From positions 1 to 31,277 of the forward strand of contig CAYHYM010000008.1 in the NCBI GenBank assembly GCA_964360965.1: a stretch of 31,277 bases of DNA, in the 5' to 3' direction. The notes below the pieces were generated by a model. The model saw nothing but the letters and a program-made list of their open reading frames with translations. It searched no databases and was not told where the DNA came from. This document shows, one piece after another, positions 1 through 31,277 of the stretch. This stretch comes from an uncultured Gammaproteobacteria bacterium. GTDB lineage: Bacteria; Patescibacteriota; Microgenomatia; Daviesbacterales; UBA10151. Position numbers and translations under genes: made by a program. Numbering within the stretch: position 1 is the first letter of the stretch; each line of letters begins with the position of its first letter.

Positions 1-770
1 CACATCCTAAAAAATGCTGCCAGCCCTAAAACTAAAATAAGCGAAATAAATAAAAATTTATCATCTTTTAATTTCCACCACAGTTTTAATAGGTCAACAT
101 AAGAAGAAATGATAACTTTCAAACTTGCCCCAGTGGGTTTTCCTGTAAGTCTTGGATAATGTTCCACCCCAACTTGACTAACTTTAAAACCTGCTTTTTT
201 TGCCTTTATTGGAAGTTCAGCATTTATCATTCCACCTCTTAAAGACTCAAGTGGTAAAATTTTTTCCAAAACCTTTCTTTTGATCATTTTGAATCCACAA
301 TCGACATCTTTAAGATTCAGCCCGAAAAATATAAAAAGAGACAAAGCCCAACCTTTGGCAAAAAGAGATCTTAGTGGATGATCAGCTCTTTTTTTTCTAA
401 AACCTATTATTAAATCTGCCTCATTTAATTTATCAATGAACAAATTTACCTGAGAAAAATCAAATTGACCATCACCATCGTTATAAACAATTGTGTCAAA
501 TTTAGCATGAGCAAAACCTGTTTTTAAAGCTCCCCCATATCCCAAATTTTTGGGATGATGAATTGCTCTAATTTTTGGATTTTCACCTGCTAATTTATCA
601 GCTATCTCACCAGTTTTATCTTCTGATCCGTCATTAACAATAATAATTTCATAATCTATCTTTAATTTTTCCAAAACCGCGATTGCTTTTTGTGTGGTTG
701 CGGATATACTTTTTTCCTCATCAAAACAAGGAAAAAAGACAGATAAATTGTTAATTTTAGAATCTGGCAT
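1..770 (-). CDS. Glycosyltransferase family 2 (polyprenyl-phosphate sugar synthase-like), 3' end runs off the window
   Basis: Absent from the ORF track because it is unterminated. The - strand frame is open from ATG (768-770) to the window edge. Translation MPDSKINNLSVFFPCFDEEKSI..IIIVNDGSEDKTGEIAD..VYNDGDGQFD..CGFKMIKRKVLE shows GT-A/GT2 hallmarks. The last residues (LFISLILVLGLAAFF) enter a hydrophobic segment. Confidence 0.8.
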   Translation of the reverse strand, partial: MPDSKINNLSVFFPCFDEEKSISATTQKAIAVLEKLKIDYEIIIVNDGSEDKTGEIADKLAGENPKIRAIHHPKNLGYGGALKTGFAHAKFDTIVYNDGDGQFDFSQVNLFIDKLNEADLIIGFRKKRADHPLRSLFAKGWALSLFIFFGLNLKDVDCGFKMIKRKVLEKILPLESLRGGMINAELPIKAKKAGFKVSQVGVEHYPRLTGKPTGASLKVIISSYVDLLKLWWKLKDDKFLFISLILVLGLAAFFRM

Positions 771-828
771 AACTTATACTATTATGGAGTCAGGAAGTAG
801 AATTGTCCAGCATATATCTTTTTATAAT

Positions 829-837
829 TGATATAAT
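829..837 (+). promoter_or_regulatory. Extended -10 promoter TGATATAAT, 8 nt upstream of the ATG at 846
   Basis: TG at 829-830 and TATAAT at 832-837, then 8 nt (gttctaat) to the ATG. No Shine-Dalgarno sequence. The same 10-mer ttgatataat precedes prfB. Confidence 0.5.
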
Positions 838-845
838 GTTCTAAT

Positions 846-2000
846 ATGAGTAAAACAATAAATCACATACTCATTATTACCCTATTTGTCCTTATTTCTA
901 CAATTTTACTTTGGCTACCACATATTTTGGCTATCGACAATTTTTGGGGACTATCGTTTGGTCAAGGGTTTAATACTATTTACCGCAATTTTGATGGTTT
1001 GGAATATATTGTCATAGCTAAAACTTTCTACGATCCCACACTAATCGCTGGAATTCCTCAACCTTTACCAGCTAATTATTTTGCCTCCCACTTCCCAGGA
1101 TTTCCTATTTTAATTGCCATTTTTGCACCTATTTTAGGTTACCTTAAATCCATGCTTTTTGTAACCATACTTTTTACAATTGCCTCAGCAATAGCTTTTT
1201 ACTTTTTAGTCCGTGACTGCAAATTAACCAATCATCCACTTCTTCTAACCATAATCTTTTTAATGCTACCAGCCAGATGGATTATTGTCAGATCAGTTGG
1301 TTCACCAGAGCCGGTTTTTATCTTTTTTATAATTTTATCTATCTATTTTTTTATTAAAACAATTAACATAGCTCATGGAAGTTCTATTTATATCTTATTA
1401 TCAGCTATCTTCGCAGCCGGAGCCCAACTGATCCGTCCACCAGGAGCCTTACTTGGATTAGCTTTGGGTTTTTTTGTTTTATGGCAAGCTTATCAAAAAC
1501 GCTTACCACTTTTTGTCTTTAAATTTTGGCCATTTTTATTAGTCCCCTTGACTCTTCTTGGAATATTTTGGTGGTTTGGACAAACTTACAGTGATTTTTT
1601 TGCTTATTTTCATTCTGGTGACAATATTCATTTAACATTTCCACCTTTCCAGATTTTCAATTCTGGTCAGTTTTGGGTGGGCACAATCTGGCTGGAAGAT
1701 GTGATCTATATATTTATATTAGGACTCTTGGCAGGATTATTACTGCTTAAGCAAAAACTCTATCCTTTGGCTTTTTTTGTTCTCACCTACCTTACCGCTT
1801 CAATGTTTGTAGCTCACAGAGATATCAGCCGTTATACTCTTCCAGCAGCACCATTTGTTTTAATTGCTTTTGAGAAAATATTAGTATCAAAAGAGTTTAG
1901 AATTGTTTTAATAATCTTAACCTTAGCCCTATATCTCTATAGCCAAAACTACATCATCAGTAATATTGCCCCCATACCAGACCTTGCCATCTATGACTGA
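846..2000 (+). CDS. Polytopic integral membrane protein, possibly a GT-C-fold glycosyltransferase
   Basis: 384-aa ORF with about 10 hydrophobic helices. It is divergent from a GT2 gene and convergent with a GT2-GtrA gene. I recognise no soluble domain. Confidence 0.6.
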   Translation: MSKTINHILIITLFVLISTILLWLPHILAIDNFWGLSFGQGFNTIYRNFDGLEYIVIAKTFYDPTLIAGIPQPLPANYFASHFPGFPILIAIFAPILGYLKSMLFVTILFTIASAIAFYFLVRDCKLTNHPLLLTIIFLMLPARWIIVRSVGSPEPVFIFFIILSIYFFIKTINIAHGSSIYILLSAIFAAGAQLIRPPGALLGLALGFFVLWQAYQKRLPLFVFKFWPFLLVPLTLLGIFWWFGQTYSDFFAYFHSGDNIHLTFPPFQIFNSGQFWVGTIWLEDVIYIFILGLLAGLLLLKQKLYPLAFFVLTYLTASMFVAHRDISRYTLPAAPFVLIAFEKILVSKEFRIVLIILTLALYLYSQNYIISNIAPIPDLAIYD

Positions 2001-3190
2001 TCCAAATCTCTTTTCCAAGTGAAATAATGGTTCATTAAAAAATTCCAGGTCATCACCGGCGGGATGGTGGCAAAAAAATAAAGATTATAAAAAGGAACAT
2101 TTATCTGTCCCAACCTCCAAATACCATCACCATAAACCAAATGTAAAAATTTAACAATTAAAACTCCTACAGCCAACCCTCCAAAAGACACAATATTAAA
2201 AATTAAAAGTTTGGTCCAAAAAGTATTTCTGGTTTTCCTTTTTCTAAATGTCCAAATGTTATTTAAGGTGAAATTATTTAAGATGGCAATTTCGGTGGAG
2301 ATTGCTTTGGAAGTTGCCGGTTTAAAACCCAAAGCAGCAATAAATATATTATAAAAGATAAAATCAACAGTAGTACCAACAAACCCAACTGTGCCAAATT
2401 TAATAAAAGTTTTTGATCTCCTCCCCCAGTAAAGTATTGGCAATTTTATCCCCCAGGAAGACAATTTTACCTCCAAGCCATAAGCTAAAATATCAATTAT
2501 ATAGTTAGCCACCTCATTTTTAGATTTGTCAGATCCCCTTTTTCTAAACTTAATAGGCACCTCTACCATTTTTGCTCCTACTCTGTAAGCTTCCACCACT
2601 GCTGCCGGTTGTATCAAAAAGGTAGTACCATGCCAAGGCACTGATTTCCAATCCATTCTTTGAAAAAGATTGCGTGTATATGCCTTAAAAGAGGGTGTAA
2701 AATCAGTAATTTGCCAAATATTGGTCAAGTTTCGCAAAACCAAAGATGAGCCAAAAGTGAAAAGTTGCCGAAGTGGTGATATTTCGTTTGAACCGTCTCT
2801 TATCAATCTTGACCCTTGTACATATTCATATCCTTCAGTAATTTTTTGTAAAAATTTAGGAATATCATTCGGATCATGCTGTAAATCGGCATCAATTTGC
2901 ATGAGCACTTCAGCATTTAATTCTTTTAAAGCAAAATCATATCCTTTTACAATTGCCAAACCCAAACCACGTTCTTTAACATCTAAAAAATGTACTCTTG
3001 GATTTTGCCGAGCAACTTTTGAGGCGATTTGCCCTGTTCCATCAGGAGAATGACTATCTGCTACTAAAATATGAATATCAAATCCCAAAATTTTACCATT
3101 TTGAGCAAGGATCAGTTCAATGACCTTTTTAATACTGCCTTTTTCATTATAAGTTGGGACAACAACGACTACTTTCTTATTTATTACCAT
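1991..3190 (-). CDS. Polyprenol-phosphate mannose/glucose synthase-like GT2 fused to a C-terminal GtrA-like membrane domain
   Basis: VVVVVPTYNEKGSI.., DADLQHDP (DxD region) and DPM1/Ppm1-like architecture. The C-terminal ~130 aa has 4 TM helices (GTVGFVGTTVDFIFYN.., NFLMNHYFTW) typical of GtrA. Confidence 0.8.
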   Translation of the reverse strand: MVINKKVVVVVPTYNEKGSIKKVIELILAQNGKILGFDIHILVADSHSPDGTGQIASKVARQNPRVHFLDVKERGLGLAIVKGYDFALKELNAEVLMQIDADLQHDPNDIPKFLQKITEGYEYVQGSRLIRDGSNEISPLRQLFTFGSSLVLRNLTNIWQITDFTPSFKAYTRNLFQRMDWKSVPWHGTTFLIQPAAVVEAYRVGAKMVEVPIKFRKRGSDKSKNEVANYIIDILAYGLEVKLSSWGIKLPILYWGRRSKTFIKFGTVGFVGTTVDFIFYNIFIAALGFKPATSKAISTEIAILNNFTLNNIWTFRKRKTRNTFWTKLLIFNIVSFGGLAVGVLIVKFLHLVYGDGIWRLGQINVPFYNLYFFATIPPVMTWNFLMNHYFTWKRDLDQS

Positions 3191-4176
3191 CTATTTTCAC
3201 CATTCGTGTCAACTTTTTGCCGCCAATAATTCAAAAGATCCTCAAGAGTTTGTTTAAAAGGAATTTGTGGTTTCCAGCCAGTCAATTTTTTAAACTTACT
3301 GTTATCCCCCAAAAGCAAGGGGACATCTGACGGCCTTATTCTTGATGGATCTTTTTTAATTTTAATTTTAATTTGCGATAAGGAAAGCAGTATTTTTAAC
3401 ACATCTGCAATTTTAACAGCCTTCCCGGAACAAATATTATAGACCTCTCCAGGATCTCCCTTTAATCCAGCCAGAAAATAACCTCTGACCATATCTCTAA
3501 CATCAGTATAGTCTCTCTTTGTTTCCAGATTTCCCACTTCAATGACAGGTTTTTTTAATCCCCTTTCTATCTCTGCTATTTGTTTGGCAAAATCAGATTC
3601 GGCAAAAACTTCACCTCTTCTGGGACCGGTATGATTAAATCCTCGAGTACGAACTATTTGCATACCATAACTTTTATGGTATTGATATCCCAGATAATCC
3701 ATGGCCACTTTTGACACTGCATAAGGAGACAGTGGACGTAAAGGATTATCTTCCTTGATGGGAATTTCGTTTTTTTCAACCAAACCATATTCTTCAGATG
3801 AACAGGCTATTTGAATTCGGGGATTGATTTTAGTTTTCCTGACTGACTCAAATAAGTTGGCAGTGCCAATGACATTGGTTTCTAAAGTAGAGACGGGAGT
3901 TGTCCAAGAAGCTGGTACAAAAGATTGAGCTGCCAGATGGAATATTAAGTCAGGTCTGACAGATACCATAATTTGATCTAGTGAATGGGAATCCAAAATG
4001 TCAGCTTCTAAAATTATCACTTTACCATTAAGGTTCCCCAGATTCTCTTTTCTGGAACGCCAACGGGCAATACCAAAAACCACAAGACCCTCTTTAAGAA
4101 GAAGTTCTGCCATATGGGAACCAACAAAACCTGTAATACCTGTAATTAATACCTTTTTGTGATTTTTTGCTGTCAT
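3184..4176 (-). CDS. Extended short-chain dehydrogenase/reductase, GDP-mannose 4,6-dehydratase / GDP-6-deoxy-hexose reductase (Rmd)-like
   Basis: Rossmann motif ITGITGFVGSH, catalytic SPYAVSK (YxxxK) and FNHTGPRRG. The track ORF starts at TTG 4212; the ATG at 4176 (MTAKNHKKVLITG) fits homologs better. Confidence 0.8.
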   Translation of the reverse strand: MTAKNHKKVLITGITGFVGSHMAELLLKEGLVVFGIARWRSRKENLGNLNGKVIILEADILDSHSLDQIMVSVRPDLIFHLAAQSFVPASWTTPVSTLETNVIGTANLFESVRKTKINPRIQIACSSEEYGLVEKNEIPIKEDNPLRPLSPYAVSKVAMDYLGYQYHKSYGMQIVRTRGFNHTGPRRGEVFAESDFAKQIAEIERGLKKPVIEVGNLETKRDYTDVRDMVRGYFLAGLKGDPGEVYNICSGKAVKIADVLKILLSLSQIKIKIKKDPSRIRPSDVPLLLGDNSKFKKLTGWKPQIPFKQTLEDLLNYWRQKVDTNGENRW

Positions 4177-4234
4177 GGGGCAAATTGTATCCCAGGCCAG
4201 ACTGATTGACAAGAGTCAAAGCGAAATCTGCCTT

Positions 4235-4294
4235 TTAAAAAGCTCCAAACCTTGATCCAATAAAACCTGCTCCTCCTGTTACTAAAAGTTTCAT
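4235..4294 (-). pseudogene. 19-codon relic of an rfbB-type NAD-dependent sugar dehydratase/epimerase N-terminus
   Basis: Its ATG overlaps the stop of the upstream nucleotidyltransferase (ATGA at 4291-4294). It encodes MKLLVTGGAGFIGSRFGAF then stops. MKLLVTGGAGFIGS is the canonical RfbB/GalE start and Rossmann motif. Confidence 0.5.
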
Positions 4295-5016
4295 TTATTT
4301 CCTGCTTTCTTGGCCCAAAAAACGTTGACCTCTAAAAGAGTATCAAATGTGCCTGCGTCCCGCCAAAATCCTTTTAACTCTCTGAAGCTTAGTTTACCAA
4401 TCTTTGCATATTGATTGTTAACGTCTGTAATCTCCAGTTCTCCCCTCTCTGAGGGTTTGATTTGATCAATAAACTCAAACACTTGCCTATCATAAACATA
4501 TAGACCGGTCACTGCAAAGTTATTGGGAGGACTTTTTGGTTTTTCTATAATTTCTGTGATTAAATTAGGATCATCTTTATCAAAAACTGGTACGCCAAAT
4601 CTTTGAGGATCTGGAACCTCTTTGAGAAAAATCATTGCTCCATCTTCAAAGGTTTTAATATCCTCACCTAAATCATAATCTGTAGTATTATCCCCCAATA
4701 TCACCACACAGCTATCTCCATCAACAAAGTCTCTTGTCAAAGATAGCGCCTCAGCAATACCGCCTTCATTCTCCTGATATGCATACTCTAAGTGTTTAAT
4801 GCCTAGTTCATGACCGTTTTTGAGAATTGACAAAAAATGACCTGAGTGGGGACCTCCGGTTACCACCATAATATCCGTCACCCCTGCTTTGACCAAAGTT
4901 TCTATTGGATAAAATACCATCGGTTTGTTATAAACCGGTAGTAAATGTTTATTTGTGGCAAATGTTAAAGGATAAAGGCGAGTTCCTAATCCGCCTGCTA
5001 AAATAACACCTTTCAT
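4291..5016 (-). CDS. Sugar-1-phosphate nucleotidyltransferase (short-form glucose-1-phosphate thymidylyl/uridylyltransferase-like)
   Basis: MKGVILAGGLGTRLYPLTFATNKHLLPVYNKPMVFYPIE is the G-x-G-T-R-L signature of the RfbA/NTP-transferase family. Confidence 0.85.
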   Translation of the reverse strand: MKGVILAGGLGTRLYPLTFATNKHLLPVYNKPMVFYPIETLVKAGVTDIMVVTGGPHSGHFLSILKNGHELGIKHLEYAYQENEGGIAEALSLTRDFVDGDSCVVILGDNTTDYDLGEDIKTFEDGAMIFLKEVPDPQRFGVPVFDKDDPNLITEIIEKPKSPPNNFAVTGLYVYDRQVFEFIDQIKPSERGELEITDVNNQYAKIGKLSFRELKGFWRDAGTFDTLLEVNVFWAKKAGNK

Positions 5017-5273
5017 AGTAGTAGTCCGTATAAAATAATTAGGGCAAGTAGTACAGTAAGTACATATTCTAGCATAATCTCAAAGCTTAAGCTTTTATCA
5101 AAGAAATGATGGGTTAGGGCAAAGCTTAAATAAAGAACAGAAAGTATGGTTAAAATAACAAATTGCACAAAGGTAAAACCTTGGAATTTTAAAACGGCAG
5201 AAAAAGCTAAAATTGATGATAATAAAATAAAAAAGGGGCTGTATTTTTGTAACTTTAAAATTTTCTTTCTCAT
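5013..5273 (-). CDS. Small hypothetical membrane protein (about 3 TM helices)
   Basis: 86-aa ORF with ATGA overlaps to both neighbours. Strongly hydrophobic, no recognisable domain. Confidence 0.5.
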   Translation of the reverse strand: MRKKILKLQKYSPFFILLSSILAFSAVLKFQGFTFVQFVILTILSVLYLSFALTHHFFDKSLSFEIMLEYVLTVLLALIILYGLLL

Positions 5274-6190
5274 AAAATACTGCCTGGATTAAGAGTTAAA
5301 GTTATAGCTGCGGCTGTTGTTAGAAAGGCAATATGAGCCAAGTGATTGGAATTTAATCTAAATACTCCTCTTTTTTTAAGAACTGCAAAATCTAAAGTCA
5401 AAAGAACAATTACTGCAAAGATAACAAAAACCCCCAATGCCCTGGAAGCCTGAAAGGGATCAATAAAGGGTCTGGCAAAAGAGTTGGCAAGAGACTGCTG
5501 CTCAATGCCGAAAAACTGAGGAGCGCTCTCGTATTCATTCTTTTTTACTGAAAAATTATGTCCATTAATATTTACAGAAGGTAGAGCAGCCAAAGCTGTG
5601 GTGGTACCAAACATCTGCACCACCAAGGTGGTTTTTTGCCCATTGAGCACCCCCTCCACCACAGCCATGCCAATATCCTGATATTTGGGATTTAGGATGT
5701 TGCCTTTATGCGTTGGTGATACCATCCAGGCTTTTACTACCTCGTCATCAGTATAAAAATTTTTAGCCAAGTTTTCTCCTGCAAAAGTAAATCTATAACC
5801 TGCCCCTAAAATAAAATCCCAGGGGGTCTTGCCGGAAGGGGCAAAATGAGCCCAATAATTTTCTGTAAACATATTTTTGGCCTTAGTGTAAGCTGCTTGA
5901 GATAAAGAAGAATTCTCCGAAAGGGTAGGTAAATCGTTTTTTTGCCTTTCCTGATTAGTCAGCTCTATTAAATTTTTTTGTGAAATTTGGGAAGTTATTC
6001 CCAATACTCCAGGTTTAATAAAAGAAACTATGGAAAAGCTAACTTGCAGGATAATAAAAATCAGCACATAACAAAATAGCGCTTCCCAGGAAATCAGGTG
6101 GGCTTTTTTGTGTGTCTCTTTGTGTGGTAAAAACCAATTATGTAACTCCATGATTTCAGTATAGCAGTTCTGTCTCAATTTTCTTGCCAT
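5270..6190 (-). CDS. CAP/SCP (YkwD-like) domain protein with N- and C-terminal TM segments
   Basis: NQERQKNDLPTL..YWAHF..GENLAKNF..AWMVSPTHKGNILNPKYQDIGMAV matches the CAP/SCP-PR1 pattern. An alternative start (MELHNW, ATG at 6151) would remove the overlap with the upstream gene. Confidence 0.75.
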   Translation of the reverse strand: MARKLRQNCYTEIMELHNWFLPHKETHKKAHLISWEALFCYVLIFIILQVSFSIVSFIKPGVLGITSQISQKNLIELTNQERQKNDLPTLSENSSLSQAAYTKAKNMFTENYWAHFAPSGKTPWDFILGAGYRFTFAGENLAKNFYTDDEVVKAWMVSPTHKGNILNPKYQDIGMAVVEGVLNGQKTTLVVQMFGTTTALAALPSVNINGHNFSVKKNEYESAPQFFGIEQQSLANSFARPFIDPFQASRALGVFVIFAVIVLLTLDFAVLKKRGVFRLNSNHLAHIAFLTTAAAITLTLNPGSIL

Positions 6191-6485
6191 TAACAGAAAT
6201 CCCCAAAGAAAACCCTAAAGCATTGGCTACAGATACCCCCACCCTTAACCCTGTAAAAGACCCAGGTCCAGTTTCTATTTCTATACTGTCGATTAGCTTT
6301 CCAATCCCGGATTGGTTTTGAATTGACAATCCGGGATTGTAGGTTCGAAGTAATCTATCTATCAAGGGCAGTAAAACTTGTGAACCATATTTATTCTGCT
6401 CACTCAAACTCTTCATCACCTTCTTCTCCTCCTTCAAGGAAACTGTGACCTGCTTTTGATCTTTGGTATTTATGTATAGAACCAT
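6156..6485 (-). CDS. tsaB: Short TsaB-like protein (N-terminal half only of the t6A TsaB/YeaZ fold)
   Basis: ETGPGSFTGLRVGVSVANALGFSLGI is the conserved TsaB/YeaZ motif. The ORF is only 109 aa against roughly 200+ aa for typical TsaB. Confidence 0.55.
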   Translation of the reverse strand: MVLYINTKDQKQVTVSLKEEKKVMKSLSEQNKYGSQVLLPLIDRLLRTYNPGLSIQNQSGIGKLIDSIEIETGPGSFTGLRVGVSVANALGFSLGISVNGKKIETELLY

Positions 6486-6491
6486 GTATAA

Positions 6492-6500
6492 ATTTTAACA
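6492..6500 (-). promoter_or_regulatory. Extended -10 promoter TGTTAAAAT, 6 nt upstream of the tsaB-like ATG
   Basis: The reverse complement of 6492-6500 is tgttaaaat, followed by ttatac and then the ATG (6485-6483). No SD sequence. Confidence 0.4.
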
Positions 6501-6568
6501 AATCAGAACTGATCTTAGAAGATATTTAAATCATATTTCAGGAAACTTTAGCCTTCACCTCCTTAACT

Positions 6569-6577
6569 TGATATAAT
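6569..6577 (+). promoter_or_regulatory. Extended -10 promoter TGATATAAT, 8 nt upstream of the prfB ATG
   Basis: TG at 6569-6570 and TATAAT at 6572-6577, then cacacagt (8 nt) to the ATG at 6586. No SD sequence. Confidence 0.5.
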
Positions 6578-6585
6578 CACACAGT

Positions 6586-7689
6586 ATGGATGAAATAAAA
6601 TCAAGATTAAATGATTTAAAAGAGAGGTTTACTAAAATTTCTGATCAGATTGATCAGGAGAAATTGCATGGAGAGATCAGAGAATTAGAGGCTGCTACTA
6701 TGAAGGAAGGCTTTTGGAATGACCATCAAAATGCTCAATCAGTTACCAAAAGCTTAGCAGATAAACAGAAAACCTTGGTAACCTTGGAAGCTCTGGAAAA
6801 AAGTATAAATGATGCTCTTGAGCTTGCGAGCCTACAGGGGGACGCCTTGGAGGCATTGGAGGCACAATCATTGGAAATGGAGATTAGGAAAGAAGCGGAG
6901 CTCATTGAAAAGCAATTAGGACAGCTAGAAATGAAGTTATTCTTATCCGGCCCACATGATGAATCTGAGGCTATTGTTTCTATCCATGCCGGCACAGGCG
7001 GGGTAGAAGCCATGGATTGGGCAGCCATGCTGGCCCGGATGTATCAGCGCTATTTTGAAAAAATGGGGTGGAAATATGAAATTTCTGATGAAAGTTTTGG
7101 AGAGGAAGCAGGGTATAAGACTATATCAATGATAATCCATGCTGCTTATTCTTTCGGATATTTAAAAAAAGAGTCAGGCACTCACAGACTGGTCCGCCAA
7201 TCCCCTTTTAATGCCAACAACTTAAGACAAACATCTTTTGCCGCTGTTGAGGTTTTACCTGTGATTGAAAATGAAACCGATGTGGAGATTAAACCTCAAG
7301 ACATAGAATTTGAAGCCTTTAGATCAAGCGGGGCAGGAGGACAAAACGTCAATAAAGTCTCAACCGCAGTCAGGCTCAAACATGTCCCCACAGGAGTAGT
7401 GGTAACCTGCCAAACAGAAAGGTCACAGGTACAAAACAGGGAAAATGCCCTAAAAATATTGCGGGCCAAACTTTGGTCCATCAGAAAGGACCAAGATAAG
7501 CAAATTAAACAACAGTTAAAAGGACAGCATACCAAAGCCAGCTGGGGAACCCAAATACGCTCTTATGTCCTTCACCCGTATCATCTGGTTAAAGATTTAA
7601 GAACAGCAGTTGAGGAAACAGAAACAGAAAAAGTGCTTGATGGTGATCTCTCGCAATTTATTGATGCCCAGGTACAGATGGCTATATAA
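6586..7689 (+). CDS. prfB: Peptide chain release factor 2, encoded as one uninterrupted ORF
   Basis: The SPF tripeptide ([10 protein letters not shown]) specifies RF2. GGQ motif present ([11 protein letters not shown]). Full-length at 367 aa. Confidence 0.95.
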
Positions 7690-7717
7690 TACTTGCCAAA
7701 TATGATAATATAAAGTT

Positions 7718-8164
7718 ATGGAAGAAGATTTAAAAGAGGAAAAAATAATAAAACCTTTTAAAGAAATTTCCCATTTTGGCAGACTCTTTTTATTCTCCAT
7801 TGTTGCTGCCCTTATTCTGGGCACTCTTACAGGTTATCTTTTGGCAAACAAAGGAGGCCCTTCTTCAAAAGTAGCGCTGCTGAACAATTTAGAAACACCA
7901 AAACATGCTCAACAAGATACCCGTACATTTAGAGATTTTGCCGAAGGGAAAGTTAAGATCAAACCACAACCCAAAGACCCCAATGAATATACAGAAGGCA
8001 CCCATCTTTTGGAAAGATCTGGTGCATATCCTGTAACACTAACCTCCTCAGTGGTGGATTTATCCAAATATGAAGGTAAAAATGTAAAAGTGTTGGGTGA
8101 AACTCAAAAAGCTATCAAAGAAGGATGGCTTATGGATGTTGGCAAAATAGAAGAAGTTAAATGA
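7718..8164 (+). CDS. Hypothetical membrane-anchored protein
   Basis: 148-aa ORF with a single TM (LFLFSIVAALILGTLTGYLLA) and a soluble C-terminal part. Sits directly upstream of ftsE. Confidence 0.5.
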   Translation: MEEDLKEEKIIKPFKEISHFGRLFLFSIVAALILGTLTGYLLANKGGPSSKVALLNNLETPKHAQQDTRTFRDFAEGKVKIKPQPKDPNEYTEGTHLLERSGAYPVTLTSSVVDLSKYEGKNVKVLGETQKAIKEGWLMDVGKIEEVK

Positions 8165-8180
8165 CTTCAATGAAAAAAAT

Positions 8181-8864
8181 ATGCTCATTTTTAACCATGT
8201 CACCAAGAAATTTGGATCAGGTATTATAGCTTTGGATGATATATCAGTGGAAATTAAACAGGGTGAGTTTGTTTTTTTGGTGGGACCATCTGGCGCAGGC
8301 AAATCAACTCTTCTTAAAATTTTAACCCGGGAACTACTTCCAACCTCCGGTAAAGTTACTGTTGAAGGCCAGGATATTACCAAGTTAAAAGCAGGTCAAA
8401 TACCTACCTTCCGCAGAAAAATTGGGGTAGTTTTTCAAGATTTCAAACTGCTTGATGATAGAACGGTTTTTGAAAATGTGGCGTTGACTTTGGAGGTTTT
8501 AGGTAAAAATGAAGTCCAGATTCAAAAAGAGGTTGAACATACTTTAAAATTGGTCAATATCTGGGATCGCCGTAACCTTTTTCCCAGACAACTCTCAGGC
8601 GGAGAGGCTCAACGCACTGTCATTGCCAGGGCTGTAGTGGGAAAACCAAATATAGTTTTGGCAGATGAACCAACAGGAGATTTGGATCAAAAAACAGCTT
8701 GGGGAGTGATACAACTTTTAAATGAAATAAATTCCTGGGGTACAATAGTTTTAATGGCCACTCATAATCAAGAAATTGTCAATACCTTAAAAAAAAGAGT
8801 GATACTTTTAAAAATGGGTAAAATTGCCAAAGACCTAAAAGTAGGTAAATATGAGCTACACTAA
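8181..8864 (+). CDS. ftsE: Cell-division ABC transporter ATP-binding protein FtsE
   Basis: Walker A GPSGAGKST, ABC signature LSGGEAQR and Walker B VLADEPTGDLD. Followed by ftsX with a 14-nt overlap. Confidence 0.9.
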   Translation: MLIFNHVTKKFGSGIIALDDISVEIKQGEFVFLVGPSGAGKSTLLKILTRELLPTSGKVTVEGQDITKLKAGQIPTFRRKIGVVFQDFKLLDDRTVFENVALTLEVLGKNEVQIQKEVEHTLKLVNIWDRRNLFPRQLSGGEAQRTVIARAVVGKPNIVLADEPTGDLDQKTAWGVIQLLNEINSWGTIVLMATHNQEIVNTLKKRVILLKMGKIAKDLKVGKYELH

Positions 8865-9729
8865 TTATTTCAGGTTTACCAAAAGAAATATCCGCCGTTC
8901 CCCTTTTCAAGCTGCCGCCGCAGTGATGATTATGTTTCTGACCTTTTTTGTGCTTTCTACTTTTTTATTACTTGCCATAGGTTCTCAAGAAATACTGCGT
9001 TTTTATGAAAGTAAACCGCAGGTAATTGCCTTTTTTAAAGATACCACCACTAATGAAGACATTATGGCAATAAGCAAAGCATTGGAGAAAGATGCCCGGA
9101 TATTAAAAATAAAATTCGTTTCCAAACAGGAAGCTTTGAATATTTACAGAGAGTCGAATAAAAATGACCCCACGTTGCTGGAACTGGTCACAGCCAATAT
9201 TTTACCGGCATCGCTGGAAATTTCTACCAAAACCCCCCAAGATTTGGCTCCCATAGCAGAAATTTTAAGAATAGAACCCGTTGTTTCTGATGTAATCATT
9301 CCGGAGGATGTGATCCAAACCCTAACATCAGCCACCAGAATAATCCGCTATGTGGGAGGGGCAATTGTGGTATTTTTAATACTTTTTTCAACTCTGGTTA
9401 TTTTGATGGTGATCGGATTTAAAATAAGGCTGCGGCGGGATGAAATTGAAACCATGAGGCTGATTGGGGCATCTTCATCTTTTATCAGATGGCCTTTTAT
9501 CATGGAGGGTATCTTTTACGGATTAACAGGGGCAATAGTTGCCTGGATTGTAGTTTATACTCTGCTTTGGTATTTTACCCCATTCTTGCAAACATATTTG
9601 GGTGAAGTGCAATTTTTACCTGTAAACCCCCTTTTTATGCTGGCACTTCTTACTACCTCTCTTTTGACTGCTATCGTTGTTGGATCTTTAGGATCTTTGG
9701 GAGCAGTTAAAAGATATCTTCATATTTAG
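8851..9729 (+). CDS. ftsX: Cell-division ABC transporter permease-like protein FtsX
   Basis: One TM, then an extracytoplasmic domain, then 3 C-terminal TM helices. Directly follows ftsE. Confidence 0.85.
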   Translation: MSYTNYFRFTKRNIRRSPFQAAAAVMIMFLTFFVLSTFLLLAIGSQEILRFYESKPQVIAFFKDTTTNEDIMAISKALEKDARILKIKFVSKQEALNIYRESNKNDPTLLELVTANILPASLEISTKTPQDLAPIAEILRIEPVVSDVIIPEDVIQTLTSATRIIRYVGGAIVVFLILFSTLVILMVIGFKIRLRRDEIETMRLIGASSSFIRWPFIMEGIFYGLTGAIVAWIVVYTLLWYFTPFLQTYLGEVQFLPVNPLFMLALLTTSLLTAIVVGSLGSLGAVKRYLHI

Positions 9730-9740
9730 GTAAGCTGTGT

Positions 9741-10889
9741 ATGAAACATTTAGTAATCATCCTTTTTTTTGTAAGTATAATCTTTAATCCACTACCCATT
9801 GCTTATGCACAGTCTCAAGATGAATTAGCCAAAAAGTTGGAGGAGAAACAGGCAGAAATTCAAAAACTGGAAACCCACCTTGAAGATGCCAGAAGCAAGT
9901 CTAAAACCCTAAAATCCCAACTGGGAATAATAGATTCTCAAACAAAAATTACAGAACTAAAAATTGAGGAAATCTCCATTAGAATCGAGAAGTTAAAAAG
10001 AGAAATTTTTGAATTATCTACTCGAATTGACCGAATTTCAACCTCAATTGATACATTATCTGAGATTTTATTAAAAAGAATAATCCAGACATATAAATAT
10101 GGGGCTTTGACTACTTTGGATTTAATCTTTTCATCAGATGGGTTTGCTCAAATTTTGGAAAGAACAAAATATATCCAGGTGGCCCAAGCCAATGATAAAA
10201 AAGTACTTTACCAACTCCAAGCCACAAAATCTACTTATAATGATCAAAGACAAGATAAACAAACAAAACAAAATGAAGCCAAAAAATTAAATCAAGACCT
10301 GGAAAATTATAAAAATCAACTAGACCAACAAAAAAAAGATAAAGAGAATCTGTTAGCAATCACCAAAAATGATGAATCCAGATACCAACAGGAAATTGCC
10401 CGTTTACAAGCAGAGCTGGCCTCTATTGCTCAAGCTATTTCTAATGTGGGGCCAAAAATTGGGCCGGTCCAAAAGGGTGAAACCATTGCTGCCATGGGTT
10501 CAACTGGTTGTTCTACTGGCCCGCATTTGCATTATGAGGTTTTTGAAAATGCCAAAATTGAAGGAGGCAGAGTGATTGGGAATAGAGTTGACCCGAATAA
10601 CTATTTGGGTAGCAAACTGGGTTCCCCACTTAATGGATATCCAGGAGGAGATTGGATCATTACTACAGAATATGGTGAGATTTACTTTTTGGGTACCCAT
10701 ACTGGTTTAGATATTGCCCCCAAAGGTGGCGGCGGTTTGGGTAGAGCCATAGTTGCTTCTGAAAAAGGAACAGCATATTCTGTTTCTGCCATCTGTAGCG
10801 TTAATATAGCTGGGGGTTCATCTGTGGGTAAAGGGGTAGTCATTGACCATGAAAATGGATTAGTCACTTTGTATTGGCATATACTGTAA
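9741..10889 (+). CDS. Secreted coiled-coil M23/LytM metallopeptidase (EnvC/PcsB-type FtsEX partner) with reversed order of catalytic motifs
   Basis: Signal peptide (..PIAYA/QS) and a ~200-aa heptad-rich region. GSTGCSTGPHLHYEVF (HxH, 10524-10532) comes BEFORE ITTEYGE..GTHTGLDIA (HxxxD, 10698-10712) and VVIDHENGLVTLYWHIL-stop. Confidence 0.85.
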   Translation: MKHLVIILFFVSIIFNPLPIAYAQSQDELAKKLEEKQAEIQKLETHLEDARSKSKTLKSQLGIIDSQTKITELKIEEISIRIEKLKREIFELSTRIDRISTSIDTLSEILLKRIIQTYKYGALTTLDLIFSSDGFAQILERTKYIQVAQANDKKVLYQLQATKSTYNDQRQDKQTKQNEAKKLNQDLENYKNQLDQQKKDKENLLAITKNDESRYQQEIARLQAELASIAQAISNVGPKIGPVQKGETIAAMGSTGCSTGPHLHYEVFENAKIEGGRVIGNRVDPNNYLGSKLGSPLNGYPGGDWIITTEYGEIYFLGTHTGLDIAPKGGGGLGRAIVASEKGTAYSVSAICSVNIAGGSSVGKGVVIDHENGLVTLYWHIL

Positions 10890-12013
10890 GGGTGACTGCC
10901 CACAGACTCTTAATCTGTATAATTGCTTTTGTTTATTGTCTTTTAAGTGCCTCAACTGTTTTTGCCGGAGATCCACCAACTCTGACAAGTCCTTCAAATA
11001 ATTCTACTGTTACATCTTCTACATTAAATTGGCAAGCTCCCTCATATTCTCTATATTCCACTGATCCTTATAGAGTACAGGTTGATGATGATCCTTCTTT
11101 TCCCAGCGCAACTATCAATAAAGACTACCGTACAAAGAACCCCTACTATAGTCCTGTCTTAAATGAGGGTGTATGGTATTGGAGAGTTAAAGCTAAAGAT
11201 TCTTCTGGTATATGGAGCAATTGGAGTGGTATCTGGTCATTTACATTGCAAACTTCATCTCCAGCAACTCCTACACCAACTCCATCACCCACTCCATCAT
11301 CAACTTCCCCCAGTTCAACGGTAACCTCATCATTTACCGTCTCTGATGTGCCATCACAAATTAATTCTGATCAATCATTTAATGTCTCTGCTAATTTATC
11401 CTTACCAAATAATCCGGATGCTACCTTTTATTTAAAGGGGGCTTTTAAAAAGGCGGATAGCTCCAATTATTTTGGATTAACTAAAGTATCTGGTATTTGG
11501 ATTAAAAATGGCAGCAGTTATTCAGAACAATACCGAATTACTACAAATAGTACTGGTAATTGGTCAGGCAATTTGGAAGTGCAGCCAGACAGTGGGGATT
11601 CTGGTTTTACCGGCAGTGGTGATTATATTTTTAAGGTAGGAAGATATACCTCTTCTGGTTCTGGTCCAACATGGAGCAATGAGGCAACAATAAATTTGAT
11701 AGATGTCAATGGCGAAGGTATCAAAGGGGGTACTGATTTACAAACTGCAACTATAAATAACAATCAACCCCAAAAATCATCTGCAGTTAAAGGGTTGACA
11801 AAAACAAACATTAAAAAAAACTTTCTTGAATCCTCTGCTTCTCCACTGATCAAACAATACACACCTCAAGCTCAACAGTCTACTTCTTCAGTTCAAATAA
11901 AAAATAATAACTCAAAATATCCACTGGTTATTATGGGTAGCATTTTAATAATACTGGGCGCAGGTTCAATTATTTATCTAATTTGGCAGAAAAAATTAAA
12001 ACTTAAACCATGA
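10874..12013 (+). CDS. Secreted FN3-like domain protein with a PT-rich linker and C-terminal TM anchor
   Basis: Signal peptide LLICIIAFVYCLLSASTVFA/GD; the start may be GTG 10892 rather than TTG 10874. W-rich FN3-like segment (WYWRVKAKDSSGIWSNWSGIWSF). Linker SSPATPTPTPSPTPSSTSPSS. Terminal TM LVIMGSILIILGAGSIIYLIW. Confidence 0.7.
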   Translation: MAYTVRVTAHRLLICIIAFVYCLLSASTVFAGDPPTLTSPSNNSTVTSSTLNWQAPSYSLYSTDPYRVQVDDDPSFPSATINKDYRTKNPYYSPVLNEGVWYWRVKAKDSSGIWSNWSGIWSFTLQTSSPATPTPTPSPTPSSTSPSSTVTSSFTVSDVPSQINSDQSFNVSANLSLPNNPDATFYLKGAFKKADSSNYFGLTKVSGIWIKNGSSYSEQYRITTNSTGNWSGNLEVQPDSGDSGFTGSGDYIFKVGRYTSSGSGPTWSNEATINLIDVNGEGIKGGTDLQTATINNNQPQKSSAVKGLTKTNIKKNFLESSASPLIKQYTPQAQQSTSSVQIKNNNSKYPLVIMGSILIILGAGSIIYLIWQKKLKLKP

Positions 12014-12441
12014 AACAATTTAAAACATATAATTTTTACCAAACTCAAAATTTGGCAAAAAAAATGGCCCAACGCCCAAAGGGTAATGTTTATGCTTTGG
12101 TGGGGGAATTGGGTTCTGGTAAAACCACCTTTGCTCAAGGATTTGCCCAAGGTTTGGGGATTAAGGATAAAATCCTCTCTCCCACTTTTATTTTGATTCG
12201 CCAACATCCCATACCAAAATCTTCAAAAACACTTTATCATCTTGATCTTTATAGAATGGATAATACTGAGCAAATCAAACAACTTGGAATTGAAGAGATC
12301 ATTTCAGATCCTGACAACATAGTATTAATAGAGTGGGCTGAAAAAGCCAAAAAGTTCTTACCTCAAAATATTACCTGGATTTTTTTAAAATCGATTGGAC
12401 AGTATATTAGAGAGCTCAAAATAAAGGAAGCTCATTCCTAA
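12010..12441 (+). CDS. tsaE: tRNA t6A37 biosynthesis ATPase TsaE
   Basis: P-loop GELGSGKTTFAQGFAQGLGI, SPTFILI and HLDLYR are TsaE/YjeE signatures. ATGA overlap with the upstream gene. Confidence 0.9.
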   Translation: MKQFKTYNFYQTQNLAKKMAQRPKGNVYALVGELGSGKTTFAQGFAQGLGIKDKILSPTFILIRQHPIPKSSKTLYHLDLYRMDNTEQIKQLGIEEIISDPDNIVLIEWAEKAKKFLPQNITWIFLKSIGQYIRELKIKEAHS

Positions 12442-13936
12442 CTTCTATAGTTAATGGTCCAATGTTTTCTGATTTTAGAAGTTCTAAATTCTTAAATTGA
12501 TTTTCCCAAAGATGCCTAATGCCAGTTTGATCCGGCTCTTTAATTAAAAACACTAACCCCGAGCTTTCTGGTTGGTTCCCCACCTCTAATTTTTCTTTAC
12601 TTGGTACATAAGGTGGTTTATTGGGAGCATAAGCATATTCTTGAGGTAAATATCCATATTTTTTTAGCCCATGCCACCAAAAAAGATATTGATATGGCCA
12701 ATCATAAACTGATGGAAGATAAGTATAAACCTTAAAGTTTTTACCTCCAGCTTGTTGGTAAACATAATCAATAGCTGAAAGTTCTGTTCTTAAATGGGAA
12801 TTGCCTAATGATTTTCTTTGAGCTGCTTTTATGTATTCATGTATATTTTGTACACTAAATACTACTAAAACTAAAACTAAAATAACTGCCACTATTTTAC
12901 CAAAGTGAGTTTTTAGATGATAAAAAACCAAACCAACTGCTAAAATTGAGGCTACTAAAGAAGCATTAAAATACCAAGGCAGAATACCCACTTTAAGAGG
13001 GATTAATCCTAAAAGTGGCACAAAGATAAGTAGCAGAGTAATTAAAGTTACTATATCTAATTTTTTAGTGTTTCTTAATAATTTTAAAACTACCAGGGTA
13101 AAAATTATTATTACTATATTGGTAAATAATTTAAAATTCATGAAGGTTGGTAAAAGTGTGTTATAAAAACCCTTAAAAATATCTGCTGCTTTCTCTATTA
13201 AAGACCCACTAACCATTGAATGAGAAGTGGATTGGTAAGATAGTAGCGCTTTGGTCATGAAAAAGTTATGACGAAGTTCAAACAAAAGTTGTGGCAAAAG
13301 TGTTAATCCAAAAACTAAAACTGCTAGATAAAAAGATCTTGTTTTAAAAAGACTTTTTTTAGTTAGAAAAATAACAAGAACTATAACTAGTGGCATAAAA
13401 AGTCCCACTGTTACCTCAAAGTGTAAAAATGCTCCCGCCAGAAACCAACTTACAGTGGCAAACCACCACTTCCCAGATTCTACAAAACGCCACAAGCAGT
13501 AAATAAAAATAGGTGTTAAAAATAATATGGGATTGGGATTAAAAGCATATTGACTGCCCAAAAGAATAAAATTAGAAGCTACCCAAAAGCAAGTTACTGC
13601 AACATAAGCCCAAGTACCATAAAATTTATATGCTAAATACAATAAGAAAAATCCTCCCAGTATCCAAAATGTTATCTCCATTAAAATTGGGGCATAGGGA
13701 TGACCTCCAGATAAAATAAAAGGTATAGTCAAAAGATAATACCAACCTGGTCCATAATATATTCCATCAATAGAGGTTGTTTGACCGATTAGTCTTAAAT
13801 GACCTAAAACTACCATCTCCCTCACATCTACCATATCTCTGGCGTTGTCCATATTAAAATAAAAATTACCATCAGCGGTGATAAAAAATCTAAATAAAGC
13901 CCCTAAAAATAGTGTCACTAAAATAATTTTTTTCAT
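12416..13936 (-). CDS. GT-C fold membrane glycosyltransferase (GT39/ArnT-like), paralog of the next gene
   Basis: 506 aa, more than 10 TM helices. N-terminal FNMDNARD..LIGQTTSIDGIYYGPGWYYLL aligns by eye with FGFDQARD..LIGPSTSFEGLYHGVLYYYLL of the 511-aa neighbour. The C-terminal soluble domains are also similar. Confidence 0.75.
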   Translation of the reverse strand: MKKIILVTLFLGALFRFFITADGNFYFNMDNARDMVDVREMVVLGHLRLIGQTTSIDGIYYGPGWYYLLTIPFILSGGHPYAPILMEITFWILGGFFLLYLAYKFYGTWAYVAVTCFWVASNFILLGSQYAFNPNPILFLTPIFIYCLWRFVESGKWWFATVSWFLAGAFLHFEVTVGLFMPLVIVLVIFLTKKSLFKTRSFYLAVLVFGLTLLPQLLFELRHNFFMTKALLSYQSTSHSMVSGSLIEKAADIFKGFYNTLLPTFMNFKLFTNIVIIIFTLVVLKLLRNTKKLDIVTLITLLLIFVPLLGLIPLKVGILPWYFNASLVASILAVGLVFYHLKTHFGKIVAVILVLVLVVFSVQNIHEYIKAAQRKSLGNSHLRTELSAIDYVYQQAGGKNFKVYTYLPSVYDWPYQYLFWWHGLKKYGYLPQEYAYAPNKPPYVPSKEKLEVGNQPESSGLVFLIKEPDQTGIRHLWENQFKNLELLKSENIGPLTIEVRNELPLF

Positions 13937-15472
13937 CTAAAATTTTTCTCTTTTCTGAACAACAAACATACCAAATTTTTCTTCCTCAACTATTTTGGTA
14001 AAATAGCCTTCTTCTTTTAAGAAATCATCAATTAAATAAGTGGCAATTCCTCTGGTCGGTTCAATAATAACATACCTTCTACTTGGTAGTTTCTCCTGAG
14101 CCTCTTCAACTTTTAAGTTACCTGCAAAACCTACTGCATTTTTACCATTCCAGATAGGTAAATATCCAAAATTATTTTGTCCATACCATTCAAAAAGATA
14201 ACTCCAAGTGGTATTTATATAAAGAGGCATTGTTACTGCCTTAACGGCAAATGGCTCACTATTAGCATCTTGATAAATATAATCCAAAACTTTTTTCTGA
14301 TCAGACAATAACATGCCCTGCTGAACATTAATCTCTGAAATAGTTCCCTTAGGATTTAGTTTAGTAATCATAGTCAAGTTTGAATATATTATTATGGCTA
14401 CTATTAATAATCCCAGAAAAATATTTTTCTTTATTACTTTTTCTATTATCAAAGATATGAATATTAATAATGCTATAGACACTCCTACATTGGGATAATA
14501 TAATGGGATTTCTTTTTGTAAATTTTCTACTCCTCCATGTACCACCAAAGTCAGTATTAAAGAAAAAAACCAGACACTTAAAAAAATTAGCTGTTTTAAA
14601 TATATTTTTTTAATCAGTAAAATTATATAAATAATAGTAAGCAGTACCAAAACTATTTCTTTATACTGAAAATCTCCCCAGATGTTGTAGCTACCCATTT
14701 TTGAAACAGTAAAAAGGTAAGTTTGAATAATACTATCTAATGTTTTACCAGGATTAAATCCAGATAATGCTACCAGGGAATTTATAGTCCTAAAATTATA
14801 TTTAAATTCTGCCAAAATAAATGATGATAAAGAAATCGTCAGCACCATAATAGAAATTAACCAGATTTTTAAAGGTACCTGAAAGAATCTTTGTCTAAAG
14901 AGCAGAATTATTAAAACAAAGGGTACAGTCAAATAAGTTAAAACAAACTCAGATTGTATTGAAAAACCTAGTCCTAAAAAAGCTAATGGTAATCCCAAGC
15001 AAATGTTTCTAAAAACAACTTTTGCCAGACCTAAATACATTACTAAAATACTAAGAACCCCCAGCGAAGGATGATGTAGATAAATAGAAAATTGAGTCTG
15101 TTCAAAAGAAAAAGCAAAAAGAATAGCAGTAAAAAGGGCAGTTTTTTTATCAAATAATATTTTAGTGATATAAAAAATAAGAAAAATTCCCAAGGAGTTA
15201 AGGATTCTCCAAACCGCTGCCACAAATTCCGTACTTTTATCTCCCAGACCATATAAAGGAGCCAAAAGATAGTAATACAAAACTCCATGATACAATCCCT
15301 CAAAGGAAGTTGAAGGACCAATAAGTTTTAAATCACCATTTAATAAATCTTGTGCAACATAAGCATCTCTGGCTTGATCAAATCCAAAATAAATATTGTT
15401 GGGAAAATAAAGAAAACGGATAACCATTGCTAATAAAAAAATGGCGGGTAGTATTATTTTAGTCTTATTCAT
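13937..15472 (-). CDS. GT-C fold membrane glycosyltransferase (GT39/ArnT-like)
   Basis: 511 aa, polytopic. Its stop abuts the start of the downstream paralog (TAGATG). Carries the FDQARD motif in the first loop. Confidence 0.75.
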   Translation of the reverse strand: MNKTKIILPAIFLLAMVIRFLYFPNNIYFGFDQARDAYVAQDLLNGDLKLIGPSTSFEGLYHGVLYYYLLAPLYGLGDKSTEFVAAVWRILNSLGIFLIFYITKILFDKKTALFTAILFAFSFEQTQFSIYLHHPSLGVLSILVMYLGLAKVVFRNICLGLPLAFLGLGFSIQSEFVLTYLTVPFVLIILLFRQRFFQVPLKIWLISIMVLTISLSSFILAEFKYNFRTINSLVALSGFNPGKTLDSIIQTYLFTVSKMGSYNIWGDFQYKEIVLVLLTIIYIILLIKKIYLKQLIFLSVWFFSLILTLVVHGGVENLQKEIPLYYPNVGVSIALLIFISLIIEKVIKKNIFLGLLIVAIIIYSNLTMITKLNPKGTISEINVQQGMLLSDQKKVLDYIYQDANSEPFAVKAVTMPLYINTTWSYLFEWYGQNNFGYLPIWNGKNAVGFAGNLKVEEAQEKLPSRRYVIIEPTRGIATYLIDDFLKEEGYFTKIVEEEKFGMFVVQKREKF

Positions 15473-17141
15473 GAGTTAAAAGATAAAATGCCACCTCTTT
15501 TGAGGGATATTCAATTATATCAACAACCTTAAGTCCTTTAATTTTTTCAAATCTTAAATCATTTGGGATATCTTTTCTATTGGCTATAAGTAAAGTTTTA
15601 GAATTAAGAAAATCTGAAAGAGTATCATTTTGTAAAATTTTTTGATCAATACTGGCAAAATAGAACTTACCCAGTTTCGGGATATCTTTACCAAAACCCT
15701 CAAGGGTAATTTTATCTAAATTATTTTTTTGGAAAAAAAGGGGGTCGTATTTAGTCCAAAACAAGGCAAATACAAGAGGAGGTTCTGTAGTTGGAGTAAA
15801 AATAAACTTATCATAAGTATCTCCTAAAATCTGGGTTTTAAGAATTGCCTGTTTAAAACCATAGTGCCATAATCTTTCTGATTCTTGAGGATAGTGTACA
15901 TAATATCGGTGTAGATAAAGATAGAAGTTGCCAAGCAGTATTAAAATTATTGAAATAAATATTAGCTTCTTTAGTTTATCTTTTAACCAAAACATCTGAA
16001 ATAAAAAGTAAAAACCCAAAGCGCTTATGATAATCAGAGGTGTTAGCATTAAAAATAATCTTGTGGCATGATCACCCCCTCCAACAGTTAGGGCGGCAGG
16101 TATCGGAGATAAAACCAGCCAAAAAAGAATTAATTTAGCTTGCTTTGGAAAATTATTGAATAAAACCCAGATTCCGAGCAATATTGAAATAACTTCTATA
16201 AAATAAAATTGGCCCATTCCACCCACACTGTGTCTTATGATGTGGTCCCCTTGCAAAAACAAAAAATTTGTAGAAATTGATGTCAGATAATTTTTAGCAA
16301 AAATTTCCGAAAAAGAAAGCAGTTTATTGTGTGAAATTTTAGAAATAGGGTTTGGTACCGGATTATCTATCCCTCTTTTAACATCAACTTCTTGTGGAAT
16401 TGTGGGGTCTGCAAAAATATTGGTATAAGAAAACCTATAACCAGCCTTCCCTTGTATGGTATCTAGCATCAAAGGCGTGGTCATAAAAAATAAAATTAAA
16501 ATTATGGTTAGTTTAAAATTACTGGATAATTTTATAATTTCTTTTCTATAAATTAGAAATAAACCTAAAGTTAATATCGGTACGAAAAGTTTTGCCGTAC
16601 TATAACTGTAAATAGACAAACTAAATAAAATTACAGATATTATAAGTAATTTTTTCTTAACTATTCCTTCCAGGAAAAATACTATCCCCCAAATAATAAG
16701 AGCAAGCATTAGAGTTACCTCAAAGCCTGCTCTTGAATAATGAAGCTGCCAAGGTGAAATAGTAAATAGAAAAGTAGAAATTATTGCTACCCAGTTGTTA
16801 AACTCAAGTTTTTTCACTAGAAAATATAACCCCAAAATTGAAATTATCCCAAAAAAAGCTGACGGTACTCTCACACCCCACTCATTCAAACCAAAAAGTG
16901 CAATTGTAACTGCAGATGAATATATATAAAGTGGAGCCCTAAAATCTGAAAAAGACTCAAAAGAAATCGGTAAAAAATTTCCATTATAATCTTTTCCTGT
17001 TTTTAGTAAGGAGTAGGCTTGATAACCAACATCAACTTCATCAGCAAAAAGACTGGGTGGATTTTGATCTAATAAATAAAACCTCAAAAATATCCCTAAA
17101 AAAATTATTGAGATGAAAAATATTTTTTGTATCTTGGTCAT
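15465..17141 (-). CDS. Glycosyltransferase family 39 (PMT_2 / protein-mannosyltransferase- or ArnT-like)
   Basis: NPPSLFADEVDVGYQAYSLLKTGKDYNGNFLP is the typical first-loop DE motif region of bacterial GT39 proteins. 558 aa, polytopic. Confidence 0.8.
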   Translation of the reverse strand: MTKIQKIFFISIIFLGIFLRFYLLDQNPPSLFADEVDVGYQAYSLLKTGKDYNGNFLPISFESFSDFRAPLYIYSSAVTIALFGLNEWGVRVPSAFFGIISILGLYFLVKKLEFNNWVAIISTFLFTISPWQLHYSRAGFEVTLMLALIIWGIVFFLEGIVKKKLLIISVILFSLSIYSYSTAKLFVPILTLGLFLIYRKEIIKLSSNFKLTIILILFFMTTPLMLDTIQGKAGYRFSYTNIFADPTIPQEVDVKRGIDNPVPNPISKISHNKLLSFSEIFAKNYLTSISTNFLFLQGDHIIRHSVGGMGQFYFIEVISILLGIWVLFNNFPKQAKLILFWLVLSPIPAALTVGGGDHATRLFLMLTPLIIISALGFYFLFQMFWLKDKLKKLIFISIILILLGNFYLYLHRYYVHYPQESERLWHYGFKQAILKTQILGDTYDKFIFTPTTEPPLVFALFWTKYDPLFFQKNNLDKITLEGFGKDIPKLGKFYFASIDQKILQNDTLSDFLNSKTLLIANRKDIPNDLRFEKIKGLKVVDIIEYPSKEVAFYLLTHE

Positions 17142-18463
17142 TTTATCTTTTTTAGTTCCTGTTTAAATATCACTACCAAGTATAAGAAAAAAATGATATT
17201 TAAAACAACTAAAAATTTCTCCACAATATGATTGGATAAAATCCCAACTATAAAGTTCCATCTTGGAAACCACCAAAAATGATAAAGATTTATAAAATGT
17301 ATTAGAGAAAGCGATATAAAAATCCACATATATTTTTTATTTAAGCCCACTAGCGACACTAGAAGTAAAAGTGTTGGGTAAAAATATCTCTCATGCATTC
17401 TTGGTAAGAATAAAAAAGCAGCAAAGGAGATAATGGTAGTCAGAAGAATAACTATTTGATTGTTGTATCTTTTCTGCATTCCTAGAAAAATGCTTAGAGC
17501 CAAAACCGCAAATATAGTATTACCTACTGCATAAACTGGTATTCCCAAGAATAGTGACGTGTCTGGCTTGTTATCAAATCCAAATATCAACGCCCAAAAG
17601 TTAAAGGCATTAGCCACAATATAAGATAATTCTCCTCCCAAACTTCTTTGGTAGAAACTCAAAATCCAAGGTAATAAATTTTGTGGATGAAATGGTAAAT
17701 AAAGCGCTATTGGAAGTAATAAAAAAATTATAACGTTTTTAAGAAGTGTTCGCCCACTTCTTAACCAACCAATGATAAGAATTGGAAAAGCAAAAAACGC
17801 TGTAGGCTTTGTTAAAATAGCCAAAGCATATAAAAATGTAGCAAAAATAAATTTTTTCTGGAAAAGATTTAAAAGAGAGGTCAATATAAAAAATCCGTAG
17901 ATACTATCTGTTTGCCCCCATAAAGCTGAATTATACCAAAATGGTGGTGAGAAAGCAAAGGATAAGGCCGAAACTATACCAGCTTTTCTGTTTTTTAATC
18001 TTTTCCCAATTTGATATAAAAAATAAATAATACCCAGATCAGCAAAAATAGCTGGTAATTTATTAAAAAAGTACCAACCTTTTTCAGATTCCAACCATAG
18101 AATAAAATTAGAGGGGAAAATGGGAATATATATGTTAAGCACCCAAGAAATCTTCAAAATCAATTGATGTAAACCTACTGATAGCCAAAAGATATAAGAA
18201 GTTACTGGAGGATAGGTTGGTCGCATAGCATTATCAATATTACGATCATAGAAACCTAATAATCCTTTTTCCCATAAATCTTTGGCCCACCAATAATAAT
18301 TGACAACATCACCATGTTCGCCCAAAAGGGCAATCGCGATTCTAAGAAGAAAGGCCGTAAAGATAATAGGAAATAATAATTTCACTTTAGACGTTAAAAA
18401 TCCCTTAATTTGGATAATGGCATTTCTTGTATTTCTTTCCAGAACCACAGTAACAGGGATCAT
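17138..18463 (-). CDS. GT-C fold membrane glycosyltransferase (DUF2029/Gpi18-like mannosyltransferase family)
   Basis: 441 aa, polytopic, with the loop GEHGDVVNYYWWAKDLW..YPPVTSY. The ATG at 18463 overlaps the secA 3' end by 59 nt. GTG at 18385 (V/MKLLFPIIFTAF) is a likely alternative start. Confidence 0.7.
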   Translation of the reverse strand: MIPVTVVLERNTRNAIIQIKGFLTSKVKLLFPIIFTAFLLRIAIALLGEHGDVVNYYWWAKDLWEKGLLGFYDRNIDNAMRPTYPPVTSYIFWLSVGLHQLILKISWVLNIYIPIFPSNFILWLESEKGWYFFNKLPAIFADLGIIYFLYQIGKRLKNRKAGIVSALSFAFSPPFWYNSALWGQTDSIYGFFILTSLLNLFQKKFIFATFLYALAILTKPTAFFAFPILIIGWLRSGRTLLKNVIIFLLLPIALYLPFHPQNLLPWILSFYQRSLGGELSYIVANAFNFWALIFGFDNKPDTSLFLGIPVYAVGNTIFAVLALSIFLGMQKRYNNQIVILLTTIISFAAFLFLPRMHERYFYPTLLLLVSLVGLNKKYMWIFISLSLIHFINLYHFWWFPRWNFIVGILSNHIVEKFLVVLNIIFFLYLVVIFKQELKKIK

Positions 18464-21125
18464 TTCTACCTATTTTTTGGTGATGAATTGACCCCCCACT
18501 ATCTAAAACTTCTTGACCTATTACCTGTCCCCCCCTTTCAATAGTTACTTTGGTTTCCCCTTCTTGAGATTCTATCGGTCGCTGTGCTCCCTCCAGAATG
18601 ACAGGAGAAACCTGTGGACGGATTTCCACTCCTTGCGGCATATTCCCCATCTGAACTCTAGCCTGACCCTGCATTGCCACCTTAAAAATTCTATGAACAA
18701 TCTCAAAATCAATCTCCATCATCATTTTTTCAAATAAATCAAAAGCTTCTCTTTTATATTCAATCAAAGGATCTCTTCCAGCATAACCACGCAGCCCAAT
18801 TCCTGCTCTCAGATCATCCATGGTGTCTAAATGCTGGGTCCATAAAATATCCATGGTATCCAGGCAAACAATTACTTCCCAGTCTCTGGCATTATCTTGA
18901 CCAATCCTTTCCTCCAGCTGATAATATGCTTCTTTTGAAAGAGAAGTTAAAAACTCAATTACCTGATCCGTATTTTGATAACTTTTGACTTGCTTCTCAA
19001 TTTTGTCCCGGGTACTCCCGTCAATTAGCACAATGGTGGTAAATTCCTCAACTATTTTTTTAGTATCTACTCCCACCTCAACTTTTGAAAGAATAATATT
19101 GTTAATCTCTTTTTCAACTTTGTCTAAAATTTCTTTTTTTAAAGTATCATCTTTAAATTGCGCAGCTTTTAACACCTGTACTCTTGCATCATAAATAATC
19201 TGGCGCTGCTGATTCATCACATCATCATATTCAACAGTATGCTTTCTGATATCAAAATTGTGACCCTCTACCTTTTTTTGGGCACCTTCTATGGCTTTTG
19301 AAACCATGGAATGCTCAATGGGAACATCCTCGGGCATTTTAAGAAAATCCATTACCTTAGAAACTTGCTCGCCGCCAAATATTCTCATCAGGTCATCTTC
19401 CAAAGAAACAAAAAAATGGCTGGTACCGGCATCACCTTGTCTGCCTGATCTGCCCCGCAACTGGTTATCAATTCTTCTTGATTCATGCCTCTCAGTGCCA
19501 ATAACATAAAGCCCGCCCAGCTCTAAAGTCCCTTTGCCAAGTTTGATATCAACACCTCTTCCGGCCATATTGGTGGCCACAGTCACCACCCCTCTCTCTC
19601 CTGCACGTGATATAATTTCTGCCTCCTTCTCGTGATTTTTGGCATTTAAAAGCGCATGAGGAATACCCTTTCTTTTAATAAGCTCTGATAAAAATTCATT
19701 TTTCTCAATAGAGGTGGTTCCAACCAAAACAGGCTGCCCTTTTTGGTGAAGATCTGATACCAGTTCTGCCACTGCTGAATATTTAGCCGTTTGGCTTTTA
19801 TATATTGCATCCGGTAAATCTTCTCTTATCATCTGCCTGTGGGTTAGAATAATCACCACATCAAGTTTATAAATTTTATGGAATTCTTCAGCTTCTGTGG
19901 CAGCAGTACCGGTCATGCCGGCAAGTTTTTGATACATTCTGAAATAATTTTGAAAAGAGATCGTAGCCAGGGTTTTTGACTCCTGTTGAATTTGGACATT
20001 TTCTTTTGCCTCGATTGCCTGATGCAAACCCTCGCTGTAGCGGCGACCAAGCATCAGTCTTCCTGTAAACTCATCCACAATTATCACCTCTCCCTCTTTT
20101 ACCACATAATCTCTGTCTTTTTGGAATAACGTTTTGGCCTTTAAAGCTTGTTCCAAATGATGCAGAGTGGAAAAATCTTTTTCATAAAGATTTTCAACCC
20201 CTAAAATTTTTTCAATTTTTAAAACGCCATGTTCTGTTAAATTGGCGCTTTTTAGCTTTTCATCAACCACATAATCTGTATCAGCTGACAGGTTATCAAC
20301 CAGTTTGGCAAACTGATAATATTTTTCTGTGGGTTCCTCAGCAGGAGCAGAAATTATCAGTGGGGTCCTTGCTTCATCTATTAAAATGGAATCAACCTCA
20401 TCAACAACAGCGAAAAAATGCCCTCCTTGACCATCCGGCCCGCTCCGCCGCGAGGCGAGCAGCCGGGTCTGCACCTGATCAGAAAGCCTATGTACCATAT
20501 TATCCCGCAAATAATCAAAACCAAACTCATTGTTAGTTCCATAAGTAATATCTGCCTCATAAGCCTGCCGGCGGGTGATGGGACGTAAATGTTGCAGTCT
20601 TTTATCATCATGAACAGTCTCTTTATATTTTGGATCATAAAGATAAGCTTCCTCATGAACAATGGTGGCACAACTTGCTCCCAGAGCATGATAGATTGGC
20701 CCCATCCAGCCGCAATCACGCCTGGCCAAATAATCATTGACAGTAATCAGATGCACTCCTTTTCCTGCTATGGCATTTAAAAAAAGAGTGGGGGCGGCAG
20801 ATAAAGTTTTACCCTCTCCTGTTTTTTGTTCGGCAATTTTACCCTGATGCAAAACTGCTGCCGCCAAAAGTTGAACATCAAAGTGACGCTCGCCAATTGT
20901 TCTTTTGGCTGCCTCACGAACAGTGGCAAAAACTTCCGGTAAAAGATCATCTAAACTTTTCCCTTTTTCATATTCTTTCTTAAAAAGGGAAAATTTATCT
21001 TTAAGTTGAACGGTTGTTAGTTTTGAGATTTTTTTTTCCAAACCATTGATTACCTCAATCAAAGGTTTAAGTTTATTTATTTCTCTTTCGTTTGAATCAA
21101 GAAGTTTCCCCAAAAAATCTAACAT
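18405..21125 (-). CDS. secA: Preprotein translocase ATPase SecA
   Basis: MLDFLGKLLDSNEREI.., Walker A QKTGEGKTL, DEAD-like VDEVDSILIDEARTPLIIS and the C-terminal zinc finger CYCGSGKKYKKCH. I use the ATG at 21125, not the track TTG at 21131. Confidence 0.95.
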   Translation of the reverse strand: MLDFLGKLLDSNEREINKLKPLIEVINGLEKKISKLTTVQLKDKFSLFKKEYEKGKSLDDLLPEVFATVREAAKRTIGERHFDVQLLAAAVLHQGKIAEQKTGEGKTLSAAPTLFLNAIAGKGVHLITVNDYLARRDCGWMGPIYHALGASCATIVHEEAYLYDPKYKETVHDDKRLQHLRPITRRQAYEADITYGTNNEFGFDYLRDNMVHRLSDQVQTRLLASRRSGPDGQGGHFFAVVDEVDSILIDEARTPLIISAPAEEPTEKYYQFAKLVDNLSADTDYVVDEKLKSANLTEHGVLKIEKILGVENLYEKDFSTLHHLEQALKAKTLFQKDRDYVVKEGEVIIVDEFTGRLMLGRRYSEGLHQAIEAKENVQIQQESKTLATISFQNYFRMYQKLAGMTGTAATEAEEFHKIYKLDVVIILTHRQMIREDLPDAIYKSQTAKYSAVAELVSDLHQKGQPVLVGTTSIEKNEFLSELIKRKGIPHALLNAKNHEKEAEIISRAGERGVVTVATNMAGRGVDIKLGKGTLELGGLYVIGTERHESRRIDNQLRGRSGRQGDAGTSHFFVSLEDDLMRIFGGEQVSKVMDFLKMPEDVPIEHSMVSKAIEGAQKKVEGHNFDIRKHTVEYDDVMNQQRQIIYDARVQVLKAAQFKDDTLKKEILDKVEKEINNIILSKVEVGVDTKKIVEEFTTIVLIDGSTRDKIEKQVKSYQNTDQVIEFLTSLSKEAYYQLEERIGQDNARDWEVIVCLDTMDILWTQHLDTMDDLRAGIGLRGYAGRDPLIEYKREAFDLFEKMMMEIDFEIVHRIFKVAMQGQARVQMGNMPQGVEIRPQVSPVILEGAQRPIESQEGETKVTIERGGQVIGQEVLDSGGSIHHQKIGRNDPCYCGSGKKYKKCHYPN
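20435..20467. repeat. GC-rich imperfect palindrome embedded in-frame in secA
   Basis: ccggcccgctccgccgcgaggcgagcagccggg has 29 of 33 bases G/C in an AT-rich gene. Arms ccggc/gccgg, gct/agc and cgcc/ggcg surround a gcga loop. Confidence 0.6.
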
Positions 21126-21133
21126 GTTCAATA

Positions 21134-21141
21134 ATTATACA
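21134..21141 (-). promoter_or_regulatory. -10 promoter element TGTATAAT, 8 nt upstream of the secA ATG
   Basis: The reverse complement of 21126-21141 is tgtataat + tattgaac, followed by the ATG (21125). No SD sequence. Confidence 0.5.
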
Positions 21142-21146
21142 GGTTA

Positions 21147-21176
21147 TTGACAAATAAGTATTTATTCTTTTATAGT
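21147..21176 (+). promoter_or_regulatory. Sigma70-type promoter TTGACA-N18-TATAGT for the Pro-rich protein gene
   Basis: TTGACA at 21147-21152 and TATAGT at 21171-21176, with the ATG at 21201. The track's TTG start at 21147 is the -35 hexamer itself. Confidence 0.5.
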
Positions 21177-21200
21177 AAGTTTACAAAAATTTTCTTGCCC

Positions 21201-22091
21201 ATGAATCCCAACAACCCTGATCCAAACAATCCAAATAACCCTTCAAATCCTCCTTCAGCACAGGCTGATTTAACTTCACTGCCATCCGATCAAACAGAAG
21301 CTCCACCGAAAGATACACCATGGCCACAAACTCCTACTCCACCGCCATCAGAACCAGTATCACAACCCCAGCAAGACTGGATACCCACCTCACCTACTCC
21401 TGCTCCTACTCCTTTAACTCCTGGACCTACCTTTACCCCACCATTTCCTTCTCCAATAGATACTCCGACAACTCCTCCACCTACACCTACATCAGTAAAT
21501 GAACCGTCTCCTCTTGATAATCCCTGGGGAGCCCCTTCTCAGCCTCCTGCTATTGACCACAACTTAACTACTCCTGGGCAGCCATCAATTTCCATTGAGG
21601 ATTTATATAAACCTGAATCTGATCAAACTCCTTCTCAACATGAAATGGCGCCAACAGATTTATCTCAACTGGCAACTGATAAAACTTTTATTGAACCTCC
21701 TCCTGTTTATACCCCTCCTTTCTCTCAACCGGAAACTTTGGTAGTGCCTCCAACAGGAAGTAATGAGGCAGTGGTAACCAATCTTCCTGCCGGTGAGGGA
21801 GGGGGAATACCCAAATGGGTGATCGGTATAGGTGTATCTTTAGTTGTATTGGTAGCCGGATTATCAGGTTATTTTATTTTAGGTATTGGGCAAAAGTCTC
21901 AAGAGGAACAATCAACCAGTCTGCCGGCTAAAGGACAGCAACAATTAACAACACCCACTCAAATTACCCCTCCTCCAAAACCAACTCCTCCTGCCAGCAG
22001 CCCATCCTCATTTGGCCAACTTGATGGAGGTACAACTCCACCTCCTGCCACCTCTGCAGCAGATCTCCTTCGCCAAAGACAGGGAAGGTAA
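21201..22091 (+). CDS. Pro/Thr/Ser-rich low-complexity membrane protein
   Basis: MNPNNPDPNNPNNPSNPP.. then a long P/T/S-rich region, a single TM (WVIGIGVSLVVLVAGLSGYFILGIG) and a P-rich tail. No recognisable domain. Confidence 0.6.
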   Translation: MNPNNPDPNNPNNPSNPPSAQADLTSLPSDQTEAPPKDTPWPQTPTPPPSEPVSQPQQDWIPTSPTPAPTPLTPGPTFTPPFPSPIDTPTTPPPTPTSVNEPSPLDNPWGAPSQPPAIDHNLTTPGQPSISIEDLYKPESDQTPSQHEMAPTDLSQLATDKTFIEPPPVYTPPFSQPETLVVPPTGSNEAVVTNLPAGEGGGIPKWVIGIGVSLVVLVAGLSGYFILGIGQKSQEEQSTSLPAKGQQQLTTPTQITPPPKPTPPASSPSSFGQLDGGTTPPPATSAADLLRQRQGR

Positions 22092-22092
22092 A

Positions 22093-23331
22093 CTATTTCG
22101 GTTTAATCTCCGAAAAATTAGTATATTTTTGTAAAACTTCAGGAATTTTTACGGAACCATCCTCAGCTTGGAAATTTTCCAAGAGGGGAATCAAAATCCT
22201 GGGGGAGGCGATAGCGGTATTATTTAAGGCATGACAAAATTTTATCTTCCCATCCTTGTCCCTGTACCTAATTTTTAATCTCCTTGTCTGAAAATCAAAA
22301 GCAACAGAATTTGAATGAGTCTCACCATAACTTTCTCTTCCACTCATCCATGTTTCAATATCATAAGTTACTACAAATTTTTTTGGCATATCTTCAGATG
22401 ATAAACAGACCACTTGATAGGGAAGTCCAAGCTCTTGTAAAATTTCCTCACTATTGTCTTGCAGTTCTTCAAAAAAACCTAGTGATTGTTGTTCATTGTT
22501 TTCACACAAAATGAGCTGTTCAACTTTATAAAATTCGTGCACCCTATATAATCCTTTAGTATCTTTACCATATGATCCTACTTCAGTTCTATAACAAGCA
22601 GATATTCCAACATATTTTTTTGGTAAGTCTTTAATATCCAAAACTTCATTAGAATGCATCGCCATCAAAGAAACTTCGGCTGTTCCAGTCAGCCATAAAT
22701 CTTCCTCACTCTCAAATTTAAAAGTTTCTTCTTTTCCCCAGGGAAACTGCCCAGCTCCTTCCAGGGCAAAACCCCTAACAACTGTGGGTGGGATAACCAA
22801 TTGATATCCCTTACTCACGATATGATCCAAAGCATAGTTTAATATGGCCAGCTGCAACATCGCTCCCTCATTTTTTAAAAAATAGCCTCTAAAACCAGAA
22901 ACTTTCACTCCCCTATCAAAATCAATAATATCCAGCATCTTTCCTAGTTCTATATGATCGCGGGGTTTGAAATTAAATTTTGGAGGTTCACCACTTTTTC
23001 TAACAACTTTATTTAAAGATATATCCCCTATTGGCACCTCATCAAGCAAAATATTGGGGATTTGTAGCATCAAATCATACCAGTTTTTTTCTGCATCATC
23101 TAGCTGTTTTTCCAGACCACCCAGCTCTTCTTTAATCTTTCTACCAACTTCAATATCTTTAACTTTTGCTGCTTCATTTCTTTTGGCTCTTAAATCATCA
23201 ACTTTTTGGATCAGATCTCTTCTTTGATCATCAAGTTGTAAAAGTTTATCCAAATCCACTGCGGTCTTTCTGGACTCAGCAGATTTTTTAACTAATTCTT
23301 TATTTTCCCGAATGTAATTAATGTCCAACAT
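22093..23331 (-). CDS. serS: Seryl-tRNA synthetase
   Basis: MLDINYIRENKELV.. coiled-coil arm plus class II core (..YRTEVGSYGKDTKGLYRVHEF.K.E.., ..NNTAIASPRILIPLLEN). ATG at 23331 preferred over GTG at 23367. Confidence 0.93.
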   Translation of the reverse strand: MLDINYIRENKELVKKSAESRKTAVDLDKLLQLDDQRRDLIQKVDDLRAKRNEAAKVKDIEVGRKIKEELGGLEKQLDDAEKNWYDLMLQIPNILLDEVPIGDISLNKVVRKSGEPPKFNFKPRDHIELGKMLDIIDFDRGVKVSGFRGYFLKNEGAMLQLAILNYALDHIVSKGYQLVIPPTVVRGFALEGAGQFPWGKEETFKFESEEDLWLTGTAEVSLMAMHSNEVLDIKDLPKKYVGISACYRTEVGSYGKDTKGLYRVHEFYKVEQLILCENNEQQSLGFFEELQDNSEEILQELGLPYQVVCLSSEDMPKKFVVTYDIETWMSGRESYGETHSNSVAFDFQTRRLKIRYRDKDGKIKFCHALNNTAIASPRILIPLLENFQAEDGSVKIPEVLQKYTNFSEIKPK

Positions 23332-23932
23332 CTTTTTGCCATCCTCTTTCCGGCTCAACACTATCACTCATGATAAGATCCACAGCTTTTTTGTGCCAGT
23401 CAAATTTTGTTAAATGATACACCTGCTTAAAATATTTTAACGCATCTTGAGCTCCCGGTACACCCTTGGCTTGAGCTAAAGCATCTAAATTATCAGCTGC
23501 TTTAACAACTCTAGCTTCTACTGTCTTTCTTTCATTATATTCTTCTATTAATTCTATAATTTCTTCTTTGCACCCCAAATCAGCTACCAGTGCTTTCACT
23601 CCTTCTTCTTCAATATTTTTAAATACTCCCCCGGCCATCCCTTTAACAAAAGTCCCCACATCTCCAACAATAGTTTCTCCAATATCATGGACTAATCCCA
23701 TCTTTAAAACTTTATCAGCATCAACTCCAATCCCCTCTTTTCGTAATTGCTTGGCCAGGAAATATGCCAAAAGTGCAGTGGAGAAAGAGTGTGCTGCTAC
23801 AGAATCAGCCTCATTTCTTTTGAAGCCCATGGCAATAAAACCCTGCCTAGGTAGCTCCTTTGCCCATTGCAAAGTTAAAAAGACCTTGAGAATCTTCTTT
23901 AGGTCAATTGTTTTCATACACTTTTCTGTCAT
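23318..23932 (-). CDS. HD-superfamily phosphohydrolase (YfbR-like 5'-nucleotidase family)
   Basis: ESVAAHSF.. (first His) and LVHDIGETIVGDV (HD motif). The start may be the second ATG at 23917 (MKTIDL), because the first ATG lies inside a strong hairpin. Confidence 0.75.
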   Translation of the reverse strand: MTEKCMKTIDLKKILKVFLTLQWAKELPRQGFIAMGFKRNEADSVAAHSFSTALLAYFLAKQLRKEGIGVDADKVLKMGLVHDIGETIVGDVGTFVKGMAGGVFKNIEEEGVKALVADLGCKEEIIELIEEYNERKTVEARVVKAADNLDALAQAKGVPGAQDALKYFKQVYHLTKFDWHKKAVDLIMSDSVEPERGWQKDVGH

Positions 23933-23953
23933 TCCCGCGTATGCGGGGATGAC
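23928..23953. repeat. GC-rich REP-like palindrome (11-bp stem, 4-nt loop) between the two HD genes
   Basis: gtcattcccgc-gtat-gcggggatgac. It translates on the + strand as VIPAYAGMT, the signature seen when such palindromes are mis-called as ORFs. Confidence 0.6.
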
Positions 23954-23957
23954 AATA

Positions 23958-24620
23958 TCATAATCCTAACTCAGATGAAATCCCTTGCATGGCCTTTAAT
24001 GCTATTGCCACAAACTCTTCCAAAGGAATATTTAATTCCTTCTCGCACGCTAAAATTTGTTCTCTATTTGCTCCAGCAGCAAAAGATTTCTCTTTAAACC
24101 TTTTTAAAACTGACTCCACTGTAAGGGAAGCAAGTTTTTTATCAGGTCTAACCAATGCTGCAGCGGTAATTAATCCTGACAACTCATCTGCCGCATAAAC
24201 AGATCTTTCCATTAGATTTTCTCGAGATTCTTTTATACCATCATGGTGTGCTTTTATCCCATTTATAATTCTTTCTGATACTCCAAGCGGCCTTAACTTT
24301 TCCTCAGTAACCAGAGTATGGCGATCAGGGTCTTTCTCTACCAGTTCATAATCCGCATCATGCAGCAGTCCGACTATGGCCCATACCTCTTCATTAAACT
24401 CTTCCTCTTCAGGCTCCAGGTCTTCGACCCTGAGGTCCTCGACTCTGAGGCTCGGACTCGAAGAGCTCAGACCCGAAGGGGGGACGCCTTGGAGGCTTGA
24501 ATGGGTTTTCAGATACTTACATAAAGCTCCCATGATTGCTTCCACCGCTAATCCATGCTTTCTTAGGTTTACATTTTGTACCATCTCTATCAATAATTTA
24601 TATGCCTCATCTCTGGTCAT
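23958..24620 (-). CDS. HD/HDIG-domain metal-dependent phosphohydrolase carrying a ~31-aa low-complexity insertion
   Basis: LRKHGLAVEAIM.. and GLLHDADYE (HD motif), then KAHHDG. The insertion SSLQGVPPSGLSSSSPSLRVEDLRVEDLEP lies between the first His and the HD motif. Confidence 0.8.
   Translation of the reverse strand: MTRDEAYKLLIEMVQNVNLRKHGLAVEAIMGALCKYLKTHSSLQGVPPSGLSSSSPSLRVEDLRVEDLEPEEEEFNEEVWAIVGLLHDADYELVEKDPDRHTLVTEEKLRPLGVSERIINGIKAHHDGIKESRENLMERSVYAADELSGLITAAALVRPDKKLASLTVESVLKRFKEKSFAAGANREQILACEKELNIPLEEFVAIALKAMQGISSELGL
24420..24449. repeat. Two tandem 15-nt units (gtcttcgaccctgag / gtcctcgactctgag) encoding LRVED-LRVED
   Basis: Direct reading gives 13/15 identity, in frame within the HD gene insertion. 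Confidence 0.8.
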
Positions 24621-24649
24621 AGATCTTGGTATGATAGACTAATCTAGAC

Positions 24650-26119
24650 TTATGTCTTCTTACCTTTCCTTTCTGGTCTTAACGTGGGGAATAATATCAC
24701 ATCTTTGATGGTGTGTTGATTAGTTAAAAGCGCTACAAATCTATCTATCCCTATTGCCCAACCGGCTGTCGGAGGCATACCATACTCCAACGCTCTTATA
24801 TAATCTTCATCTAAAACTTGATGTTCCTCTAGCCCCCTTTTAGCTAGTTTCATTTGTTCCATCCATTTTCTTTTTTGGTCAATTGGATCATTTAACTCTG
24901 AATAAGAATTGGTTAATTCAAAACCAAAACACAGTAGCTGTAGACTTTCTGAAATTCTGGGATTGTCAGTTCTTGTTTTTGCCAATGGCTTCATATCAGC
25001 AGGATAATCTAAAACATGAGTGGGCTGTATGAGAGTATGTCTGGCTACTTTTTTATAGAGCTCATCACATAAGGGCCCATATCCTACCACCCCTTTTAGA
25101 TCCAGCTTAATCTTTTTCTCTTTCATGGCTTTTAATAACTCCTCCTCTGTTTGACATTGATTTAAATCTATTCCACATGTTTGTTTTACCAAATCGGTAA
25201 AAGTTATTCTTTTAAAGGGGGGCTTAAAATTAATTTTTGTTCCCTGATATTCAATTTCATATTTTCCATGAACTTCCTTAACAATTAAGGAGACAAATTC
25301 TTCGGTAAAGGGAATGAGGTCATTATAATCAGCATAAGCCCAATAAAACTCAATCATGGTAAACTCCGGATTGTGCTGTCTGTCTATCCCCTCATTTCTA
25401 AAGTCTTTACAAATTTCAAAAACTTTCTCATAACCTCCAACAATCAGTCTTTTTAAATACAGTTCATCCGCAATTCTCAAGTACAATTTAATCCCCAAAG
25501 CATTATGGTGTGTAGTGAATGGTTTGGCCGTCGCCCCTCCATATATTGGTTGCAAAGTAGGAGTTTCTACCTCTACAAATCCTTTATCCTGCATAAATTC
25601 CCTGATTAATCTGATTGTCTTATGACGAATTTCAAAAACCCTTTTTACCTCAGGATTAATAATTAAATCAACATATCGCAGTCTTACTCTTTCCTCTACA
25701 TCATCCAGTCCATACCAGGAGGAGGGCAGAGGTCGCAAAGATTTGGTAAGAAGGGTAAAGTCTAAAACATCAACTGTGATCTCCCCTGCTTGCGTCCTGA
25801 TCACATTGCCTGAAACTTGCAAAAAATCTCCAATGTCAAAATTGGGAAGTAAATCATACTTTTCACCCTTAAGTGAGTCTTGTCTAAAAAGCAGTTGAAT
25901 CTTGCCTGTTGCATCTTCTACATTGGCAAAAGTGATTTTGCCGTGAGGGCGCAGAGACCTTAATCTACCGGCAACTACTACCTTTTTGCCCATTAACTTA
26001 CGTGCCCGATCAATACCGATTCTTGAAGGCTTGGCGTAGGAGGGATATGGATTAATCCTCAACCTCTCTATATTTTTTAACTTTTTTAATCTTTCCTTCT
26101 GCAGATCACGTAGCGCCAT
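24650..26119 (-). CDS. lysS: Lysyl-tRNA synthetase, class II
   Basis: N-terminal OB anticodon-binding domain (VVVAGRLRSLRPHGKITFANVEDATGKIQL). Class II motifs (FVEVETPTLQ, FRNEGID..HNPEFTMIEFY, GIDRFVALL). Confidence 0.95.
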   Translation of the reverse strand: MALRDLQKERLKKLKNIERLRINPYPSYAKPSRIGIDRARKLMGKKVVVAGRLRSLRPHGKITFANVEDATGKIQLLFRQDSLKGEKYDLLPNFDIGDFLQVSGNVIRTQAGEITVDVLDFTLLTKSLRPLPSSWYGLDDVEERVRLRYVDLIINPEVKRVFEIRHKTIRLIREFMQDKGFVEVETPTLQPIYGGATAKPFTTHHNALGIKLYLRIADELYLKRLIVGGYEKVFEICKDFRNEGIDRQHNPEFTMIEFYWAYADYNDLIPFTEEFVSLIVKEVHGKYEIEYQGTKINFKPPFKRITFTDLVKQTCGIDLNQCQTEEELLKAMKEKKIKLDLKGVVGYGPLCDELYKKVARHTLIQPTHVLDYPADMKPLAKTRTDNPRISESLQLLCFGFELTNSYSELNDPIDQKRKWMEQMKLAKRGLEEHQVLDEDYIRALEYGMPPTAGWAIGIDRFVALLTNQHTIKDVILFPTLRPERKGKKT

Positions 26120-26125
26120 GGGTAA

Positions 26126-26154
26126 AGTATACCTGGAGAGTTAAGTTTTGACAA
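26126..26154 (-). promoter_or_regulatory. Sigma70-type promoter TTGTCA-N17-TATACT, 6 nt upstream of the lysS ATG
   Basis: On the reverse complement, ttgtca is at 26154-26149 and tatact at 26131-26126, then ttaccc and the ATG (26119). No SD sequence. Confidence 0.5.
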
Positions 26155-26160
26155 TTAGAT

Positions 26161-27408
26161 TTAAGCAGTATCGGCTATTTGATCTAATCTAGTTTTCATC
26201 TGAGCTAGTGTACATGGAGTGTTATATAAAAAGGTGACTGCTGCTGCCCTTTTTTCATCTGTATCTAGTCTTTTACTTATTTCATGTAAGTAAAGTCCAC
26301 CTCTAGCATATGAGTTGTAATAAGCGCGATAGCGGGGATCATCTCTTCTTAAAGAAATTAAATCAGGAATTACTTCATTAGGTTCACTGAGTAAATCACG
26401 CTTAATATGTTGGTAAATCCAACCGTCACTGATCCCCTCGCTATTAGCCAATATTACTACATCGTTATTTAAAATAAGATCGCGCAGAAAATTGTATTCT
26501 ACGGCAAATCTTCCATGATCACCTAACCTATTATAAAGTTGAGGTAACATAAAAGCTATAGCTTGGGCTAGACCTTCCATTGGAGCATTCTCCACCCCTG
26601 GAATAGTGGTCACTCCCCAATGCGAAGCTAAATTACCTGCTCTAATATTTCTTCTATAAACTATGTTTTGAAGCGCGTGAACCGCTAACTCATGTACCCC
26701 TGTAACTATAATTATTCCTGGATAATAACGGAATCTATTTCTTTCGTGAAGATTTATCTCGTGTATAAACCTATCGGGACCACCGATAACCCTACTAATA
26801 AATGGTCTATCCTCCGTTACTATAGTAGTATCAAAATCTAAAGTCAGATCTGTGTCACCGATTACATCCAAAACCATGGGAATTAATTCTTCTCTCATGA
26901 AGTGTAAAGTTCCTACTATCTCTTTTAATGAAGGGGGGTGGTCTTCCACAAATTGACGCCAGCTATTTTCATTGTATCTACTGCCGGGCATCAAATCATG
27001 AAATCTATCTACTACCAAATTACGTTGCCTAATCAGAACGTCTGATGGGATTAAATCTGGTACCTCTCCTACTATCCTGGATAGATACTCACCAATAGGA
27101 ATCCTCTCTCCTTCTCCCGCCCTTGAGTAAGTCCATAACCCATCAGCTCTTGCTACCAGCACCCTACCTTCTTCTATATCTTGAGGGACCCTAGCTCTAA
27201 AATATCTAAGCCAAGCGCTTATATCTGCTTGTTCGTTAAAAGGGTTACGCTCATTTCTAATATCCAAATCTACAAATTGAGAATCGACTAAACTTCCCCC
27301 AAGCCCCCTAGTATCTCTAAAATCTTGCCAGCTTCTGATATTACGGACAAATTCCTCATTTAAGGCAGGATCTACATGAGTGTCTGTTTCAGCCATTATT
27401 GTTGCCAT
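26161..27408 (-). CDS. Hypothetical cytoplasmic protein with an HExxxH (HELAVH) zincin-like motif
   Basis: 415 aa, no signal peptide. VTGVHELAVHALQ (26677-26694) is followed ~35 aa later by PMEGLAQA, a gluzincin-like arrangement with M49/DUF885-like spacing. The family assignment is tentative. Confidence 0.6.
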   Translation of the reverse strand: MATIMAETDTHVDPALNEEFVRNIRSWQDFRDTRGLGGSLVDSQFVDLDIRNERNPFNEQADISAWLRYFRARVPQDIEEGRVLVARADGLWTYSRAGEGERIPIGEYLSRIVGEVPDLIPSDVLIRQRNLVVDRFHDLMPGSRYNENSWRQFVEDHPPSLKEIVGTLHFMREELIPMVLDVIGDTDLTLDFDTTIVTEDRPFISRVIGGPDRFIHEINLHERNRFRYYPGIIIVTGVHELAVHALQNIVYRRNIRAGNLASHWGVTTIPGVENAPMEGLAQAIAFMLPQLYNRLGDHGRFAVEYNFLRDLILNNDVVILANSEGISDGWIYQHIKRDLLSEPNEVIPDLISLRRDDPRYRAYYNSYARGGLYLHEISKRLDTDEKRAAAVTFLYNTPCTLAQMKTRLDQIADTA

Positions 27409-27425
27409 GTTCGGGATATTCTAAC

Positions 27426-28769
27426 CTACCTTGAAAATCTTTGCAACTCTTCTATATTACCATACTTATTTATGAAAGCCTCTGCATCCTCTCTAGTCCC
27501 CTGATAAAGCATCCTCTCTAAAATTGAGGCTAGTTCATCTAGTGACATGAACATCTTGGTAAAATTAGGCCACGACAACCCACCTGATTCTTTTAAGGCT
27601 CCACTTTCTAAAAGAAAATTCAAAAATATTGATCCTCCAATAATGTAGTGAATTCTAGATAAATTTTTCGAGTCTTCTAGCACCAGGTAGAAACATCTAG
27701 ACATAAAAGCTAGCATGAGTGACTCTAACTGTTTAGTAGTCATAATGTCTTTTAAAAGCAGCGACCCACAAACTTTTATTCCCATCACCGAGGCAGACAG
27801 TTCATCAATGATAGGAAATAGATCTTTTAAATTTCTTTCGGAATTTCTATAGCGTAAATAAGTATGGGCAAGTTCGTGTAAGATTACTACATACAAGTTA
27901 CCCTTTTCTAAGTCAGTATTAGAGAATGTTTTTTTAAACTCAGGAGAAAATATTTTATTAAAGATAGGTAAAATCTCATCTCTTACTCTAATTTGATTCA
28001 TCTGGTTAAAAACACTAATTTCTGAGCCATATTTTTCCATCAAGTTGGGGTCATTGGGTAAATTAATACCTATAGGCAGCGTTCTTGCTAGTCTACCTGT
28101 GTAAATGACGGCGTTATCTATCCTGCCTTGAACTTTATCGTAATAGTCAACTTTTTCTGAAGGCATCATCACCTTTCTTCTAGACCCTAAAATGACTGGT
28201 TTATATTTATTGAAACGGGCAGTATCTTTCCTGTCCATCACCCCTACCCAAGATTGATAGGAAGTTTTAATAAAAAATAGTCTATCTTCATATCGCTCCA
28301 CTGGCCCGATTAAAAAGTTAAATAGATAGGGTTTCATGCTCATCCAATAAATTGCCGCCTCATCATAGTTTCCTTGTAGCAAGGCTCTGGCTTGAAAATC
28401 TAATCTTTTGGCAAATTCTTTATTTTGAGTGATTTTAGCAGCCTCTAAGATTTTTTGAGCAACGGGCTTGAGTAGTTTGGCATATTTTATATGATAGGGA
28501 ATAGCTACTAACTTACCACTTTTTCTCTCCACAACTGTGTAAGGAGAAAGGATCTCGGGATTATTTGTGGCAGCCCTTTCTATTTCTTCTTTAGTAATAT
28601 CATGGGGGTAGAAATTTGATCCCGGAAATTTTCTATTCTCCTGCTGCAGATAAATTGGCACTATTAATTTGGCAGCTTGAACTAAAAGATTTAGCACCTT
28701 TTTCTCTTTTGGGGTTAAAGCTGGCAGCTTGGGTTTAAATTCTAAAATAGGTTTCTTGTTACTATCCAT
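27426..28769 (-). CDS. Hypothetical zincin metallopeptidase-like protein (HELAH), possibly M49/DPP III-related
   Basis: 447 aa, no signal peptide. VVILHELAHTYL (27864-27878) is followed by IIDELSAS. The N-terminal pattern (LTPKEKKVLNLLVQAAKLI..IYLQQ..GSNFYPHDITKEEIE) resembles bacterial M49-like proteins as I remember them. The start overlaps the greA stop (TAATG). Confidence 0.6.
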   Translation of the reverse strand: MDSNKKPILEFKPKLPALTPKEKKVLNLLVQAAKLIVPIYLQQENRKFPGSNFYPHDITKEEIERAATNNPEILSPYTVVERKSGKLVAIPYHIKYAKLLKPVAQKILEAAKITQNKEFAKRLDFQARALLQGNYDEAAIYWMSMKPYLFNFLIGPVERYEDRLFFIKTSYQSWVGVMDRKDTARFNKYKPVILGSRRKVMMPSEKVDYYDKVQGRIDNAVIYTGRLARTLPIGINLPNDPNLMEKYGSEISVFNQMNQIRVRDEILPIFNKIFSPEFKKTFSNTDLEKGNLYVVILHELAHTYLRYRNSERNLKDLFPIIDELSASVMGIKVCGSLLLKDIMTTKQLESLMLAFMSRCFYLVLEDSKNLSRIHYIIGGSIFLNFLLESGALKESGGLSWPNFTKMFMSLDELASILERMLYQGTREDAEAFINKYGNIEELQRFSR

Positions 28770-29251
28770 TATTTTATCTCCAAAACTTTACACCTATATC
28801 TGACAATAGGGGTGGTCACTTCTACACTCTCACCTGTTTTGGCTCCAAGAAGAGCCTGTCCCAAAGGACTTTCATTGGAAATTCTTTTTTTAGAAGGATC
28901 AGCCTCCACCCTTCCCACAATGGTAAACTCATCAATTTCTCCATCCATCTCTACTGCCACTGTTGAACCGATGATTACAAAATCGCTTTTGGTGCTACTG
29001 ACAGAGATAACTTTAGCACTTTTGAGGATTTTTTCCAGTTCAACAATACGATTTTCCATCAGGGCTTGCTCATCCATAGCAGCATCATATTCTGAATTTT
29101 CTGTCACATCACCAAATTCTCGCGCCTGCTGTATTCTGGCTGTCACCTCAGCTCTTTTAACCTTTTTTGAATACTCAAGCTCATCTTTGGCCTCTTTCAA
29201 ACCTTTCTCGGTTACAAAAATACTGATATTTTTTACTGCCATCCTTTTCAT
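28769..29251 (-). CDS. greA: Transcription elongation factor GreA
   Basis: Coiled-coil N-domain (AREFGDVTENSEYDAAMDEQALMENRIVELE) and C-terminal FKBP-like domain. The start is uncertain: ATG at 29251 or 29242, against the track TTG at 29275. Confidence 0.9.
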   Translation of the reverse strand: MKRMAVKNISIFVTEKGLKEAKDELEYSKKVKRAEVTARIQQAREFGDVTENSEYDAAMDEQALMENRIVELEKILKSAKVISVSSTKSDFVIIGSTVAVEMDGEIDEFTIVGRVEADPSKKRISNESPLGQALLGAKTGESVEVTTPIVRYRCKVLEIK

Positions 29252-29296
29252 AATAGGGGCAAATTTATAACGCAATTCTAACGATCAAAACAGACA

Positions 29297-29326
29297 TTGT
29301 CAATTATATCCAATAAATTGTATAAT
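29297..29326 (+). promoter_or_regulatory. Sigma70-type promoter TTGTCA-N18-TATAAT driving tRNA-Glu
   Basis: ttgtca at 29297-29302 and tataat at 29321-29326. The tRNA 5' end (29335) lies 8 nt after the -10 element. Confidence 0.6.
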
Positions 29327-29334
29327 TTAGTTGC

Positions 29335-29407
29335 GGCTCTGTCGTCTAGAGGCCTAGGACACAGGCTTCTCAAGTCTGGAACACGGGTTCGATTCCCGTC
29401 AGAGCTA
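29335..29407 (+). tRNA. tRNA-Glu (anticodon CUC), CCA not encoded
   Basis: Folded by hand. Acceptor ggctctg/cagagct (G1-U72 wobble), D-arm gtct/ggac with the Glu-typical TCGTCTAGAGGCCTAGGACAC. Anticodon stem caggc/gtctg with loop ttCTCaa, T-arm acggg-ttcgatt-cccgt, discriminator A. Confidence 0.9.
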
Positions 29408-29411
29408 CTTT

Positions 29412-29819
29412 ATGCAAAATAAAATACTTCTTATAGAAGATGAACAATTTATCAGGGAGCTTTATGAAAGGCAACTTATCAAAGCCGGTTTTTTGGTCAA
29501 GGCCTTACCTGATGGCAAAAGTGGACTGGAGGCGCTCAAAAATGAAACTTTTGATCTGCTGCTTTTGGATATCATGCTACCTGAAATGAACGGGTTGGAG
29601 ATTTTAAAAGAATATAAAACCCAGCACACAGATTCACAGATGAAGGTGGTACTTTTAACCAACTTGGGACAGGAAACAATCATCAAAGAGGGATTTGAGC
29701 TGGGAGCCCATGCTTATTTAATTAAGGCCCAATATACCCCAGATCAGGTAGTTACAGAAGTCAAAAATATCCTGTCCGGCGGCCAACCAGCTACTGCAAC
29801 TTCCACACCAAGCCAGTAA
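29412..29819 (+). CDS. Stand-alone response-regulator receiver domain (CheY-like)
   Basis: ILLIEDE (acidic pocket), LLLLDIMLPEMNG (phospho-acceptor Asp), VVLLTNLG (Thr) and AYLIKA (Lys). No output domain and no kinase gene in the window. Confidence 0.85.
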   Translation: MQNKILLIEDEQFIRELYERQLIKAGFLVKALPDGKSGLEALKNETFDLLLLDIMLPEMNGLEILKEYKTQHTDSQMKVVLLTNLGQETIIKEGFELGAHAYLIKAQYTPDQVVTEVKNILSGGQPATATSTPSQ

Positions 29820-29844
29820 ATATGCTTAATTAGTCAGAAAATTA

Positions 29845-31277
29845 TTATTTTAAAAATGGTACCAGTAATAATGCCACTATATTGACCACTTTGATCATAG
29901 GATTAATGGCCGGACCTGCAGTATCCTTATATGGATCACCCACCGTATCTCCTGTCACTGCAGCTTTGTGAGCCTCAGAACCTTTACCACCAAATTTACC
30001 AAATTCAATATATTTTTTGGCATTATCCCAAGCAGCCCCTCCTGTGGTCATGGAAATGGCCACAAATATCCCTGTCACAATTGATCCCACCAGCATCCCC
30101 CCCAAAGCCACCGGCCCCAGCAAAAACCCCATCAAAACCGGAGCCAAAACAGGAATAAGCGCAGGAACAAACATCTCTTTTTGGGCTGAGGCTGTCACAA
30201 TCTCCACACATTTGGCATAATCCGGCTTTGCAGTGCCTTCCATTATCCCCTTAATAGTTTTAAACTGGCGCCTAACCTCCTCCACCACAGCCCCCCCAGT
30301 CCTTCCCACAGCCTCTAAGGCAAAAGAGGAAAAAAGATAAGGCAGCGACCCTCCAATAAAAAGTCCCACCAAAACTCTGGGGTCAGACAAACTAAATTGT
30401 AGATTCATGCCCAAGGCTGCAAATTCCTCTGTAAAACTGGCAAAAAGAACCAAGGCTGCCAGTCCTGCTGAGGCTATGGCATAACCTTTGGTCACTGCTT
30501 TGGTGGTATTGCCAACCGCATCCAAATGATCTGTCACAGCACGCACCTTGGGTTCTAGATTGGCCATCTGGGCTATCCCTCCCGCATTATCGGTGATTGG
30601 CCCAAAAGCATCAATTGCCACCACCATGGCAGCCAAAGACAACATGGCTGTGGCAGTAACAGCCACACCATAAAGACCTGCCATAGAAAAACTAAAAAGC
30701 ACAGCAGAAGAGATTAAGATTACCGGTAAAAAGGTAGATTTTAAAGAATTGGCCAAACCGGAAATAATATTGGTGGCATGGCCTGTAATTGAAGATTTGG
30801 CAATATCTTTTACAGGAGAATATCCAGTACCTGTATAATATTCTGTGATAATTACCATGACGGCTGTTGTCAAAATCCCCACCAAAGATGCCAGATATAA
30901 ATTAAACACCCCAAATAAAGGATTATCTGCCATTAAAATCATGGTCACAGGATAAAAAAGAATGGCGCAAAAAATAACTGTTGCTGCCAAACCTTTATAC
31001 AGCGCTCCCATAATATTTTTATCCTCAAGTCTTACAAAAAGGCTGCCCAATAAAGAGGCAAAAATAGCCACAGATAAAATTACCAAAGGAAAAACTGTCA
31101 CCTGCGGAAAAGTTGGCAGAAGAAGCTGTCCCAAAATCATAGCAGCTATAGCTGTCACCACATATGTTTCAAAAATATCTGCTGCCATGCCCGCATCATC
31201 ACCCACATTATCCCCCACATTATCGGCAATCACAGCCGGGTTTCTAGGATCATCCTCAGGAATTCCCGCCTCCAGCT
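29845..31277 (-). CDS. hppA: Membrane-bound H+-translocating pyrophosphatase, 5' end runs off the window
   Basis: The frame stays open to the window edge: ..[38 protein letters not shown]... Later [22 protein letters not shown] and [18 protein letters not shown]. The track start at 31233 is an internal GTG. Confidence 0.93.

Follow-up and report, generated by a model that had tools for sequence, protein, structure and literature searches.

The window, by which we mean the whole 31,277-nucleotide stretch of DNA that was analysed, comes from an ultra-small (CPR) bacterium and carries the ftsE and ftsX genes of the FtsEX division complex. Starting 12 nt past ftsX is a gene for a 382-residue protein in which an EnvC-like coiled coil precedes an M23 peptidase domain whose two halves appear in swapped order. 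The genes and features discussed below are the following.

8181..8864, + strand: ftsE, ABC ATPase of the FtsEX division complex (Pfam ABC_tran, E=4.8e-38)
8851..9729, + strand: ftsX, membrane subunit with an extracellular domain (Pfam FtsX_ECD over residues 57-148, E=1.5e-16; FtsX permease domain, E=2.1e-14)
9741..10889, + strand: permuted-M23 gene, 382 aa; EnvC-like coiled coil plus circularly permuted M23 domain, predicted to be secreted
9741..9809, + strand: predicted Sec signal peptide, residues 1-23, MKHLVIILFFVSIIFNPLPIAYA followed by Q (hydrophobic core then AYA-Q, read by eye)
9810..10439, + strand: coiled-coil domain, residues 24-233; colinear alignment to the coiled coil of EnvC, continuing over the first half of the restraining arm
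10059..10208, + strand: best-conserved coiled-coil stretch, residues 107-156, aligning with both FtsX-binding interfaces of EnvC
10440..10604, + strand: M23 C-terminal half, placed first, residues 234-288 (beta-hairpins, GSTGxSTGPHLH, VDPxxY; Pfam M23 positions 63-91)
10524-10532, + strand: HxH motif, H262-L-H264, within the C-terminal half
10605..10628, + strand: junction loop LGSKLGSP, residues 289-296, connecting the ancestral C- and N-termini
10629..10886, + strand: M23 N-terminal half, placed last, residues 297-382 (Y315, HxxxD, YxH; Pfam M23 positions 2-52)
10698-10712, + strand: HxxxD motif, H320-T-G-L-D324, within the N-terminal half
10878-10880, + strand: YxH histidine, H380, two codons ahead of the stop at 10887-10889

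Motif order and catalytic residues

Along the 382-residue chain the motifs run HxH...HxxxD...YxH-end, and the canonical M23 order, HxxxD...YxH...HxH, is not seen. To our knowledge, every described M23 member shares one motif order. Position mapping of the ORF placed HxH at 10524-10532, exactly where the original prediction had put it. H380 (in YWH) lies 116 residues after HxH; the equivalent LytM residue, His260, canonically lies ∼30 residues before it. Y315, five residues ahead of HxxxD, matches the oxyanion-stabilising Tyr204 of LytM and is invariant among close homologues.

The original prediction also held that HxxxD, the YxH histidine and HxH had all been kept. All are present here and invariant across the permuted family, with no variation at H262, H264, H320, D324 or H380 in family alignments of 75, 62 and 107 sequences. 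These five residues are the ones that a 2022 review of the family (PMC9662197) gives as zinc ligands and catalytic histidines of M23. Their invariance over the 62- to 107-sequence alignments agrees with the further claim that this is not a degenerate EnvC-type LytM domain.

A circularly permuted M23 domain

A circular permutation of the M23/LytM domain had been proposed, with profile alignment as one means of checking it. That alignment returned two partial M23 matches in swapped order and none that was colinear. Against Pfam Peptidase_M23 (PF01551), the protein scored 51.2 bits (gathering score 28.7) in a match split into two stretches. The better stretch, residues 242-271, aligned to profile positions 62-91 of 96, such that the end of the model was found early in the domain; a later segment of the protein matched positions 2-52. 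Searched separately, the two halves matched profile positions 2-52 and 63-91. De-permuting the halves in silico produced a single colinear match over profile positions 2-91 of 96 (63.5 bits, E=2e-17), and the native order gave 55.2 bits in two stretches in the same comparison.

Known structures and a canonical homologue led to the same result. When the last 169 residues were compared with all PDB chains by phmmer, (i) query residues 29-79 (VQKGETIAAMGSTGCSTGPHLHYEV...DPNNYL) matched the C-terminal half of canonical M23 domains; (ii) query residues 77-168 (...TEYGEIYFLGTHTGLDIA...VIDHENGLVTLYWHI) matched the N-terminal half. For example, these two query segments aligned to residues 870-913 and 776-860, respectively, of phage Gp16 (9m7n). 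No colinear M23 match for the native order was found in the Pfam and PDB searches, which always gave two partial, swapped matches. P0156 (MDP2703615.1, uncultured bacterium) is a coiled-coil M23 protein with the same architecture and a colinear coiled coil but the canonical domain order. By BLASTP, the de-permuted domain shares 32% identity with it over 155 columns (E=3e-18), with no gap at the artificial joint (WHIL|SNVGPKIGPV, joint at the bar, versus AHLSRQVVSVGQNV). In its native order, the protein aligned to P0156 with a colinear coiled coil, the C-terminal half as an insertion, and a second, separate match of that half at the end of P0156. Relative to P0156, the last ∼55 residues are moved between the coiled coil and the N-terminal half.

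Each catalytic motif occurs once, and the two segments sum to exactly one M23 domain with nothing duplicated or missing. Because the segments together complete one domain and each motif is found a single time, they are best read as one domain and not two. Judged from its sequence, the domain is a clean circular permutation instead of a pair of partial domains.

Break point and predicted structure

The permuted domain starts with the hairpins that canonically come after the YxH histidine. As predicted, its C-terminal half comes first, its N-terminal half follows, and the chain stops right after YxH; 195 of 200 family members checked likewise end exactly two residues past this histidine. Their C-terminal tails include YWHIP, YWHIL, YWHLQ and YLHLQ. 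Among 203 members, HxH and HxxxD stand 50 to 87 residues apart, with the variation concentrated in the junction loop. This junction can be as short as ∼6-8 residues and is LGSKLGSP in this protein. In the aligned members, the chain break is shown to be the loop directly after the YxH histidine, with the presumed ancestral termini connected by a loop of variable length.

AlphaFold2, supplied with 107 non-redundant family sequences, predicted residues 226-382 as one compact domain (mean pLDDT 93.2, pTM 0.90). In this model a short N-terminal helix leads into ten beta-strands, the strand order being that of a de-permuted M23 domain; the junction block has a pLDDT of 86, somewhat lower than the rest. 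A model built on a 10-sequence alignment reached a pLDDT of only 64.8, with junk such as GFP as its Foldseek matches in the PDB, and was discarded. A Foldseek search of the PDB with the confident 107-sequence model gave nothing significant. This null result is probably a limit of the method, as sequential 3Di alignment performs poorly on circular permutations; permuted relatives are a stated weak point of Foldseek-type tools (PMC13552848). A search of BFVD gave modest matches only, to cyanophage virion proteins. No PDB chain matched the family profile colinearly, and every M23 structure matched as two swapped pieces; therefore, no permuted M23 structure appears to have been solved. Equivalence to the M23 fold in three dimensions is suggested by the confident predicted model together with the sequence profiles.

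Conservation among relatives

The swapped order and a terminal ...TLYWHI(L/P) are shared by nine close homologues, 56-76% identical and taken from unrelated assemblies. When species were sampled at one genome each, 43 MAG loci with a full-length permuted domain were recovered, under titles that include Candidatus Daviesbacteria, Curtissbacteria, Levybacteria and 'Patescibacteria group'. In the related genomes, which the original prediction had suggested searching for the same order, the locus holds the permuted form instead of a canonical gene. HMMER, run exhaustively against 1.84 billion cluster representatives, returned 357 clusters (50% identity) at E<1e-10; among the best 163 of these, HxH lies ahead of HxxxD in 109. 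Two family-profile searches of a 90%-identity collection returned 1,786 and 1,298 proteins at E<1e-10. As judged from these collections, >1,000 clusters preserve the motif order, the chain ends and the catalytic residues.

The family already carries several database names. NCBI labels members from Daviesbacteria, Levybacteria and Gottesmanbacteria 'peptidoglycan DD-metalloendopeptidase family protein', and JGI uses 'peptidoglycan hydrolase CwlO-like protein'. A divergent member in Katanobacteria/WWE3, UniRef100_A0A2M8G5U5, is listed as 'M23ase beta-sheet core domain-containing protein'. The named members so far are Microgenomates-type CPR lineages and Katanobacteria, and the outer limit of the family may lie further.

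An EnvC-like coiled coil behind ftsEX

The gene neighbourhood is conserved along with the domain. Among 46 family loci, 41 have ftsX directly 5′ of the permuted-M23 gene, and the remaining loci are truncated contigs. The order prfB, a 148-aa ORF, ftsE, ftsX and the permuted-M23 gene likewise recurs in 41 of the 46, and a match to ftsE lies directly 5′ of ftsX in 40 related loci. The predicted position of the hydrolase, after ftsE-ftsX and behind a long coiled coil, is thus corroborated by the Pfam identification of both genes, by the likeness of the coiled coil to EnvC and by the 41 syntenic loci. In family loci, tsaE is often found slightly further along from the permuted-M23 gene.

Searched against the PDB, the full-length family profile finds its best match in E. 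coli EnvC (8hd0_E, E=3e-23). Over the coiled coil, profile positions 22-240 align to EnvC 28-245 with a domain E-value of 6.8e-16, a figure to be read with a strong compositional bias of 29.5 of 61 bits; beyond it, the two LytM halves are matched in swapped order. The NCBIfam EnvC model covers residues 31-233 below its cut-off (E=3.2e-8). Pfam CC_PcsB, which is precomputed on many homologues, scores 21.2 bits here, below GA.

EnvC comprises a coiled coil (35-221), an autoinhibitory restraining arm (222-278) and a LytM domain (278-419), and its interfaces bound by FtsX are 114-128 and 141-160 (PMC7668044). In the 107-sequence alignment, residues 107-156 of the permuted protein contain R, Y, Y, Q and D columns with almost no variation and align to EnvC ∼114-160. 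The EnvC restraining arm is matched over its first half by the last helix ahead of the permuted domain (residues ∼205-233). The second half of the arm and the linker into the LytM N-terminus are without counterpart in the 382-residue protein. We infer a partnership with FtsEX from gene adjacency and from the similarity of the coiled coil to that of EnvC.

Alternative explanations and proposed function

The swapped order could in principle arise by routes other than a genuine permutation. The least probable of these is that this contig holds a tandem duplication that was collapsed or mis-joined, and we give it almost no weight. The same order and stop position recur across many metagenomes and across 43 MAGs assembled independently, synteny is kept on both flanks, and no internal DNA repeat was found within the gene at 9741-10889. 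Mis-assembly is excluded in our judgement because relatives carry the same order at the same locus; a recent duplication as the source was rejected too, given the lack of a repeat and the concordance of the independent assemblies. That each segment is left over from a different, partly degenerate M23 domain, as in a decaying tandem pair or a pseudogene, draws some plausibility from tandem M23-M23 proteins, which exist and match the permuted profile across their junction. It is nonetheless very improbable against single-copy motifs, pieces that total one complete domain, and conservation on the scale described above. A subtler possibility is that there is no monomeric permuted fold, and that halves from two chains of a coiled-coil dimer form canonical-like domains by swapping. 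PcsB and similar coiled-coil hydrolases do form dimers whose catalytic domains interact across chains. However, the compact monomer is confidently predicted, a junction of as few as ∼6-8 residues connects the old termini neatly, and the break point is exactly conserved, as an intramolecular permutation would predict. Domain swapping is therefore improbable, if less so than the two preceding routes, and a monomeric permuted domain is the reading adopted here.

We consider it probable that the gene encodes an FtsEX-controlled EnvC-family protein, predicted to be secreted, whose coiled coil docks on FtsX and whose permuted M23 (LytM-type) domain is a catalytically intact zinc endopeptidase. We infer the activity of the domain only from how its residues are conserved: across 62-107 diverse sequences none of the five catalytic residues varies, which would indicate selection for catalysis. 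Alternatively, the protein might be a permuted LytM factor that works as EnvC does, binding and activating a separate amidase without cleaving peptidoglycan itself. EnvC is the closest solved relative by profile, and the JGI name of one divergent cluster is 'septal ring factor EnvC (AmiA/AmiB activator)'. Yet EnvC-type activators have lost their catalytic residues (PMC7668044), and here all five persist; NCBI, moreover, names members as DD-metalloendopeptidase family proteins. An activator role is accordingly unlikely, and an FtsEX-controlled endopeptidase remains the preferred reading. CPR bacteria are believed to possess an envelope of the monoderm type. By analogy with PcsB, CwlO and RipC, an active hydrolase would fit such an envelope better than an amidase activator.

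As such an endopeptidase, the protein would sit with its coiled coil on the FtsX extracellular domains. Zn2+ would be held by H320, D324 and H264, with water activated by H262 and H380 and the oxyanion stabilised by Y315. ATP binding and hydrolysis by FtsE would drive a conformational change through the coiled coil that turns the hydrolase on at the septum, where it would cleave peptidoglycan peptide cross-links. The helix corresponding to the first half of the EnvC restraining arm would run straight into the strand that canonically follows the YxH histidine. As the new N-terminus of the domain continues, in space, the strand after H380, this regulatory helix would be tethered beside the active site. 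Speculatively, the tethered helix could gate the active site more directly than in EnvC. It is conceivable, though doubtful, that the permutation is an adaptive rewiring of FtsEX-EnvC mechanotransmission, which joins the arm-like helix to the strand beside the YxH histidine and ends the chain two residues past it. The outcome would be a self-contained septal hydrolase, independent of amidases, in which movement of the coiled coil directly gates the active site. If true, this would be a mode of control unseen in any characterised FtsEX system.

Relation to known systems

The permuted protein combines traits of several known hydrolases and regulators. EnvC of E. coli, P. aeruginosa and V. cholerae has the same layout, in which a signal peptide and a long antiparallel-type coiled coil precede a C-terminal LytM/M23 domain, and is likewise tied to FtsEX. 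However, EnvC keeps the canonical domain order, has lost its catalytic residues and is an amidase activator, whereas in the permuted protein the halves are swapped and the residues intact. The restraining arm of EnvC is complete, at 57 residues (222-278); the permuted protein retains the first half only, and its domain is entered elsewhere. On these alignments, it should not be filed as an EnvC-type activator. It shares HxxxD, YxH, HxH and the oxyanion Tyr with LytM, lysostaphin and the ShyA/MepM-type M23 endopeptidases, but the solved M23 structures all run HxxxD...YxH...HxH and the permuted protein runs HxH...HxxxD...YxH-end. PcsB of S. pneumoniae, CwlO of B. subtilis and RipC of M. tuberculosis resemble it in placing a coiled coil ahead of an active catalytic domain tied to ftsEX. 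For catalysis they use CHAP or NlpC/P60 cysteine peptidase domains, in contrast to an M23 metallopeptidase here. At the level of sequence, homology places the protein in the M23 superfamily, and its architecture makes it an EnvC-class FtsEX partner.

Permutation itself has precedents. Circularly permuted NlpC/P60 families (YaeF/poxvirus G6R, LRAT-like) provide the case of a cell-wall peptidase domain with swapped catalytic residues (PMC6403190), and permuted topologies occur among hybrid barrel-sandwich domains generally (PMC11515920). The NlpC/P60 families differ from the permuted M23 family in fold and mechanism and lack a link to FtsEX. The original prediction knew of no permuted M23 domain, and none, whether termed M23 or LytM, was found described in the literature searched (largely without subscription journals), including a dedicated M23 review. 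What appears to be new is the permuted M23 domain; permutation in NlpC/P60 is already known, and public databases list the present family under generic M23 names.

M23 peptidases such as lysostaphin, LytM, EnvC and NlpD are among the best-studied cell-wall hydrolases, and some are antimicrobial leads. An apparently ancient and widely conserved natural permutation suggests that the M23 fold tolerates new termini beside its active site. This tolerance could be useful in engineering, such as in sensor or fusion designs. The family is also a caution for order-dependent tools, as Pfam domain calls and Foldseek mis-describe or miss it. In another vein, it offers a natural experiment on how the FtsEX signal passes via the coiled coil, with the connection now made at the strand after a catalytic histidine instead of at the N-terminal edge of the domain. 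Finally, for a large part of the candidate phyla radiation, in which cell division is almost unstudied, the permuted protein is likely to be the main septal hydrolase.

Origin of the permutation

The permuted family would most simply have arisen by tandem M23-M23 duplication and subsequent loss of the first N-terminal half and the last C-terminal half, once, in the ancestor of these lineages. A single event is argued because the break point is identical and the EnvC-like coiled coil is shared. Evolutionary intermediates, with a coiled coil, a C-terminal half and then a full M23 domain, were not found among family members. Apparent 'CNC' intermediates were rejected, being regex matches to C-terminal tails such as YWHVR. 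In phage genomes, tblastn found no permuted copy and only canonical matches to the C-terminal half. Natural tandem M23-M23 proteins match the permuted profile without interruption over the boundary of their two domains, an illustration of how duplication followed by truncation could produce the swapped order. Many of these tandem proteins sit behind BlaR1/M56-like membrane regions.

Genes near the permuted-M23 gene

Two open reading frames adjoin the recognised members of the division cluster, one between prfB and ftsE and the other immediately 3′ of the gene that encodes the permuted M23 domain:

7718-8164, plus strand: 148-aa ORF between prfB and ftsE, with a hydrophobic segment at the N-terminus
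10874-12013, plus strand: Ser/Thr/Pro-rich protein of 379 aa

The 148-aa ORF had no match in Pfam. Its position is conserved in 39 of 47 loci by tblastn, and the division cluster may include it as a member that has so far gone unrecognised. The 379-aa protein has a signal-like segment at its N-terminus and a hydrophobic anchor at its C-terminus, and the TTG start as listed results in a 16-nt overlap with the M23 gene. Its match to DUF4962 is weak and under the cut-off (21.9 bits). Homologues of this protein are found on the downstream side in 19 loci.

Structural matches and atypical sequences of the permuted-M23 gene

A search of BFVD with the structure model of the permuted domain (mddd01cf9e7a7) returned long cyanophage virion proteins as the top structural matches, namely A0A510E7V3, the Synechococcus phage P60 internal virion protein and S-TIM5. 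About 150-160 columns were aligned with these proteins, at TMq values of 0.45-0.54.

The gene reads differently at two loci. In a Logan-assembled relative (locus L001, 5394-6603), the coiled-coil/permuted-M23 gene lies in two ORFs of 182 aa and 200 aa, with a frame break near 5942-6001. The split comes from a mistake in sequencing or assembly, or else this copy is a pseudogene; synteny is otherwise identical. In an ENA contig of low coverage (cov 0.52; locus L003, 5970-6464), the encoded protein, P0006, has an altered HxxxD motif (HTDRYG) and continues past the usual C-terminal stop; both changes are probably sequencing errors and not a real variant.

The CPR-type locus also occurs in numerous MAG records of the 'binchicken' kind whose title reads 'uncultured Gammaproteobacteria bacterium' (L004, L005, L007, L011 and many others), with protein identities to the window of 50-78%. 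The organism name in these titles looks like a wrong label or a placeholder.

Other genes of the window

12416-18463, minus strand: four large membrane-protein genes in a row (506, 511, 558 and 441 aa)
18405-21131: secA, next after the four-gene run
5270-6485, minus strand: CAP/SCP-domain protein of 306 aa, with a membrane segment at the C-terminus

Two of the four membrane-protein genes match PMT_2 (dolichyl-phosphate-mannose-type glycosyltransferase), and the four look like a run of glycosyltransferases, possibly paralogous. The CAP/SCP-domain protein overlaps a short ORF of 109 aa at the end of the latter. Because the L001 counterpart of this ORF matches Pfam TsaD, the ORF is taken as TsaB-like; it is unusually short for TsaB.
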